From Patescibacteria group bacterium (GTDB lineage Bacteria; Patescibacteriota; Patescibacteriia; Patescibacteriales; UBA12465), in NCBI GenBank assembly GCA_041661685.1, contig JBAZTY010000001.1, positions 128,691 to 192,690 of the forward strand: a DNA stretch of 64,000 nucleotides, in the 5' to 3' direction. The position numbers were made by a program, and so were the translations under genes. Under the pieces are notes generated by a model, which searched no databases, was not told the origin of the DNA, and saw only the letters and a list, made by a program, of their open reading frames with translations. Positions 1-64,000 of this stretch are shown here, one piece after another (within the stretch, counting starts at the first letter, position 1; each line of letters starts with the position of its first letter).

Positions 1-1404
1 GCTCGTTCCGAAGCCGTCGCCGAAATGGTTTATGAATTATTTTTAGATTTGGGAGCGACTGACGAACAATTAGATTTTCCGGTAATTTACGCTGCCGCGA
101 AACAGGGTTTTGCTAAGCGTAATCTGACTGATGAATCTGATAATTTATTCCCGCTTTTAGATTTAGTCTTAGAACATGTTTCTCCAGCCTCTAGCCCGGA
201 GTTAGAAACCAAACAATTATTGGCTCAGCCTTTTAATTTAGCTTATGATAATTTTTTAGGACGCTTGGCTATTTGCCGCGTCTATGAAGGAAAAATAAAA
301 GTGGGTCAGACTGTTTTCGTTGAAAATCTTAACGGCCAGACTCGCCAGGGCAAGACCACGAAATTATTTACTTTCAAGGGCATCGGCCGCCAGGAAGTGA
401 GCGAAGCCGTTGCCGGTGATATCGTTATGGTAGCCGGTTTGCCTGATATTTATATCGGTGAAACTATCGCTGAATCCGCCGATCAATCTCCGCTTCCGGC
501 CATTAAGATCGATGAACCGACTATCTCTTTGAATTTTTTAGTTAATAATTCGCCCTTTGCCGGTAAAGAAGGAAAATACGTCACTAACCGCCAGATCAAG
601 GAACGCCTGGAAAAAGAATTAGAAGTCAACGTCGGCTTGAAGATTGATTTTTCTGACACGAATTCTTATGTAGTCTATGGCCGCGGCGAATTACATATCG
701 CGATCTTATTAGAAAATTTACGCCGTGAAAATTATGAGCTTCAGGTCTCTCAGCCTCAGGTTATTATCAGAGAAGAAAATGGCGTGAAGATGGAACCTTA
801 TGAAGAAGTGACGATCGATATTCCGGAAGCGCAGACTGGCGTCGTTATGGAAAAGATTTCCAAGCGCAAAGGCTTGATGACGGATATGAAAAATCATAAC
901 GGCCAGGCGCGCTTGATTTTCAACATGCCGACTCGCGGCCTGCTCGGTTATCGGAATGAATTTGTCGTTGATACTCGCGGCGAAGGTATCTTATGCACGC
1001 ATTTTTCCGGTTTTCAGTCTTATGCCGGAGAAATCGAAAGAACTACTTTAGGTTCTATGGTGTCCATGATTACCGGCAAGTCTTTAGCTTTTTCTTTATG
1101 GAATTTACAAGATAGGGGTGCTTTATATATCGCCCCGAATACCGAAGTCTATGAAGGCATGGTCGTCGGCAATGTTACCAAAGGCAATGACATGACCGTT
1201 AATCCGATCAAGGGCAAGCAGCTAACCAATGTCCGCTCTTCTGGCAATGATGAAGCGATTATTCTTACCCCGCCTTTAGAATTAACTTTAGAGCGCGCCT
1301 TGAGCATCATGAATAGAGATGAATATTTGGAGATTACTCCTAAAAGCGTCCGTTTACGCAAGATGTTCTTAACTGAGAACGATCGCGTTAAAGCTAAACG
1401 TTAA
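1..1404 (+). CDS. typA: Translational GTPase TypA/BipA, C-terminal part (5' end lies outside the window)
   Basis: Frame 1 is open from base 1 (ARSEAVAE precedes the listed Met at 25). Translation shows BipA-type motifs EPTISLNFLVNNSPFAGKEGKYVT and GELHIAILLENLRRE, plus the C-terminal TPKSVRLRK tail. Confidence 0.9.
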   Translation, partial: ARSEAVAEMVYELFLDLGATDEQLDFPVIYAAAKQGFAKRNLTDESDNLFPLLDLVLEHVSPASSPELETKQLLAQPFNLAYDNFLGRLAICRVYEGKIKVGQTVFVENLNGQTRQGKTTKLFTFKGIGRQEVSEAVAGDIVMVAGLPDIYIGETIAESADQSPLPAIKIDEPTISLNFLVNNSPFAGKEGKYVTNRQIKERLEKELEVNVGLKIDFSDTNSYVVYGRGELHIAILLENLRRENYELQVSQPQVIIREENGVKMEPYEEVTIDIPEAQTGVVMEKISKRKGLMTDMKNHNGQARLIFNMPTRGLLGYRNEFVVDTRGEGILCTHFSGFQSYAGEIERTTLGSMVSMITGKSLAFSLWNLQDRGALYIAPNTEVYEGMVVGNVTKGNDMTVNPIKGKQLTNVRSSGNDEAIILTPPLELTLERALSIMNRDEYLEITPKSVRLRKMFLTENDRVKAKR

Positions 1405-1414
1405 GCTTCTTCAG

Positions 1415-2341
1415 ATGACTGCGTCAAAGCCTAACGCTAAGATATTAGCTCTCAAAATAGCAATCTTCTTAATCGTCGCCGCCGGACTTTTCTGGCTGGC
1501 GGATTTTTACGCGCGCGCCAATAATATCGATAGCGTTAATCCCGCCGTTTCGAAGGTTTCTGAAGCGGTTTCTTCTGGTATTGCTAAGCCGATCATTGAG
1601 ATGGCAACATCTTCTAGTCCCATAGCGTCTTCTAGCCTGATAGCCTCATCGACTCTCAAGCGCGCCGCTTATGTCCATGCGCCTATCCTGATGTATCATT
1701 ATATTTCCGCAGCGCCGGCCACGACGACTCTGCCTGGGCTTTATCTTGATCCGGCGATATTTGAAGGCCAACTCCAGGAAATACTCAAGGGTGGCTATCA
1801 GACTGTCTTCATGTCCGAATTATCTAGAAATATTCTTAGTGGCACGGCCGAAAAAGAGAAGGCTATCGCTTTGACTTTTGATGACGGCTATGAAGATTTT
1901 TATACTAATACTTTTCCTTTGCTTAAGAAATATAATCTTAAGAGCACTTTTTACGTTATCGTGAATGCGCTCGACAAGCCGGGTTATGTCACTAGAGTCC
2001 AGCTCCAGGAAATGGCGGCAAGCGGCTTCGTCGAAATCGGCTCCCATACTTTTAATCATCCTGATCTGCGCTTAAAAAAAGAGGCGGACGCTATCTTCGA
2101 AATAAAGGGCAGTAAGGCCGAGCTGGAAAAGATAATCGGCCGCTCGGTCCTGACTTTCGCTTATCCTTACGGCTACTATAATTATCAGATCCTAGAAATA
2201 ACGAAGACCGCTGGTTATCTCAGCGCCGTTTCTGTTATTCCCGGATCATATCATAAGCCGGATAACGCTTGGCTCATTACTCGTTTGCGCCCGGGCAGCT
2301 GGAGCGGGGAAGAATTCGCGGGCTGGCTGAAGAGAAATTAA
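1415..2341 (+). CDS. Polysaccharide deacetylase (NodB-homology domain), membrane anchored
   Basis: N-terminal TM helix, then NodB motifs ALTFDDGYEDFY and EIGSHTFNHPDL. Confidence 0.8.
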   Translation: MTASKPNAKILALKIAIFLIVAAGLFWLADFYARANNIDSVNPAVSKVSEAVSSGIAKPIIEMATSSSPIASSSLIASSTLKRAAYVHAPILMYHYISAAPATTTLPGLYLDPAIFEGQLQEILKGGYQTVFMSELSRNILSGTAEKEKAIALTFDDGYEDFYTNTFPLLKKYNLKSTFYVIVNALDKPGYVTRVQLQEMAASGFVEIGSHTFNHPDLRLKKEADAIFEIKGSKAELEKIIGRSVLTFAYPYGYYNYQILEITKTAGYLSAVSVIPGSYHKPDNAWLITRLRPGSWSGEEFAGWLKRN

Positions 2342-2346
2342 TTTTT

Positions 2347-2378
2347 TTAAAAAGCCTCTTTAAGAGGCTTTTTGTTTT
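2347..2378 (+). terminator. Intrinsic terminator after the deacetylase gene
   Basis: aaagcctctt/aagaggcttt stem followed by a T-run. Confidence 0.7.
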
Positions 2379-2533
2379 TAGCTAATTACATTTCTACATG
2401 TTTAATTGTGTCGAGAGGATACTTATTTTCTTTCAGCCAGTCCAAAATTATTATATAGGCACGGTTAGATATAAATTCTTCCTGTTTCATTAGAATTAGT
2501 AAAAATCAAGAATAGTTGATTAATGGTCGAAGA

Positions 2534-2562
2534 TTGCGAAATCGTGATTTTTGTGCTATAAT
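2534..2562 (+). promoter_or_regulatory. Sigma-70-type promoter with extended -10 (TTGCGA-17 nt-TGcTATAAT)
   Basis: ttgcga at 2534-2539 and tgctataat at 2554-2562, about 55 nt upstream of the LemA start. Confidence 0.5.
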
Positions 2563-2618
2563 ATTTTCAGCTTTAAAAGCGTTGTTTAACGCTTTTTATT
2601 AACTAATCAACAACAAAT

Positions 2619-3188
2619 ATGAAAAAAACCGTGTGGATTGCCATTATCGCCGTTGTCGTGATAATCGGCGCTTGGTTCTGGAGTTCTTATAATAGCTTAG
2701 TGACCGCCAATGAAGGCGTTGATAATCAATGGGCGCAAGTTCAGACGCAGTATCAGAGACGTTTTGATCTTATTCCTAATCTCGTCGGTTCCGTCAAAGG
2801 CGCGATGGCTCAGGAGCAGTCCGTCTTTGATGCCTTAGCTGAAGCGCGCACTAAGTATAGCGGCGCGACTAGCGTCAATGATAAGGCTGCGGCCGCTACC
2901 CAGGTAGAGGGCGCTTTAGGCCGCTTATTAGTCGTCATGGAAAATTACCCTCAGCTTAAGTCTATTGATACTGTCCAAACTTTGATGGCGCAATTAGAAG
3001 GTACGGAAAATCGTATCAGCGTCGAACGCAGCCGCTTCAATGATGAAGTTAAGGCTTTTAACGTGATGATCAAGCGTTTCCCGACCAATATGATTGCTGG
3101 CATGTTCGGTTTCGCGGAGAAGACTTATTTTGAAGTTTCCGCCGCCGCCGCGGCCGCTCCGACAGTCGATTTACAGGTAACCAAATAA
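2619..3188 (+). CDS. LemA family membrane protein
   Basis: N-terminal TM helix plus LemA signatures (NSLVTANEGVDNQWAQVQTQYQRRFDLIPNLV, RISVERSRFNDEVKAFN). Paired with a downstream TPM-domain gene, as is typical. Confidence 0.85.
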   Translation: MKKTVWIAIIAVVVIIGAWFWSSYNSLVTANEGVDNQWAQVQTQYQRRFDLIPNLVGSVKGAMAQEQSVFDALAEARTKYSGATSVNDKAAAATQVEGALGRLLVVMENYPQLKSIDTVQTLMAQLEGTENRISVERSRFNDEVKAFNVMIKRFPTNMIAGMFGFAEKTYFEVSAAAAAAPTVDLQVTK

Positions 3189-3227
3189 GAAGCTTAACAT
3201 CCCTTAACCAGCCTTAATTAATCGCTT

Positions 3228-4145
3228 ATGTGGCGTCGCGCGCTGACAATCTTTAGTCTAGCTTTATTCTTAGCGGCCGGTTTTTCGGCCCGGGCTTATT
3301 ATAACCCGGGCAAGCCGGTCTCTTTTGTTAATGATTACGCCGGCGTTTTAAAAACCGAAGAGGTTACGGCCTTGAATAATAAGTTGAGCCAGTTCAATGC
3401 CACGACTTCTAATGAGATCGCGGTCGTCGTCATCAAGAGCTTACAAGGAGACACGATTGAAAATTTTGCCGTTAAGCTATTTGCGGACTGGGGAATAGGG
3501 AAGGAGAAGAAAGACAATGGCGTCTTGTTGCTCATCGCGATCGATGACCGGCAGATGCGCATCGAGACTGGGTATGGCTTAGAGGGCGCTTTGCCGGATG
3601 CGACTACTTTCCAGATTATTAGTAAGACCTTAAAGCCGGCTTTCCAAAATAATGATTATTATGGCGGAATAGATCAGGCCGCTGATGATATCATAGCGGC
3701 GACCAAAGGGGAATATAGCGCCGCTGCGGCCGCTCCTAGTTCCATCCCTGGATTCGCAAAGAATCTGAGCTTTGACACAATTTTCTTTATCATCATTGCC
3801 ATCTTTTATCTGCTTTCGGCTTTATGGCGTTTCTTGGCTAAGAGCAAGAGCTGGTGGCAGGGAGGAGCGCTCGGCGGGGCGATCGGACTGATTATCGCCT
3901 TGATTTTTTTCAGAACTTTATTAGTCTTGATCATATTGCCGGCCGTTATCGGCGTCTTCGGCTTATTATTTGATTTTCTCGTTTCTCGCGTCTTGCCCCA
4001 GCCGAGTCCGATTAAGCAAGGCCGGAATAATCTCTGGTTCTTCGGTGGCGGAGGCGGTAATGGCTTCGGCGGATCGTCTGGCGGAGGTTTCGGCGGTTTC
4101 GGCGGCGGCATGTCGGGCGGCGGCGGATCGTCCGGGAGTTGGTAA
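3228..4145 (+). CDS. TPM-domain (YgcG-like) membrane protein with a Gly-rich C-terminal tail
   Basis: Signal/TM segment, TPM motifs (VNDYAGVL, NEIAVVVIKSL, VLLLIAIDDRQMRIETGYGLEG), TM helices, then GGGGGNGFGGSSGGGFGGFGGG. Confidence 0.8.
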   Translation: MWRRALTIFSLALFLAAGFSARAYYNPGKPVSFVNDYAGVLKTEEVTALNNKLSQFNATTSNEIAVVVIKSLQGDTIENFAVKLFADWGIGKEKKDNGVLLLIAIDDRQMRIETGYGLEGALPDATTFQIISKTLKPAFQNNDYYGGIDQAADDIIAATKGEYSAAAAAPSSIPGFAKNLSFDTIFFIIIAIFYLLSALWRFLAKSKSWWQGGALGGAIGLIIALIFFRTLLVLIILPAVIGVFGLLFDFLVSRVLPQPSPIKQGRNNLWFFGGGGGNGFGGSSGGGFGGFGGGMSGGGGSSGSW

Positions 4146-4183
4146 AATAATCTTAAGATAATCTATAGAAGGTAAAAATAAAA

Positions 4184-4212
4184 AACCGGAGCATTCGCTT
4201 CGGTTTTTTTTT
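4184..4212. terminator. Bidirectional intrinsic terminator between convergent genes
   Basis: aaccggagc-attc-gcttcggtt hairpin flanked by an A-run and a T-run. Confidence 0.65.
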
Positions 4213-4218
4213 ATAAAT

Positions 4219-4599
4219 TTATCTCTTTTCTTTCTTCTGGCAAGGGTCAGGCCTAGCCATGAAGTGCAGATATTGGCCGAGATTTATTCCGCTACCATTT
4301 CCGGTAGGGGTTTCAGTATCTAATACCCGGCCGATGTTCATTTCTATCTCATTGGTCAATTTATAGAAATCATCATCTGTCGCGCAAAAACGGAATTCTT
4401 CTTTATCTTCCGTCAGATGAGCTGAGAGCAAGGTGGCAAGATTTTCATCGCCGTCCTTAAAAGCTTCACTGATGATCCTCATATGATATAATATCATATA
4501 GCAATCATTTTCATTTTTTTGAGAATCGCCCAAGAGCTTATGCGCTCTTTCCAGGAATTTTCTGAGTTCCTTTTCCGCTGATATCTGGTTCGTGCTCAT
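4219..4599 (-). CDS. Hypothetical protein (126 aa)
   Basis: Clean ORF between the terminator and the divergent rlmH gene. No recognisable motif. Confidence 0.5.
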   Translation of the reverse strand: MSTNQISAEKELRKFLERAHKLLGDSQKNENDCYMILYHMRIISEAFKDGDENLATLLSAHLTEDKEEFRFCATDDDFYKLTNEIEMNIGRVLDTETPTGNGSGINLGQYLHFMARPDPCQKKEKR

Positions 4600-4655
4600 T
4601 TGTTAAAGAATTGGTTTGTTCATATATTACTATTTTTCATATTTTTGTCAAATTT

Positions 4656-5126
4656 ATGTTAGATATCACTCTCATCGCTGTTGGAAAAATAAAAGAATCT
4701 TTTTGGCGTGACGCTTTTGAAGAATATGCTAAGCGCCTTAAGCCTTATGTTCGGTTAAAGATTATAGAGCTACCCCCGGAGCCTTTTTCTAAAAGCACGA
4801 AAGAAAAAGTTAAAGAGATAGAAGGAAAGAGGATCATGGGTTATCTGGAAAAGCAGAGCCATGAATCGGGCGCATCTTTAGTCTATCTTTTGGCCGAACG
4901 CGGCCGAACCTTTGATTCTCCGACTCTGGCTGGCTGGCTGGAAAAGAATTCACCCCTAGTTTTAATCATCGGTGGCGCTTTAGGTTTTTCTGAGGAATTG
5001 TATGGGCGCTATCCTCAGATCTCTTTGTCGCTTCTGACTTTCCCGCATGAGCTAGCGCGCGTCGTCCTAATGGAACAGCTTTATCGCGCGGCCGCTATCT
5101 TAAACGGGAAAGAATACCATTATTAA
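4656..5126 (+). CDS. rlmH: 23S rRNA (pseudouridine1915-N3)-methyltransferase RlmH (SPOUT)
   Basis: MLDITLIAVGKIKE start and the GGALGFSEEL / LTFPHELARVVLMEQLYRA C-terminus are typical of RlmH. The ATG at 4656 is preferred over the TTG at 4611 given in the ORF track. Confidence 0.85.
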   Translation: MLDITLIAVGKIKESFWRDAFEEYAKRLKPYVRLKIIELPPEPFSKSTKEKVKEIEGKRIMGYLEKQSHESGASLVYLLAERGRTFDSPTLAGWLEKNSPLVLIIGGALGFSEELYGRYPQISLSLLTFPHELARVVLMEQLYRAAAILNGKEYHY

Positions 5127-5134
5127 TTAGAAAT

Positions 5135-5848
5135 ATGTCCGATTTGCCAAAATTGATCAAGGAAATCAAGAGTCATGAAAATAAACTCCAAGCCTCTATT
5201 TTGCAGCGTTTTTTTAAGACCGGTCCGAGCCAGTATGGCGAGGGAGACCTGTTTCTAGGCTTAAAAGTGCCTCTTCAGCGGCTTTTAGCCCGTAAATATG
5301 CCTATCTGTCCTTAAAAGACGTCGAGACGCTCCTGGCGAGTAAAATCCATGAGTTTCGGCTGGTCGGCTTGTTAATTTTAGTGGATAAATACGAAAAGGC
5401 GGGGAACAGAGGCGATAAGAAGAAAATTGTCGATTTTTATCTGGACCAGGTCAATCGCGTTAATAATTGGGATCTTGTCGATTTGTCGGTCTATAAGATT
5501 TTGGGAGATTTTCTTTTGGCGGAAAAAAATGCTTTGCAAGTATTAAAGCGCTTAGCCGGATCCAGGAATCTCTGGGAACGGCGCATGGCTATGGTGGCGA
5601 CTTATGCTTTTATCAAGAAAGGGCAGGCCGAGAAGACTATCCTGATAGCTGAGAGGTTGATAAAAGATGAGCATGATCTGATGCATAAAGCGGTCGGCTG
5701 GATGCTTAGAGAAATGGGCAAGCGGATAGATAAGAAGATTTTAACCGATTTTCTGGACAAACATTATCGTCGTCTGCCTCGGACGGCGCTGCGCTACGCC
5801 ATCGAGCGTCTTAGTCCGCGGGAAAGGGATCGCTATCTCGCTAAATAA
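5135..5848 (+). CDS. DNA alkylation repair protein (AlkD/AlkC-like HEAT-repeat glycosylase family)
   Basis: FFKTGPSQYGEGDLFLGLKVP, WDLVD and MHKAVGWMLRE motifs characteristic of the family. Confidence 0.75.
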   Translation: MSDLPKLIKEIKSHENKLQASILQRFFKTGPSQYGEGDLFLGLKVPLQRLLARKYAYLSLKDVETLLASKIHEFRLVGLLILVDKYEKAGNRGDKKKIVDFYLDQVNRVNNWDLVDLSVYKILGDFLLAEKNALQVLKRLAGSRNLWERRMAMVATYAFIKKGQAEKTILIAERLIKDEHDLMHKAVGWMLREMGKRIDKKILTDFLDKHYRRLPRTALRYAIERLSPRERDRYLAK

Positions 5849-5879
5849 GCTCCGATTTTATTGTAGTTTTTTAGAGACG

Positions 5880-5888
5880 TGTTATAAT
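5880..5888 (+). promoter_or_regulatory. Extended -10 promoter element TGtTATAAT
   Basis: tgttataat lies 5 nt upstream of the long inverted repeat and 135 nt upstream of the 6024 start. Confidence 0.45.
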
Positions 5889-5892
5889 AAAA

Positions 5893-5999
5893 TAAGATTT
5901 TTTAGTACTTTATCGCTTAGATGATTTCTGTGGCAAAATTATTTATTAATAATTTTGCGCTACGAAATCATATGCGCTCAAAAGTACTAAAAAATCTTA
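5893..5999 (+). repeat. 107-nt near-perfect extended hairpin / inverted repeat in the leader of the SIMPL-domain gene
   Basis: Outer 19-bp perfect arms taagattttttagtacttt / aaagtactaaaaaatctta. Inner arms atgatttc/gaaatcat and gcaaaattatt/aataattttgc around a 4-nt loop. Confidence 0.8.
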
Positions 6000-6023
6000 G
6001 TAATAAATTTATTAAAAAATTAT

Positions 6024-6821
6024 ATGAAAGACGACAAAAAATGTTGCGAAGAAAAGGGCTGCGCTTGCAGCTGCTATAGCCATAAGCGCCGCGGCGCTGT
6101 GAAGATTATTGGCATAATCTTATTGGCCGCAATCGTCATCGTCGCCATTCTGCGTGATCGTATCGTTAATCAGCAATTTAAATCCGTAACTATCACTGGC
6201 CAAGGAAAAGTCACTTATACTCCAGATCTCGCGATATTAAATCTCGGCGTTCAAATCGATAAGGTCGCTAAGCCGGAAGACGCTCTAAACCAGCTGAATA
6301 CTAAGGTTTCTAATATTATTACGGCTGTGACTGCTGTTGGTGTCTCGCCAGCAGATATCCAGACTCAGAATTATTCCTTGTATCCGCAGTATGATTATAA
6401 GGATAATGTTTCGACTGTTTCCGGGTATAACGCCAATGAACAATTAGTAATCAAAGTCAGCGGCTATGATAAGGACCAGAACAGATTGAGCCAGGTCATC
6501 GCGGCCGCCTCTAAGGCCGGAGCTAATCAGGTTAATAGCTTATCCTTTGATGCTTCGAACATGAATGATTTGAAGCAGGAGGCTCGTGTCAAAGCGATAG
6601 CCGATGCTAAAGCGAAGAGCACGGCCTTGGCTGATAGCGCCGGCGTTCGTTTGCAAGATATCACGGGCTGGTATGAGAACATGGTCAACCCGATGCCGAT
6701 GTATAGCACGGCTGACTACGGCAAGGGCGACCTAGGAGCGGGTGGGGCGGTGGCGCCGCAGACCCCGGCCGGAGATCGCGAAGTAATCATTGAGATCGGA
6801 GTGACTTATAATATCAAATAA
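6024..6821 (+). CDS. SIMPL/DUF541-domain protein with a Cys-rich N-terminal tail and a TM anchor
   Basis: CCEEKGCACSC, then a TM helix, then DUF541-like VTITGQGKVTYTPDLAILNLGVQ and GDREVIIEIGVTYNI. Confidence 0.7.
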   Translation: MKDDKKCCEEKGCACSCYSHKRRGAVKIIGIILLAAIVIVAILRDRIVNQQFKSVTITGQGKVTYTPDLAILNLGVQIDKVAKPEDALNQLNTKVSNIITAVTAVGVSPADIQTQNYSLYPQYDYKDNVSTVSGYNANEQLVIKVSGYDKDQNRLSQVIAAASKAGANQVNSLSFDASNMNDLKQEARVKAIADAKAKSTALADSAGVRLQDITGWYENMVNPMPMYSTADYGKGDLGAGGAVAPQTPAGDREVIIEIGVTYNIK

Positions 6822-6840
6822 CATCAAATACTAAACCATT

Positions 6841-9309
6841 ATGAATGGCAATGGCAATTCGGATTCTAACCGTAGTCCCTTGGTTGGCAAGACGGTTCTG
6901 ATAGTCAATACTTCCGGAGCGAATGATCCTCTGCATTCCAAGAAGCTTTTTATCAAGAAAGTGAAGAATCTGGGAGTGAAGATTATCATTCTCAGCAAGG
7001 AAGCCAATAGCTTCCAGCCCTATGTCGATTATTCGATTTCGGCTGATACTTCTAATTATGCGGAATCCTTGGGCGCGCTGGATAAATTTTTAAGCAATAA
7101 TCCGGGTGTTAAGATGGATGGAGTCTTGACGTTCTTAGAAGATGACGTCTTGCTGACTGCTAAGATTGCCGATAAATATCATCTCATCAATATTCCTTAT
7201 AGAGTCGTGGCTCAGGTTAGGAATAAATATGCTTTTCGAGAATTTTGTGCGGCTAATAATCTGCCGACCTTGAAATTCAAGGCTTTGAAGAATAATAAGG
7301 ATTTGGAAGAAGCCATGAAGCTTTTGAATTTTCCAATGGTGGTGAAGCCGGCCTATGGCGCGGCTAGCGCTTTTGTCGTGAAAGTGAATAATGAAGAAGA
7401 ACTGCGCGAGAGCTATGATTATATCAAGAAGACTATCTCGTCGAAAATAGAATCGGCTTTGGCCGATGGCTTAGAGGTCTTTGTAGAAGAATATATCGAC
7501 GGCGATGAGGTTGATCTCGATATCCTCATCCAGAATGGCAAGATAAAATTCTGCGCCCTGTCTGATAATGGTAAGACTAAGGAGCCTTTTTTTATTGAAA
7601 CGACTCGTGTGACGCCATCTAGTCTGCCGCCGAAGCATCAGGCCGAGCTGATTGCTATGGCTGATGAAACCTTGGAAAAATTAGGAGTCTTGAATGGCTG
7701 TATTCATTTTGAAGCGAAGGCGACGGCCACCGGTCCTATTCCGTTAGAGATAAATTTGCGCTTGGGCGGCGATGAAGTTTATCCGAGTGTTAAGGCCGCT
7801 TGGCATATCGACTTAATCGAGAATACGGTCAAGATTGCTTGCGGCGTCTATATCCCTAAATTCGATTTTCCAGCCGGGCCTTATGAATATTTAGTAGCAG
7901 AAACTTTTTCTTCGGAGCATTCCGGCATCATCGTCAATCTTGATATCGATGAAGATCTTAAGCGCCGCCCTTTCGTCAAGGAATTCCAATTCGAGAAGAA
8001 GATCGGTGATTCTGTGCTCTGTCCGCCGGATGGCTATGAATATCTGGGCTGGGTGCTAGTTTCCGGCCATAATCCGCTCGACGCTCAGGACAACCTGCGC
8101 GAAGCCGAAAAAGCTATCTATTATGAAGTCGCGAAGTTCCATCCGGCTTCTTCTATCGGCAAGACAACGCGCCGCTCGCCGTTCTCGGCTTCGGCTATTA
8201 ATGTTGATATCTTAAAGCGCCGCTCCAAGATTGAAAAAATCCGTAAGATGGCGATTTCTAATCAGCGTAATCTTCATGTCGGTATTGCCTGTAATCTTTA
8301 TGAGGAAGGCGGCGCTGATCAGGAAACGGTTGTGGAAAAAGACCTGACGGTTATCGGCGTGGATATTGAAAAAACTTTAAAAGAGAGGGGCTATAAGATC
8401 AGCTTCTTCGATTTTAATGATTTGCCGAAAGCTTTTAATGATTTGAAGAATAGCGATGTTGATCTGGTTTTTAACGTTTGCGAGCGCATCAATAACTCCA
8501 GCCTTCTGGAGCCGCACGTCGCTTCTATTCTTGATACCTTGCAGATTCCGTATACGGGCTCTAATCCTTTTACGCTCGGTTTATGCATCGATAAGATCCG
8601 CGTTAAGAAACTGCTCAGCTATCATAAGATACCGACCCCGGAATGGGATTATGTCTATTCTATGGACGACGATATCCGCGACGATCTTAAATATCCGCTC
8701 ATCGTCAAGCCGGCTAATACTGATAATTCTATCGGCATCACCAATGATTCCGTCGTCAGGAATAAAGAAGAATTAAATCGCCAGCTGGAGAAAGTTTTGA
8801 AACAGATCGGCCGGCCGGCTTTGATTGAAGAGTATATTGATGGCGATGAATATGATGTGCCGATTATTGGCTCGGAAGAGGACGATTTGCGCATTCTGCC
8901 TTTGGCGCGGTCAATGTTCGATAACCTGCCGTCGAATCTTTGGCATATCTATCCGTTTGAAGCGAAGTATACCGATGGCGGGGAATATAATAAGATCGTG
9001 GTCCAGCGTCCGCCTAAGAATATCGGCAAGAAGCTGGAACAACTCTTAGGAGAGATTGCCCTTGATACCTATAATATTCTGGATTGCCATGATTATGGCC
9101 GCATTGAGATCCGCGTCGATAAGAATAATAATCCTTATGTGCTTGAACTTAATCCTAATCCGTCTTTAGACGCGGAAGGGACCTTTGCCGCTTCAGCTGA
9201 AGTTATCGGCATGGATTACGGCGATTTCTTAGAAGAAATAATCCGCCTCGCTATCAAGCGCTATAAGGACAATCCGCCTTATTACCATCTCCAGCCGAAC
9301 GTGATGTAA
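6841..9309 (+). CDS. Fused double ATP-grasp ligase (N-terminal amino-acid-ligase-like module plus C-terminal Ddl/RimK-like module)
   Basis: Module 1: FPMVVKPAYGAASAFVVKV, VFVEEYIDGDEVDLDILI, LEINLRLGG. Module 2: YPLIVKPANTDNSIGIT, ALIEEYIDGDEYDVPIIG, YVLELNPNPSL. Confidence 0.75.
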   Translation: MNGNGNSDSNRSPLVGKTVLIVNTSGANDPLHSKKLFIKKVKNLGVKIIILSKEANSFQPYVDYSISADTSNYAESLGALDKFLSNNPGVKMDGVLTFLEDDVLLTAKIADKYHLINIPYRVVAQVRNKYAFREFCAANNLPTLKFKALKNNKDLEEAMKLLNFPMVVKPAYGAASAFVVKVNNEEELRESYDYIKKTISSKIESALADGLEVFVEEYIDGDEVDLDILIQNGKIKFCALSDNGKTKEPFFIETTRVTPSSLPPKHQAELIAMADETLEKLGVLNGCIHFEAKATATGPIPLEINLRLGGDEVYPSVKAAWHIDLIENTVKIACGVYIPKFDFPAGPYEYLVAETFSSEHSGIIVNLDIDEDLKRRPFVKEFQFEKKIGDSVLCPPDGYEYLGWVLVSGHNPLDAQDNLREAEKAIYYEVAKFHPASSIGKTTRRSPFSASAINVDILKRRSKIEKIRKMAISNQRNLHVGIACNLYEEGGADQETVVEKDLTVIGVDIEKTLKERGYKISFFDFNDLPKAFNDLKNSDVDLVFNVCERINNSSLLEPHVASILDTLQIPYTGSNPFTLGLCIDKIRVKKLLSYHKIPTPEWDYVYSMDDDIRDDLKYPLIVKPANTDNSIGITNDSVVRNKEELNRQLEKVLKQIGRPALIEEYIDGDEYDVPIIGSEEDDLRILPLARSMFDNLPSNLWHIYPFEAKYTDGGEYNKIVVQRPPKNIGKKLEQLLGEIALDTYNILDCHDYGRIEIRVDKNNNPYVLELNPNPSLDAEGTFAASAEVIGMDYGDFLEEIIRLAIKRYKDNPPYYHLQPNVM

Positions 9310-9321
9310 TCGTTACCTTTT

Positions 9322-10224
9322 ATGATTGAAATAAAAATGGTTAACGATCTGGAAACGGCCGCCGACCTTTGGGATAAGCTGTCTCCAAGCGCGAATATCT
9401 ATGATCTCTGGGATTTCCGCTATTGCTTCTATAAACACGATCCGCAACCTCTTCAATTTTATGTCGAGTTAGATGACGGCCGTCCGGTCGCGCTTTTGCC
9501 TTTGCAATATAATCAAGAATTAGCCTGTCTGGAATTTTTCGCGGAGAATTTTACCGAGAATAACCGGCCCTTTTTCGCGCCTGGCTATGAATATCTTTCT
9601 CCTCAGTTATTTAATCAAGATTTTAAGCAGACCGTGAAGCTTTACGATCTCGACGGGATAGATGATTTTACGCGCGCTTTGCCGCTCGAAGATTATATTT
9701 ATTTCATTGATCTCGCCGGCCTGAATAGCTTTGATGATTATCTCCTGAAAGCTTTTTCTGATCGCAAGAAACGAGCTAAGTTCCGCCGGATTGCGACGCT
9801 CTTAGAAGAAGAGCATCAAGTCGAGACCATTATCAATGATTTTTCTGATTTGAAGTTGATCATGGATCTGAGCGTCAAGAATTTTAGCGACGAGTCATAT
9901 CTGAATACTGATAAGGAAAGACAGCCGTTCTTCGATTTGATTAAGTTGCCCCTGGATTGGCATTCAGTAACTATCATGGTTGACGGCGTGAAACTCGCCG
10001 GCTCGCTGTCCGTCTTGTATAAAGGAACCTATTTCTATATGATTGCCGGTGCCGATATGAGCGAGATCCCTGATGTTTTTAAATATCTGACTAAAGCTAA
10101 TTTAGAACTGGCTATCGCCCAGAAAGCTAAGATCTTTAATTGTTCTTTAGGAGATTGTCATTGGAAAAGCCATTGGCATATGGAGAAGCTGCCGCAATAT
10201 AAATTTATCAAGTTAAGCGAATAA
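9322..10224 (+). CDS. GNAT-fold protein of the FemAB-related (Acetyltransf_6/CelD-like) family
   Basis: C-terminal pattern VKLAGSLSVLYKGTYFYMIAG...IFNCSLGDCHWKSHW resembles the FD-G-G-YK-W signature of that family. Starts 12 nt after the ATP-grasp stop. Confidence 0.55.
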   Translation: MIEIKMVNDLETAADLWDKLSPSANIYDLWDFRYCFYKHDPQPLQFYVELDDGRPVALLPLQYNQELACLEFFAENFTENNRPFFAPGYEYLSPQLFNQDFKQTVKLYDLDGIDDFTRALPLEDYIYFIDLAGLNSFDDYLLKAFSDRKKRAKFRRIATLLEEEHQVETIINDFSDLKLIMDLSVKNFSDESYLNTDKERQPFFDLIKLPLDWHSVTIMVDGVKLAGSLSVLYKGTYFYMIAGADMSEIPDVFKYLTKANLELAIAQKAKIFNCSLGDCHWKSHWHMEKLPQYKFIKLSE

Positions 10225-10238
10225 AACTTTTAAATAAT

Positions 10239-10811
10239 ATGGTTAAGCGAGTAAAAACTATCCCGAGATTAATGTATGATATCCGACCTTCCCGGGTATT
10301 TCCGGGCGAAGTTGGAACTTTCGCGGTTCGTAATATCAAGAAAGGAGCCGTTATAGACGACGTTGATTCGCCGGAAGAAGTCGTCTTTATCCAGCAGCGC
10401 GATTTCAAGAAGCTTGATCCGATTACGCGCCGGCGGATAACGCGGTTCTGCGTTATGGATGAGGACGGAGAATATTGCGTACCAGCCGATCTCAATAATA
10501 TGGGCACTTCCTGGTATTTTAATCATAGCTGCGACTCTAATGTCTCCTATGATAAGCGGGGAAGCTTTATTGCGGCTAAAAATATTAAGAAAGATGAGGA
10601 GCTATTCCTGGATTATGGGCGCATGTATATTGATCCGAAATTGAAAATGAAATGCGCTTGCGGCGCGAAGAATTGCCGCGGCTTTATTACCGGGAACGAT
10701 TGGCTCAACCCGGAATTTCGGAAGAAGAATTTAGAGCTAATGTGGCCGGATATGAGGCGGTTGCCCGGGAAGAAAGGGCAGGCAGTTAAGCCCAAGAAGA
10801 GCATCAAATAA
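10239..10811 (+). CDS. SET-domain methyltransferase (190 aa) with a post-SET Cys motif
   Basis: GTFAVRNIKKGAVI, WYFNHSCDSN, ELFLDYG, CACGAKNCRG. Confidence 0.8.
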   Translation: MVKRVKTIPRLMYDIRPSRVFPGEVGTFAVRNIKKGAVIDDVDSPEEVVFIQQRDFKKLDPITRRRITRFCVMDEDGEYCVPADLNNMGTSWYFNHSCDSNVSYDKRGSFIAAKNIKKDEELFLDYGRMYIDPKLKMKCACGAKNCRGFITGNDWLNPEFRKKNLELMWPDMRRLPGKKGQAVKPKKSIK

Positions 10812-10838
10812 ATTAAATAGCTAAAAATAAAATCATCT

Positions 10839-11585
10839 ATGTTTTTAATCCCTGCTGATTATTATCAGATTAAGAAGACTAAGAAAAAAGGCCGCGGCGT
10901 CTTTGCGCGCCGCGAGATTCCGGCCGGAACTATTATCGGCGACTACGTCGGCTTATTGATCAAGGACGAGAAAGCGGAACTCCTGGAAAAGAAATACGGT
11001 AATGCCTGCTACTCTATGGATTATAATGATAACGGCTTGTCCATATTTCCGGTCGACGTCAAAGCTCCCGGCGTTCATCTGATTAATCATTCCTGCTCTT
11101 CTAATTGCGACGCTTATTTTTATTTCGGCCATACTTTGTATTTCGCTCTCCGTCGCATCTTGCCGGGAGAAGAATTGACGATTGATTACGGCTTCGATAC
11201 GGACAACAGCAATAAGAAAGAATTCTTGCATCCTTGCTTCTGTGGCAGTCCGTTCTGCCGCGGCACGATGTATACGAGCGACGCGAAATTAAGACGCTAC
11301 GGCGCCTTCTATCGTGCTGAAACTAAGGGGCAGAAATTTAAGACGTTCGCGGCTGGAAAAATATTATTGCCGCTAGAAAAATATCCGCCAGAGATACAAG
11401 ATAATGTCGTCTTTAATTTATTCGCAGACAGGGAAGCGGCGCCGCTTAATCAAGAAGATGAGAAGATGCCTAGCATTTCCGAATTGAGAAAACGCTTGCG
11501 AGAGAGCGGGCGCATCCTGAATTTTAAGAAGATTGGCTTGAAAGTTTCCGCTATCGTCGAGGGCCTGATCGTCTCCGGAAAATAG
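10839..11585 (+). CDS. SET-domain methyltransferase (248 aa) with a post-SET Cys motif and a C-terminal extension
   Basis: KGRGVFARREIPAGTIIGDY, LINHSCSSNC, EELTIDYGF, CFCGSPFCRG. Confidence 0.8.
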   Translation: MFLIPADYYQIKKTKKKGRGVFARREIPAGTIIGDYVGLLIKDEKAELLEKKYGNACYSMDYNDNGLSIFPVDVKAPGVHLINHSCSSNCDAYFYFGHTLYFALRRILPGEELTIDYGFDTDNSNKKEFLHPCFCGSPFCRGTMYTSDAKLRRYGAFYRAETKGQKFKTFAAGKILLPLEKYPPEIQDNVVFNLFADREAAPLNQEDEKMPSISELRKRLRESGRILNFKKIGLKVSAIVEGLIVSGK

Positions 11586-11599
11586 AAAAGCCTTGTATA

Positions 11600-11629
11600 T
11601 TGGCATCTTTTTATAGGTTGTGCTACAAT
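11600..11629 (+). promoter_or_regulatory. Promoter of the HU gene (TTGGCA, 18-nt spacer, TGcTACAAT)
   Basis: ttggca at 11600-11605 and tgctacaat at 11621-11629. Confidence 0.45.
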
Positions 11630-11710
11630 ATACTTATAAACATTGAGTTTTCAACAGGTGTTGTTTGGAAACCCTTGTGAATATTAATTAATTTTAATAA
11701 TATTTTGGAA

Positions 11711-11745
11711 ATTATCATTAAGCGCTTTTCGGCGCTTATGATAAT
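11711..11745 (+). promoter_or_regulatory. 14-bp stem-loop in the HU 5' leader, ending 15 nt before the start codon
   Basis: attatcattaagcgc / gcgcttatgataat with one bulged T and a 6-nt loop. Confidence 0.6.
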
Positions 11746-11760
11746 CCCCATGCTAAAACT

Positions 11761-12042
11761 ATGTCAAAAATGACAAAGTCTCAGATGATCGCTTCCTTAT
11801 CCGAAGTGGCCGGATTGAGCAAGAAGGAGACCGCCGCTTTCATGGATAATTTAGCGGAATTTGTTTACAAGGAAGTTAAGAAGAATGGTGAATGCATCGT
11901 TCCTGGCTTCGGCAAGTTAGTTAAGGCCAAGAGAAAGGCTAGAGAGGGCCGCAATCCTGCCACCGGCGAGACCATTAAGATCCCGGCTAAGACCGTAGTT
12001 AAGTTTCGCTTAGCTAAGGTCGTCAAGGACACTGTTCTATAA
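11761..12042 (+). CDS. hup: HU family DNA-binding protein
   Basis: 93 aa with GFGKLVKAKRKAREGRNPATGETIKIPAKTVVKFR, the HU/IHF beta-arm signature. Confidence 0.9.
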   Translation: MSKMTKSQMIASLSEVAGLSKKETAAFMDNLAEFVYKEVKKNGECIVPGFGKLVKAKRKAREGRNPATGETIKIPAKTVVKFRLAKVVKDTVL

Positions 12043-12063
12043 TCAAAGTCAAGTTTCTCAAAT

Positions 12064-12099
12064 AAAAAAACATCCCGTCGGAATCCGGGATGTTTTTTT
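12064..12099. terminator. Bidirectional intrinsic terminator between HU and the convergent small HTH gene
   Basis: A-run, catcccg ... cgggatg stem, T-run. Confidence 0.75.
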
Positions 12100-12361
12100 A
12101 TTTCCAGCTCTCGACGTATTGGCCGAGACCGAAATCTTTTAATTTATTATTCAGTTTCGTGTTCTTGTGGAGGAGGGAGAGCAGGGAGCCGAATTCTATC
12201 TGATAGCGATTTTTGACTATTCGGAAAAGCAGATTGGGATCAGTCTTGATAGCGCGGCGGATAGTCTTGCCTTGGACGCCGCCTAAAGAAGCGGCTTCAG
12301 AAACTGAAACCCAGATAGGAGAATTAACTTTTTTAGTTTGAAAAATTATTTCTTCGGCCAT
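12098..12361 (-). CDS. Small putative helix-turn-helix DNA-binding protein (87 aa)
   Basis: WVSVSEAASLGGVQGKTIRRAIK resembles an excisionase/MerR-type HTH. Function not established. Confidence 0.45.
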   Translation of the reverse strand: MAEEIIFQTKKVNSPIWVSVSEAASLGGVQGKTIRRAIKTDPNLLFRIVKNRYQIEFGSLLSLLHKNTKLNNKLKDFGLGQYVESWK

Positions 12362-12377
12362 TTTTTTGCTTTATTAT

Positions 12378-12406
12378 TTAAGTCCAGAATAGATTAGACT
12401 TAAGTC
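12378..12406. promoter_or_regulatory. Candidate operator: perfect 10-bp palindrome GACTTAAGTC plus an upstream TTAAGTC half-site
   Basis: ttaagtc at 12378-12384 and gacttaagtc at 12397-12406, just upstream (minus sense) of the small HTH gene. Confidence 0.3.
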
Positions 12407-12674
12407 ATATTATCTTAATTCAGGCCTAGTTAAAAGTCAAGAGTGATTCCGCGCGTATTAGTAGAGTGCCTAGTCGGATTTGGCTGCCTGATTTGACTGG
12501 GATAATCCCAAAATAAGTCCGAGATAAGCTAGGTTTTATTCTTGCTTTTAGGCTCTTATTATGCTAGGATAAAGCCATAATAGAATAATCAATTTAGCGG
12601 CGGGTTCGTATTAGTTCCCGTTATTTTTTGTTAAAATCATTTAACGCTTTTTTAGCATTTATAAAAATCTTAAA

Positions 12675-13259
12675 ATGTCCATAAACCTGGTTAGAAAATT
12701 CAAAGATAAGCAGACTCTCAGCAAGCTGAAAAGCCGCGACAAAGAGGCCTTCATTAGAGTTTATGATGATAACGTCAAGGATATCCATCGCTTCGTTTAT
12801 TTTAAGATCGGCAGCCGTGAAGAAGCTGATGATTTAACCTCAATGATATTCTTAAAGGCCTGGAACCATATCCAGAATAAGACTTTGGAAAACGCGAAAA
12901 CTTTGAGAGCTTTGCTGTATAAAATCGCCCGCAACGCGATTGTCGATTATTATCGTGAGACCGGCAATAAGGTGACGGCCTCTCTCGATGATGAAGAGAA
13001 CCGGATAGAGATTATTGATGAAGCCGAGAATCCGCAAGAACGCTTAGATAGGGCGGCTGATTTAGAGCTGATCAAGGCTAAGCTGCCGTTCTTGAAAGAG
13101 GAGTATCGGGAAATAATTATCATGAAGTTTATTAACGATTTAAGTTTAGAAGAAATAGCTGAAATTAGCGAAAAAAGTAAGGGAAACATTCGAGTTTTAC
13201 TGCATCGGGCCCTAAACGCGCTTCGAGAGCTTGTAGAACAGGACGCTAAGAAGAATTAA
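12675..13259 (+). CDS. RNA polymerase sigma factor, sigma-70 family (ECF-like, regions 2 and 4)
   Basis: DLTSMIFLKAWNHI and ALLYKIARNAIVDYYR (region 2). LSLEEIAEISEKSKGNIRVLLHRALNALRE (region 4 HTH). Confidence 0.8.
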   Translation: MSINLVRKFKDKQTLSKLKSRDKEAFIRVYDDNVKDIHRFVYFKIGSREEADDLTSMIFLKAWNHIQNKTLENAKTLRALLYKIARNAIVDYYRETGNKVTASLDDEENRIEIIDEAENPQERLDRAADLELIKAKLPFLKEEYREIIIMKFINDLSLEEIAEISEKSKGNIRVLLHRALNALRELVEQDAKKN

Positions 13260-13325
13260 AACTGTAACGTTTTGGCCAATTTTCCGTATATTATAGTGTA
13301 CGACTAATTAGAAAATATCACTCTT

Positions 13326-14174
13326 ATGACTAACTCAGAATTGATCGCCAAACTGAATAACCTAAAGAGCATCGACCCCGATCAAAAATGGCTGGAAAGC
13401 AATCGGGAGCTTTTGTTATCCCAGGTTTCTAATTCTGGCGCGGAAACTTTGTCGACCTGGAGAGTTATCTTTATTAATGTCTCTAGCGTCATGAAATCAG
13501 CGGCTCAGCCAGTCTACGCTTTAGGAGCTTTTGTCCTCCTCCTGCTTACCGGCAGTTTATTCAGCGGCCAGCTTTTAGCCAGCACTAAGCCGAACGATTC
13601 TTTGTATATCGCGAGAATACTTTCTGAAAAAGTAAAACTGAATACGACTTTTGATTCAACGGCGCGTAATCGGATGGAAATGAAATTCGCCTCTAGCCAT
13701 GCTCAGGATATTACGGCGGTTTTAGCTGATCCGGCTTTTAATAATGAAGAGAACAAGGATCAGGTCGCGAAATTGAATAATAGCTTTAGTGAAGAAGTTA
13801 ATACCGTTAAAGAGAGTATTAGCCGTTTGAACGCGGCTATCGTTCCGGCCGCTAAGACCGGAGACGAGGTCGTTATCGCTGATAGCTCTAAGGACGCGCA
13901 GGGAATCCAGGTAGCGGATGGATCAGCTTTGAATGCCGCCGTCGCCACTATCGCCGCTAGTGCTCAGCCGGCCATTTCGGCGACCGCGACTTTAGTAGTT
14001 CCGGCCGGAATGAACCTGAAAGCGACTTCGGCGGAAATCGCCGCCAGTTCCACAGAAATCGCGGAACCGACCGCAGCGGACAAGATGATCGACGAAGCGA
14101 TTCAGCTATTCAGTTCCAAAGATTACGAGAAAGCGTCGGATAAATTAAAAGAAGTGAGTGAGACTATAAAATAA
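13326..14174 (+). CDS. Membrane-anchored protein downstream of the sigma factor (possible anti-sigma / DUF5667-like)
   Basis: Single TM helix (AAQPVYALGAFVLLLLTGSLF) after a ~50-aa cytoplasmic N-terminus, then an Ala/Ser-rich exterior. Role inferred from position only. Confidence 0.4.
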   Translation: MTNSELIAKLNNLKSIDPDQKWLESNRELLLSQVSNSGAETLSTWRVIFINVSSVMKSAAQPVYALGAFVLLLLTGSLFSGQLLASTKPNDSLYIARILSEKVKLNTTFDSTARNRMEMKFASSHAQDITAVLADPAFNNEENKDQVAKLNNSFSEEVNTVKESISRLNAAIVPAAKTGDEVVIADSSKDAQGIQVADGSALNAAVATIAASAQPAISATATLVVPAGMNLKATSAEIAASSTEIAEPTAADKMIDEAIQLFSSKDYEKASDKLKEVSETIK

Positions 14175-14664
14175 GCAAAGCGCTAAAGCGCGCGTTTGTT
14201 AGTTTATCTCCTTATTGGTTCCTCCAAGTTTAGAAGATTCGTCATCGACTCTGGACAATACCGGGTGAGATAAATTAACAAATTCGCGTTTACGGCTGTT
14301 TGCCGCGGATAGCGGATTGGCAGAACCCCGTCAAGGGTCGAGCTATATCGCAAGATGTAGTGGTTTTGTCCCTTATAAACCTTATTATCGATTCGAAGCC
14401 CAAACGATTCAGAGCTCGAAATGAGCGGTAAATCGGTTAAGCTTTTCTCCAGCCTTTGTGCAACACGCGCTAGGTTGGCAGAACTTATACGTAAGATCAG
14501 TCAGCCTTCGCCTTAAGCCTCAAGGGGTTGGTGGAGCGGGATTCCGACTGATTTACGACCCAGACTAGAGTTTAGATCTATCAGGGCGGAGAATCGAACC
14601 ACATCATTATGATCTGTTCCGACTACTATTGTCCGGACGATCAAAATGATATTAATCATTTCTT
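14175..14664 (+). other. 490-nt non-coding leader / candidate structured RNA upstream of the large surface-protein gene
   Basis: No ORF of meaningful size. GNRA-capped hairpin ctatatc-GCAA-gatgtag, UNCG-capped hairpin ctta-TACG-taag, duplicated decamer ttggcagaac, and GC above that of neighbouring intergenic DNA. Confidence 0.4.
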
Positions 14665-17600
14665 ATGAAAAAATTACGCAAATTCTTAACTGTCAGCGTA
14701 ATGGTATTAACCGTAGTGTTCACCAGTGGTGCTTTAAGCATCAATTCTGCCAAGGCTGCCGCTTCAACCGGCGACTTGATCAAAATGGCTGGCAACGCTT
14801 CTGTTTATTACCTCGGTGCTGACGGCAAGAGATATGTTTTCCCTAACTCCACTACCTATTTCTCTTGGTATTCAGATTTCAGCGGAGTAGTCACTATTCC
14901 GGCGGCTGAATTACAGAGCTATCCTTTGGGTGGCAATGTAACCATGAGACCAGGCACTAAGTTAGTGAAAATCACGACCGATCCTAAAGTTTACGCCGTT
15001 GAACCTAATGGCGTCTTAAGAGGGATCCAGACTGAAGCCCAGGCGGCTGCCTTATACGGCACCGACTGGAACAAGAGAGTCGTCGATGTTCCTGACGCTT
15101 TCTTCACCAACTACACCACCGGCGCTGCTTTAGCGACCGGCGCTACCCCGGCTGGTTCCTTAGTAAAGAACGCTGGCTCTGCTAGCATCTATTACTACGA
15201 TGGTTCTAGCTATAGATCCATCACCAACGAAGCCGCTATGATGGCTAACAGATTCCAGATGGCCAATGTTTTGACTATCAGCAATACTATTACTGCTGGC
15301 GGCAATTCTATTTCCTCTGCTGAATTCGTTAACGTCGCTCAGGGTGGCAATCTCGGCGGCACCGTTATTACCGGTTCCGGCTTAATGGTCAGCTTATCTG
15401 CTTCCACCCCGGCCGCGGCTTCCGTTCCTCAGAACGGCGCTCGCGTTCCGATGGCTAAGGTCAATTTGACTGCGGCTAACGATGGCGCAGTAACTGTCAA
15501 TTCTATCACTGTCAAGAGAATCGGCCTATCAACCTATAGCCAGATTGATAAGGTCTGGGCGGAAAAGGACGGCGTTATCGTCGCTTCTAAGAAGTCCATG
15601 AATTCCAATGACGAATCTATCCTGACTTTCTCCCCAGCTTTAACTGTTAACGCTGGCCAGACTGTTTCTTTAGATTTCATTGTTTCTTTGACCTCCGCTT
15701 CCGGCAACATCGGCTTGGGCATCGCTTCCGCTTCCGCGATTAGCGCTACCTCCGCTTCTGTCACCGGTTCTTTCCCGATCAACAGCAATTTGATGTCTCC
15801 GACATCTTACAGCGTTGTTAATCTAGGTCTTACCAGCACAACCACTACCGCCACTACCGTCAAGGTTGGTGACGAGAAAGTTGAGTTAGGTAAATTCACC
15901 GTAGATTTCAACACTTTAGTCGGCGGAACTTCTGCTTCTGCCGCTAAGGATGTTACCTTGAAGTCCATCATGATAAAGAACAATGGTACTGAAGATTTAT
16001 CTTCTGCGACTATGGATCTTTACTTGGAGAACGCTGGTAACAAAGTTTCCGTTAACACTGTTGTTAGCGACCGCTATGTTACTTTCTACTTCCCGAGCAC
16101 TGGCTTCGATGTCTTAAAGGACGATGCTTCCAAGATTTTCTATATCAAGGGAAATATCATTTCTAAGGACATTGCTGGCACTGGCAGCTTGGTATTCGTC
16201 TTGAATAAGAGCACTGATTTAGTCGGTTATGAAAAAGCCACCGGTTTCGGTGTCAATGTTTATAACGAGATTACTGTCGGCGCTACTGCCGCTGATGCTT
16301 TCGCTATTTCCACTGTAGATATCGATGCAGGTAAGCTTTCTGTTTCTAAGAAATCTACCTCTCCTTCCGATACTACTATCGTCAAGGGCACCGATAACTT
16401 AATGTTATTGGCTAACGTCCATGCTGACGAAGCGATTGTCGCCGATGGCTTGAAGATTAAGTACACTACCGGCACTGCTGCTTCTACTACTGATCAGTTT
16501 GAGTTAGTTAGAGTTTATTTGAATGGTGTTCTATTAGACTCTTTCTATCCGTCTGTTAGCACTAGCTCCGACCTTTATGCGACTATTGACAGCACCTTGA
16601 ATTTAGTCAAGGGCGACAATGAAGTTAAGGTTACGGCTAAAGCAAAGACTAATGCTACTAATGGTGCCGCCATCAAGTTCGTCTTAGACACTACTATGTT
16701 TGATGGTCAGAACGCTGAATATGTTGTCTCTGGCAACACCGTCTCTACTACCGATTTAGGTAATATGGGCTCTGCTACCGGCGCTTTATTCACCGTTGCT
16801 ACCGCGGTTCTTACTACTGTTAAGAGTGACGGTTATTCTGATAACAAGGTTATTGTCCAGGGCAGCACTGATGTTTCTTTGGGTAAGTTTACCTTAAAGG
16901 CTACTAATGATGACATCAAGGTTACTTCTATTACCTTGGGTGCCAACATTGGCAGTACCTCAGCGACTAACATCAATGATATGAAGTTGTTTGTTGACGG
17001 TTCCCAGGTCGGCAGCACTGTCGATTTCGGTTCCACCGGCTCCACCTTCTCTTCATTAAACTTCACCATCGCCAAGGATTCTACCAAGGCTATCGAATTG
17101 AAGGGTTCCTTTGATTCTTCCGCTACCGGTACTTTCCAGACTTTGATGACTGTTAATGCTCAGGACGCTGCTCGTGGTACCGCGATTACTTCTGGCAACT
17201 TAGCGACTTCTACTTTGTTCGCTACTGCTAGCTCCGGTTCTTTGAACGTCGAATTGGGTGGCAACACCCCTGCTTCCGCTATCTTAGCCTCTAAGGCTAC
17301 CGAGCAGGAAGTTGCTCAGTTCAAGTTCACCGCCGTCAATGACAGCGCTGATTTGACTGAAATCAATGTTATCAATGACTCAGATGCAAGTACTCCTAAC
17401 ACGGCTACTTCAAGTGCTGATGCTAGAATCGCTTCCATCAAGTTATATGATGGCGCTACTTTGATCGATAGCTTCGTACCGGTTTCCGGTGCTGGCAAGT
17501 TCACTATCTCTTCTGGCGAAGTAAAGATCGATGCTAATTTGAGCAAGACTTTATCCGTCAAGGTTGTTTTGAACAACATCGATAATGATGTCAATGCTAC

Positions 17601-18201
17601 TAACAAAGACATCAAGTTAAGCTTTACATCTGTTAAGGCTAAGTCTTCTTCCGGCGCTGAATATACTTCCGCCTCTACCAACGTAGATGCGAATTCATTC
17701 CGTGTCAGAAAGACTGTCCCGACTGTCGCTTTAGCTGCCTTACCGGCAACTTTATTGACCGCTGGTGATGCAGTTATTTCTAAGTTCACCGTTACTGCTG
17801 ATAGCAACGGCGATGTAACTTTGAAGAAGATTGTTCTTACTGTCGCTACCTCTACTGCCACTGTTACTCCTATGGCAGCTGGTACGGCCGTTAGAGTCAA
17901 TGGTTCCATGAAGGCTCTCGCTTCATCTACTTTAGTAGGAACCTTGATGACTCTCGACTTCGCAGATTCTGCGGTTGAAGTCATTTCTGCTGGTACTACC
18001 AAGACTTTCGAAGTCTATGGTAATATCTCCGGAACAATCGATACGGGTTCTTCCGTTTCAACCAAGATTTCTGAGCCTACTAGCTATACTGCAGCTAGCA
18101 GCTTTGAATGGTCTGACGGCGCCTCTGTATCCACTCCTACTTACTCTAATGGTTATAAGGTTCCTGGTGTAACCACCATGACCCAGACCATGTCTAAATA
18201 A
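14665..18201 (+). CDS. Large secreted cell-surface protein (1178 aa), candidate S-layer/surface-array protein built from repeated beta-sandwich-like modules
   Basis: Signal peptide MKKLRKFLTVSVMVLTVVFTSGALSINSAKA. Duplicated N-terminal module (GDLIKMAGNASVYYLGADGKRY / GSLVKNAGSASIYYYDGSSYR). Recurring LGKFT..A..D.V....I modules. T/S/A/V-rich, no Cys. Confidence 0.6.
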   Translation: MKKLRKFLTVSVMVLTVVFTSGALSINSAKAAASTGDLIKMAGNASVYYLGADGKRYVFPNSTTYFSWYSDFSGVVTIPAAELQSYPLGGNVTMRPGTKLVKITTDPKVYAVEPNGVLRGIQTEAQAAALYGTDWNKRVVDVPDAFFTNYTTGAALATGATPAGSLVKNAGSASIYYYDGSSYRSITNEAAMMANRFQMANVLTISNTITAGGNSISSAEFVNVAQGGNLGGTVITGSGLMVSLSASTPAAASVPQNGARVPMAKVNLTAANDGAVTVNSITVKRIGLSTYSQIDKVWAEKDGVIVASKKSMNSNDESILTFSPALTVNAGQTVSLDFIVSLTSASGNIGLGIASASAISATSASVTGSFPINSNLMSPTSYSVVNLGLTSTTTTATTVKVGDEKVELGKFTVDFNTLVGGTSASAAKDVTLKSIMIKNNGTEDLSSATMDLYLENAGNKVSVNTVVSDRYVTFYFPSTGFDVLKDDASKIFYIKGNIISKDIAGTGSLVFVLNKSTDLVGYEKATGFGVNVYNEITVGATAADAFAISTVDIDAGKLSVSKKSTSPSDTTIVKGTDNLMLLANVHADEAIVADGLKIKYTTGTAASTTDQFELVRVYLNGVLLDSFYPSVSTSSDLYATIDSTLNLVKGDNEVKVTAKAKTNATNGAAIKFVLDTTMFDGQNAEYVVSGNTVSTTDLGNMGSATGALFTVATAVLTTVKSDGYSDNKVIVQGSTDVSLGKFTLKATNDDIKVTSITLGANIGSTSATNINDMKLFVDGSQVGSTVDFGSTGSTFSSLNFTIAKDSTKAIELKGSFDSSATGTFQTLMTVNAQDAARGTAITSGNLATSTLFATASSGSLNVELGGNTPASAILASKATEQEVAQFKFTAVNDSADLTEINVINDSDASTPNTATSSADARIASIKLYDGATLIDSFVPVSGAGKFTISSGEVKIDANLSKTLSVKVVLNNIDNDVNATNKDIKLSFTSVKAKSSSGAEYTSASTNVDANSFRVRKTVPTVALAALPATLLTAGDAVISKFTVTADSNGDVTLKKIVLTVATSTATVTPMAAGTAVRVNGSMKALASSTLVGTLMTLDFADSAVEVISAGTTKTFEVYGNISGTIDTGSSVSTKISEPTSYTAASSFEWSDGASVSTPTYSNGYKVPGVTTMTQTMSK

Positions 18202-18233
18202 TTTAATTATTTAGAAATAGGTAAGTGAGTAAT

Positions 18234-18261
18234 AAAAGAGCCCCCGCAAGGGGGCTCTTTT
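18234..18261 (+). terminator. Strong intrinsic terminator after the surface-protein gene
   Basis: aaaagagccccc-GCAA-gggggctctttt. Confidence 0.9.
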
Positions 18262-18398
18262 AGTTGGGGAAAAGGGAATGGGTTTTTTGTATGGGCCTTC
18301 GGTGTCATTGAGCCGCTTTATTTAATATTTAATTTTCCTTTAACCCTATTTTGTTAGTATGGAACGATAGATAATTTAGCTATTGACTAATATCATAT

Positions 18399-18773
18399 AT
18401 GATATATAATGAAGAGTATAAAGTTAAGTTTTATCGCGATAGTAGGACAGGGAAGAGTCCCGTATACAAGTATATTTGGAGTTTGGATAAAAAATATCGT
18501 TCAAAGATTTATAAGTACATTAATTATCTTAGAGATAACGACGGATATTTAGATGAACCATATAGTCGCCATATCATTGATAAAATAAGAGAGCTAAGAG
18601 TTGATTTTGCTAACAATCATTATCGAATTTTTTATTTTATCTTCGTAGAAAAGAAAATTATTTTTTTACATGCTTATTTAAAAAAGACTGAGAAAGCGCC
18701 GAATAAAGAAATAGATACAGCTTTACGTAATTATTGTGATGTTATAAATAATCCTAGATTATATGAAAAATAA
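18399..18773 (+). CDS. Type II toxin, RelE/ParE superfamily (Gp49/HigB-like)
   Basis: KVKFYRDSRTGKSPVYKYI, IRELRVDFANNHYRIFYFIFVEKKIIFLHAYLKKTEKAP. Overlaps the downstream HTH gene by 11 nt. Confidence 0.75.
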   Translation: MIYNEEYKVKFYRDSRTGKSPVYKYIWSLDKKYRSKIYKYINYLRDNDGYLDEPYSRHIIDKIRELRVDFANNHYRIFYFIFVEKKIIFLHAYLKKTEKAPNKEIDTALRNYCDVINNPRLYEK

Positions 18774-19065
18774 AAAAAACATTCCCAAGGCAATCGATTT
18801 TGATGATGTATTGGCCAAAGAACTGAAAGATCCTGAGTTTAAGAAGCTTTTTGATGAATATGGCCGTCAGCTTGATATAGCTTATAATATTATTCAACTG
18901 CGTAAAGCCAAAAAAATGAGCCAGCTTGAATTGGCTCGAAAAATAGGCACGACTCAGAGTAATATTGCCAGGATTGAAGGCGGTCGCCAGAATTTTACTA
19001 TCAATCTTCTTCAGAAAGTAGCCGAAGCTTTGGATTCTAATCTAAAAGTAAGTTTTACCAATTAA
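18763..19065 (+). CDS. XRE-family helix-turn-helix antitoxin (HigA-like)
   Basis: LRKAKKMSQLELARKIGTTQSNIARIEGGRQNFTINLLQKVAEAL. Confidence 0.8.
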   Translation: MKNKKNIPKAIDFDDVLAKELKDPEFKKLFDEYGRQLDIAYNIIQLRKAKKMSQLELARKIGTTQSNIARIEGGRQNFTINLLQKVAEALDSNLKVSFTN

Positions 19066-19074
19066 AGGCGAATA

Positions 19075-19083
19075 TGCTATAAT
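19075..19083 (+). promoter_or_regulatory. Extended -10 promoter element TGcTATAAT
   Basis: tgctataat lies 33 nt upstream of the 19116 start. Confidence 0.45.
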
Positions 19084-19115
19084 ATAGGCAATGATAAATT
19101 AATTTTTTAAATTTT

Positions 19116-21266
19116 ATGTTCAGAGCGAATGTGACAAGATTATTATTCCTGATAGCCTTCTTATTCTTTCCGTGGCCGAGCCTGGCGGCCGGGACCGCCG
19201 TTTCCAGCAGCATCACTAATCCGGTCTGGACGACCGAGAATAGCCCCTATATAGTGAGCGGCACTATTGAAGTGACCAAAGGCGCGGTCCTGAAAATCGA
19301 AGCCGGAACCGAGATACGCTTTAATCCGGGCGCGAAGATTCTCGTCAGCGGAGAACTCCAGGTCTTAGGAACTACTGATAGTCCGGTGACTATGACTTTG
19401 GGATCATCCACTTCCAGCGCCAGCCTTTGGGACGGAATCGAATTTACGGCGGATGCGGTCGACGCGACGGTCAAGGACGGTCAATATGTTTCCGGCAGTA
19501 TTATCCGGAACGCAATCATCAAGTTCGGCCAAGGCATAAAATGCGATGACGCCAGCCCCTTCATCAGCGATAACCAGATAATGAATAACGCGACCGGCTT
19601 GGCGATTACCGGCGATAACGGTTATAACAGCGGGATAGTGGCTGTTTCCTCGACTGCTAATCCTAATGCCAGCATCGTCATTCCGATGTATGTCAAGAAT
19701 AATGTCTTTACCGATAATACAACTGCTATCTCTATCAACCGCAATAACGGCCAAAACTATATCGTCACTCCGGCCGGGTTATCCTATGTCGGCCAGCCGA
19801 TAATCACGGCGGTCATTGAGGGCAATTCTTTGAACAGCAATAGTGTCGGCCTTAATATCATGAACGGCGACAATAATGTGATTCTGAGCAATACTATCAA
19901 ATACAATTCGGTCGCCGGCGTCTTAGTGGCCGCGGCTAGCCATGCCAGCGTCTTCGAAAAGAATAATATCAGCAACAATGAGATCGGCCTTGATATCGCC
20001 GCGGCCGATACGATCCTCCTTCGGAACGCCATTAAGAATAATTTTAACTACGGCTTGCATCTTTCCGGCCGGCCGCATCTCTTCAGCCTGAATAATATCT
20101 ATAATAATAAGAATTATAATTTAGAGAATAACGTTTATAATCTCACGGCCGCCAATAATTATTGGGGAAGCATTGATGAGGCGGCTATCGAATCATCTTT
20201 TCTGAAGACGGTCGCGACCTCGACCGTCGCTTCGACCGCCAGCTCGACTGTCGATACCACGGTTTATCCGGTCATCTTTAAGCCTTTCTTGACGGCTGAG
20301 AGCAATATCTCTTTGACGGTAGCGCCGATTATTGACGCTTTCAGCACCACGACCGTCGCTGCTTCTATCGAATTATCGGGCATAAAGCCGATCGGCTCGA
20401 TCGTTTTCGTGAACGGCCAATCTGTCTTTACTGATCGCAATGCTTCCGTCTGGTCTTATCTGGTTAATCTGGAGCTCGGCGATAATAGCTTCTCCATTTT
20501 TTATCAGGATATTTCCGGCCAGCAGAGCGATCGGCTATCGGTCTATATCCGCCGCAATAACGGCTTGGCCGCGCCGACGATAACTTCTTCTTTAGGCACG
20601 ACTACGGCCGCTAGCTTAGCTATCAGCGGATCTAAATCGGCCGGAGCGAGCGTCTTGATAAACGGCCAGGAGGTCGTGCCGGCCGATAATTCGGAAACTT
20701 GGTCCTATACTATGAATTTATCTTTAGGATCAAATAGCTTGGAATTGATGGCCATGGACTCTAGCGGTCAATATAGCGCCGCTGTCAGCGCCAGCATCGT
20801 CCGGACTAAGGATACGGTCGCCGAGGTGATCGCGGCCGAAAAGAAGCTTGCTGGAAAGGTTGACGCCAAGTTAGCGGCCAGGCTGGCCGGACGCTTGCTC
20901 CTGCAGACTGAAACTAAGGGTTATATCTGGTATGTGAATCCGAAAGATAATAAGCGTTATTTCATCAGTCAGGACAGCGCTTTGAGTATTTTCCGGTCAT
21001 TAGCCTTGGGCATAACCGAAGCTAATCTTAATCTCATTCCGACTAAGGAGAGCGGCCAAAAGGGAAATGCCGCTTTGCGCAGCCGTTTGAAAGGGCGCCT
21101 GTTATTGCGCGCGGAAAAGGCCGGGCGGATAAGCTATATCGATCTCGATGGTTATCGCCATGATATTGAGTCGTCTAACCTGATGGATATTTTCCGTTCT
21201 CTGAGTTTGGGAATAACTAATACCAACTTAAGGAAGATAAGTATCGGCGAAGTTTCTGTAAAATAG
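19116..21266 (+). CDS. Secreted right-handed parallel beta-helix repeat protein with Ig-like modules and a duplicated C-terminal ~50-aa module
   Basis: Signal peptide. Repeated N-x-I/F-x-x-N turns (NNVFTDNTTAISI, GNSLNSNSVGLNI, KNNISNNEIGLDI). C-terminal pair GRLLLQTETKGYIWYVNPKDNKRYFI / GRLLLRAEKAGRISYIDLDGYRHDI. Confidence 0.65.
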   Translation: MFRANVTRLLFLIAFLFFPWPSLAAGTAVSSSITNPVWTTENSPYIVSGTIEVTKGAVLKIEAGTEIRFNPGAKILVSGELQVLGTTDSPVTMTLGSSTSSASLWDGIEFTADAVDATVKDGQYVSGSIIRNAIIKFGQGIKCDDASPFISDNQIMNNATGLAITGDNGYNSGIVAVSSTANPNASIVIPMYVKNNVFTDNTTAISINRNNGQNYIVTPAGLSYVGQPIITAVIEGNSLNSNSVGLNIMNGDNNVILSNTIKYNSVAGVLVAAASHASVFEKNNISNNEIGLDIAAADTILLRNAIKNNFNYGLHLSGRPHLFSLNNIYNNKNYNLENNVYNLTAANNYWGSIDEAAIESSFLKTVATSTVASTASSTVDTTVYPVIFKPFLTAESNISLTVAPIIDAFSTTTVAASIELSGIKPIGSIVFVNGQSVFTDRNASVWSYLVNLELGDNSFSIFYQDISGQQSDRLSVYIRRNNGLAAPTITSSLGTTTAASLAISGSKSAGASVLINGQEVVPADNSETWSYTMNLSLGSNSLELMAMDSSGQYSAAVSASIVRTKDTVAEVIAAEKKLAGKVDAKLAARLAGRLLLQTETKGYIWYVNPKDNKRYFISQDSALSIFRSLALGITEANLNLIPTKESGQKGNAALRSRLKGRLLLRAEKAGRISYIDLDGYRHDIESSNLMDIFRSLSLGITNTNLRKISIGEVSVK

Positions 21267-21286
21267 ATCATAATAAGTTAGAATCA

Positions 21287-21316
21287 TAAAAAGCCGAGCG
21301 CTAGCTCGGCTTTTTT
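21287..21316 (+). terminator. Intrinsic terminator
   Basis: aaaaagccgagc-gcta-gctcggctttttt. Confidence 0.85.
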
Positions 21317-21511
21317 GGTTGAAAAAAATATTGAAAAATCAAGCAAGCCTGATCAGCTTCAGTGGTCCAGAGAATAATAAAAAAATATTTAAGATTAGAG
21401 AAATATTAAGGTTTCTAGATTTTATAAAAATTTTATTTTCTATTTTTAGAAGGAGCTTTTTATCTATTAATATTTGGCTGATATTAGCTATTTGTGCCGC
21501 TATTGCGTCAA

Positions 21512-21520
21512 TGTTATAAT
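21512..21520 (+). promoter_or_regulatory. Extended -10 promoter element TGtTATAAT
   Basis: tgttataat upstream of the KLD-repeat ORF. Its position argues that the ORF-track start at 21494 is too early. Confidence 0.4.
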
Positions 21521-21574
21521 ATTTTTTGCCTCGAAAAGTTAGGAGGTTTAAAAATAATTGCCAGAGTCAGGAGA

Positions 21575-21931
21575 ATGCCAGCGAACGGGCTTTCTTGGGA
21601 CGGGCCAAAAAATATGGCGTTAATGTTGGCGGAAATGACATTTCATGAGTTTGATATTTATTTTGATAAGAAGCTTGATAGCAAGCTTGATGAGAAATTA
21701 GATCAGAAGTTTGACGAGAAGCTGAAAGGCTTTTCCACGAAAGATGACCTTGACGAGGGGCTGAAAGGAGTAGAGGAAAGATTAAATACTAAGTTAGATA
21801 AGATTGAAAAGAAGCTTGAGTTTAAGATCGACCAGATCGACTATAAGCTAGACACCTCTTTTGATACTCTTAATGATAAGATAGATGCGAATATCTTCAT
21901 GCGCTCTAAGAAATTAGAATTCAGAGCTTGA
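21575..21931 (+). CDS. Small coiled-coil protein with KLD-x-K heptad-like repeats (start uncertain)
   Basis: DKKLDSKLDEKLDQKFDEKLKG...LNTKLDKIEKKLEFKIDQIDYKLDTSFDTLNDKID. The ATG at 21575 lies downstream of the predicted promoter; 21614 is an alternative. Confidence 0.4.
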   Translation: MPANGLSWDGPKNMALMLAEMTFHEFDIYFDKKLDSKLDEKLDQKFDEKLKGFSTKDDLDEGLKGVEERLNTKLDKIEKKLEFKIDQIDYKLDTSFDTLNDKIDANIFMRSKKLEFRA

Positions 21932-21980
21932 CGAAATCATATTTTTTATTATTTAGCCGTCGACATTCTATCGGCGGCTA

Positions 21981-21989
21981 TGTTATAAT
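21981..21989 (+). promoter_or_regulatory. Extended -10 promoter element TGtTATAAT
   Basis: tgttataat lies 30 nt upstream of the 22019 start. Confidence 0.45.
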
Positions 21990-22018
21990 AAAAGCGTTTT
22001 TATTAATATAAAATAAAT

Positions 22019-24310
22019 ATGCCCGCGAAAACCTATTTAAGAATCCTGCAAGGCGGATTGATTGCCTCGCTCCTGATCGTTTTTTTCGTTTTTAAGGATC
22101 TGCTGTTTCCTTATATCACTTCGAAGCAGCTATCGTTCAACGTCCTGATGGAGTTCTTGCTAGCTATCTGGCTGGTCTTCGTGATGCGCTTTCCCGAATA
22201 TCGTCCGAAGAAGAATCTGATTATTTATGGGCTAATGGCTTATTTTGTGGCTATTGTCGCTTCTTGCGTCATCAGCGTCGACCCTATTCTTAGTTTCTGG
22301 GGTGATTCTGAGCGCATGCTCGGCTTCTTCCATATCCTTCACTTTTTCATCTTTTATTTGATTTTGGTGACTGTTTTTAAGACCTGGAAGGAATGGCAAG
22401 CTTTACTCTTCTCCTCGATAGTCATCGCGCCGATAGTCGCGCTGATCGGTTTATTCGGTGAGACTTCTTATAGTACTATTGGTAACACCGCTTATGTCAG
22501 CGGCTACTTGATATTTAATATCTTCTTCTGCGTCATCCTTTTTCTCCGCAGCGAATATAAGGGCTGGCGCTGGCTTTACGCCCTTCCGGTCATAATTATG
22601 TTACTGGAGTTCTGGAATTGTCATACCTCGGGAGCGATTATCGGTCTCGCTATCAGTATCTTATTAACCGTATTCCTGTTAGGCCTATTCCATCAGAATA
22701 AGGCCCTGCGCCGTTCTTCGCTCATCGTTTTTGTTCTAGCGGTCGCCGGCGTTATCATTATTTTCTCTCAGAGCGACAAAGCCTGGTTTCAGAACAGTTT
22801 TTTAAGAAATCTAACTTCTCAGAAAGTGACTTTTCAAACCCGCTTGATTTCCTGGAAGGGGGCGGCTGCTGATTTTAAAAATCATCGTCTTTTTGGTACT
22901 GGTTTTGGCAATTATGCGATCATTTTTGATAAGCATTTCGATTCTAAATTCCTGAGCTATACGCGGACGGAAACCTATTTTGACAGAGCGCATAATAATA
23001 TTATCGATATTACCTCCACGACCGGTTTATTCGGTCTGATCACGTATCTGAGCATCTTTGTCGCGGCTTTGTATTACTTATGGAAAAAGTTCCAAGCGAA
23101 CGGGAAGCGTATCGGCCTAGATGATGAACCTGGTCGTCAGAATTTGGAAATAATCGTCATTGTCGCCCTCTTGGCCGCTTATTTCATTCAGAATCTGGCC
23201 GTCTTTGATTCTTTCGTCACCTATATCGGCTTAATGATGATTCTCGGCTTTATTTATTGGCTTTATTTCGGCGAAGAATCGTCTTTAGCGGAGGGCGGGA
23301 CTTCTAGGAAATATTTGACCATGAATCGCGATTGGGAATGGGTCGCTCTTATCATTTTGATTATTGGCGCCTATATTTTCACTAGTCAATATAATCTGAA
23401 GCCTTGGCGCATGTTCAAGGGCGTTATTAATGGCTATAGCTATGTCGCTCAAGGAGAGTTGTCTGGAGGCGTCGCTCAGTATCGCCAGACTCTGACAGGA
23501 ACCCCTTTGGATAGGGATGGCCGCGGGACGCTGATTAACTTAGTTACTATGAATCCCGATCTCTTAAAGGCAGTATCGGCCACCGAAGCGCAAGATATCC
23601 TGGATTATACGATTTCTCTGGCTCAGAAGAATGTCGACGAGAGCCCTCTTGATAGCCTGACTCAGATGCAAATGGCTCAAGTATTAGATACAGCCGCTCG
23701 ATATTATATAAAAGACCTGGTTAAATTTAATTATTATTCCGCCTTGGCGCTGCAGGCGATGGAGAAATCGATTGAGGCCAGCCCGAAACGCGCTACTGTC
23801 TATCTTACTAAAGCGCAGATGCTCTTAGCGCGCGGTGAACAGAAAGAGGCTATCGAAACAGTTAATTACGCTATCAGCCTGAACCCGGAATATCCGGAAG
23901 GATATTGCCGTTTGGCCCAGTTCTATCTTTTCTTAAAGGACCAGCCCAATAGCGGCGTCACGGAAAAGGACATGGCCGAGCCGATGACTAAATGCGCGGA
24001 ACTCGACGGTCTCAAGGATATTAATTCCGGCCAGTTATTGGTCGAGGCGATAAATTATTTTGCCGGCGAACCGGATTACCCTAACGCCCTGAAGGCGGCG
24101 GAGAGGTTGGCGACCTTATATGATACGGACGCGCAGATTTGGTTTAATTTGGCGAAGCTCTATACGATCTCCGGAGATACCGCTAAGGCGGGAGCGGCCG
24201 CGGCCAAAGCTATTAGCTTAGATCCGGCGCTTGATGCGGGCTGGAATTCTTTCTTGGATTTACTGAGCAAGCAAGCTCTCAAAGCTTCTTCTAGCAGCCT
24301 AAATAAATAA
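22019..24310 (+). CDS. O-antigen ligase/polymerase-like (Wzy_C) polytopic membrane protein fused to C-terminal TPR repeats
   Basis: More than 10 TM helices, with HNNIIDITSTTGLFGL in the characteristic loop. C-terminal TPR-like AIETVNYAISLNPEYPEGYCRLAQFY and WFNLAKLYTISGDTAKAGAAAAKAISLDP. Confidence 0.7.
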   Translation: MPAKTYLRILQGGLIASLLIVFFVFKDLLFPYITSKQLSFNVLMEFLLAIWLVFVMRFPEYRPKKNLIIYGLMAYFVAIVASCVISVDPILSFWGDSERMLGFFHILHFFIFYLILVTVFKTWKEWQALLFSSIVIAPIVALIGLFGETSYSTIGNTAYVSGYLIFNIFFCVILFLRSEYKGWRWLYALPVIIMLLEFWNCHTSGAIIGLAISILLTVFLLGLFHQNKALRRSSLIVFVLAVAGVIIIFSQSDKAWFQNSFLRNLTSQKVTFQTRLISWKGAAADFKNHRLFGTGFGNYAIIFDKHFDSKFLSYTRTETYFDRAHNNIIDITSTTGLFGLITYLSIFVAALYYLWKKFQANGKRIGLDDEPGRQNLEIIVIVALLAAYFIQNLAVFDSFVTYIGLMMILGFIYWLYFGEESSLAEGGTSRKYLTMNRDWEWVALIILIIGAYIFTSQYNLKPWRMFKGVINGYSYVAQGELSGGVAQYRQTLTGTPLDRDGRGTLINLVTMNPDLLKAVSATEAQDILDYTISLAQKNVDESPLDSLTQMQMAQVLDTAARYYIKDLVKFNYYSALALQAMEKSIEASPKRATVYLTKAQMLLARGEQKEAIETVNYAISLNPEYPEGYCRLAQFYLFLKDQPNSGVTEKDMAEPMTKCAELDGLKDINSGQLLVEAINYFAGEPDYPNALKAAERLATLYDTDAQIWFNLAKLYTISGDTAKAGAAAAKAISLDPALDAGWNSFLDLLSKQALKASSSSLNK

Positions 24311-24358
24311 AGGAGAAAAGAGCGCAATTGAAAATAAAAAGTTAAAATATTTTTTTAC

Positions 24359-24386
24359 AAAAATCAGACCCTAGGGTCTGATTTTT
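24359..24386 (+). terminator. Intrinsic terminator
   Basis: aaaaatcagacc-ctag-ggtctgattttt. Confidence 0.85.
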
Positions 24387-24479
24387 GGTTTGGCAAAAAA
24401 TCCTGGATTAATGTGGTTTTTTAGTTTTTTAGGATAGAGAATGTTTCAGATAAAATTTAAGAGTCCATCATGGTCATTT

Positions 24480-24488
24480 TGTTATAGT
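24480..24488 (+). promoter_or_regulatory. Extended -10-like element TGtTATAGT
   Basis: tgttatagt lies 33 nt upstream of the 24521 start. Confidence 0.35.
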
Positions 24489-24520
24489 AGAGGGGCTAAA
24501 TAATTAATGCCAACAAAAAT

Positions 24521-25387
24521 ATGAAAAAACTTTTTCAACGCTTGCGAAACTGTAAGCTCTGGCAATCTTTTTCTCTCAGAAAAAGGTGGCTTCTAGTTAT
24601 CACTATCGTATTATCGCTAGTTTTGCTTTATCTCACCTTGTCGATGCTGATAGTCGATCGGACGGAATTGAGCCTGGAAAAGTTGCATCGGTCATACCGC
24701 GATGAACCTATTTGCCATGAGACTTGCGCCGCAGCCAGGGAAACGGCCGTGTCGGTAATAGTTCAAAGATTAAAAGAGTATCCTGGCTCTAATAATACTC
24801 AGCGGTTGAAAGCTTATTTATTGGACGGAAATAATGAGGATAATGAGATTGATTTTCAGATTGGCTTGATAGATATTATTAGGGAGGCGTTCGGATCGGA
24901 TAATCCCCCCGGTTATGTCAGGGATTATATGGCTGAAGGAGAAGAGCCCTCGGTCCGCGCCGCCATTCTTTCTTCATTTAGCGCCTGGGCGTTAAGCGAC
25001 GCCGCTAATCCTTTCGATTATTATTATGAAATTTTGGCAAGCGGCGAAGATATTATCGTTAAGCTGGCGGCGGTTAGAGCGCTGAGTTCGACGGCCGACC
25101 AGGAAAGTTTATTTGCTAGCGAACAATTGAGATATATCAAGAAGATAATATTCGATTCTGAAAATGATAAGCGCTTGCGGCAAGCTCTAATTTTATTGCT
25201 CGGTGATTATTATCCGGTTTTTCCTAATGAAACTAAGGATATTCTTTCCGTCTTTTATAAGACAGATATCAGCGGCGATTCTATTAGTCGCGCCTTCGCC
25301 GCCGATATTCTTAATCGGCTCGCTGGAGAAGAATTAGCCGTGCCGGAGGTAAGCGCGGCGGAGTGGGATGAGTATTATAGCAACTAA
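24521..25387 (+). CDS. Membrane-anchored hypothetical protein, helical-repeat (HEAT-like) appearance
   Basis: N-terminal TM helix (WLLVITIVLSLVLLYLTLSMLIV). Repeated helical segments (VRAAILSSF, LAAVRALSS, RQALILLLGD). Ends 12 nt before the next gene. Confidence 0.45.
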   Translation: MKKLFQRLRNCKLWQSFSLRKRWLLVITIVLSLVLLYLTLSMLIVDRTELSLEKLHRSYRDEPICHETCAAARETAVSVIVQRLKEYPGSNNTQRLKAYLLDGNNEDNEIDFQIGLIDIIREAFGSDNPPGYVRDYMAEGEEPSVRAAILSSFSAWALSDAANPFDYYYEILASGEDIIVKLAAVRALSSTADQESLFASEQLRYIKKIIFDSENDKRLRQALILLLGDYYPVFPNETKDILSVFYKTDISGDSISRAFAADILNRLAGEELAVPEVSAAEWDEYYSN

Positions 25388-25399
25388 TTTAGAATATAT

Positions 25400-28300
25400 A
25401 TGAAATTTATAAAATTTTTGTTTAGTCTAGTTTTAATGATTTGTTTATTTTCTATTCCCGGATTATGTTGGGCGATGCCGCCGGGGACCTTACTGTATCG
25501 AACTTCCGGCGACGGCAAGATGTTCGGCTATAGCCAAGACCCCCTGATCTATTCGGAAAAGGGAATAATCAAAAATATCTATTCCGGCCATGCCGCTATT
25601 TATATCGGTAAAGAGAACGGGCAGGATTATATTGTCGAAGCGATGGCCGGAGGCATAGTCAAGAATCCGGCGAAATATTTTGTTAATCGAGCTGACGGCG
25701 AAACTTTCTTGGGCGCCCGTATGCCGAAATCAGTCAGCGCTTTACAACAAGCGCGCGTCGTCGCCCTGGCTAAGAGTTTAGTGGGGAAGAAGTTGAACTA
25801 CGATTTTGATTTTCACAAACAGAAAGGTCCTGGAGATAAAGAGTGGACTTGCGTCGGCTTGACTGAGAAACTATATGAAAGTGCCAATATTTTTAACCCG
25901 AATAATCTCGGAGCCTTAGAATATGATCCGGCTTACTATGCTGTTGATATTACGCCAGATGGCTTTGATAATGAGAGTATAGCTAATTCTTCCGGCGATT
26001 GTTTTTCTAAGGATAAGGAGTTCTCTAAGATTGCGCGGCGAACCGATATAGTGATACCGGCGCCGGAACTAATCGGCTATGACGTCGGACTTGAGCATGA
26101 AGGCGACCGTTATATTTTTTTGCCTTATACGCAATTTCTCCAGTCTAGCCTGGAGACTGTCGCTGCGGACATAGAAATTTCTTCATCCTTTTCGCGCGAG
26201 GAGATTAATGGGCCATTAAACGTCTATTCTCTGGCAGCCCGCTGGAGCCTGATTAACAATCCCGTCTCTTCTTTGAAGATTGTCGGGAAGGCAATAAAAG
26301 AAACGGTCGTCAAAGCGGCTGCTAAAACTAAAGAGATAGCGCAAAGCTTAGGCGGAAAGATTTTCGGTTCTAGCGCCGGAACATCTATAACTCTAGTTGA
26401 CGATGGTTTGCGGAAGGCGACGGCGACTGTGAGCAAGACTAAAAAAGCCGTAGCGGTAAATAAAAAAACGACGACTACGTCTAAGGCCAAGACGACTACC
26501 AATAAGAGCCTAGGCGTCAATGTTAAAACCAGTCAGACTGCCGCCGTCGAACTCAAAGCCGGAAAATTAGCCAGCGTCAAGGTTAGCACCGGAAAAACTA
26601 CAGAAGTCAAAGTCAGCGCGACTAAAACTAACACGACTAAGATCAGCGCGTCTAAAACTGATAAAGCGAGTACCCTGGCTGTCAGTTCAGGGGAATCTGT
26701 CCAGCAGGCTTATTATAGCCCGGCCGTATCAACAGTGAGTTCGGTGACGATTCACAGCTCGGGTGGTTCCAGCTCTGGTTCTAGTTCTAGCGGCTCCGGT
26801 AGTTCTTCTTCCGGCGGTTCTTCGGCGAATACGACCGCCGTCGATTATCCGAAGTTAGCGAGCATTAATAAGATATATAGTACCGGCGCTAATGATTGGG
26901 TAGAGATAATTAACACGACTGATCATGATTTTGATCTGGCTGCGGCCGGCTATCGCCTGGAAAAAACGAAGACCGCTGAAGACCCAAGCCTATTAATGCG
27001 CATCGGTGATACCGATGATGGCACTTATCCGGGCGGGACGATAATCAAGGCTCATGATACTTACATGATTGTAAATAGCGGCGCTAATGATTATTATAAG
27101 CAGAAAGCTGATGCCTTGGTCTATCGAGAGGGATTTAGTTGGCCTGGTCCCGGCTATACTATCTATTTGGGCACGGGAGCAATCAGCTCCAGCACTGATC
27201 CGGATATCGTGGACGCCATCGGTTTTGGAGAAGACGCGACCTATTTCCTCGGTAGCGGCCCGGCGCCGGAAATCAAAGATAATTATATCTTAAAGCGCGC
27301 CAGCTCATCGGATGATAACGCGATAGATTTTGGTTTGGTCCTAAGCGATGACCCGTCTATTGTCTTTAATCCTGAGAATGATGATAATCAGGCGGCGACT
27401 TCGACAACCGCCACTTCGACAACCGCCACTTCGACAACCGCCACTTCGACTATAGCCACGTCGACCGCGGTAGTGTCGACTTCGACGCCAGCTGTTGATT
27501 TGAGCCGATTGCTGCTGATAAGAAAAATATATAGCACCGGCGATAATGACTGGATAGAATTATTCAATCCGACTGATACTGATATTAATCTAGCATCGAC
27601 CGGCTATCGTTTAGAAAAAGCCGCGACTACTCAAGATCCGAGCCTATTGATGCGCATCGGCGATGAAGGCGACGGTCTTTATCCCGGAGGAACGACAATA
27701 AAAGCGCACGACAGTTATCTGATAGTGCGCGATGACGCTAATAGTTATTATCTGAATCAGGCCGATGCGATTGCGACGCGAACCGAATTTAGCTGGGGAG
27801 GGAATGGCTATAGTCTCTATATGGGAATGGATGCTATCAGTTCCAGTACTGATCCGGACATCGCCGACTTAGTCGGTTTTGGTTCGGGCGCTTCTTATTA
27901 CGATGGCATCGCGCCGGCGCCCGAGATTATCGATGCTTATATCTTAAATCGAATCGCTAACACTCATCATAATTCGACGGATTTTAATCTGATTGCTTCC
28001 GATGATCCCGATGCCGCCAGCCCTGATTCGGAAATGGATGATGGCTTATTCGTGCCGCCAGTTCCGACTGTTTCCGGTGGGCTGACTGATATCTGGCATT
28101 TTAACGAATGTTATGGACCGGGAGATTGGGCAGTCGGAAAATGGGACTGCGCGCGCCAGCTCGGCTATTATCACGGACCGTTGAATATTGCCCTTAATCC
28201 AGCGGTAAATATGAATAATGGATTCTCGTTGAGCTTTTATTATAAAAAGTCACAGGATACGCCGAGTATCGAGACAGTGCTTTCAAATTCTTCCGGAGAA

Positions 28301-29269
28301 AGATTCTCTATTAGGACAGATGCCGGCATGTTAGAGATAGAAGGTCTGCCAAATTCTGAATTCCGATATTATCAAGGCATCCCCGGCGATTATGAATGGC
28401 ATAAATTAACTTTAGTGATAAATCGCGAGGAGGATTATTGGGAAATCTATATCGATGGCAATAGGGTCATACAGGAATCTTTCTTCCTGACTTTGCCGAT
28501 AATGACTAATTTAGATATCAAGAGTGAAAGCGTCTCGGTTTTATTTGATGAATTGGCCTTATGGCATCGGCCGCTCGCGGCTTCAGAAATAAAAGCCGAT
28601 TATGAAGCCAATGCGCCCTATAGTCCGATGCCGGAACGCGAAGCGCAAACGGCTCCCGAATTGCTTAATTTCTGGAGTTTCGGAGAAGGCACCGGCCAAA
28701 CGTCTTTGGATAGTATCGGCGGAGTTACTCTTAATCTAACTGCTGATGCCTGGGTCGGACGAAGCCATAATAATTATGCCATTAAGGTCGATCCCGGACG
28801 CCTACATTCTGCAACCTTAACTGATTTTCCAGCCACAAAAGATTTATCCATGGCTTTCTGGTGGCGGGATGCGCCTGATGATCATAACGGTGAAACCGGC
28901 CTATATCTTACCGGCGGCGTGAATAATGATAAGAAATTATTGGCGATCTTGCCTGATAATTTTCGGCTTGATTATTGGTTTAATAACAATTACGGAATTT
29001 TAGCCGAAGGATTGAACACGGCGATACCGGGCGGGAGCGATTGGCATTATCTGACCTATGTCTATGACTCTTATCGTTATAAATTAAGCTTCTATGTCGA
29101 TGGGATCGAGAAAGCCAGTTCTTCCTTAATCTGGATACATGAAAGCGACAAAATCAAGGGAATTGAGATAACGACTAGCGGGGCAGAAACGGAAATCGAT
29201 GATCTAAGCCTCTGGCGGGGCGCTTTGAGCCCAAGTCAAGTAAAAGAAATTTATACTAATAATAAATAA
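25400..29269 (+). CDS. Giant secreted multidomain protein: permuted papain-like (YiiX/C92-like) amidase domain, S/T/K-rich linkers, 2 lamin-tail-like (LTD) domains and 2 LamG/concanavalin-like domains
   Basis: Signal peptide. GHAAIYIGKENG...EAMAGGI...EWTCVGLTEKLYE (Cys/His amidase-like). Duplicated KIYSTG.NDW(V/I)E..N.TD...L...GYRLEK blocks (LTD-like). FDELALWHRPLAASEI and IDDLSLWRGALSPSQV (LamG-like ends). Confidence 0.6.
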   Translation: MKFIKFLFSLVLMICLFSIPGLCWAMPPGTLLYRTSGDGKMFGYSQDPLIYSEKGIIKNIYSGHAAIYIGKENGQDYIVEAMAGGIVKNPAKYFVNRADGETFLGARMPKSVSALQQARVVALAKSLVGKKLNYDFDFHKQKGPGDKEWTCVGLTEKLYESANIFNPNNLGALEYDPAYYAVDITPDGFDNESIANSSGDCFSKDKEFSKIARRTDIVIPAPELIGYDVGLEHEGDRYIFLPYTQFLQSSLETVAADIEISSSFSREEINGPLNVYSLAARWSLINNPVSSLKIVGKAIKETVVKAAAKTKEIAQSLGGKIFGSSAGTSITLVDDGLRKATATVSKTKKAVAVNKKTTTTSKAKTTTNKSLGVNVKTSQTAAVELKAGKLASVKVSTGKTTEVKVSATKTNTTKISASKTDKASTLAVSSGESVQQAYYSPAVSTVSSVTIHSSGGSSSGSSSSGSGSSSSGGSSANTTAVDYPKLASINKIYSTGANDWVEIINTTDHDFDLAAAGYRLEKTKTAEDPSLLMRIGDTDDGTYPGGTIIKAHDTYMIVNSGANDYYKQKADALVYREGFSWPGPGYTIYLGTGAISSSTDPDIVDAIGFGEDATYFLGSGPAPEIKDNYILKRASSSDDNAIDFGLVLSDDPSIVFNPENDDNQAATSTTATSTTATSTTATSTIATSTAVVSTSTPAVDLSRLLLIRKIYSTGDNDWIELFNPTDTDINLASTGYRLEKAATTQDPSLLMRIGDEGDGLYPGGTTIKAHDSYLIVRDDANSYYLNQADAIATRTEFSWGGNGYSLYMGMDAISSSTDPDIADLVGFGSGASYYDGIAPAPEIIDAYILNRIANTHHNSTDFNLIASDDPDAASPDSEMDDGLFVPPVPTVSGGLTDIWHFNECYGPGDWAVGKWDCARQLGYYHGPLNIALNPAVNMNNGFSLSFYYKKSQDTPSIETVLSNSSGERFSIRTDAGMLEIEGLPNSEFRYYQGIPGDYEWHKLTLVINREEDYWEIYIDGNRVIQESFFLTLPIMTNLDIKSESVSVLFDELALWHRPLAASEIKADYEANAPYSPMPEREAQTAPELLNFWSFGEGTGQTSLDSIGGVTLNLTADAWVGRSHNNYAIKVDPGRLHSATLTDFPATKDLSMAFWWRDAPDDHNGETGLYLTGGVNNDKKLLAILPDNFRLDYWFNNNYGILAEGLNTAIPGGSDWHYLTYVYDSYRYKLSFYVDGIEKASSSLIWIHESDKIKGIEITTSGAETEIDDLSLWRGALSPSQVKEIYTNNK
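27398..27457 (+). repeat. In-frame 15-bp tandem repeat (acttcgacaaccgcc: 3 perfect copies then degenerate ones) encoding an (ATSTT)n linker
   Basis: Perfect units at 27398-27412, 27413-27427 and 27428-27442, followed by diverged copies. Confidence 0.9.
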
Positions 29270-29300
29270 AAAAGGCCACCTTAGGGTGGCCTTTCTCTTG
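29270..29300 (+). terminator. Intrinsic terminator after the 1289-aa gene
   Basis: aaaaaggccacc-ttag-ggtggccttt followed by a T-rich tract. Confidence 0.8.
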
Positions 29301-29338
29301 CTTTTTTTCGGCTTTTCTTGTATTATGAAAACGTTATT

Positions 29339-29710
29339 AGAGTAAGCGGGCGATTGCTCTATTTTTAATAGAGAGGAAAGTCCGGACTTCGCAATTTGTT
29401 TATTCATAAGCAAATATGATAGTGGGTAACGCCCACCGGTCCGCCGTCAGGCGGATTAGGGAAAGTGCCACAGAGACTATACTAATTCTGGAATTTATTT
29501 GACAGAATCAAAGGTGAAAAGAGGCTGGATGTCCTTCGGGGCTACCGGTTTCGGCCTCCGGCGACGGAGATGCCGTGGTAAACCCTATCAGAAGCAAGAG
29601 CAAACTAGCCCGTTCGCGGGTTAGAAAAAGTAGCTCGCTTGAGCTCGCCAGCAATGGCGAGCCTAGATAAATGATCGCTAGAACAGAATCCGGCTTACGG
29701 CTGCTCTAAT
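29339..29710 (+). ncRNA. rnpB: RNase P RNA, bacterial type A
   Basis: Universal blocks GAGGAAAGTCCGGAC, GGGTAACGCCCACC, AGTGCCACAGAGA, GGTAAACCC, CTTGAGC...GCCTAGATAAATGATCGC and ACAGAATCCGGCTTAC. 5' agag pairs with 3' ctct (P1). Ends are good to about +/-5 nt. Confidence 0.9.
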
Positions 29711-29736
29711 AACCTTAGTCAACAAAAACTTCACAT

Positions 29737-31152
29737 ATGAAAAAAATCGAGTCATTCTTTTCCGTCCTCTTTATTCCGGTGGATTTTGTCATGGTTTTGC
29801 TCGCCGGCGTTTCCGCCTATTTTTTGAGATTTTCCGATTGGTCGTCTAGCATTCGGCCGGCTATCTTTAGTTTGCCTTTTCCGCAATATTTTCGTTCGGT
29901 CGCGCTTATTGCGGTCTTATGGACTATTATTTTCGTTATCGCCGGTCTATATCAGATTAGAGGCGCTCGCCAATTAGCTCAAGAGCTGCGGAAGATATTC
30001 TTCGCCTGTTCGACCGGCTTGGCGCTTATCGCCGTCATGATCTTTTTCCAGCGCGAATTATTCGATTCGCGTTTTATCGTTTTAGCCGGCTGGCTTTTTG
30101 CTGTTATTTATATCAGCTTGGCTCACATTATTATCCGTTTTATCCAGCGCCGTCTATATATTATCGGTGTCGGCGTCCACAAGATTATTCTCGTCGGCAA
30201 TTCTAAGACGACTGATAATCTTATGGCGGAATTTTCCAGCAATAAGAAAGCTGGCTTCGAAGTCGTTAAGCGCGTCCGGGATTTTTCTCTAGAGACTGTT
30301 CAGGAATTAGCTGAATTCGTTAAAGATAGGGAAGTCGATGAGATTATCCAGAGCGATCCGAATCTGAGCAAGGTAGAGACTTTGCGCCTTTATGATTTCG
30401 CTAATGACAATCATCTGACTTTTAAATATGTCGCAGATTTATTGGAGGTGAAGGTCCTTAGGACCGAAGTCGCGGAAATAATCGGTATTCCGGTCGTCGA
30501 AGTGAAGCGCACGACTTTAGAAGGCTGGGGCCGCATCCTAAAACGCGGTTTCGATATCGTCGTTTCTGCTATATTGATAATTATTCTATCTCCGATAATT
30601 CTGATTACCATGCTAGCGATCAAGCTTGATTCTCGCGGGCCGATTTTCTTTTCGCGCCGCGATGACGGCCAGCCCGTGACTCGCGTCGGCGAAGGCGGCG
30701 CGCCGTTCAAGTATTTCAAATTCCGTTCCATGATCCCTAATTCCGACAGCATGCGCTATAACGAATTGGCCGATAGGAATATCCGCACCGACGGTCCGAT
30801 GGTCAAGATTAAGGATGATCCGCGCATCACCCGCGTCGGAAAAATCATCCGCCGCTGGTCCATAGACGAGCTGCCGGAATTATTTTTGGTTTTTGCCGGC
30901 CGTATGAGCCTCGTCGGTCCCCGCCCGCACCTGCCGGAAGAAGTCGCTAAATATGAGAACTATCATCGCAAGACTTTAACCATCAAGCCGGGCATTACCG
31001 GCTTAGCGCAAGTATCCGGTCGCAGCGATTTATTGTTCGAAGAAGAAGCAAAGCTCGATATCTATTATATCGAGAATTGGACTATGCTTCTGGATATTTC
31101 TATTCTATTAAAGACCCCTTTCGCCGTGCTCAAGCACCGTGAAGCGGAATAA
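29737..31152 (+). CDS. Polyprenyl-phosphate sugar phosphotransferase (WbaP/WcaJ/EpsB-type initiating transferase)
   Basis: N-terminal TM helices plus the C-terminal bacterial sugar transferase domain (KRGFDIVVSAILIIILSPI, FKFRSM, DELPELFLVFAGRMSLVGPRP, PGITGLAQVSGR). Confidence 0.85.
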   Translation: MKKIESFFSVLFIPVDFVMVLLAGVSAYFLRFSDWSSSIRPAIFSLPFPQYFRSVALIAVLWTIIFVIAGLYQIRGARQLAQELRKIFFACSTGLALIAVMIFFQRELFDSRFIVLAGWLFAVIYISLAHIIIRFIQRRLYIIGVGVHKIILVGNSKTTDNLMAEFSSNKKAGFEVVKRVRDFSLETVQELAEFVKDREVDEIIQSDPNLSKVETLRLYDFANDNHLTFKYVADLLEVKVLRTEVAEIIGIPVVEVKRTTLEGWGRILKRGFDIVVSAILIIILSPIILITMLAIKLDSRGPIFFSRRDDGQPVTRVGEGGAPFKYFKFRSMIPNSDSMRYNELADRNIRTDGPMVKIKDDPRITRVGKIIRRWSIDELPELFLVFAGRMSLVGPRPHLPEEVAKYENYHRKTLTIKPGITGLAQVSGRSDLLFEEEAKLDIYYIENWTMLLDISILLKTPFAVLKHREAE

Positions 31153-31156
31153 ACCC

Positions 31157-32275
31157 ATGAAAACCGCTTTAATCCATGATCATCTCGCCCAGGACGGCGG
31201 CGCCGAAAAAGTCTTGCAAGTTTTAGCCGATATGTTCCAGGACGCGCCGATATATACGCTTCTCTATGAAAAGAAGAATATCGACCGCTATGCCGGCCGC
31301 AAGGTTGCGGCCTCCATCATCCAGAAACTGCCCGGCGGCGTCAAGCATTATCAATGGTATCTGACCTTCATGCCGATTGCCGTGGAGTTTTTTGATTTAG
31401 GGGAATACGACTTGGTTATTTCCGATACCAGCTCTTTTGCTAAAGGCGTCATCACTAAGCCGGATTGCCTGCATATCTGCTACTGCCATACTCCGACCCG
31501 CTATCTCTGGAGCGATACTCATGAATATCTGAATGAGCTCAAATATAATAAATGGTTCAAGAAGATCATTTCTCTCGTTATCAGCCGCATCCGCCTCTGG
31601 GATCGCGCCGCCGCCGATCGGGTTGATTTTTTCATCGCTAATTCCGTTACTGTCCAAAAGCGCATCAGGAAATATTATCGCCGCGAATCCGTCGTTATTT
31701 ATCCGCCGGTAGAAACGGAGATATTTTCGATTATTAATCCGGTTGAATATGCGCAGAGCGAAAAATATTTCTTAGCCGGTTGCCGCTTGGCGCCATATAA
31801 GCGCATCGATATCGTTATCGAGGCTTTTAAGCTTTTAGGCGGAGATTATAAGTTGAAAATCTTCGGCGATGGCGTGGATATGAAGCGCTTGAAGAATATC
31901 GCTGGAGATAATCATAATATCGAATTTTTGGGCCGAGTGACCGAAGAAGAGAAGGCTCGCCTTTATCAAGGCGCTGAGGCTTTCATTAATCCGCAAGAAG
32001 AAGATTTTGGCATCACAGCCGTTGAATCGATGGCGAGCGGCCGGCCGGTAATCGCTTATCGCAAAGGCGGCGCGACCGAAACGATCATTGCAGGGAAGAC
32101 CGGTACATTTTTTGATATCCAGACTGCGGAAGAGCTAGAAAAGGTAATTAGGAATTTTAAATCAGGAACTTACGATTCAAAAGAGATACGCGCTCATGCT
32201 GAACAATTTTCTGTGGATAATTTTAAGCGCCAGATGAACGAGTTCATCGCGGCTCGTAAAAATGGAAAGCAATAG
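31157..32275 (+). CDS. Glycosyltransferase family 4
   Basis: MKTALIHDHLAQDGGAEKV start, and the E-x7-E region EEDFGITAVESMASGRPVIA. The ATG at 31157 is preferred over the GTG at 31139. Confidence 0.8.
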   Translation: MKTALIHDHLAQDGGAEKVLQVLADMFQDAPIYTLLYEKKNIDRYAGRKVAASIIQKLPGGVKHYQWYLTFMPIAVEFFDLGEYDLVISDTSSFAKGVITKPDCLHICYCHTPTRYLWSDTHEYLNELKYNKWFKKIISLVISRIRLWDRAAADRVDFFIANSVTVQKRIRKYYRRESVVIYPPVETEIFSIINPVEYAQSEKYFLAGCRLAPYKRIDIVIEAFKLLGGDYKLKIFGDGVDMKRLKNIAGDNHNIEFLGRVTEEEKARLYQGAEAFINPQEEDFGITAVESMASGRPVIAYRKGGATETIIAGKTGTFFDIQTAEELEKVIRNFKSGTYDSKEIRAHAEQFSVDNFKRQMNEFIAARKNGKQ

Positions 32276-32308
32276 GAAGATTTTTAATATAAAAAAAGTT
32301 TTTTGTAT

Positions 32309-32343
32309 AAAAAAAGGGGATAAGTTTCTCAATACTTATCCCC
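32309..32343 (-). terminator. Strong minus-strand-only intrinsic terminator with no minus-strand CDS to serve
   Basis: The minus strand reads GGGGATAAGT-attgagaa-ACTTATCCCC followed by TTTTTTT. On the plus strand the U-run is absent. Confidence 0.8.
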
Positions 32344-32654
32344 GACATGACGAAGGTTACGACACTGAAATCAGAATGATTTATCTCTAATTCTATGAGC
32401 TTTGGGCAATCGCATTGAGCTGCAGTATGTTTACCTTGCGTGCGACCGGCGGGCTATAAAATGATAGAGAATTAAGTTTTTATTACCAATGTCAGACCGC
32501 GTACCATGCCGAGACTAATTGATTAATGATTGTGCACCCGGGTGCAGAAATAATAAATTTTTCGCTAGTTATTACCCGAACAGAGGTTTCCTCTTATTGG
32601 TAGCTAACTCGAAATCATGGTTTGGTTTTGATGCCAAGCAGTTCAATCAGTCTT
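32344..32654 (-). ncRNA. Candidate unclassified non-coding transcript, bounded by a minus-strand promoter and terminator (about 345 nt including the terminator at 32309-32343)
   Basis: No ORF above about 12 codons on the minus strand. Internal hairpins include the tgcacccgggtgca palindrome and agagg-aaa-cctct. I recognised no family. Confidence 0.35.
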
Positions 32655-32660
32655 AACGAC

Positions 32661-32689
32661 ATCCTAGTCCTTGCCTTAATCATTGTCAA
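32661..32689 (-). promoter_or_regulatory. Minus-strand sigma-70-type promoter TTGACA-17 nt-TAGGAT
   Basis: The reverse complement of 32684-32689 is TTGACA and that of 32661-32666 is TAGGAT. The spacer is exactly 17 nt. Confidence 0.5.
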
Positions 32690-32724
32690 GAGTCTCAAAA
32701 AGTCTAAAATATCAGTAAAGTCTT

Positions 32725-33891
32725 ATGAAAATCGGGATAGATATCAGAGTTTTAATGGATAAGCATTATAGCGGCATATCAGAATATACCGCTAATTTAT
32801 TATCGGCTATATTGGCGCAGGATCAGACCAATGAATATAAGTTTTTTTATAATTCTTATCATGATTTAAACGGTCGCCTGGATAAATGGAATAACCATAA
32901 TTCTCAGGTCATCGGCCTCCACTATCCGAACAAGATTTTTAATTATTGCCTGCAGAAAATTTTCGGTTATCCGCGATTGGATAAGATTTTAGGCGGCGTC
33001 GATGTCTTCTGGTTGCCGCATTTTAATTTTACAAGTTTGAGCAGTTCGGAATCAGGACTAAAGAAAGTAATTACGGTCCACGATCTATCCTTCCTGCGCT
33101 ATCCGCAATTCTTCAGCGGCCGCAAGAATTTTTGGCATAAAGCTCTCGGCGTTAAGAAAATACTGAAGGAAGCGGATATGGTCATCGCGGTTTCGGAAAA
33201 TACGAAGAATGATATTATCGAGCTGGCGGGCATTGATGCTGCGAAAATCAGAGTGATTTATTCCGGCAACAACGTTATTAAGAAAGCCTGGCCGGAAGAT
33301 AAGATAAAAACTTGCCTAGATAAGCTAGACATCAGCGGCCCGTTCATCCTTTACGTCGGCAATATCGAACCGCGTAAGAATATCAGCGGCCTGATTAAGG
33401 CATATGATAAGCTACGGAATGAATTACGAAACAAAAGCGAGAATGTTGATCTAGTCTTAGCCGGTGCTCCGGGCTGGAAAGATTCTCAGATTCATAAAGA
33501 CTGGCAAGCCTCTACTTATAAGAACCAGATCAAGTTCCTCGGCTATATAAGCCAAGAAGAAAAAGAAATATTATATTCTCGAGCCGCTGTTTTTGTTTAT
33601 CCATCCTTCTATGAAGGTTTCGGCTTTCCGCCTTTAGAAGCGATGACTTATGGCGCGCCCGTCGTCTGTTCGAATGTTTCTAGTCTGTCGGAAATAGTCG
33701 CTGACGCGGCCATAATGATTAATCCAGAAAAACCTGAAGAGATAGCGAAAGCTATGAAGCTAATTTTGACCGACAAAGAGTTGCGCGCGCATTTAGTATC
33801 CTTAGGTTATGAACGCGCAAAAATATTTTCTTGGGATAAAGCCGCTAAAGAATATTTAGAATTATTTAAAGAATTGCATGAAAATAGATAA
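32725..33891 (+). CDS. Glycosyltransferase family 4
   Basis: YVGNIEPRKN, FVYPSFYEGFGFPPLEAMTYGAPVVCSN. Confidence 0.85.
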   Translation: MKIGIDIRVLMDKHYSGISEYTANLLSAILAQDQTNEYKFFYNSYHDLNGRLDKWNNHNSQVIGLHYPNKIFNYCLQKIFGYPRLDKILGGVDVFWLPHFNFTSLSSSESGLKKVITVHDLSFLRYPQFFSGRKNFWHKALGVKKILKEADMVIAVSENTKNDIIELAGIDAAKIRVIYSGNNVIKKAWPEDKIKTCLDKLDISGPFILYVGNIEPRKNISGLIKAYDKLRNELRNKSENVDLVLAGAPGWKDSQIHKDWQASTYKNQIKFLGYISQEEKEILYSRAAVFVYPSFYEGFGFPPLEAMTYGAPVVCSNVSSLSEIVADAAIMINPEKPEEIAKAMKLILTDKELRAHLVSLGYERAKIFSWDKAAKEYLELFKELHENR

Positions 33892-34966
33892 GAAAAAAAA
33901 GATATTAGTCGCTATGTCCGGCGGAGTTGATTCTAGTGTGGCGGCTCAGCTTCTGAAGAACCAGGGATATGAGGTCGCTGGCGTCTTTTTGCATTTTTGG
34001 AAAGATGAGACGATGGGGCCGGGAGCCGAGAACCGCTGCTGCTCATTAGAATCCCTTTTAGACGCTAAGGCGGTCGCGAATAAAATCGGTATTCCGCTGT
34101 ATACTTTTAATTTTTCCGAGCCTTTTAAAAAGGCGGTTGTGGATAATTTTTTAAGCGAATATAATGCCGGCCGGACGCCGAATCCTTGCGTCGTCTGCAA
34201 TAAGCGAATCAAACTCGGTTTATTATTGAAGCACGCTCGGGCCCTCGGCTTCGATTATGTCGCCTCGGGACATTATTTGAATATCAAGAAAGTCGGTCGC
34301 GCATATCAGCTTTTCAAGGCCAAAGATAAAAACAAGGATCAATCTTATTTCTTATATACGTTCACGCCCGACGAACTGGCGCATCTAATGTTTCCGCTAG
34401 GAAATTATACTAAGCCGCAAGTCCGGAAATTAGCGGCTAAATTCAAGCTGGCCGTCGCGGCTAAGCCGGAAAGCCAAGATATCTGCTTCTTGTCAGGCAG
34501 CCATAATAATTTTTTGAAGAAATATCTGAAGTTAATTCCGGGAGATATCAGGATATTGGGCACGAATGAGAAAATCGGCGAGCATCAGGGTTTGCCGCTA
34601 TATACTATTGGTCAGCGCCGCGGACTTGTTGGCGGCACTGGGCCATATTACGCGGCTAAATTTGATTATAAGAAGAATATTCTTTATGTTGTAAAAAACT
34701 GGAATGAGAATATTTTATATGAGAAGGGATTGATAGCTAAGAAAGTCAATTGGCTTTCCGGCCGCACGCCGAAGAGAGCTTTCAAAGGCAGCGCGGTTAT
34801 CCGTTACGGTCATCCGGCCGTGCCTTGTATGGTCTCGCCTAAGAATAAGACAGATTATTTGGTGACTTTCGTTAAGCCGCAGCGCGCCGTGACCCCGGGA
34901 CAGAGCGTGGTTTTTTATGATAAGAGGCGCGTTTTAGGCGGGGGAATCATCTCTGCTTTGAAGTAA
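33878..34966 (+). CDS. mnmA: tRNA 2-thiouridine(34) synthase MnmA
   Basis: ILVAMSGGVDSSVAA PP-loop, NPCVVCNKRIK, DQSYFLY, PESQDICF. Confidence 0.9.
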   Translation: MKIDKKKKILVAMSGGVDSSVAAQLLKNQGYEVAGVFLHFWKDETMGPGAENRCCSLESLLDAKAVANKIGIPLYTFNFSEPFKKAVVDNFLSEYNAGRTPNPCVVCNKRIKLGLLLKHARALGFDYVASGHYLNIKKVGRAYQLFKAKDKNKDQSYFLYTFTPDELAHLMFPLGNYTKPQVRKLAAKFKLAVAAKPESQDICFLSGSHNNFLKKYLKLIPGDIRILGTNEKIGEHQGLPLYTIGQRRGLVGGTGPYYAAKFDYKKNILYVVKNWNENILYEKGLIAKKVNWLSGRTPKRAFKGSAVIRYGHPAVPCMVSPKNKTDYLVTFVKPQRAVTPGQSVVFYDKRRVLGGGIISALK

Positions 34967-34986
34967 TCTAGATTATTTATTTTTTG

Positions 34987-34995
34987 TGCTATAAT
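34987..34995 (+). promoter_or_regulatory. Extended -10 promoter element TGcTATAAT
   Basis: tgctataat lies 34 nt upstream of the 35029 start. Confidence 0.45.
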
Positions 34996-35028
34996 GATGG
35001 GCGTAATAAAAATTAATTTTTTATCATT

Positions 35029-35382
35029 ATGGCTCAAGCTCTCCCCGATGTCTTCAAGCGCATCCAAGACAAGAAGAAAGAACAGCGCGAATTAAAAACC
35101 ATGTATCGCGACGCCCTCTCGGTTAATGGCGATTACCAGCAGACCTTAGAAGAATTGAATGTTTTGAAATTAAAGAAGAAGAAGATTGAAGCAGCGGTCG
35201 CTTCTGACTTCAAGGAAGAGTTTGATAAATTAGAAGGACTAAAGTTAAATATTGCCGGAGATAACCAGCTGCTTAGTGATTTAGCTATCGGTCAGTTGAC
35301 GAGCGGGGAACCGATCAAGATCGTTGATGAGAATAAGGTAGAATACGAGCCGGTATTTACGGTCAGATTTAAGAAGATATAA
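35029..35382 (+). CDS. Hypothetical coiled-coil protein (117 aa)
   Basis: ORF with its own promoter-like element and terminator. No recognisable motif. Confidence 0.5.
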   Translation: MAQALPDVFKRIQDKKKEQRELKTMYRDALSVNGDYQQTLEELNVLKLKKKKIEAAVASDFKEEFDKLEGLKLNIAGDNQLLSDLAIGQLTSGEPIKIVDENKVEYEPVFTVRFKKI

Positions 35383-35416
35383 AAATAACCTATTTGTCGC
35401 TCAGAATTTTTTCTGT

Positions 35417-35446
35417 GAAAAATCAACCCTGACAGGTTGATTTTTT
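35417..35446 (+). terminator. Intrinsic terminator
   Basis: aaaaatcaacc-ctgaca-ggttgatttttt. Confidence 0.85.
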
Positions 35447-35523
35447 GTTACGAAAAAATATTCGCTCTCAAATAGGTTATTTTTCTACAAAAAAGACGCC
35501 ATTAAGACATCTTTTTGTAAATG

Positions 35524-35607
35524 TGCCCAGGGCGGGAATCGAACCCGCATGGCCTCACGGCCGCACGATTTTGAGTCGTGTTCGTCTACCAGTTCCGACA
35601 CCTGGGC
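35524..35607 (-). tRNA. tRNA-Leu (anticodon CAA), long variable arm
   Basis: The minus strand reads GCCCAGGTGTCGGAACTGGTAGACGAACACGACTCAAAATCGTGCGGCCGTGAGGCCATGCGGGTTCGATTCCCGCCCTGGGCA. It folds as a cloverleaf with anticodon loop CT-CAA-AA. Confidence 0.9.
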
Positions 35608-35693
35608 TAAATTAACTGGCTTATTACGATTTTCAGTATAATAAATAAAATATTAATTGTCAAAAGAGATTCTTTATTATATAATACCCTCAT

Positions 35694-36458
<765 letters not shown>

Positions 36459-36461
36459 TAT

Positions 36462-37346
36462 ATGCCTCAAGGTTTAGGCCGAGGACTCGGCTCTCTAATT
36501 CCGAAGAAAACCGTTACTTACGGACAAAATCCTTTCAAGGCGGAAATCTCGGAAGAGGAGACTGTCGTTCTTAATGATGGAGATAGAATTCTGAGGATCA
36601 GTCCTGATAGGATAGTCATTAATCCGCAACAGCCGCGCACGCATTTTTCTGAGAGCGCTCTGAATGATTTAGCGGAATCGATCAAGCAGCACGGTATTAT
36701 CCAGCCCCTCGTCGTCACGAAGAAAGGCGATAATTATGAACTCATTGCCGGCGAACGCCGCTGGCGCAGCGCCAAGATGATCGGACTCAAGGAAGTGCCC
36801 GTGATAGTGCGCGAAGAGAAGGAACAGAAAAAACTAGAGATAGCTTTGATAGAAAATCTCCAGCGCGAGAATCTTAATCCACTAGAAACCGCCCGCGCCT
36901 ATAAGCGCCTGATTGATGAATTCAATATTACCCAGGAAGAGGCGGCCAAGAAAGTCGGCAAGGCGCGTTCTAGTGTCGCTAACGCCTTGAGACTCTTAAC
37001 TTTACCTTTAGCCGTTCAAGAAGCTTTGGCAAGCGGCAAGATCACTGAGGCGCATGCTAAGTATCTTATGGGTTTAGAAAATGAAGCCAAGCAGCTGACT
37101 ATGTTGAAAAAGATAATCCGCCAGAATCTGACGGTCGCGGAAACCGATAAGGAGATCAAGCGCTTGACTAGCCCTAAAGAAGCGCAGCAAAAAGATTATT
37201 TCGACCGGGCGCAAGAGAATGAATTAGGCGAATTCCTCGGGACTAAAGTAGAATTGAAGCGTCAGGGCAGAGGCGGAAAAATCATGATTGATTTCTATAG
37301 CGAGGAAGAATTGATAAATATCCTGAAGAAGATAAATAAGCAATAG
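36462..37346 (+). CDS. parB: Chromosome partitioning protein ParB/Spo0J
   Basis: [51 protein letters not shown]. Confidence 0.9.
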
Positions 37347-37374
37347 AAAGATGATTTTAATATGATTTTAATCA

Positions 37375-37405
37375 TAAAAAAGAGCTGGCAAGTCCAGCTC
37401 TTTTT
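37375..37405 (+). terminator. Intrinsic terminator after parB
   Basis: aaaaaagagctgg-caagt-ccagctcttttt. Confidence 0.85.
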
Positions 37406-37488
37406 GTCAAGTTGTCAGTCTGGGTTTCTTATACTAAAATGAGGGTAGAAAATAATAACGAGAATCTTAATTTTTCTTAAAATATTTC

Positions 37489-40400
37489 ATGTCTTTTGTC
37501 CACCTCCACAACCATAGCCATTACTCCTTGCTCGACGGCCTGACTAAGCTCGACGAGATGGTTAATTTTGCCAAAGAACAGGGGTCTCCGGCGGTCGCGA
37601 TCACTGATCATGGAACCATGTATGGCGTCATTGAGTTTTACCAGAAGGCCAAGAAGGCTGGAATCAAGCCGATTCTGGGCGTTGAGACCTATTTAGCGCC
37701 TCATTCTCGCTTTGATAAGAATACGCGCGAGGATGGCCGCGGCTACCACCTGCTCTTATTGGCTAAGAATCTGACCGGCTATAAAAATCTGATTAAACTC
37801 GTTTCCCATGCCCATATCGAAGGTTTCTATTATAAGCCGAGAATCGACTGGGAAATATTAGAAAAGCATCATGAAGGGCTGATCGCTTCGACAGCCTGCT
37901 TAGCCGGTGAGATTCCGCGCTTGATTGCCGCCGATAAGCTGGAAGAAGCGAAAAAGAGGATATTAGAATATAATAACTTGTTCGGCCAGGGTAATTTTTA
38001 TTTGGAAATAATGGATCATCCGGAACTAGGAGAAGATCTGAGTAAAGTCAATAAAGCTTTAATAAAATTTTCTCGAGAGCTAAATATTCCTTTAGTTGCG
38101 ACGAACGACGTCCATTATTTTAAGAAAGAAGACGCGGAAGCTCAGGATATATTATTGTGCTTGCAGAATAAGAAAAAGAAGAGTGATACCGATCGCATGA
38201 CTATGATTGGCCATGGCGATTATTCGATGCGCCCGAACGCAGAAATGATTGCCGCTTTCAAAGACACTCCGGACGCAATTGAGAATACTTTGAAGATTGC
38301 GGAGATGTGTAATGTCGAGATTGAGCTCGGTAATATCCAGCTGCCGCATTTTGAAGTGCCTCAAGGTTATGACGGTTCATCTTATCTGAAAGAATGGTGC
38401 GAACAGGGAATTATCAAGCGTTTCCCGGAAGCGAACGGGGAAGAGATGAAAAAGATTAAGGAGCGTTTGGATTATGAATTATCAGTGATTGCGAAGATGG
38501 GCTGGCCGTCTTACTTCTTAATTGTCGCTGATTTTATAAATTGGGCCAAGGATAATAAGATCGTTGTCGGTCCGGGCCGCGGCAGCGCCGCTGGCTCTTT
38601 GGTTTGCTATCTGACTGGGATCACTAATCTGGATCCGCTTAAGTATGACTTGCTCTTTGAACGTTTCTTGAATCCGGATCGTATTTCCATGCCTGATATC
38701 GATATGGACTTCGCCGATATCCGACGCGGCGAAGTGCTTAAATATGTAGAAGAAAAATACGGCCAAGACCATGTCGCTCAGATCATCACTTTCGGAACCA
38801 TGGCCGCGCGGGCGGCCGTGCGCGATGTCGGCCGCGTGCTGGATGAGCCTTATGAATATTGCGACAAGATTTCCAAGAGCATTCCGATGATGATGAAGTT
38901 GGGTGAAGCGCTCAAGACCGTCCCGGAATTAAAAGAGATGTATAATACGGAACCGGCCGCTAAGAAAATTCTCGACTACGCGAAGCGCTTGGAAGGCGTC
39001 GCGCGCCATTCCTCGACTCATGCTTGCGGCGTACTCATCACCAAGGATCCGCTGACTGATAACGTACCGATACAATACGCTTCCTCGGCTGATAAGAGCG
39101 TCATCTCGCAGTATTCTCTCCATCCGGTCGAAGACCTGGGTTTATTGAAAATGGATTTCCTAGGTTTAAAAAACTTGACCATCATTGAATCGGCTTTGAA
39201 AATCATCAAGAATACTCGCGGGCTAGAATTGGATATTGATAAGATTCCGTTAGATGACGCCAAGGCCTATAAATTATTTCAAGACGGAGAAACGACGGGC
39301 GTGTTCCAATTCGAATCTTCCGGCATGAAGCGCTATCTGCGCGAATTAAAACCGACAGTCTTTGAAGATATCATTGCTATGGTCGCCCTGTATCGCCCGG
39401 GACCGATGGAATGGATTCCGGATTATATCGCCGGCAAGCATAAGACCAAGAAAGTTATTTACTTGCATCCGAAATTAGCGCCTATTCTTGAGAAAACTTA
39501 TGGCGTCGCGATTTATCAGGAGCAAGTCATGCAGATTGCGAGAGATTTAGCCGGCTTTACTATGGGTCAGGCCGATGTCTTGCGCAAGGCTATGGGTAAG
39601 AAAATCGCCTCCTTATTAGCCGAGCAGAAAGAGAAGTTTATTGAAGGCTGCGTCAAGAATGGCGTCTATAAGGAATTAGGCGAAAAAGTTTTTTCTTTCA
39701 TCGAACCTTTTGCCGGTTATGGCTTTAATCGCAGCCATGCCGCCTGCTATGCCCTCATCGGCTATCAGACCGCTTATCTTAAGGCGCATTGGCCGGTGGA
39801 ATTCATGGCGGCGCTGTTAACTTCTGATTACGGCGATACCGACCGCGTCGCTATCGAAATCGAGGAATGCCGCAACATGGGCATTAAGATTATGGCGCCG
39901 GATATCAATGAGTCATTTGGAACTTTTACCGTCGTCACCTCAGGCACTAAGGAAAATCGCGCCGTGACTGCTGATGATAAAAGTATTAATACCATCCGTT
40001 TCGGTTTGAAAGCGATTAAGAATGTCGGCGAACATATTGTTGAAGAATTGATTAGAGAGAGAAAAGAGAATGGGCCGTATCAAGATGTTTTTGATATTTT
40101 AGAGAGAGTGACTGACAAGGATTTAAATAAGAAATCCCTGGAAAGTCTAATCAAGAGCGGCGCTCTGGATAATTTTGGTGAACGCGGACAGTTGCTGGCG
40201 AATATTGAAAGGATGCTGAGTTTTAATAAAGAATTAGCGAAGAACAAGGATAACAAGCAGACTAGCCTATTCGCGGAAATGCCGACTTCCAATTTAACTC
40301 ATATTACTCTTCATCCGGCGGCTCCGGCTGAACAGAATGAAAAACTGATCTGGGAAAAAGAACTCTTAGGCTTATATGTCAGCGAACATCCTTTCAATGC

Positions 40401-41085
40401 TTTCCGACCGTATTTAGTCAATTATATCATTCCCTTGGTCTCTCTCGGCGGCCATAAGAGCGACGACCGGGTAATTGTGGCCGGCATCATTTCTACCATT
40501 AAAAAGATCATCACTCGCAAAGGCGAGTCCATGCTCTTCGTAAAATTAGAAGACGCGACTAATTCGGTAGAGCTCTTAATATTTCCTCGCCTCTTGAAAG
40601 AGACGGCTTCTTTATGGGTCAGCGGGCAGGCAATCATCACCGACAGCAAAGTATCTGAGAAAGACCAAGAAGCTAAGGTGCTGGTTAATCGAGCCATGCC
40701 GCTTGACCCGCTCGCGCCGCAAGCCTCTATCGATGCCTTCAAGAAATTAATGATGGATAACCCGCCGAAGCCGAGTTATCGCGGAAAAGATGGAGGAGCT
40801 TCATTTCCGAAGAAATCAGCTGTTTCGTCGGCTGCTAAATCGTCGGCTAGCCAAGCCCCGGTTAAGCCCTTGCGCCTGATTTTCCTGCAAGAGCTGAAGG
40901 CCACCAATCTCGAGGATTTGCGCCGCCTCTTCGCCTCTTATCCGGGAGGAGATGAAGTTTATTTTCGGGTTACTGAAGCGGATAAGCCGAAGATAATCAA
41001 AACCGCTTTTAAAGTCGATAATAATAGCCAGCTTAACAACGAATTAAAAGAGCGTTTTCAAGAAATGCTCAAGATAGCTGAATAA
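37489..41085 (+). CDS. dnaE: DNA polymerase III alpha subunit
   Basis: 1198 aa. PHP domain start FVHLHNHSHYSLLDG, plus GRGSAAGSLVCY, PDIDMDF, HACGVLI, GLLKMDFLGL. Confidence 0.95.
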   Translation: MSFVHLHNHSHYSLLDGLTKLDEMVNFAKEQGSPAVAITDHGTMYGVIEFYQKAKKAGIKPILGVETYLAPHSRFDKNTREDGRGYHLLLLAKNLTGYKNLIKLVSHAHIEGFYYKPRIDWEILEKHHEGLIASTACLAGEIPRLIAADKLEEAKKRILEYNNLFGQGNFYLEIMDHPELGEDLSKVNKALIKFSRELNIPLVATNDVHYFKKEDAEAQDILLCLQNKKKKSDTDRMTMIGHGDYSMRPNAEMIAAFKDTPDAIENTLKIAEMCNVEIELGNIQLPHFEVPQGYDGSSYLKEWCEQGIIKRFPEANGEEMKKIKERLDYELSVIAKMGWPSYFLIVADFINWAKDNKIVVGPGRGSAAGSLVCYLTGITNLDPLKYDLLFERFLNPDRISMPDIDMDFADIRRGEVLKYVEEKYGQDHVAQIITFGTMAARAAVRDVGRVLDEPYEYCDKISKSIPMMMKLGEALKTVPELKEMYNTEPAAKKILDYAKRLEGVARHSSTHACGVLITKDPLTDNVPIQYASSADKSVISQYSLHPVEDLGLLKMDFLGLKNLTIIESALKIIKNTRGLELDIDKIPLDDAKAYKLFQDGETTGVFQFESSGMKRYLRELKPTVFEDIIAMVALYRPGPMEWIPDYIAGKHKTKKVIYLHPKLAPILEKTYGVAIYQEQVMQIARDLAGFTMGQADVLRKAMGKKIASLLAEQKEKFIEGCVKNGVYKELGEKVFSFIEPFAGYGFNRSHAACYALIGYQTAYLKAHWPVEFMAALLTSDYGDTDRVAIEIEECRNMGIKIMAPDINESFGTFTVVTSGTKENRAVTADDKSINTIRFGLKAIKNVGEHIVEELIRERKENGPYQDVFDILERVTDKDLNKKSLESLIKSGALDNFGERGQLLANIERMLSFNKELAKNKDNKQTSLFAEMPTSNLTHITLHPAAPAEQNEKLIWEKELLGLYVSEHPFNAFRPYLVNYIIPLVSLGGHKSDDRVIVAGIISTIKKIITRKGESMLFVKLEDATNSVELLIFPRLLKETASLWVSGQAIITDSKVSEKDQEAKVLVNRAMPLDPLAPQASIDAFKKLMMDNPPKPSYRGKDGGASFPKKSAVSSAAKSSASQAPVKPLRLIFLQELKATNLEDLRRLFASYPGGDEVYFRVTEADKPKIIKTAFKVDNNSQLNNELKERFQEMLKIAE

Positions 41086-41089
41086 TCAT

Positions 41090-41500
41090 ATGAAAATCGT
41101 TATCTGCGGCAGCATGATCTTCTCTAAGGAGATGATGGAAATAAAGTCAGGGCTGGAAAAGCTCGGGCATATCGTCATTCTCCCGCGCAACGCCGAACGT
41201 TATGCTAAGTCCCAGCTCGCACTTGAGACTAAAGCCGAAACGGTTAAAAATAAGATTAAGTATGACCTGATTAGAGCTTACTATCAGGAGATTGAAGCGT
41301 CTGACGGCGTACTCATTCTTAATTATGACAAGGGTGGCATTGATAATTATGTCGGCGGCAACTCCTTTTTAGAAGCTGGTTTTGCTCATATCTTGAATAA
41401 GAAGGTTTATTTCTTGTATGATATTCCGAAAATGCTCTATAGCGACGAGCTTAAAGCGCTGCAGCCGATAATCATCGACGGCGACTTGACGAAGATTTGA
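41090..41500 (+). CDS. Small Rossmann-like protein, possibly of the nucleoside 2-deoxyribosyltransferase-like superfamily
   Basis: MKIVICGSM start and GGNSFLEAGFAHILNKKVYFL resemble the NDT/DNPH1-type pattern. Weak, motif-level only. Starts 4 nt after the dnaE stop. Confidence 0.35.
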   Translation: MKIVICGSMIFSKEMMEIKSGLEKLGHIVILPRNAERYAKSQLALETKAETVKNKIKYDLIRAYYQEIEASDGVLILNYDKGGIDNYVGGNSFLEAGFAHILNKKVYFLYDIPKMLYSDELKALQPIIIDGDLTKI

Positions 41501-41529
41501 AAGATATAATTGTCGGCATTCTGATTTTC

Positions 41530-41538
41530 TGTTATAAT
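41530..41538 (+). promoter_or_regulatory. Extended -10 promoter element TGtTATAAT
   Basis: tgttataat lies 28 nt upstream of the 41566 start. Confidence 0.45.
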
Positions 41539-41565
41539 AGAGTTAATCAAAATTAAATTTGTTTT

Positions 41566-43062
41566 TTGTTTATGCCTAGAACTAAATCTTCCGTTTCCGC
41601 TGCCGCAGCCAAGAAGCCGCACGCTGAAAAGAAAACGGTCGCTAAAACTATTCATCCCAAGAAAAGGACTAAATCTATTTTGGTTGATGTTATTGAGGAT
41701 GAACCGATGATGGCGGCGAAATGGCCGGAGTATCAGGAGGAAAAGATTGAGATGCCGGAAAAAGAATCAAGACGCGAAAATTCTAAAAGCGAGGATGACG
41801 GAAGAGAGGAGATAGATAATCAGAAGAAATATTTTTCAGGCTTAGCCGAAAAACTTAAGGACTCTGATGACTCTAAAGAATATCCGATCAAGAAGGGCGG
41901 ATCCGGGAGAAAGAGAAGCGTCGGTTTGTATCGCCGTTTAGTAATAAAATTTATAATCCTAGTAGCTGTTTTAGCTGCGGTAGTTTTTTATTTTTCTTTT
42001 TCTAAATTGACGATCTCGCTTAATCTCAAGGGCGAGAATATTAGCGACACCTTGCTGTTGAAGATTGCGGATGCGAGCTTAGCCAAAGCGGCCTCCAGCT
42101 CGGCTTTTGCCATGCTTAACGATCCGCGCGAAGAGGTCGGCGGCGTTATCAAGGAGGTAAACGCTGACGTCACTAAGACTTATCCGGCAACGGGCGAAAC
42201 TTATCTAGGCGAAGCGATTATCGGACAGGTCCGGCTGATAAATAATTCTCCTAAGAATCAAGCGCTAGTCGCGACGACTCGATTACTGAGCGCGGATAAT
42301 AAATTATTTAGGATTAAAAATGCGGTCAATATTCCGGCCGGCGGGGAAGCTGCCGCCGAAATTTATGCTGATAAGCCGTCATCTGATTTGGCGATAGAGC
42401 CGACAACTTTTACTATTCCCGGGCTCTGGCTCGGCTTGCAGGATAAGATTTTTGCTAAGAGCGACGCCGCTTTCACTTTTTCCAAGCAAGTCAAGAAATA
42501 TATCACTGCTAGCGATCTTGAGGCGGCTTCTAAGGATATCAATGAAGCTTTAACGGCCGCGGCTAAGAAACAAGCCGAAGCAAATGGGGCGGGCGGCGAT
42601 TGGCTTTATCTGGCGAGCGGCCCGGCTGTGGTCAATATCGATGCTAAGGTCGGAGACAAGAAGGATGAATTCACGGCTAAAGCGAGCGGCAAGATTATCG
42701 CGGTTTCTTTCTCGAAAGAACAAGCGGCGAAATTAGCGGCGGCTAAATTCAACCTAATTATTCCTGATGATAAAGAGTTGAGCGATTTTAAGCCGGAAAA
42801 TATCGCCTATACTTTTGATAATTATGATCCGACGTCAGGAACGGCGACTATCAAGACCTCTTTTAACGGTACGATGATACTGAAGAGCGATTCCGAAGTT
42901 ATTGATCCGTCTCAATTAGTTAACCTTACTGCCGATCAGATCGGGACCTATCTGAGAAGCCAGAACGAGGTTAAGGATTATGAATTGAAGTTCTCCCCGT
43001 CTTTCATTAAGAAAGCTCCGAGTTTGGTCGACAGGATTAAGGTGGAAGTGAAGACGGAATAA
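41566..43062 (+). CDS. Hypothetical membrane-anchored protein (498 aa) with a charged disordered N-terminus
   Basis: K/E-rich N-terminal ~120 aa, one TM helix (FIILVAVLAAVVFYFSF), then a large exterior domain. No recognised motif. Confidence 0.5.
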   Translation: MFMPRTKSSVSAAAAKKPHAEKKTVAKTIHPKKRTKSILVDVIEDEPMMAAKWPEYQEEKIEMPEKESRRENSKSEDDGREEIDNQKKYFSGLAEKLKDSDDSKEYPIKKGGSGRKRSVGLYRRLVIKFIILVAVLAAVVFYFSFSKLTISLNLKGENISDTLLLKIADASLAKAASSSAFAMLNDPREEVGGVIKEVNADVTKTYPATGETYLGEAIIGQVRLINNSPKNQALVATTRLLSADNKLFRIKNAVNIPAGGEAAAEIYADKPSSDLAIEPTTFTIPGLWLGLQDKIFAKSDAAFTFSKQVKKYITASDLEAASKDINEALTAAAKKQAEANGAGGDWLYLASGPAVVNIDAKVGDKKDEFTAKASGKIIAVSFSKEQAAKLAAAKFNLIIPDDKELSDFKPENIAYTFDNYDPTSGTATIKTSFNGTMILKSDSEVIDPSQLVNLTADQIGTYLRSQNEVKDYELKFSPSFIKKAPSLVDRIKVEVKTE

Positions 43063-43083
43063 ATTAAACCCAAAAATTAAAAA

Positions 43084-43119
43084 TAAAAAAAGCGCCGATC
43101 ATTTCGGCGCTTTTTTTAT
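43084..43119. terminator. Bidirectional intrinsic terminator between convergent genes
   Basis: aaaaaaagcgccga-tcat-ttcggcgcttttttt. Confidence 0.85.
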
Positions 43120-43140
43120 TTGTAGTAATTAAGTGGCGAA

Positions 43141-44091
43141 TTAAAATAATCCCAGTAATCGTGATGAATGTTTTATTCTTAGATTGAGTTTAGTATTATA
43201 AATAGCCAGAGCTTCTTTAGCATTTTTACCATGGAAAATAATCGCGCCGAGAGCGGCATTAAGTCTAGTCGCTTCTTCTAACGGTCGCTGGTGCAGATTG
43301 CGGCCGATGGCCATGCCGGCCGCCTTAGAAATATTAATCTGCCCTTCTAGATGCTCCAAAATCTCTTTGACCGGGCGTTTATCACCGCCGACGCAGATGA
43401 CTTTAGTCCGTCCGGCCGCTTCCACAGCTTCCTGAAATTTGAGAGCTGTCGCCTTCTTATCTTTTAGATTATAAGGATATTTTATTTTCACGAAATCGGC
43501 ATCAAGTGCGGCCGCGACTCCGGCGCCGCCGGCGATAATATGGATATCTTCTTCCTTAATATCTTGGCCGCGCGGATAAACCCAGAGCACAGCTAATAAG
43601 CCGGCTTGGTGCGCTTCAAAGATCGCTTTGGCAGCAGCTCTGAGCATCTTGGCTTCGTAAATGCCGCCGAGATAAAGGGTATAGCCGATAGCGACGATAT
43701 TTAGGTCGCTTTGTTTTTTGAACTTAACAACATCTTCGACCTTCCACCAGACTTTGCTAGAATTCTTTTCACCTTCACCTATGTTCGTCTTGCCGTTAAG
43801 TTTGATGATATAGGGCAGGGAGCGATAGTCTTGGCCGTACCGGGAAATTAGGCCGGGATGAGCCGCTAGAACTCCGCCCTGAGAAGCAGCCGCTATTCTA
43901 AAGAGATGCTCCGGATTCTTATCTTCCGGAGATATGCCCGGGCCGTAGAAATCGTTATTCAGGTGTTCAACTTTCTGGTCGCCGGCAATAAGTAAGAGAT
44001 TGCCGCTGCCATTTGTCAGGCGGCGGAAATTTTTCAAATATGCGCTTTTTTTGCCGCCGGGAACGCTTAAAGGTATCTTGATAGATTTCAT
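43141..44091 (-). CDS. Class I fructose-bisphosphate aldolase, DhnA/FbaB (archaeal-type) family
   Basis: IAGDQKVEH, YIIKLNGKTN, LLAVLWVYPRG, DADFVKIKYP (Schiff-base Lys region) and GMAIGRNLHQRP parallel E. coli FbaB blocks. Confidence 0.7.
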   Translation of the reverse strand: MKSIKIPLSVPGGKKSAYLKNFRRLTNGSGNLLLIAGDQKVEHLNNDFYGPGISPEDKNPEHLFRIAAASQGGVLAAHPGLISRYGQDYRSLPYIIKLNGKTNIGEGEKNSSKVWWKVEDVVKFKKQSDLNIVAIGYTLYLGGIYEAKMLRAAAKAIFEAHQAGLLAVLWVYPRGQDIKEEDIHIIAGGAGVAAALDADFVKIKYPYNLKDKKATALKFQEAVEAAGRTKVICVGGDKRPVKEILEHLEGQINISKAAGMAIGRNLHQRPLEEATRLNAALGAIIFHGKNAKEALAIYNTKLNLRIKHSSRLLGLF

Positions 44092-44179
44092 AGCTAAAAT
44101 ATTTAAAAATTTATGATATTATGGTATGATTAAGGCGCTAAAGCGCTGACATTAAGCGTAAAACTATTATATCACAAAT

Positions 44180-45091
44180 ATGTCAAAAGAAGAAAATTTA
44201 AACGGCCAGAATAAGGACATTGATTTGAAAAGTTATAACGACGAGAGAGGCGTCAGCTTGAAACGCATGAATTTCGGTCTCTGGATTGCGGAGCATCGCC
44301 GCCGAATAATCAAGATAGTTATCATCGCCTTGATTCTGCTGTCAGCCTTCTTTTTCATTTATTCCTCTTATAGTTATATCGTTTATTTTATCGCTGGCGA
44401 TCCTAATTCCCAATTAATAAATAATAATCTTTCCTTCGCGTCGCGCCCGACGACGAGCGATCTGGAAACTTCGCCCTTACAGTTTTTTGATCTGGATGGC
44501 CACTCTGATCTGGCGATTCAAGTGTCTAACCCGAATGATAAATTCATGGCTAATTTCAGTTATTGTTTCAAGCAGGCTGATAAGGATATCGCCTGCGGCA
44601 AATCTTTTATTCTGCCGAGTGAGAAGAAGAGTATCTTGGCCCTGGCGCGAGATTTCAGCGGCAGCCGCAGCGAAATGTCGTTTGTTGTTTCTGACGTATT
44701 CTGGCGCCGCATTGATGCGCATCAGATTCCTAGCTGGGCTGATTTTTTTAGTCAGCATTTGGATTTTGCCATTTCGGACATGAATTTCGCCTCGGCGGCA
44801 CAGAGCGGCCTGTCAGACAAAGTCAATTTAAGCACCTTTAATTTTTCCATCAAGAACCAGACCGCTTATGGCTATTATGAGGCGCCTCTAAATATCTTCT
44901 TGTACAGCGGCTCGGAGCTCGTCGCGGTCAATCGCTACATTCTTCAGAATTTTTTGCCGGGCGAAACGCGTTCGGTAAATATCAGCTGGCCGGGGCGTTT
45001 CAATTCCGTTAATCGGACAGAAGTCATTCCGGATATCAACATCATGGATGATAGCGTCTATCTTAAGTACCAAGGCACAACCGCTAACTAG
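44180..45091 (+). CDS. Hypothetical membrane-anchored protein (303 aa)
   Basis: One TM helix (IIKIVIIALILLSAFFFIYSSYSYIVYFI). No recognised motif. Ends 2 nt before the SEDS gene. Confidence 0.5.
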   Translation: MSKEENLNGQNKDIDLKSYNDERGVSLKRMNFGLWIAEHRRRIIKIVIIALILLSAFFFIYSSYSYIVYFIAGDPNSQLINNNLSFASRPTTSDLETSPLQFFDLDGHSDLAIQVSNPNDKFMANFSYCFKQADKDIACGKSFILPSEKKSILALARDFSGSRSEMSFVVSDVFWRRIDAHQIPSWADFFSQHLDFAISDMNFASAAQSGLSDKVNLSTFNFSIKNQTAYGYYEAPLNIFLYSGSELVAVNRYILQNFLPGETRSVNISWPGRFNSVNRTEVIPDINIMDDSVYLKYQGTTAN

Positions 45092-45093
45092 TT

Positions 45094-46200
45094 ATGTTCA
45101 GCCGCTTTAAGCTTTATTTCAAGAATTTTGATTGGATAATCTTCGCCGTAGTTTTACTGCTGGTAGCTTTCGGCTTGGTGGAGATCTATAGCGTCGCTTT
45201 AGGGCAGGGCAGCTTGGATCTGCTTAATTTCAAAAAGCAGCTCCTATTCGCCGGTATCGGCTTTTTTTTCTTGTTTCTATTCACCTTCATTGATTCTTAT
45301 TTTCTGAAGAGCTTGAATAAGTATATCTATATCTTTTCCGTGCTTTTGCTCATCGGTGTCTTGATCTTCGGTCAGACTATCAGGGACACTAAGGGCTGGT
45401 TCAACCTTTTCGGTTTCGGCTTACAGCCAGTAGAATTCATTAAGATAGTTCTAATCTTGTCGCTAGCCAGTTATTTTTCCGGATTAGCGACCAGGGTTAA
45501 GACCGCTCGTCATTTTTTCGGTTCCGCCTTATTAGCCTTCGTCTTCATCGGTCTAGTCTTGTTGCAGCCGGATTTCGGTTCCGCTATGATTTTAGGAGCT
45601 ATCTGGCTATTCATGCTGCTGACAGCCGGGTTCAACAAGAAATATTTTATCATGATCGCCTCGGGCGGGCTAATCTTGTTCGTTATCGCTTGGTTCTTTC
45701 TGTTTAAAGACTATCAGAAAGAGAGAATAATCAATCTGGCTGGCGGAAGCAGTAATGCCCAGGAGTCGGGCTATAATATCGCTCAGTCAATTATCGCTAT
45801 CGGATCCGGCGGCCTAACCGGCAAAGGCGTCGGCTTTGGTTCGCAATCTCAGCTTAAATTTTTGCCGGAAGCTCATACTGATTTCATTTTTGCTGTAATA
45901 TCAGAGGAATTAGGCTTTTTAGGAGTAACCCTGGTCTTGGGATTCTACGCTATCTTTTTCGCTCGTTGTTTTAGGATTCTGAAGAAAATAAACAATGATT
46001 TCGGAATTTATTTCCTTTTGGGCGCTACCGGCTTGATTTTTATTCAAATGTTTATTAATATTGGTATGAACCTAGGGCTGGTGCCGGTCGTCGGCTTGCC
46101 CCTGCCTTTTATCAGTTATGGCGGCAGTTCGCTTATTTCTTTGCTATTGTTAGTAGGAATAATCGAGAATATCATTATCAAGTCAAAAATCAGTTATTAA
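45094..46200 (+). CDS. SEDS-family peptidoglycan glycosyltransferase (FtsW/RodA/SpoVE)
   Basis: LQPDFGSAMI, AHTDFIFAVISEELGFLG, LPFISYGGSSL. Confidence 0.9.
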   Translation: MFSRFKLYFKNFDWIIFAVVLLLVAFGLVEIYSVALGQGSLDLLNFKKQLLFAGIGFFFLFLFTFIDSYFLKSLNKYIYIFSVLLLIGVLIFGQTIRDTKGWFNLFGFGLQPVEFIKIVLILSLASYFSGLATRVKTARHFFGSALLAFVFIGLVLLQPDFGSAMILGAIWLFMLLTAGFNKKYFIMIASGGLILFVIAWFFLFKDYQKERIINLAGGSSNAQESGYNIAQSIIAIGSGGLTGKGVGFGSQSQLKFLPEAHTDFIFAVISEELGFLGVTLVLGFYAIFFARCFRILKKINNDFGIYFLLGATGLIFIQMFINIGMNLGLVPVVGLPLPFISYGGSSLISLLLLVGIIENIIIKSKISY

Positions 46201-46238
46201 TTAAAAATTAAGATAAAGATAATAAAAATTAAAATGAT

Positions 46239-46895
46239 ATGGAAATCAAACTATCAGCACAATTAAGAGACAAAAATGAGAAATTAGGAGCGGATTTGAT
46301 TCCGGCTGTAATCTATGGCAAGGGCGTAGAGAATAAGAGCCTGAAGGTTAAGAAGGTCGAGTTGGAAAAGGCTTTTGCCGCCGCCGGCGAATCTAACCTG
46401 ATCAGCCTCGATTTTGGTTCCGGCGCGGTCAAGGTCTTGGTTAAAGAGACTCAGCGCGACGTCTTGAAGAACACCTTCACCCATGTTGATTTTTATCAGG
46501 TTAATATGAAAGAGAAGATTACGGCGGAAATCCCATTTCATTTTATCGGCGAAGCGAAAGCTATCAAGGAATTGGGCGGAGTTCTGATTAAGGATATGGC
46601 TCATTTAGAAGTAGAATGTCTGCCTGGAGATTTAGCCGATCATATCGATGTCGATATCTCTGTCTTGAAGACTTTTGATGACGCTATTAGAATTAATGAT
46701 CTGACTTTACCTAAGGGTATCAGCGCTGTCAGTCACACTAATGAGATGATTGCCGCTGTCAGAGAGCCGAAGGTTGAAGCTGAACCGACTCCGGTCGTCG
46801 CTGAAGCTGCTCCGGCTGCTGGCGCTCCGGTTGCTGGTGCTCTGGCTGCTGGCGCTAAGAAAGAAGAAGGAAAAAAACCAGAAGCTAAGAAATAA
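46239..46895 (+). CDS. rplY: 50S ribosomal protein L25/Ctc with an Ala/Pro/Lys-rich tail
   Basis: IPAVIYGKG, THVDFYQVNMKEKITAEIPFHFIGEA, LEVECLPGDL. Confidence 0.85.
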   Translation: MEIKLSAQLRDKNEKLGADLIPAVIYGKGVENKSLKVKKVELEKAFAAAGESNLISLDFGSGAVKVLVKETQRDVLKNTFTHVDFYQVNMKEKITAEIPFHFIGEAKAIKELGGVLIKDMAHLEVECLPGDLADHIDVDISVLKTFDDAIRINDLTLPKGISAVSHTNEMIAAVREPKVEAEPTPVVAEAAPAAGAPVAGALAAGAKKEEGKKPEAKK

Positions 46896-46916
46896 GAATA
46901 GACTAAATTCGGATAT

Positions 46917-46949
46917 AAAAACAGGCACCATTATGGCGCCTGTTTTTTT
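46917..46949. terminator. Bidirectional intrinsic terminator (rplY / prmC convergent)
   Basis: aaaaacaggcacca-tta-tggcgcctgttttttt. Confidence 0.8.
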
Positions 46950-46986
46950 ATGAAAGAGTATAAATATGAAGATAATCCACGTTCGT

Positions 46987-47841
46987 CTAAAAAGCTAAAA
47001 ATCTCTTCTTTCCTGATAAGTCGTTGATTATCTTCGAGACGGCTTGAGGAAAATATTTTTCCGTTAGCGCTTTTATCTTCTTGGCTTGCGAATCATCGAT
47101 CTCGCAGATGATCCTGATATTGCCGATGTCCGCCAAGACGGATAGTTGCTTGAATAATTCGCGGTAATATCTTAAGCCGTCGGGTCCGCCATTGAGAGCC
47201 AAGAGAGGCTCGCGGCTGATACTTGGGGATCCTTTTATCTGAGCCTTAGTCAGATAGGGAAGATTAGCGGCGATTATCAGTTCGTAGTGGCTCAGATCGC
47301 GTTTATTGAGTTTGAGCGGACTTAGCAGATTGCCTTGATGGAATTTTATCTTATTGGTCAGCTTATGCTTTGAGGCATTTTCCTCGGCTATTTTCAAGGC
47401 TTTTCCGGAAATATCTACGGCTAAGAATTCAGCGCGGCGGTAAGCCCTTGGCGCTAATCTTTTTAGCTCTTTAGCGACGGAAATTATGATAGCTCCGGAA
47501 CCGGTGCCGATATCAATAATGATTGGTTTTAAGGGGGCGGATCCGGCTATCCTGACTATATCTTCGACGATTTTTTCGGTTTCCGGGCGCGGAGTCAGGA
47601 CGGCCGCGGAAACTTTGAAATCAAAGCCATAAAATTCTTTCGTACCAGTCAGATAAGCAATCGGCCAATTTTTTAAGCGTTTAGATTCTAAAGTTCGGAA
47701 TTTTTTGTATGTCTTTAAATTGATTTCCAGCTCCGGGTGAGTCAACAAAAATTCCCGGCTCTTATTTAATAAAAAAGCCAGGAGCATTTCAATTTCTAAG
47801 TGTGGCAGGGAAGAGGTTTTATAAACATCTTTTATCTCCAT
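46987..47841 (-). CDS. prmC: Release-factor glutamine N5-methyltransferase PrmC/HemK
   Basis: VLTPRPETE, IIDIGTGSGAI, IIAANLPYL (NPPY-type motif). Immediately downstream of prfA. Confidence 0.85.
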   Translation of the reverse strand: MEIKDVYKTSSLPHLEIEMLLAFLLNKSREFLLTHPELEINLKTYKKFRTLESKRLKNWPIAYLTGTKEFYGFDFKVSAAVLTPRPETEKIVEDIVRIAGSAPLKPIIIDIGTGSGAIIISVAKELKRLAPRAYRRAEFLAVDISGKALKIAEENASKHKLTNKIKFHQGNLLSPLKLNKRDLSHYELIIAANLPYLTKAQIKGSPSISREPLLALNGGPDGLRYYRELFKQLSVLADIGNIRIICEIDDSQAKKIKALTEKYFPQAVSKIINDLSGKKRFLAF

Positions 47842-47842
47842 A

Positions 47843-48889
47843 TCATTTAAGTTCTGACTTAGCCGCTTTTTTTAATTCCTTGATAATCTCTTCGATGTCG
47901 CCATCGATGATGCGCGGGATGCTATGCCAAGACATATTAATGCGGTGATCAGTGACGCGGTCTTGGGGGAAATTATATGTTCGGATTTTATCGCTCCGAT
48001 CGCCGGCGCCGATCTGAGTCTGGCGGGCGCTGGATTCGGCCGCGCGTTTTTCGTCTTCCTGTTTCGCCAATAGTCTGGAACGCAAGACCTGTAGAGCTTT
48101 TTCTTTATTTTGATGCTGTGATTTTTGGTCTTGACAGGAAACAGTGATACCGGTCGGGATATGGACGATACGGATAGCGGAATAAGTCGTGTTGACGCAT
48201 TGTCCGCCCGGACCGCTGGAACAGAAGGTATCTATTCTGATATCGTTAGGTTTTATTTCAACATCGATTTCTTCCGCTTCCGGCAGAACAACGACGGTCG
48301 CGGTTGAAGTATGAACGCGGCCTTGCTTCTCGGTTTCCGGAACGCGCTGGACGCGATGGGTTCCAGCTTCGAATTTTAACAAGCCATAAGCGCCTTCGCC
48401 TTTGATTTCGAAGATCACTTCTTTAAAGCCGCCGATGCCGATAAGGCTGGATTCGATTAAGCTTAGTTTTAGGCCGCGGCGTTCGCAGAAGCGGGAATAC
48501 ATGCGGAAAAGGTCGCCAGCGAATAAAGCCGCTTCGTCGCCGCCAGTGCCGGCCCTAATTTCGATGATGGCGTTTTTCTTATCATTCGGGCTGGCCGGAT
48601 GGATCTCTTCTTCTAGATCTTCTTTAAGTTTTTCTTCCCGTTCTTTCAGGCCGGCCATTTCTTCAAGCGCCATGGCTTTGAAGTCGGCGTCTTTTTCGTT
48701 TTCGATAATCTCAATGTTCTGTCGGATCTGTTCGGAAACTTTTTCCAATTCTAAAATCAGCGCTACGGCCTTTTTCAAGCCGGCGTGTTCTTGAGAGATT
48801 TTCACCATCTCTTTGGGGTCGCCCATAATGGCGGGATCCATCATTTTGTCTTCAAGCGCTTTAAAGCGCGCCTTGATATCTTCGTACAT
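47843..48889 (-). CDS. prfA: Peptide chain release factor 1
   Basis: PAT-region and GGQ motif ([24 protein letters not shown]). The Met at 48889 ([13 protein letters not shown]) is preferred over the upstream ORF-track start at 48928. Confidence 0.9.
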
Positions 48890-48994
48890 ATGCTTATGAT
48901 TCTGATAATATTGGATAACAAAAAACAATCGGTCTTATATAATCATTCTAGCATGGATAGCCAAAATGATTAAAGCCGATTGCTTTTATAGAGG

Positions 48995-49330
48995 TTATTT
49001 CTTGTTTAATTTGACTTGAGTGATCCTCTTGAAATCTTTCGTCTTGACGACGACTTCTTTTTTAGATTTAGCTTCGGCGCGAGCGGCGCGTTTAACTTTC
49101 TTGCCTTTCTTGTCCTTGCCAGCCGCTTCTTTAGCGCTAGCCTTGGCGACGAATTTCTCGACCCGGCGGGCGGTATCGACTAATTTCTGTTTGCCGGTGT
49201 AGAAAGGATGGCAAGCGGAACAAAGCTCAACCTTAATTTCCGGTTCGGTAGAGCCGGTTAAGAAGGTGTTGCCGCAGACGCAAGAAACTTTGGCGTCTGG
49301 GTAGTACTTAGGATGGATATTATTTTTCAT
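48995..49330 (-). CDS. rpmE: 50S ribosomal protein L31 (Zn-ribbon form) with a ~40-aa Lys-rich C-terminal extension
   Basis: [14 protein letters not shown]...[13 protein letters not shown], then [30 protein letters not shown]. Confidence 0.85.
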
Positions 49331-49466
49331 ACAAATAAAAAAATTTTATTTAAAATCAATAAAATTTGAACTATTATTATATTTATTTTTATGTAATATT
49401 ATGTTATCATAACTTCTAGATTTAATCAAGACCCGAGGTGAATCCATGAAGATTCTCGCATAATTT

Positions 49467-50945
49467 ATGACTAAAGTAGAAAATATCGCTAAAAATACCT
49501 CATATTTGACGCTGGCGCTGATTTTGCAGAAAATAATATCCTTCACTTACTTTACGCTTTTAGCTCGTTATGTTGGTCCGGCTAGCTTAGGAAAGTACTA
49601 TCTGGCCATCTCTTTTACGACGATTTTCGCCATTTTTATTGATTTAGGCTTTACTAATGTCTTGACTCGGGAAATAGCCAAAGATCAGGCTAAGGCTGAG
49701 CGTTGGCTCGGCAATATTGTGGCTTTAAAGATACCGCTGGCCGGTTTAGCTCTGGCCGCGGTTTTTATATTAATAAACGTGCTGGGCTACGATTCGCTCA
49801 CTAAGACCTTGGTTTATATCTCGGCTATTTCCATGGTTCTCGATTCTTTTACGACGACTTTCTTCGGCGCGGTCCGGGGTTTTCATAATCTGAAATATGA
49901 AAGCATCTCTTCGGTCGTCTTTCAACTCATCGTGCTTATCGTCGGTTACGCCTCTTTACTCTTGGGCGGCGGTTTGATTCCAGCGATGGCCGCGCTCGCT
50001 TTGGCTAGCATCTATAATTTCAGTTATGCCCTCATCATCGTCAGGAAGCGCTTGAAATTAGTTATTCATGCTTTGTATGAAAAGCCGCTTATCAAAGAGA
50101 TCCTAATGATCAGCTGGCCCTTCGCGGCTTATGCCATCCTGCAGAGATTATATACTTATCTAGATTCGGTTCTTTTGTCAGTCTTAGCTGGCGACGTGCA
50201 AGTCGGATTATATCAGGTCGCTTTTAAAATAATCTTCGCGCTCCAGTTCTTGCCATCAGCTTTTACGGCCTCGCTTTATCCGGCGATGAGCGCTTATTGG
50301 CATGGCAATCGCGATCAGCTTTTAGTCTCTTTCGAACGGGCGATGAATTATCTAATTATCATATCTCTGCCGATTATTGTCGGCGCTATCGTTCTGGCTA
50401 ACAAGATCATCTTGCTTTTCAAGACCGGATACGACGGCGCGATTCTGCCGCTGCAGATAGCCATCGTTTCGCTGCTCTTCATCTTTTTAAATTTCCCGAT
50501 CGGCTCGCTCTTGAACGCTTGCGACGCACAGCGGAAGAATACGCGTAATATGGCGATAGTCGCAGTCGTGAGTATCTTGATTAATCTAGCGCTTATTCCT
50601 TATTGGCAAGCGGCTGGTGCGAGCATTACGGTTCTAGTCACCAATTTCTTGATGTTTATTCTCGGCGTTCTGTCAGTCAAGAAGATAATCGCTTATCGCT
50701 TGCGCAATAATCTGAAAACTTTCTTGAAGGTCATGGCCGCTTCTATTATCATGGGTTTGATAATTATGATCGGGAAGGCTTACCTTAATATTTTTATAAT
50801 CACGATTTTAGGCGGCGGCATTTATTTCGGCTGCCTATACTTATTCGGCGGTTTTAGCCGGGCGGATATCGAGAGCGTCGTAAAATCTTTTAAGCGTAGT
50901 AAGGATGCGGCTCAGGATGCGCCTGTCATCGAAACGAATATCTAA
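49467..50945 (+). CDS. Oligosaccharide/polysaccharide flippase (MOP/Wzx family)
   Basis: About 14 TM helices, with an N-terminus (NTSYLTLALILQKIISFTYFTLLARYVGP) typical of Wzx-like flippases. Confidence 0.8.
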   Translation: MTKVENIAKNTSYLTLALILQKIISFTYFTLLARYVGPASLGKYYLAISFTTIFAIFIDLGFTNVLTREIAKDQAKAERWLGNIVALKIPLAGLALAAVFILINVLGYDSLTKTLVYISAISMVLDSFTTTFFGAVRGFHNLKYESISSVVFQLIVLIVGYASLLLGGGLIPAMAALALASIYNFSYALIIVRKRLKLVIHALYEKPLIKEILMISWPFAAYAILQRLYTYLDSVLLSVLAGDVQVGLYQVAFKIIFALQFLPSAFTASLYPAMSAYWHGNRDQLLVSFERAMNYLIIISLPIIVGAIVLANKIILLFKTGYDGAILPLQIAIVSLLFIFLNFPIGSLLNACDAQRKNTRNMAIVAVVSILINLALIPYWQAAGASITVLVTNFLMFILGVLSVKKIIAYRLRNNLKTFLKVMAASIIMGLIIMIGKAYLNIFIITILGGGIYFGCLYLFGGFSRADIESVVKSFKRSKDAAQDAPVIETNI

Positions 50946-50947
50946 TT

Positions 50948-52051
50948 ATGAATATCCTGCTGACTACAATAGAATTTCCTCCATTCAAGGGCGGCGTGGC
51001 TAATTATTATGGCCATCTAGCCAGTTTTTGGCCGAAGGCGGATAATTTTTCGGTTCTAGATAATAATAACGGCGAGCTTATTTCCGGCGAATTCTTCTGG
51101 CCTTGGCGGCGCGCTTTTCAGGCGATCAAGGACAGGATAAAGAAAGACAAAATAGATTATATCCTCGTCGGCCAAGTGTTGCCGCTAGGTACTGTAATTT
51201 GGGATATGTCCTTATTTCGACCCTGTAAGTATGCGGTTTTTTTCCATGGCATGGATCTGAGCTATTCCTTGCGGCGGTTTCATAAGAGAATATTGACCGG
51301 GCTGATAATCAGAAGAGCCGACAAGGTTATTTGCGCTAACAGCTATGTGAAATCGCAGATTGATAGGTTTTATCCGTCCGGAAGCGCCAAGACGATTATT
51401 GCTAATCCGGGCATACCAAAAAATATTCCCGAGCCGCGGACAGAGTTAATGGATCATCTGAAGATAAATTACGGCCTGAGCCAAGGTAGCGGGCAGATAA
51501 ACCTATTTACTTTGGGGCGTCTCGTTAAGCGCAAGGGCATCGATAAAGTCATAGCCGCCTTGAACGGCCTGCCTGAAGAATTATTAGATAGATTAAGATA
51601 TTTTGTCGGCGGCGTCGGACCGGAAGAAGAATATCTGAAAGCGGCGGTTCCTGCAAAATTAAAAGATAAAGTAATTTTCTTGGGCAGTCTGAACGAAGAA
51701 GAAAAGTGGGCCTGGCTGAGTCTCTGCGACGTTTTTATTATGCCGGCTCGCGATATCAAGGGAGATTATGAAGGTTTCGGCATAGTTTATCTGGAAGCTA
51801 ATCTTTGCGGCAAACCGGTAATCGCCGGATCAGCCGGCGGAGTCAATGATGCGGTTAAGGATGGCTTAAATGGATTGATGGTTGACCCTGAAGACGAGAA
51901 TAGTATCGGTGACGCGATTATAAAGCTAGCGGCCGACCAGGATTTGCGCGAGAAATTAGGCAGACAGGGAAGAGAAAGAGCTCTTAATGAATTCGCTTGG
52001 CCGGCGCTCTCAGAGAAGCTGAGCCGGCGGATAAAAGAAAATATTTTATGA
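50948..52051 (+). CDS. Glycosyltransferase family 4
   Basis: LGRLVKRKGID, EGFGIVYLEANLCGKPVIAG. Confidence 0.8.
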   Translation: MNILLTTIEFPPFKGGVANYYGHLASFWPKADNFSVLDNNNGELISGEFFWPWRRAFQAIKDRIKKDKIDYILVGQVLPLGTVIWDMSLFRPCKYAVFFHGMDLSYSLRRFHKRILTGLIIRRADKVICANSYVKSQIDRFYPSGSAKTIIANPGIPKNIPEPRTELMDHLKINYGLSQGSGQINLFTLGRLVKRKGIDKVIAALNGLPEELLDRLRYFVGGVGPEEEYLKAAVPAKLKDKVIFLGSLNEEEKWAWLSLCDVFIMPARDIKGDYEGFGIVYLEANLCGKPVIAGSAGGVNDAVKDGLNGLMVDPEDENSIGDAIIKLAADQDLREKLGRQGRERALNEFAWPALSEKLSRRIKENIL

Positions 52052-52755
52052 TTTCCATTATTATTCCGGTCTATGACCAGGCGCAAAAATTAATCAAGAC
52101 TTTGGCGAGCTTAGCCAAACAGACTTACCGCGATTATGAAGTGATTATCGTTAACGACGGCAGCCATGATCAGGTCGACGCCGTCTTTGCTAATTATTTT
52201 AAGAAGCTGGAAACGGAAAATAAATATTTGTTCATCACTCAGGATAATCAAGGCGCGCCGGCGGCGAGGAATCGCGGCTGGCAAGAAGCGCACGGCGAAT
52301 ATCTTTTTTTCTGTGATGCTGATGCTATCCTGAAACCAGAAGCCTTAGAGCTCATGCTGAGAACTTTAGAGAACAATCCTCAGGCGAGCTATGCTTATCC
52401 GTCTTTCAATTGGGGCAGGAAGCTATTTAAGGTTGGAGACTTCAATCCTGATAAGCTAGAGGCTGCTCCTTGCATCCATACCATGGCTCTTATCAGACGC
52501 AGTGATTTCCCGACCGAGGGCTGGGATATAAATATCAAGAAGCTGCAGGATTGGGACCTCTGGCTGACGATGCTCGAGCAAGGCCATATCGGCGTCTGGA
52601 TTCCTCAAATATTGTTTACAATCGCTCCCGGAGGAACCATTAGTTCTTGGTTGCCATCTTTTGCCTATAAGCTCCTGCCTTTCTTGAGCCGAGTCAAGAA
52701 ATATAATAATGCGGTTAAGGCTGTCAAAGCCAAGCACGCTCTGGCTCAGAAATAA
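52048..52755 (+). CDS. Glycosyltransferase family 2
   Basis: MISIIIPVYDQ, EVIIVNDGSHD, FCDADA. The ATG at 52048 overlaps the preceding stop (ATGA) and is preferred over 51997. Confidence 0.85.
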   Translation: MISIIIPVYDQAQKLIKTLASLAKQTYRDYEVIIVNDGSHDQVDAVFANYFKKLETENKYLFITQDNQGAPAARNRGWQEAHGEYLFFCDADAILKPEALELMLRTLENNPQASYAYPSFNWGRKLFKVGDFNPDKLEAAPCIHTMALIRRSDFPTEGWDINIKKLQDWDLWLTMLEQGHIGVWIPQILFTIAPGGTISSWLPSFAYKLLPFLSRVKKYNNAVKAVKAKHALAQK

Positions 52756-52764
52756 AGTTTCATT

Positions 52765-53238
52765 ATGGCCTTATCAAAGACAAAATCTAGCAATATCAAA
52801 TTCTTAGGCGTCATCTTGGCTATTTCTGGCAGCTTGACGGCGATATTGGCAGCCGCCATAATTCATAATAATCAGCGTCAAAACTCGATTGTGATGATTA
52901 ATCAGCAGGAGATAAAAGTCGAGATAGCCTCTACTCCCGAAGAGCAATATCAGGGGCTGAGCGGTCGAAAGTCGATCTGCGCTGATTGCGGCCTGCTTTT
53001 TAATTTTTCTGATTTCGGCCCCAAGACGTTCGTCATGCGCAATATGAAATTTCCTCTGGATATAATTTTCATAAATGACGGAGTCATTAAGAATATCGCT
53101 GCTAATCTAGTGCCGGAAGGCAGCGCTCCTAAGAATTTTTATGAAAGCGACGGTCCGGCCGATCAAGTCCTTGAAGTCAATGGCGGCTATTGCGAAAAAT
53201 ATAATATTAAATCCGGAGACAGAATATGGATAAGATAA
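52765..53238 (+). CDS. DUF192-domain protein
   Basis: GLSGRKS, FVMRNMKFPLDIIFI, VLEVNGG pattern. Confidence 0.7.
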   Translation: MALSKTKSSNIKFLGVILAISGSLTAILAAAIIHNNQRQNSIVMINQQEIKVEIASTPEEQYQGLSGRKSICADCGLLFNFSDFGPKTFVMRNMKFPLDIIFINDGVIKNIAANLVPEGSAPKNFYESDGPADQVLEVNGGYCEKYNIKSGDRIWIR

Positions 53239-54719
53239 ATTTTAAAAAAGTCGCAATTATCATGGCGGGCTTCCTAGTTATCGAAGCCTTGTCTTTTTTA
53301 GTTTTTTCTCACTCGCTCCTTAATGGGGCGATCTTAGTAATATTGAGTTTGGCCGTCGCCGCTCTCAGCGCCTATCGCTTAGAATATGGCTTCTTAGCGC
53401 TCGTAAGCGAACTATTCATCGGTTCAATGGGGCATTTATTCTTCGTCAACCTGAGCGCCGGGCAATTGCCGCTGCGGATCGCGATCTGGAGCGCTTTCAT
53501 GATTGTCTTCATCATCAAGCTCGTGATTCAGCTGGCTAGACAAGGCCAAGAAAGTTCCTATCTGAAGAATCTGAAAGAATTTGGCGAGAAGAAAGTATTT
53601 CTTATATTAGGAATCTTTATAATTATTTCTCTGATTAACGGCTTTATCCGCGGGCACGCTCTTGGTCTTATTTTTTCAGATTTCAATGCTTGGCTTTTTT
53701 TCTTGCTGATAATCCCGGCTGTCGCTATTTATGGCGACGCCGGAGAAGAGAAGTTTTCACGCCTGAAGACGGTCTTCTTAGCCGGCGCTTTATGGATGAG
53801 CTTAAAGACTTTAATATTCTTATATATCTTTACTCATGATTCTTCCGCCGCTCCGGAAATATATAATTGGCTGAGAAGAACGTTGAACGGAGAGATGACC
53901 CCGACTAACGCCGGCTGGCCGCGTATCTTTATTCAGGGGCAGATATATTCGGGCAGCGCTTTCTTCCTGTGCTTCTGGGCGAGTCAAGCTAACTCCAAGA
54001 TCAAAGATATTTTCAAGCGCATAAATATCCTGCCGTTGCTAGCCGCCGGCTTATTCTTGAGCACCTTGATTATCAGCTTCTCGCGCAGCTTCTGGGCCGG
54101 ACTTATTATCGCCTTAGCTTTCAGCTTAGTGTTAGTCTGGCGCTTTTATTCATTTAAGAAGATGTTAGCCGCCAGCGTCTGGCTAATAAGCTCTTTCATT
54201 CTGAGCTTCGTGGTTATTTACGCCGTGGCCGCTTTTCCTTACATATATGAAACCGGAAATTTCGGAGCGAGCTTTCTGGATCGGGTTTCTAATAGCAATG
54301 AAGCCGCGGTCGCTTCGCGCTGGTCGCTTTTGCCGGCCTTGATGAAGGAAATTAGAAAAGAACCGATTCTAGGCCAAGGCTATGGCGCGACTGTCACTTA
54401 TAAGTCGAGCGATCCGCGAGTGCTTCAATCTAATCCTACTGGAATATACACGACTTATGCTTTCGAATGGGGCTATCTGGAATTATGGCTTAAGCTCGGT
54501 CTGCTGGGCTTAGCCGCCTATCTATGGCTCTTATATCAACTGATTAAAGATGGGGTAGCCAGAGGCCTCAAAACAAAGCAGATGTTGTTTTTCGGCTTAG
54601 CCGCGGGCTTGATTTTTTTGGCTGTCACTAATATCTTTACCCCCTATCTCAACCATCCGCTGGGCATAGGGATATTAGTTCTCAGCTCTTGTCTAATCCG
54701 GCCAAATAGGATATATTAA
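53226..54719 (+). CDS. O-antigen ligase/polymerase-like polytopic membrane protein
   Basis: About 12 TM helices, with LIISFSRSFWAGLIIAL and a periplasmic loop (ILGQGYGAT). Confidence 0.65.
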   Translation: MDKINFKKVAIIMAGFLVIEALSFLVFSHSLLNGAILVILSLAVAALSAYRLEYGFLALVSELFIGSMGHLFFVNLSAGQLPLRIAIWSAFMIVFIIKLVIQLARQGQESSYLKNLKEFGEKKVFLILGIFIIISLINGFIRGHALGLIFSDFNAWLFFLLIIPAVAIYGDAGEEKFSRLKTVFLAGALWMSLKTLIFLYIFTHDSSAAPEIYNWLRRTLNGEMTPTNAGWPRIFIQGQIYSGSAFFLCFWASQANSKIKDIFKRINILPLLAAGLFLSTLIISFSRSFWAGLIIALAFSLVLVWRFYSFKKMLAASVWLISSFILSFVVIYAVAAFPYIYETGNFGASFLDRVSNSNEAAVASRWSLLPALMKEIRKEPILGQGYGATVTYKSSDPRVLQSNPTGIYTTYAFEWGYLELWLKLGLLGLAAYLWLLYQLIKDGVARGLKTKQMLFFGLAAGLIFLAVTNIFTPYLNHPLGIGILVLSSCLIRPNRIY

Positions 54720-54753
54720 TTTTGAATTAAGCTTCAATATTTAAACTAAAACT

Positions 54754-55212
54754 ATGAATGAACAAATCATCTCTCAGGAAGGTTATGACAAATTAAAAGA
54801 TGAAATGAATTTCTTGGCGACAGTCAGACGCAAGGAGATTGCGGAAAGAATCGAGCGCGCCAAAGAGCTCGGCGATTTGAGTGAGAATGCCGAGTATAGC
54901 GAAGCGAAGGACGCACAAGCCTTGAACGAGGGGCGTGTTTTAGAACTAGCGAATACGCTTAAAAATGTCACCGTCGTCGATATTCCCGCTGCTAGCGGAG
55001 AAGTGAGTATGGGCTCTAAAGTGACAGTCAAATCTGATAACGGCGAAAAGCAATATACTATCGTCAGCTTCAATGAAGCTGATCCGCTTAATGGCAAGAT
55101 TTCTAATGAGTCGCCTTTAGGCGTCGCTTTTTTGCATCATCATAAGGGTGAGAACGTGGAGGTGGAGACTCCGAAGGGAATAGTGAAATATAAGATCGTC
55201 AAGATCGATTAA
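54754..55212 (+). CDS. greA: Transcription elongation factor GreA
   Basis: GYDKLKDEMNFL, DLSENAEYSEAKDAQA, NGKISNESPLGVAFLHHHKGE. Confidence 0.9.
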   Translation: MNEQIISQEGYDKLKDEMNFLATVRRKEIAERIERAKELGDLSENAEYSEAKDAQALNEGRVLELANTLKNVTVVDIPAASGEVSMGSKVTVKSDNGEKQYTIVSFNEADPLNGKISNESPLGVAFLHHHKGENVEVETPKGIVKYKIVKID

Positions 55213-55245
55213 TGAAAATAGCTAGCAATAATTAATCTGAATCAT

Positions 55246-56742
55246 ATGCCGGCAGTCAAAGAAGCCAAGCCAGAAGCTATCGTTCCAGCCAACGAGCGCC
55301 AGGAACGCCTGAAGAAGCTGGAAGAATTGAAGCAGGCGGGTATTAATCCTTATCCAGCTAAAGTTGAGCGTGATCATGAAATCGCCTCGGTATTGGCTAA
55401 TTTTGAGGCTCTGAGTGGCTCTCAAGAGGCTTTTGTCGTTGCTGGACGCTTGCGCGCTAAGCGCGAGCACGGCAATCTGGCTTTTGCTAACCTTGAAGAC
55501 GCATCGGGCAATATCCAGATCGCTTTTTCTAAGAAAGATATTGGCGTCGATTCCTATAAGAGCTTCTTAAAATTCATCGATATCGCTGATTTTATCCAGG
55601 TCAAAGGCTATGCTTTCTTGACCCATAAGGGCGAGAAAAGCGTCATGGTTCAGGAGTGGAAACTGCTGACCAAGGCTTTACGCCCGATTCCGGACGCTTG
55701 GTATGGCCTGAAGGATGAGGAAGAAAGATTACGCAAACGCTATTTAGATCTATTATTGAATCCGGAATTAAGAGATATCTTTTATAAGAAGGCGATGTTC
55801 TGGGAAACCGTGCGTCTTTTTATGAAGACTCATGGCTTTTTCGAAGTCGAGACCCCGACTATTGAGACGACGACCGGCGGCGCGGAAGCTAATCCTTTTA
55901 AGACGCATCATGATGATTTTGATCTTGATGTCTTCATGCGTATTTCTGTGGGTGAGCTCTGGCAGAAACGCTTGATGGCTGCCGGTTATGAAAAGGTCTA
56001 TGAGATCGGCCGCGTCTATCGTAATGAAGGCTCGAGCCCGGATCATCTCCAGGAATTTACGAACATGGAATTCTATTGGGCTTATGCCGATTACGAGATG
56101 GGCATGAAATTAGTTCAGGAATTATATCAGGAAATCGCGCTGCGCGTTTTCGGCAAGACTAAATTTACGACCAAAGGCTTTGAATATGACTTGGCCGGTG
56201 AATGGCCGAAGATAGACTATCGCGCCGAGGTCCTGAAGCAGACCGGGATAGACGTCCTAAAGGCGACAGAGAAAGAAATGGCTGCGGCTTTAGAGAAACT
56301 ACATGTTAAGTATGAAGGCAGTAATCGCGAGCGGTTGACTGATACTTTATGGAAATATTGCCGCAAGACTATTGCCGGTCCGGTTTTTTTGATCAATCAT
56401 CCGAAACTCGTCTCGCCTTTATCAAAAGCTAAGTCTGATAATCCAGAGTTGACTGAACGCTTCCAGATAATCATTGCCGGTAGCGAGGTCGGCAACGGCT
56501 TCTCAGAATTGAATGACCCGCTCGATCAGCAGAAACGTTTTGAAGACCAGCAGAAATTGATAGATAGGGGCGATAAGGAGGCGATGATGCCGGATTGGGA
56601 ATTCGTGGAAATGCTCGAGCATGGCATGCCGCCGACTTGCGGCTTTGGCTTTGGCGAGCGACTATTCGCGTTTCTAGTTGATAAACCGGTCAGGGAAGTG
56701 ACTTTATTCCCGTTAATGAAGCCTAAGAAGGAAGAAGAATAA
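55246..56742 (+). CDS. lysS: Lysine--tRNA ligase, class II
   Basis: INPYP, GRLRAKREHGNLAFANLEDASGNIQI, FFEVETP, YEIGRVYRNEG, EFTNMEFYWAY, GFGFGERL. Confidence 0.9.
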   Translation: MPAVKEAKPEAIVPANERQERLKKLEELKQAGINPYPAKVERDHEIASVLANFEALSGSQEAFVVAGRLRAKREHGNLAFANLEDASGNIQIAFSKKDIGVDSYKSFLKFIDIADFIQVKGYAFLTHKGEKSVMVQEWKLLTKALRPIPDAWYGLKDEEERLRKRYLDLLLNPELRDIFYKKAMFWETVRLFMKTHGFFEVETPTIETTTGGAEANPFKTHHDDFDLDVFMRISVGELWQKRLMAAGYEKVYEIGRVYRNEGSSPDHLQEFTNMEFYWAYADYEMGMKLVQELYQEIALRVFGKTKFTTKGFEYDLAGEWPKIDYRAEVLKQTGIDVLKATEKEMAAALEKLHVKYEGSNRERLTDTLWKYCRKTIAGPVFLINHPKLVSPLSKAKSDNPELTERFQIIIAGSEVGNGFSELNDPLDQQKRFEDQQKLIDRGDKEAMMPDWEFVEMLEHGMPPTCGFGFGERLFAFLVDKPVREVTLFPLMKPKKEEE

Positions 56743-56746
56743 AAAT

Positions 56747-57187
56747 ATGCGCCTTTGGAGCTTATCGCCGCAATATCTAGACCGCCAGGGTCTTTTGGCG
56801 GTTTGGCGAGAGGGTCTCTTGGCTAAGAAGGTCTTAGAGGGGAAGACAAGCGGGTATAAGAGTCATCCGCAGCTAACTAGATTTAAAGAGCAGGAGAAGC
56901 CGGTAGATCATATTAAGGCTTATTTACTGGGGATATATCAAGAAGCGGCTGATCGGGGCTATAAGTTTAATCGGGAAAAAGCCGGCCTCTTGAAAAATAA
57001 ATTAAAAGATATTAAAGTAAGCAGTGGCCAGATAGAGTACGAATTTGCGCATCTTCTGAAGAAGCTGGCTAAGCGCGATAGGAGCCGCTATAATGAACTG
57101 AAAAGCTTAGTTAAACCGGTTTCTCATCCTCTATTTAAGATAAGGAAGGGCGGAATAGAGCTTTGGGAAAAACAGCTAGGAAAATAA
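56747..57187 (+). CDS. Pyrimidine-dimer DNA glycosylase (T4 endonuclease V-like family)
   Basis: MRLWSLSPQYLDRQGLLAVWREGLLAKKVL...GYKSHPQLTRF matches the family N-terminus. Confidence 0.7.
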   Translation: MRLWSLSPQYLDRQGLLAVWREGLLAKKVLEGKTSGYKSHPQLTRFKEQEKPVDHIKAYLLGIYQEAADRGYKFNREKAGLLKNKLKDIKVSSGQIEYEFAHLLKKLAKRDRSRYNELKSLVKPVSHPLFKIRKGGIELWEKQLGK

Positions 57188-57196
57188 AATAATCAT

Positions 57197-57267
57197 TCGG
57201 GGATCGTCTAACGGTAGGACAACAGGTTCTGGTCCTGTTTATTGGGGTTCGAATCCCTATCCCCGAG
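57197..57267 (+). tRNA. tRNA-Gln (anticodon CUG)
   Basis: TCGGGGA-TC-GTCTAACGGTAGGAC-A-ACAGG-TTCTGGT-CCTGT-TTAT-TGGGG-TTCGAAT-CCCTA-TCCCCGA-G. U1-A72 as in bacterial tRNA-Gln. G37 is unusual. Confidence 0.85.
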
Positions 57268-58818
57268 CATCGATGAACTAACAGGTTGTAAAAGGCCTGT
57301 TTTTTCATAATCTTCGCCAAATTTTGCTAGTCCGAAACTACTATTTACTCGAGGCATCCATTCTGCTAAAAATCCGCCACCTAAAGTGTATTTTACCCTT
57401 ATTCTATCGCCCTTTAATTCAAAGTCCGAAAATAATTGTGATAAAACTAAACGCTTAGTTTCAACACTCTCTTCGGTGTTATCAATTAGATCCGGAGCTT
57501 CACTGGCCAAGCGATGAAGTTTGATGCCTTTTTCAAAGTCACTTATTTGATTAGTCGGGCTAAGTTGTTTAATTTTTTTCTCTAAATCTATCTTTTCACA
57601 GTTAAATTCATTATATTTTTTAGTATAAAAATCCTCAGTAATTTTGCCGTCCAGTTTGTCGTTATAGATTAGGTTTAATCTATTCTCAATCCGCTTTAAA
57701 CTCTCCTCTAAAGCCTGTTTTTGGCTTTCCAGAAGGTTATTATTGGTCGGCTCTACTTCTTTCATTGTGTTTTCTAACCAATCAATTAAGTGCGGTGTAG
57801 CGGCTTGCATCTTTTTCAAGTAAGCCATTAACTGATCAATAATATCTTGTTCTCTAACTCTGGTATTTTGCGAACAAGGGCGGTAATGATTACAGGTGCC
57901 ATAAATATGTCCCTTTCTTTCGCTCCAACTAATAATTCCGCCACATTCAGCGCAGCGAAGATTACCCTTAAAGATAAAGAGATGTTTTTTAAATTGAGCG
58001 GCCGATAATTTGCGCTTAATTCTAGTCTGCACTTTATCAAATAAGCTATTATCAACTATCGGTTCGTGATTACCAGGATAGATTTTTTTATTCCAGATAA
58101 TTTGTCCGGTATAAAAGGGATTAGTCAGCATACTGTGTAAAGTGTTTTTAGCGAGCATTTTTCCCGATGGTGTTTTTAGTCCTTGATCAAACATTACTTC
58201 GGCTAAAAATTTTAGAGAATAATTACCGCTAGCGTATAGCTCAAAAGCTTCTCTAATTAATGGCGCAATTTTTTCATCAATAATTTGTGTTTTATGTCCT
58301 TTGTCGCCAATTGTTTTATAACCTAAACACGGACGTTGCGGCATCCAACCGGATTCAAGTTTAGCTTTCTGTCCTTTCTTTACCTCCTCGCTTAAATTAT
58401 TAGTATAAAATCTGGCAATGGCTACTTTCATATCCCAGACTAAATTTTCATGAGCACGAGTATTACGGTTAACAACAAAATTTTCTTTAACAAAATGAAT
58501 TTCGTGGTTTTCGTTTTCATTAATCCAGTCGCTTATTATAGCTGCATCTCTAAGATTGCGAGTTAAGCGGTCTATTTTTTCAACCAGAAGAATATTAAAG
58601 CCGTTCTTTTTAACATAAACTAACATTTCAGAAAAAGTCTTCCTGATCAGCTTGCCGCTGGCGGATTCTGAAATCTTATAAATCTTGGCGATGCCAAATT
58701 CATTGCGAAGAGCATAATCTTTTAGCAGCTTTTCTTGAGCTTCTAGAGAATAGCCCCTATCCTCCTGTTCTTTAGAGGAAACTCGGCAATAAATTATACA
58801 TTGTTTAGCGTTTTTCAT
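57208..58818 (-). CDS. Large serine recombinase (integrase); the 3' end of the ORF runs antisense through tRNA-Gln
   Basis: CIIYCRVSSKEQEDRGYSLEAQ catalytic-Ser motif, VEKIDRLTRN, a recombinase domain, Zn-ribbon CAECGG...CNHY, and a coiled-coil. The Met at 58818 (MKNAKQC) is preferred over 58857. Confidence 0.85.
   Translation of the reverse strand: MKNAKQCIIYCRVSSKEQEDRGYSLEAQEKLLKDYALRNEFGIAKIYKISESASGKLIRKTFSEMLVYVKKNGFNILLVEKIDRLTRNLRDAAIISDWINENENHEIHFVKENFVVNRNTRAHENLVWDMKVAIARFYTNNLSEEVKKGQKAKLESGWMPQRPCLGYKTIGDKGHKTQIIDEKIAPLIREAFELYASGNYSLKFLAEVMFDQGLKTPSGKMLAKNTLHSMLTNPFYTGQIIWNKKIYPGNHEPIVDNSLFDKVQTRIKRKLSAAQFKKHLFIFKGNLRCAECGGIISWSERKGHIYGTCNHYRPCSQNTRVREQDIIDQLMAYLKKMQAATPHLIDWLENTMKEVEPTNNNLLESQKQALEESLKRIENRLNLIYNDKLDGKITEDFYTKKYNEFNCEKIDLEKKIKQLSPTNQISDFEKGIKLHRLASEAPDLIDNTEESVETKRLVLSQLFSDFELKGDRIRVKYTLGGGFLAEWMPRVNSSFGLAKFGEDYEKTGLLQPVSSSMLGDRDSNPNKQDQNLLSYR
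57281..57306 (+). terminator. Weak intrinsic terminator after tRNA-Gln
   Basis: acagg ... cctgt stem, extendable by G-U pairs, followed by tttttt. Confidence 0.45.
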
Positions 58819-58876
58819 ATTTTTGATAACTAAAAGGGAGCGGCTCCGTGCACACAAACCAATATCACTAAAAGCA

Positions 58877-58918
58877 ATACTTGTCTGTCAGAACCGCCCC
58901 CTTTTAGGGGACAAGTAT
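58877..58918. repeat. Interrupted inverted repeat upstream of the recombinase gene
   Basis: atacttgt ... acaagtat outer arms with an inner cccc-tttta-gggg. Confidence 0.4.
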
Positions 58919-58935
58919 AAAAAAAGCCTTTAGTA

Positions 58936-59118
58936 TTATGTTTGATTTGTGTGCTTCTTCATATTAGCAAAATGTCTAGATAATTTCAACTTTTTTAAAC
59001 CGGAAAAATAGGTGACTAATTGGTGGCCAAGTTCAAACGCCTCGGAATCCGTCAGATCTCGTCCGTAATCATCTTTGATGATTATCTTCAGTTGTTCCAG
59101 TCTGAACTTGCTAATCAT
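58936..59118 (-). CDS. Hypothetical small protein (60 aa)
   Basis: Co-oriented ORF within the island. No motif. Confidence 0.35.
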   Translation of the reverse strand: MISKFRLEQLKIIIKDDYGRDLTDSEAFELGHQLVTYFSGLKKLKLSRHFANMKKHTNQT

Positions 59119-59155
59119 AAATAATATTTATCGTAAAAAGTTTGTGCAGGACTTT

Positions 59156-59335
59156 TTACTCAATTTCTTTAAGGGCTCTTTCATAAGAGGCTAATTTTCT
59201 CTTAAGCATTTCGGTATCGCTTGAATGCTCAAAACTTTCTCCGGCCTCTAAAGCTTTTTTCATTCCGTTAATTTTTCCGACCAGCCAGGCGTGATAGCCG
59301 TAAGTGCCGAAATTAATTTTTTCTAAGTTTGCCAT
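59156..59335 (-). CDS. Hypothetical small protein (59 aa; not in the supplied ORF track)
   Basis: My translation of the minus strand is MANLEKINFGTYGYHAWLVGKINGMKKALEAGESFEHSSDTEMLKRKLASYERALKEIE. Its start lies 5 nt downstream of the Rep stop. Confidence 0.35.
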   Translation of the reverse strand: MANLEKINFGTYGYHAWLVGKINGMKKALEAGESFEHSSDTEMLKRKLASYERALKEIE

Positions 59336-59340
59336 ATTGT

Positions 59341-60180
59341 TTAATTGCTAGAGGGGAGTTGATAAATATTTACTGTCACCTCGCCTCGATATTTATTCTT
59401 AAATTCTTTCTCATAAACTTTTTCTAGAGGAGGGGAGTAATTAGCCATCACCTCTTCGCTCTCCAGACCTTTAAACTCTTGCGGTCGGTTTAAATTGCGA
59501 GAATAGAAGAATTTCTTTTTACCGAAATATTTTTTATTAAACGATTCTTTGCTTAAATACTTGGAGACATAGAGGCCGACATTATTGATTGATTTTATTT
59601 TATTGATTTTTACGAAACCGTGCCGCCAAATTTTCTCAATTTTTTTAGTCTCAACTTTTTGATTCAGGAGCAAATGATAGTGAATGGCTCCGCCGAATTC
59701 TTTTTTGATATTGGTGCGGAAATAGTAATCGCCTTGAAATTCGGGAACGGCCAGATATTTAATGCCTAGGAAATTATATTTCAGCCTTTGCATAAAAGTC
59801 ATAAACAGATAATTGCATTTTTCAAATTCGGTAATTTCTTTTTTATTGGTAAATTTATTTTCATCGAAGGTCAGAGTCAGGAAAGTAATAAAATCGGGAT
59901 TGCTATTTACTAGGCGCATAATGTTCATTCTCGTTCGCCTTAAGGCGCCGCTTCTCATTTCTGTTTGTTCTTCCTGGGGTTTATTCTTCCGCTTCTTTTT
60001 GCGAACCCGTTTCTTGCCGGTAGTTATTTCGTTTTGATAAATATATTCCTCAATGAATTGTCCGGAGATAATTATTTTGGTTTTATAAGACCCTTTAGCT
60101 CGTTTTTCTTTAGCTTTTTTAATGTATTCTAAATACTTTAATCGTCCACGTTCTAATCTATCTGTATCTTTGTTATCCAT
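59341..60180 (-). CDS. HUH-superfamily rolling-circle replication initiator (Rep)
   Basis: All three RCR motifs in order: FITFLTLTF (I), AIHYHLLLN (II, HUH) and GLYVSKYLSKE (III, catalytic Tyr). Highly basic N-terminus. Confidence 0.7.
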   Translation of the reverse strand: MDNKDTDRLERGRLKYLEYIKKAKEKRAKGSYKTKIIISGQFIEEYIYQNEITTGKKRVRKKKRKNKPQEEQTEMRSGALRRTRMNIMRLVNSNPDFITFLTLTFDENKFTNKKEITEFEKCNYLFMTFMQRLKYNFLGIKYLAVPEFQGDYYFRTNIKKEFGGAIHYHLLLNQKVETKKIEKIWRHGFVKINKIKSINNVGLYVSKYLSKESFNKKYFGKKKFFYSRNLNRPQEFKGLESEEVMANYSPPLEKVYEKEFKNKYRGEVTVNIYQLPSSN

Positions 60181-60247
60181 ATCACTTAAATCTTGTTGAG
60201 TGTGCTTATAGTCAAGTTAATAAGCAGATGTGAAGCGTTATATCTTG

Positions 60248-60316
60248 CCGCCTCTGTTTTTCTTTTTCGGCTCCCCCACGGGGTAGCCGCCGAAAAAGAA
60301 AAAAACAGAGAGACGG
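60248..60316. repeat. Long hairpin (about 28 bp) upstream of the Rep gene; candidate replication origin or terminator
   Basis: ctctgtttttctttttcggc ... gccgaaaaagaaaaa(aa)cagag arms enclosing cccc-cac-gggg. Confidence 0.7.
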
Positions 60317-60486
60317 ATAATTTTTGACGTTTAAGCATATGAGCAGAATTATGAATTAGTGAGGAGCTCGACCTTTTGGATTGTCTCCTAACCTATATGG
60401 ACGAAATTTCGCAGGCAATAAAAAAATCCCCTAACTTTAGATAAGTTAAGGGATTAAATTAGCAGGGAAATAGCGAGGAAATTTCT

Positions 60487-61560
60487 TTAGTAGTTGGGCA
60501 GATATTCTTTAGGCGGTAGTTTTTTACTGTCTGATTCGGAGATATGACGGTCTTGCCAGGATTCTCTGAATTCCGGTGGCGAGACAAGCTTAATTTTTAT
60601 TTGATATTCTTCATTTTTTTCATTGTAAACTATGGGGTCGTCTTTTAGTCCGAAGTGGGCTTTTAACCTTTTTGATAAGTCCTGTTTATTCTTCTTGAAT
60701 AAGTCTTTCTTAGCTTTACTTCCGGCATACATATTCATTTTAATACGGCCGTTTTGAGTCGAGAATAAGATAAGGGTATTCCAGCTTTTAATATAGGTCG
60801 CTTTTTGCGAGGAATCCTGACGAGTATCGGCAAAGCCCAGCTTATCATAACTGGAGTCGGATTCTTGGCCGTCTATTACCAAGGTCACATCGTAATTATT
60901 TTTAAACCTGATTTCAACGCTTTCCCAACTATCAGTTATTGGTTCTTTATATATTTTACTTTCAGTATCGGCGAATTCCCCAACCATAATAGAAGCTTCC
61001 AGCCAGCTCATAACGCTCTTATTAAAATCTAGCAGAAATCTCTTGTGGAGTTTCGGTTTTAGGACTATATCTAACTTAAATTTTTTTAATTCTTCCTCCA
61101 TCCCTTTTATTTCTTTGACCTGTCCGTCATAGTCATTCTCTATTAAAGCCTTTTTTAAAGGCGCTAAACTGCCAACCTTAAGAGATTTTTGATAAGCAGG
61201 CGCATAAAGACTAGCACCACCAATCATTTCTTTAAACAAACTGTAGTAAACCCAGTTATATGATTTAGTTTTACTGTTTTTTATTTTCCCTAAATTTTGT
61301 CCGAATAAGGCGCCGTCATGATCGTTATCTTTAACTTCTTTGCGGAGTAAAATCATAAATCCGCTAAATATCTTCTCCGATTCAATAATATCTAAATATT
61401 TTTTGATAATAGTAAAAAGCTCGGGCAGCTTGTCGGAAATAGACAAGGTTTCAGTGAGCTTTATGTTTTTTCGGGAAAAAATAACCTTGAAATAAGTCTT
61501 ACGAAATTCAGTAATAAGGCTTTCAAGGGTATTTTTTAATTGTTTGGCATCTTCAGTCAT
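60487..61560 (-). CDS. Hypothetical protein (357 aa), island cargo of unknown function
   Basis: Long AT-rich ORF co-oriented with Rep. No motif I can recognise. Confidence 0.55.
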   Translation of the reverse strand: MTEDAKQLKNTLESLITEFRKTYFKVIFSRKNIKLTETLSISDKLPELFTIIKKYLDIIESEKIFSGFMILLRKEVKDNDHDGALFGQNLGKIKNSKTKSYNWVYYSLFKEMIGGASLYAPAYQKSLKVGSLAPLKKALIENDYDGQVKEIKGMEEELKKFKLDIVLKPKLHKRFLLDFNKSVMSWLEASIMVGEFADTESKIYKEPITDSWESVEIRFKNNYDVTLVIDGQESDSSYDKLGFADTRQDSSQKATYIKSWNTLILFSTQNGRIKMNMYAGSKAKKDLFKKNKQDLSKRLKAHFGLKDDPIVYNEKNEEYQIKIKLVSPPEFRESWQDRHISESDSKKLPPKEYLPNY

Positions 61561-61789
61561 AGTGAGCTTATTTTATAACGTAAAGTTTTAATAGTCAAAA
61601 GCAGAGAAACGGGGTGGATTGTCTATCTGTGGCTTCTCATTTTAGCGTCAGCTTATCGCCTCTCAAGGTAGTGCCTGTGGCCTCCACTTTGACTGTCGCA
61701 AGCCATCAGACGCTGTCTCATTTCGTGCCGATAGATAATCTAAGGCGACGTTATCCGGCAATTTAATATCAGTCGCTACATTTAATTTT

Positions 61790-62083
61790 ATGACTATATC
61801 AGTCAAATCAAATTGGACAGGTTCAGAGAGCACCTCTGATCTTGTTAGAAAGCAGATTGCCGAGCGTTGGGGCGAAGATGAAGCTAAACGCTATAATCCG
61901 TTTGTTAATTGCTTCACCTTTAACGGTTGGCTTAAAAACGGCTATGTCGTTCGTAAGGACGAAAAGGCTATCCGGTCTTTCATTATCGTTGAGAAGAAAG
62001 ATAAGAAAACTGGAGCGGTGATAGAAAAGCGTCCTAAGACGATTTACCTTTTCTACGAGAAACAGGTTGAAGCGCAAGCTTAA
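61790..62083 (+). CDS. Small protein with weak resemblance to the ArdC N-terminal ssDNA-binding domain
   Basis: FTFNGWLKNGYVVRKDEKAI resembles the (L)TF.QA..LGG.VRKGEK motif. Low-confidence, motif-level only. Confidence 0.3.
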   Translation: MTISVKSNWTGSESTSDLVRKQIAERWGEDEAKRYNPFVNCFTFNGWLKNGYVVRKDEKAIRSFIIVEKKDKKTGAVIEKRPKTIYLFYEKQVEAQA

Positions 62084-62090
62084 CAAATTC

Positions 62091-62126
62091 AGGAGCTGAC
62101 TCTTAAAGGGTTGGCTCCTTTTTTTG
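62091..62126 (+). terminator. Intrinsic terminator after the ArdC-N-like ORF
   Basis: ggagc ... gctcc stem followed by ttttttt. Confidence 0.55.
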
Positions 62127-62193
62127 TATAGGCAATAGCCATTTGATTTTATTGTAGTTAAAAATAAAAGAGCTCAGTTTAGACTGAACTTTT

Positions 62194-62670
62194 TTATTGT
62201 AAAGTTTTTATTCTTTCTGTTTCGCTAAGTAGTAAAGCGGCCAGCTTAATATTAAAATTCATGATTAATGTAAGTTCCTTTTCACTATAGCCAACAAGGA
62301 TCTCCGGCATCTTTTTGATAAACAAATTGCGTGCCAGATTTAAATGACTCGGGTTGTCAACTATTAATCTAACGATAATTTTTCTTCTATCACTCTTATG
62401 GGCTTCACGTCTGATGAAATTAGCTTTTTCCAACCTATCAATTGCGGCAGTCATGGCACCAGTCGTGAGATTGGTTATTTTTGCCAATTCACCGGCACTA
62501 GCAAAACGTACCTCACTTAAATAATCCAAACATTTTATATCAGTAGGATGTATCCCAGTTGTTTCTGAAATTGACTGCACAAACAATATTGCCGCCCTAG
62601 TTTCTTTCTGAAAAGAGTTTATTAAATTATATATTGTTTTCTGATTAGCAATAGTCTTTTTAGATTCCAT
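62194..62670 (-). CDS. MarR-family transcriptional regulator
   Basis: Winged-helix pattern: AGELAKITNLTTGAMTAAIDRLEKANFIRREAHKSDRRKIIVRL. Confidence 0.8.
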   Translation of the reverse strand: MESKKTIANQKTIYNLINSFQKETRAAILFVQSISETTGIHPTDIKCLDYLSEVRFASAGELAKITNLTTGAMTAAIDRLEKANFIRREAHKSDRRKIIVRLIVDNPSHLNLARNLFIKKMPEILVGYSEKELTLIMNFNIKLAALLLSETERIKTLQ

Positions 62671-62836
62671 AGTTTTAAATAATAATTTGCATATATTACA
62701 AATTTACTTTATACTAAAGTTACTTAATAGTCAAGATATATAAATCTTTAAAGTGAATTTAATATACATTATTTTTATTGCACACAATCTTAAAAATAAT
62801 ATTTCTATAGTTTATTTCAAATAATAACATTAATTT

Positions 62837-64000
62837 ATGAATAAAAAGCATCTATTAATTACGCTTGGAGGGATTGTTGTAGTCGGCGGTATTATCACCA
62901 GCTTTTTTGTGCGCCAATCAAATTTATCACCAGCCAATTTAGTAAGTGTTCAAAAGGGAGATATAATTCAAGAGATTTCAGCTACAGGAAACGTTGAATC
63001 ACCATCAGATATTAATTTACGATTTAAAAATAGCGGAAAATTAACATCTCTAAAGGTAAAGATAGGGGACGTTGTTAGCGCTGGGCAGATTTTAGCGGAG
63101 CTGGATTCTAGTCAATTAGATGCCGATATAATGGATATGCAGTCCGGAATAAATTTACAAAAAGCTAAATTGAATCAATTGCGAGCTGGCAACTCACAGG
63201 AAAATATAATGTTATCAGAGACAAGTGTCGCTCATGCTAAATCTTCATATGACTCTGCTATTGAGAATTTAGATAAAGTTAAAAATGTAACTGCTATAAA
63301 TATTGCACAAGCGCAAAAAAACTATGACGATATTATAGGAGATACGCCATTTCATGTCACAAACTATGAGCAGGCAGTTAAAACGGCACAAAGTTTTTTG
63401 GAAAACACCATTAAAACTAGTGATCAAAATGTAAAAAATAAAAAAGCTTCTGCTTTAACTGTTGCTGAAGACAAGCTTGGGGTTGCTAGTATAGCTCTTG
63501 ATAATATCCAAAGGCTTTTAGATGATAGTGCTGCTGACAATCTTTTGAGCGTCCTTAATACAAATTACCTATATTTAACAAAAACTAATCTAGATCTAGC
63601 AAAAACTGAATTAACTTTAGCTAAAAATAAATTAATCATTGCTAAAACGAGTCAGGAAGATGATGATATTAACCTAGCTTTTGACTCATCAAATACTGCT
63701 TTAAATCTTAGCTATACCGCTATAACCTACTGTTACCAGGTTTTAGAAAATACTATTACTTCTAGTTCATTTCCTCAGAGCTCCCTTGACTCATATAAAA
63801 GTGCAATAAGTTCACAGCGAACCCTTCTCGGTTCTGCGGTCAGCGCAACACAAATTTCGCAACAAAATATTACCGATGCTTTATTAAGTAAGGAAACAAA
63901 TACAAATAGTGCACAAAAAGCATTAGAACAGTCTAAGGTAACTCTAGAAAACATGAAAATAAACTATTTAAATGCTTTAGAATTGAGCCATTCAAATGGT
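62837..64000 (+). CDS. HlyD/MacA-type periplasmic adaptor (membrane-fusion) protein, 3' end outside the window; not in the supplied ORF track
   Basis: The ATG at 62837 opens a frame that runs to base 64000. TM anchor, then VQKGDIIQEISATGNVESPSDINLRFKNSGKLTSLKVKIGDVVSAGQILAELD (lipoyl/beta-barrel start), then a long coiled-coil. Confidence 0.6.
   Translation, partial: MNKKHLLITLGGIVVVGGIITSFFVRQSNLSPANLVSVQKGDIIQEISATGNVESPSDINLRFKNSGKLTSLKVKIGDVVSAGQILAELDSSQLDADIMDMQSGINLQKAKLNQLRAGNSQENIMLSETSVAHAKSSYDSAIENLDKVKNVTAINIAQAQKNYDDIIGDTPFHVTNYEQAVKTAQSFLENTIKTSDQNVKNKKASALTVAEDKLGVASIALDNIQRLLDDSAADNLLSVLNTNYLYLTKTNLDLAKTELTLAKNKLIIAKTSQEDDDINLAFDSSNTALNLSYTAITYCYQVLENTITSSSFPQSSLDSYKSAISSQRTLLGSAVSATQISQQNITDALLSKETNTNSAQKALEQSKVTLENMKINYLNALELSHSNG

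Follow-up and report, generated by a model that had tools for sequence, protein, structure and literature searches.

The A protein of phage phiX174 (Microviridae) is a two-tyrosine rolling-circle initiator whose 30-bp viral-strand origin has the core AACTTGA and lies on the Rep-encoding strand, inside gene A. Complementary-strand synthesis in this phage begins at a distant primosome assembly site. In the Ff phages (M13/f1/fd), the intergenic region upstream of gene II carries packaging-signal, minus-strand-origin and plus-strand-origin (nick) hairpins, which act on the displaced (+) strand. Their initiator, pII, belongs to a different Pfam family (Phage_CRI) from the Rep described below, and the Ff nick sequence differs as well. 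Plasmids of the pC194/pUB110 type encode Reps of the Rep_1 family, with one Tyr and a Glu, and have longer, multi-stem single-strand origins. The core of their nick region is CTTGA(T/C)(T)A (PMC5031790, PMC7072734), and the pC194/pUB110 origin contains CTTGATA (PMC5031790).

Inovirus satellites and phagemid-like replicons, such as RS1 of CTXphi and pDolos, are small rolling-circle elements that lack virion genes and have filamentous-phage features, and the pDolos study argues that a short packaging signal suffices for such a replicon (bioRxiv 10.1101/2023.11.28.569023). Cryptic inoviruses of the CPR (Patescibacteria) also form part of this background. RCR Rep and serine-recombinase modules appear among the inovirus gene families in the term-matched passages of Roux et al. 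2019 (PMC6813254), which make no mention of origin DNA elements or satellites.

Here we describe a ~4.87-kb element (~57267-62133) in a Patescibacteria genome, where a large serine recombinase has integrated it at the 3′ end of a tRNA-Gln gene. It lies in a 64-kb stretch of DNA (the window), and positions are counted from the first letter of that stretch. The features referred to below are as follows.

57197-57268, plus strand: tRNA-Gln(CTG) gene (ARAGORN; Rfam tRNA, 56.6 bits), whose 3′ end is the left junction (attL)
57208-58857, minus strand: large serine recombinase (integrase), probable start ATG at 58818
58829-58908, minus strand: structured leader and terminator in front of the integrase gene, outside the origin
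58936-59118, minus strand: 60-aa small ORF, conserved in elements of the window type, no family match
59156-59335, minus strand: 59-aa small ORF directly downstream of rep, no family match
59341-60180, minus strand: Rep, 279 aa, two-tyrosine HUH rolling-circle initiator of the PF23343 ORF2/G2P type, without a helicase domain
60200-60220, minus strand: conserved 21-nt putative origin core, TTAACTTGACTATAAGCACAC, predicted nick between G60213 and A60212 on the minus (rep-sense) strand
60203-60226, minus strand: small putative nick-site hairpin, 7-bp stem TGCTTAT/ATAAGCA, loop TAACTTGACT
60248-60316, minus strand: large T/A-tract hairpin, 26-29 pairs, GC-rich asymmetric tip
60425-60455, minus strand: intrinsic terminator of the 357-aa gene, with a stem of 13 pairs and then TTTTTATT
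60487-61560, minus strand: 357-aa protein with no assigned function, restricted to these elements
61790-62083, plus (opposite) strand: 97-aa ArdC-N-like (ssDNA-binding-type) protein, Pfam ArdcN
62090-62135, plus strand: terminator of the 97-aa gene and right element border, ...CTCCTTTTTTTGTATAGRCAAT, followed by unrelated host DNA

To place the borders, the element was compared with elements found in other genomes. Homology with those elements begins at ~57267, GC content falls from 45% to 35% at the left border (~57200), and the flanks diverge at the right border in more than 20 loci. More than 20 loci have the 4.9-kb unit with differing host DNA around it, and most of these insertions are at tRNA 3′ ends. 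The integrase ORF runs across the left junction into the tRNA in antisense, and its product matches Pfam Resolvase (2e-25) and Recombinase (6e-19), falls slightly short of the Zn_ribbon_recom cutoff, and also matches the PHROG 95 integrase (7.5e-85). These domains, together with discrete borders by the target site, are those of a serine-recombinase element. No direct repeats were found at the element ends, as is expected for a serine recombinase.

The retrieved contigs carry no terminal overlaps of note that would mark free circular forms, and no excised circle or attP junction is present in any retrieved locus, including the contigs of 4.5-4.8 kb (L140-L146). The left end of these short contigs, where present, abuts a tRNA, and their copies are therefore integrated. 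The large hairpin was considered as an attP site and ruled out, being intact and internal in integrated copies.

The 357-aa protein has no match in Pfam, PHROG, NCBIfam or PADLOC, and its AF2 model (pLDDT 72.6) has no fold match in the PDB. None of its 49 homologues is functionally named, and the few named ones come from Patescibacteria MAGs; in some otherwise identical elements a different 307-aa gene takes its place. The 97-aa protein matches Pfam ArdcN below the cutoff in the window (E = 0.0027), and a homologue in a relative (L102) lies above it (23.8 bits versus 22.6). Identity of this protein is 57-94% in those Zot-encoding contigs that have a homologue, and identity of the 59-aa ORF is 56-98% in elements with Rep identity of at least 69%. 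The GC-richer intergenic region at 61600-61790 has no significant structure (z = -0.7 and -0.95). The leader at 58829-58908 has a U-run at its end, in the manner of an RNA terminator.

The 279-aa protein is a genuine HUH rolling-circle Rep of the phiX174-A/G2P type, with all of its catalytic residues conserved. It matches Pfam PF23343 (REP_ORF2-G2P) at 54.4 bits against a gathering cutoff of 27.8, over profile positions 2-98 of 99, and this domain is present in all 120 listed Rep homologues; PHROG 3584/3419 (RCR initiators) match as well. Motif 1 (uuTu; FLTLTF, residues 100-105), motif 2 (the HUH metal site; HYHLLL, 167-172) and motif 3 (the catalytic Tyr; YVSKYLSK, 204-211) follow one another in the order that defines the HUH superfamily. 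Specifically, F100, L103, T104, H167, Y168, H169, Y204, Y208 and K211 show no variation among 22 homologues, down to 39% identity. The YxxxY arrangement of Y204 and Y208 aligns with YVAKY of phiX174 A, a protein that has motif 1 and HUH in the same order. A weak collinear match between the two proteins sets VGFYVAKYVNK of phiX174 against VGLYVSKYLSK here, although the A protein is 513 aa long and phiX174 has no integrase.

The AF2 model of Rep (pLDDT 84) yields 131 matches at E ≤ 1e-3 among predicted viral structures, of which the top ones are Rep proteins. Among PDB structures, RepB of pMV158 (probability 0.87, E = 0.058) and TYLCV Rep rank best, no match reaching E ≤ 0.001, and a sequence profile search of the PDB gave no match. 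A preliminary description of this DNA had read the ORF as carrying the three RCR motifs in canonical order, and its motifs, coordinates and sequences are all correct. It had called for comparison with Rep families, which places the protein above the PF23343 cutoff and among the RCR initiators of PHROG; the His pair and the catalytic Tyr, on which it had staked the assignment, are invariant among the 22 homologues, as is the second Tyr.

Our analysis supports the region upstream of rep as a rolling-circle origin region. The 21-nt block TTAACTTGACTATAAGCACAC occurs once in the window, where 0.02 matches are expected by chance, and is near-invariant across Reps of 34-100% identity. In 108 of 135 Rep loci its core, CTTGAYYAT, is found no more than 400 nt upstream of the Rep match, and the remaining loci mostly miss the upstream sequence or have the most distant Reps. 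Only this 9-nt core was used to locate the block, and the flanking positions T-4, A-1, A+9 and CACAC, which were not selected for, are 92-99% conserved. When 2.9 million viral contigs (IMG/VR) were scanned for the DNA pattern, just eight matched: seven were known already from the Rep homology search, and the remaining one (L152) likewise has a Rep gene.

The AACTTGA of the block is identical to the nick core of phiX174 (AACTTG|ATA, the bar marking the cut), for which the GenBank record annotates rep_origin at the A (A4306); searching the literature for the phiX174 origin as a string gave no match. As in phiX174, the motif is on the Rep-encoding strand; unlike here, the phiX174 origin has no adjacent T/A hairpin. 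The CTTG|A of the window stands 32 nt before the rep ATG (60180). The analogy to phiX174 and pC194 suggests that Rep most likely cuts in this phiX174-like motif, 31 bases past the large hairpin, and the nick would fall exactly between 60213 and 60212. Double-strand origins have a conserved nick sequence beside rep, usually in a hairpin loop, and the 21-nt block, which has these properties, is presumably the double-strand origin core. As a rep promoter with TTGACT as its -35 box the block was rejected: there is no acceptable -10, the promoter scan is silent and distant relatives have TTGATT.

The block occupies the loop and 3′ arm of the 7-bp hairpin, with AACTTGAC in the loop. A perfect stem of at least 5 bp surrounds CTTGA in 40 of 64 non-redundant origins. 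Its sequence varies by lineage (tgcttat/ataagca versus gtgtgcctat/ataggcacac), and in the CTTGATTATA type, the most distant lineage, the small hairpin is weak or missing.

The large T/A-tract hairpin is a conserved part of the origin that is independent of Rep lineage. It lies in non-coding DNA 68-136 nt upstream of the rep ATG, and its arms (60252-60271 and 60289-60308/10; 20 nt, 90% complementary) close on a cccc-cac-gggg tip. Folded as single-stranded DNA, positions 60230-60330 reach -22.5 kcal/mol (z = -4.58), a value equalled by none of 200 dinucleotide shuffles, and the hairpin is the most stable 80-nt local fold of the 4.87-kb element (mean -5.4, sd 3.0 kcal/mol). An Rfam search returned the tRNA only. 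A hairpin of at least 22 pairs stands 2-53 nt upstream of the CTTGA motif in 63 of 64 non-redundant origins, with Rep identity down to 34%, and in five Zot-encoding relatives it ranks at or near the top of the non-terminator inverted repeats. Thus, the hairpin that the preliminary description had placed at 60248-60316 is real, tip included, and it is kept beside homologous rep genes, which that account had suggested looking for.

When the 145-nt origin region is aligned with plain MAFFT, indels shift the arms out of register and RNAalifold finds no pairs. Pairing was instead assessed by alignment-free folding and by counting an explicit structure on a core alignment. The arms covary: across 32 sequences in an unfitted MAFFT alignment, pairing holds in 84% of cells and double changes occur at 18 of 26 pairs. 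One pair, for example, is C:G in 19 sequences, T·G in 11, T:A in one and unpaired in one. No measure is reached by any of 500 shuffles, and a slide control peaks at 0.

The pairing is biased towards one strand. The rep-sense strand of the large hairpin has 37 G·T wobbles against a single A·C mismatch, which indicates a structure formed by single strands. Across the family, 59 of 64 origins fold better than all 60 of their dinucleotide shuffles (median z -5.0). The sense strand gives the more stable fold in 40 cases and the antisense strand in 15 (Wilcoxon p = 2e-5), although related origins are not phylogenetically independent and both the shuffle and the Wilcoxon statistics overstate significance. 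The hairpin also appears to be a separate module, because one tip (GGCGG-ayCCCC-nnn-GGGGGAGCC), found with Reps of 38-100% identity, is common to elements whose Reps are just 38-40% identical. A second tip type is common to a Zot-encoding contig (72% Rep identity) and minimal elements (45-50%).

The strand bias, the near-invariant nick block elsewhere and the modular tip together suggest a module that acts on the displaced strand. We therefore favour, at a probability of about 60%, an origin that consists of a nick block near rep and a separate large hairpin that acts on the displaced single strand as a complementary-strand origin, a packaging signal or both. The hairpin has the attributes of a single-strand origin, being non-coding, extensively base-paired and strand-specific, and a role in priming and one in packaging would fit the data equally well. 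This layout resembles the Ff intergenic region, in which large single-strand structure, nick-site hairpin and rep gene follow one another and the hairpins act on the displaced strand as proposed here, although Ff phages have several distinct hairpins and the element has one large one. It also recalls the pC194/pUB110 plasmids, which unlike the element are non-integrative: they carry an interchangeable single-strand origin cassette, and here a structured non-coding element upstream of the nick is swapped independently of Rep lineage.

A rather unlikely alternative is that the hairpin works as duplex DNA, a palindrome or cruciform that binds Rep or a host protein and thereby loads Rep or melts the origin, on the model of the 'bind' locus of pMV158 or IR-III of pT181. 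The nick block is close by, A/T tracts favour bending and melting, and inverted repeats bound by dimers likewise show paired changes. A duplex site would not be expected, however, to give 37 G·T against one A·C or a more stable sense fold, and arms of 25-30 bp, reaching 40-49 pairs in relatives, far exceed operator length. Nor does a tip common to Reps that are only 38-40% identical behave like a determinant of Rep specificity.

The same strand bias fits RNA as well as single-stranded DNA, since the rep-sense strand is the coding strand. The hairpin might thus act in the rep leader RNA, through RNase III processing, stability or translation control, and RNase III could plausibly act on a perfect stem of 25-30 bp. 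We consider this doubtful. No promoter-like site is seen upstream of the hairpin in the window, the absence of a U-tract argues against an attenuator, and the hairpin is kept whether the upstream gene is divergent, co-directional or missing. The sole other strongly structured region, at 58829-58908, does end in a U-run and resembles an RNA terminator, and a complementary-strand origin is something that every rolling-circle replicon requires.

Nicking within hairpin loops is common among HUH Reps, and the large hairpin adjoins rep and is conserved. The preliminary description had taken it for the double-strand origin or nick site. Its placement of the origin region beside rep stands, but the large hairpin is probably not where Rep cuts: at least five unrelated tip or loop types (GTG, CTT, GCTTGTCCGC, TTCTGCTAAC and GGTTGCCCG) occur although motif 3 of Rep is invariant, hairpin type does not track Rep lineage, and the sole near-invariant DNA is the downstream 21-nt block with the phiX174 nick core. 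That the hairpin is itself the double-strand origin, nicked in its loop or tip, is very improbable. Hardly credible at all is the other role once offered for it, ending transcription of the 357-aa gene that lies upstream in the same orientation, because that gene has its own canonical terminator directly after its stop codon (60425-60455, the sole terminator-like site in a scan of 59900-61800), because the hairpin has a T-tract 5′ of its stem and an A-tract 3′ on both strands and hence no T-run where an intrinsic terminator has a GC-rich stem followed by one, and because the neighbouring gene is divergent in Zot-encoding relatives.

If the two-part origin is correct, the 140 nt upstream of rep would contain both parts, nick block and large hairpin. 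Rep would cut CTTG|A between 60213 and 60212 and bind the 5′ end through Tyr204 or Tyr208, and host polymerase and helicase would extend the 3′-OH and displace the rep-sense strand, with the second tyrosine closing the circle after a single round. The large hairpin, 31 nt upstream of the nick motif and therefore the last sequence displaced, would remain uncut and fold on the released rep-sense single strand, which it would serve most likely as the complementary-strand (single-strand) origin. A packaging role, in addition to this one or in its place, is possible in relatives that form filamentous virions.

The element is related to inoviruses but incomplete as one. Inoviruses combine a pI/Zot ATPase with a small hydrophobic major coat protein, and no Zot or coat homologue was found in the element or elsewhere in the 64-kb window. 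Relatives L099-L117 and L152, by contrast, encode a Zot/pI morphogenesis ATPase, as Ff phages do, together with small coat-like proteins, and the same origin type is found in these Zot-encoding, inovirus-like contigs. The cryptic CPR inoviruses in the passages of Roux et al. 2019 (PMC6813254) that bear on them share the host phylum, and the IMG/VR relatives are of this kind. Like RS1 and pDolos, the element is a small rolling-circle replicon without virion genes of its own; it differs from them in having its own serine integrase.

A tentative extension, which we regard as possible but less likely than not, is that this element and the smaller Rep-plus-integrase elements are widespread integrative, phagemid-like satellites of Patescibacteria filamentous phages, with the T/A hairpin as a shared packaging signal for export by a helper phage. 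Such satellites would keep only the phage origin, Rep, the integrase and sometimes an ssDNA-binding protein. Export would then give a meaning to the hairpin tip, which is nearly identical in them and in Zot-encoding phages whose Reps differ greatly.

Mobile elements of the CPR have seen almost no experimental study. For a family found in more than 130 loci, the analysis provides an origin map showing where the nick is predicted, a separate hairpin module that is strand-specific and the exact element borders, and it ties integrative replicons of 3-5 kb to CPR filamentous phages. Judged from sequence comparison, the CTTG|A nick core of the phiX174/pC194 type would extend to the PF23343 Rep lineage. 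A minimal cassette of Rep and origin, with or without the integrase, may offer a genetic tool for these mostly uncultivated organisms.

The 279-aa protein is a genuine rolling-circle Rep. It carries the motifs FLTLTF, HYHLLL and YVSKYLSK in the order first reported, and it matches Pfam PF23343 (REP_ORF2-G2P) at 54.4 bits, above the curated threshold of 27.8, as well as PHROG 3584 and 3419, both families of rolling-circle initiators. Among 22 aligned homologues with identities down to 39%, residues F100, L103 and T104 of motif 1, the HUH residues H167, Y168 and H169, and both tyrosines (Y204 and Y208) and K211 of motif 3 are invariant, which means that the histidine pair and the catalytic tyrosine are retained throughout. 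An AlphaFold model (pLDDT 84) yields 131 matches to predicted viral structures at E ≤ 0.001, with replication initiators of microviruses and ORF2/G2P-domain proteins ranking highest; among solved structures pMV158 RepB and a Rep from a geminivirus come closest, though no match is significant. The pairwise alignment with protein A of phiX174, although weak (E = 0.013), is collinear and pairs VGLYVSKYLSK of motif 3 with VGFYVAKYVNK. Rep has no helicase domain and so presumably depends on a host helicase. Its nearest homologues are encoded in metagenome-assembled genomes (MAGs) of Shapirobacteria, Falkowbacteria and other Patescibacteria.

Nucleotide comparison indicates that rep resides in an integrated mobile unit. 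At 57200, adjoining a tRNA-Gln gene, the GC content steps down from near 45% to near 35%, and the low-GC stretch that follows contains the genes for the integrase, two small ORFs and the 357-aa and 97-aa proteins. A unit of about 4.9 kb, from the tRNA 3′ end (about 57267) to ...TTTTTTTGTATAGRCAAT (about 62133), recurs at 80–87% nucleotide identity in loci from other genomes. Because this common unit lies between unrelated flanks, mostly at tRNA 3′ ends with a few copies elsewhere, it is mobile DNA. Neither a circular junction nor a free form was found among the retrieved loci.

Features of the element and its left border
57197–57268, plus strand: tRNA-Gln, whose 3′ end is the left border
57208–58857, minus strand: large serine recombinase (integrase)
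58829–58908, minus strand: structured integrase leader, between a 60-aa ORF and the integrase start
Between integrase and Rep, minus strand: two small ORFs
59341–60180, minus strand: Rep, 279 aa
60203–60226, minus strand: small hairpin of the predicted nick block, 7-bp stem TGCTTAT/ATAAGCA, loop TAACTTGACT
60252–60271 and 60289–60310, inverted repeat: arms of the large hairpin, tip cccc-cac-gggg
60425–60455: terminator of the 357-aa gene, the sole site called by a terminator scan of 59900–61800
60487–61560, minus strand: 357-aa protein, in the variable slot
Strand opposite to the other element genes: 97-aa ArdC-N-like protein

To the right of the element, 62194–64000 has a GC content (27–36%) even below that of the element; it carries a gene for a MarR-family regulator and the beginning of one for an HlyD-like membrane-fusion protein.

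The 137 Rep-bearing loci collected from genomes, metagenomes and IMG/VR are of three kinds. In elements of the type in the window (about 42 loci, Rep at least 85% identical), the origin is accompanied by the genes for Rep, the integrase and the 97-aa protein, by both small ORFs, and by either the 357-aa gene or one for 307 aa in its place; virion genes are absent from all of them. Minimal elements (Rep 41–50% identical) are reduced to Rep, its origin and a serine integrase, and often adjoin tRNA-Glu. The third kind, IMG/VR contigs (Rep 34–41% identical) plus the metagenome contig L051 (72%), are filamentous-phage-like genomes. On the IMG/VR contigs are genes for a morphogenesis ATPase of the Zot/pI type (Pfam Zot, 7e-11; PHROG 197 and 1675), a coat-like protein of about 90 aa, a 520–620-aa protein and an ArdC-N-like protein; of this set L051 has only the Zot and ArdC-N-like genes. 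No Zot-encoding copy was detected among the 19 genome hits, and no Zot or coat homologue was found in the element or the rest of the 64-kb window. Inoviruses with serine recombinases are described from the Candidate Phyla Radiation in PMC6813254.

Individual genomes can harbour several different family members: two in MAG JBMOHE01 (L001 and L012) and three in JBAXPN01 (L008, L013 and L016). In otherwise near-identical elements, the slot separating the origin from the 97-aa gene is filled by different genes, encoding 357, 307 or 309 aa (60487–61560 in the window; 4488–5411 in L023, where the 307-aa gene is followed by a separate 89-aa ORF; 2506–3435 in L009). The 309-aa protein has distant relatives among the 271-aa proteins of Zot-encoding contigs, and the slot has the look of a site for variable cargo or a regulator. 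Six minimal elements (L012, L013, L015 and L017–L019) share a conserved non-coding stretch about 250 nt upstream of the large hairpin, bearing a terminator-like hairpin CACGAGCAATATATCCGGATATATCGCTTGTG and then a T-run, which may be a small RNA gene or regulatory region.

Rep comes with a conserved origin region. All loci that extend far enough upstream and whose Rep is at least about 38% identical have the same layout: in the rep sense, the large T/A-tract hairpin is followed by a spacer, the block TTAACTTGA(C/T)TATAnsCACAC and, shortly after, the ATG, with one-base variants of the block in a few loci. The flanking positions are 92–99% conserved among 97 distinct sequences that were anchored on CTTGAYYAT alone, such that the scored flanks played no part in selection. 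The 21-nt pattern occurs once in the window (0.02 expected by chance) and in only 8 of 2.9 million viral contigs, seven of which had previously been found via Rep; the eighth also has Rep, Zot and the large hairpin. The phiX174 record places the viral-strand synthesis origin at A4306 (...CCCCCAACTTG↓ATATTAATAAC), sharing AACTTGA with the block in the window and AACTTGAT with those of distant relatives, and the pC194/pUB110 plasmid origin contains CTTGATA (PMC5031790; sequence also in PMC7072734).

Because an invariant active site expects an invariant substrate, and the block shares its core with phiX174 while the tip of the large hairpin varies, we infer that the minus strand is nicked by Rep at CTTG↓A (60213↓60212), 32 nt before the rep ATG. 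In 40 of 64 non-redundant origins, CTTGA is enclosed by arms that form a perfect stem of 5 bp or longer; these stems vary in sequence (for example, gtgtgcctat/ataggcacac).

The large hairpin, which lies 68–136 nt upstream of the rep ATG, has the position, arms and tip given in the preliminary description. As single-stranded DNA, 60230–60330 folds at −22.5 kcal/mol (z-score −4.58), a value reached by none of 200 dinucleotide-preserving shuffles, and no other 80-nt local fold in the element is as stable as the hairpin. Its conservation beside homologous reps, proposed earlier as a check, holds in 63 of 64 non-redundant origins, where a hairpin with 22 or more pairs lies 2–53 nt upstream of the motif. 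Shuffle and pairing statistics are generous because the origins share ancestry: 59 of the 64 fold better than all 60 shuffles (median z −5.0), and in a MAFFT alignment of 32 cores, fitted to no structure, 84% of cells pair, 18 of 26 pairs are changed on both sides, no shuffle of 500 equals the real alignment on any of five measures, and all five drop when partners are slid out of register. In five Zot-encoding relatives the hairpin ranks first or near the top of the inverted repeats that do not resemble terminators.

The hairpin is selected on one strand. Rep-sense folds contain 37 G·T wobbles versus one A·C mismatch, and the sense strand, which also bears the nick motif, has the more stable fold in 40 cases versus 15; one pair, for example, is C:G in 19 sequences, T·G in 11, T:A in one and unpaired in one. 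This bias fits single-stranded DNA or RNA of rep polarity. Sequence comparison further indicates that the hairpin and Rep are separate modules. The hairpin tip exists in at least five unrelated types; one, GGCGG-ayCCCC-nnn-GGGGGAGCC, accompanies Reps of 100% down to 38% identity and recurs in the Zot-encoding contigs L099 and L100, and a second is common to L051 and minimal elements with Reps of 45–50% identity. Such interchangeable cassettes are a known trait of the single-strand origins of rolling-circle plasmids.

In many relatives (L051, L057, L063, L096, L105, L106, L111, L114 and others), a conserved spacer motif GGTAAATGAGATTTTAGAC pairs with GTCTAAAATCTC on the hairpin's 5′ side, stretching it to 100–120 nt and 40–49 pairs; this pairing is not present in the window.

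Lying just upstream of the predicted nick on the nicked strand, the hairpin would be the last DNA displaced, a placement shared with plasmid single-strand origins and the minus-origin and packaging hairpins of Ff. We conclude that the displaced (+) strand is probably where it works, serving to start complementary-strand synthesis, to signal packaging or to do both. An RNA element in the rep leader would show the same strand bias, but a scan found no promoter-like site upstream in the window, and the hairpin is kept whatever gene lies upstream. The bias opposes a purely duplex protein-binding palindrome, and a duplex Rep-binding site or cruciform is also disfavoured by the length of the arms and by hairpin types that do not co-vary with Rep. 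Nicking within the hairpin, as originally proposed, is disfavoured by the contrast between its unrelated tips and the near-invariant CTTGA block downstream; the hairpin is a real part of the origin region but most likely not the nick site. The other early proposal, a terminator of the 357-aa gene, is rejected, as a T-tract precedes the stem and an A-tract follows it on both strands, and that gene has its own terminator at 60425–60455.

The integrase gene has features of its own. Its ORF crosses the left junction into the tRNA antisense (57208–57270), so the last 19 or so codons and the stop are host DNA when integrated, and the predicted C-terminus must differ in the excised form; in L141 the stop likewise lies just past the junction. 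The mechanical start, TTG at 58857, falls within a structured leader, and ATG at 58818 (MKNAKQCIIYCRV...) is more plausible, in agreement with gene calls of 521–533 aa in related loci. The leader, a conserved non-coding region of about 130 nt directly upstream of the gene, also occurs in L001 (about 11225–11365), L092 (7110–7250), L100 (2790–2925), L108 (4635–4770) and L114 (7088–7223). It is the element's second most stable local fold and has two mutually exclusive structures, a long multi-helix hairpin and a terminator in which a U-run comes after GGGG(G)CGG...CCGCTCCC. From 10 sequences RNAalifold predicts 22 pairs, of which 5 show compensatory changes, and a search of Rfam gave no match; the leader is a candidate attenuator or riboswitch-like control of integrase expression.

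The system is thus a rolling-circle replicon of a known kind, with separate double-strand-origin and single-strand modules. As far as a limited literature search shows, two aspects are new: the family of integrative Patescibacteria replicons of 3–5 kb whose replication origin is shared with filamentous phages, and the occurrence in this lineage of Reps of a nick core resembling that of phiX174.
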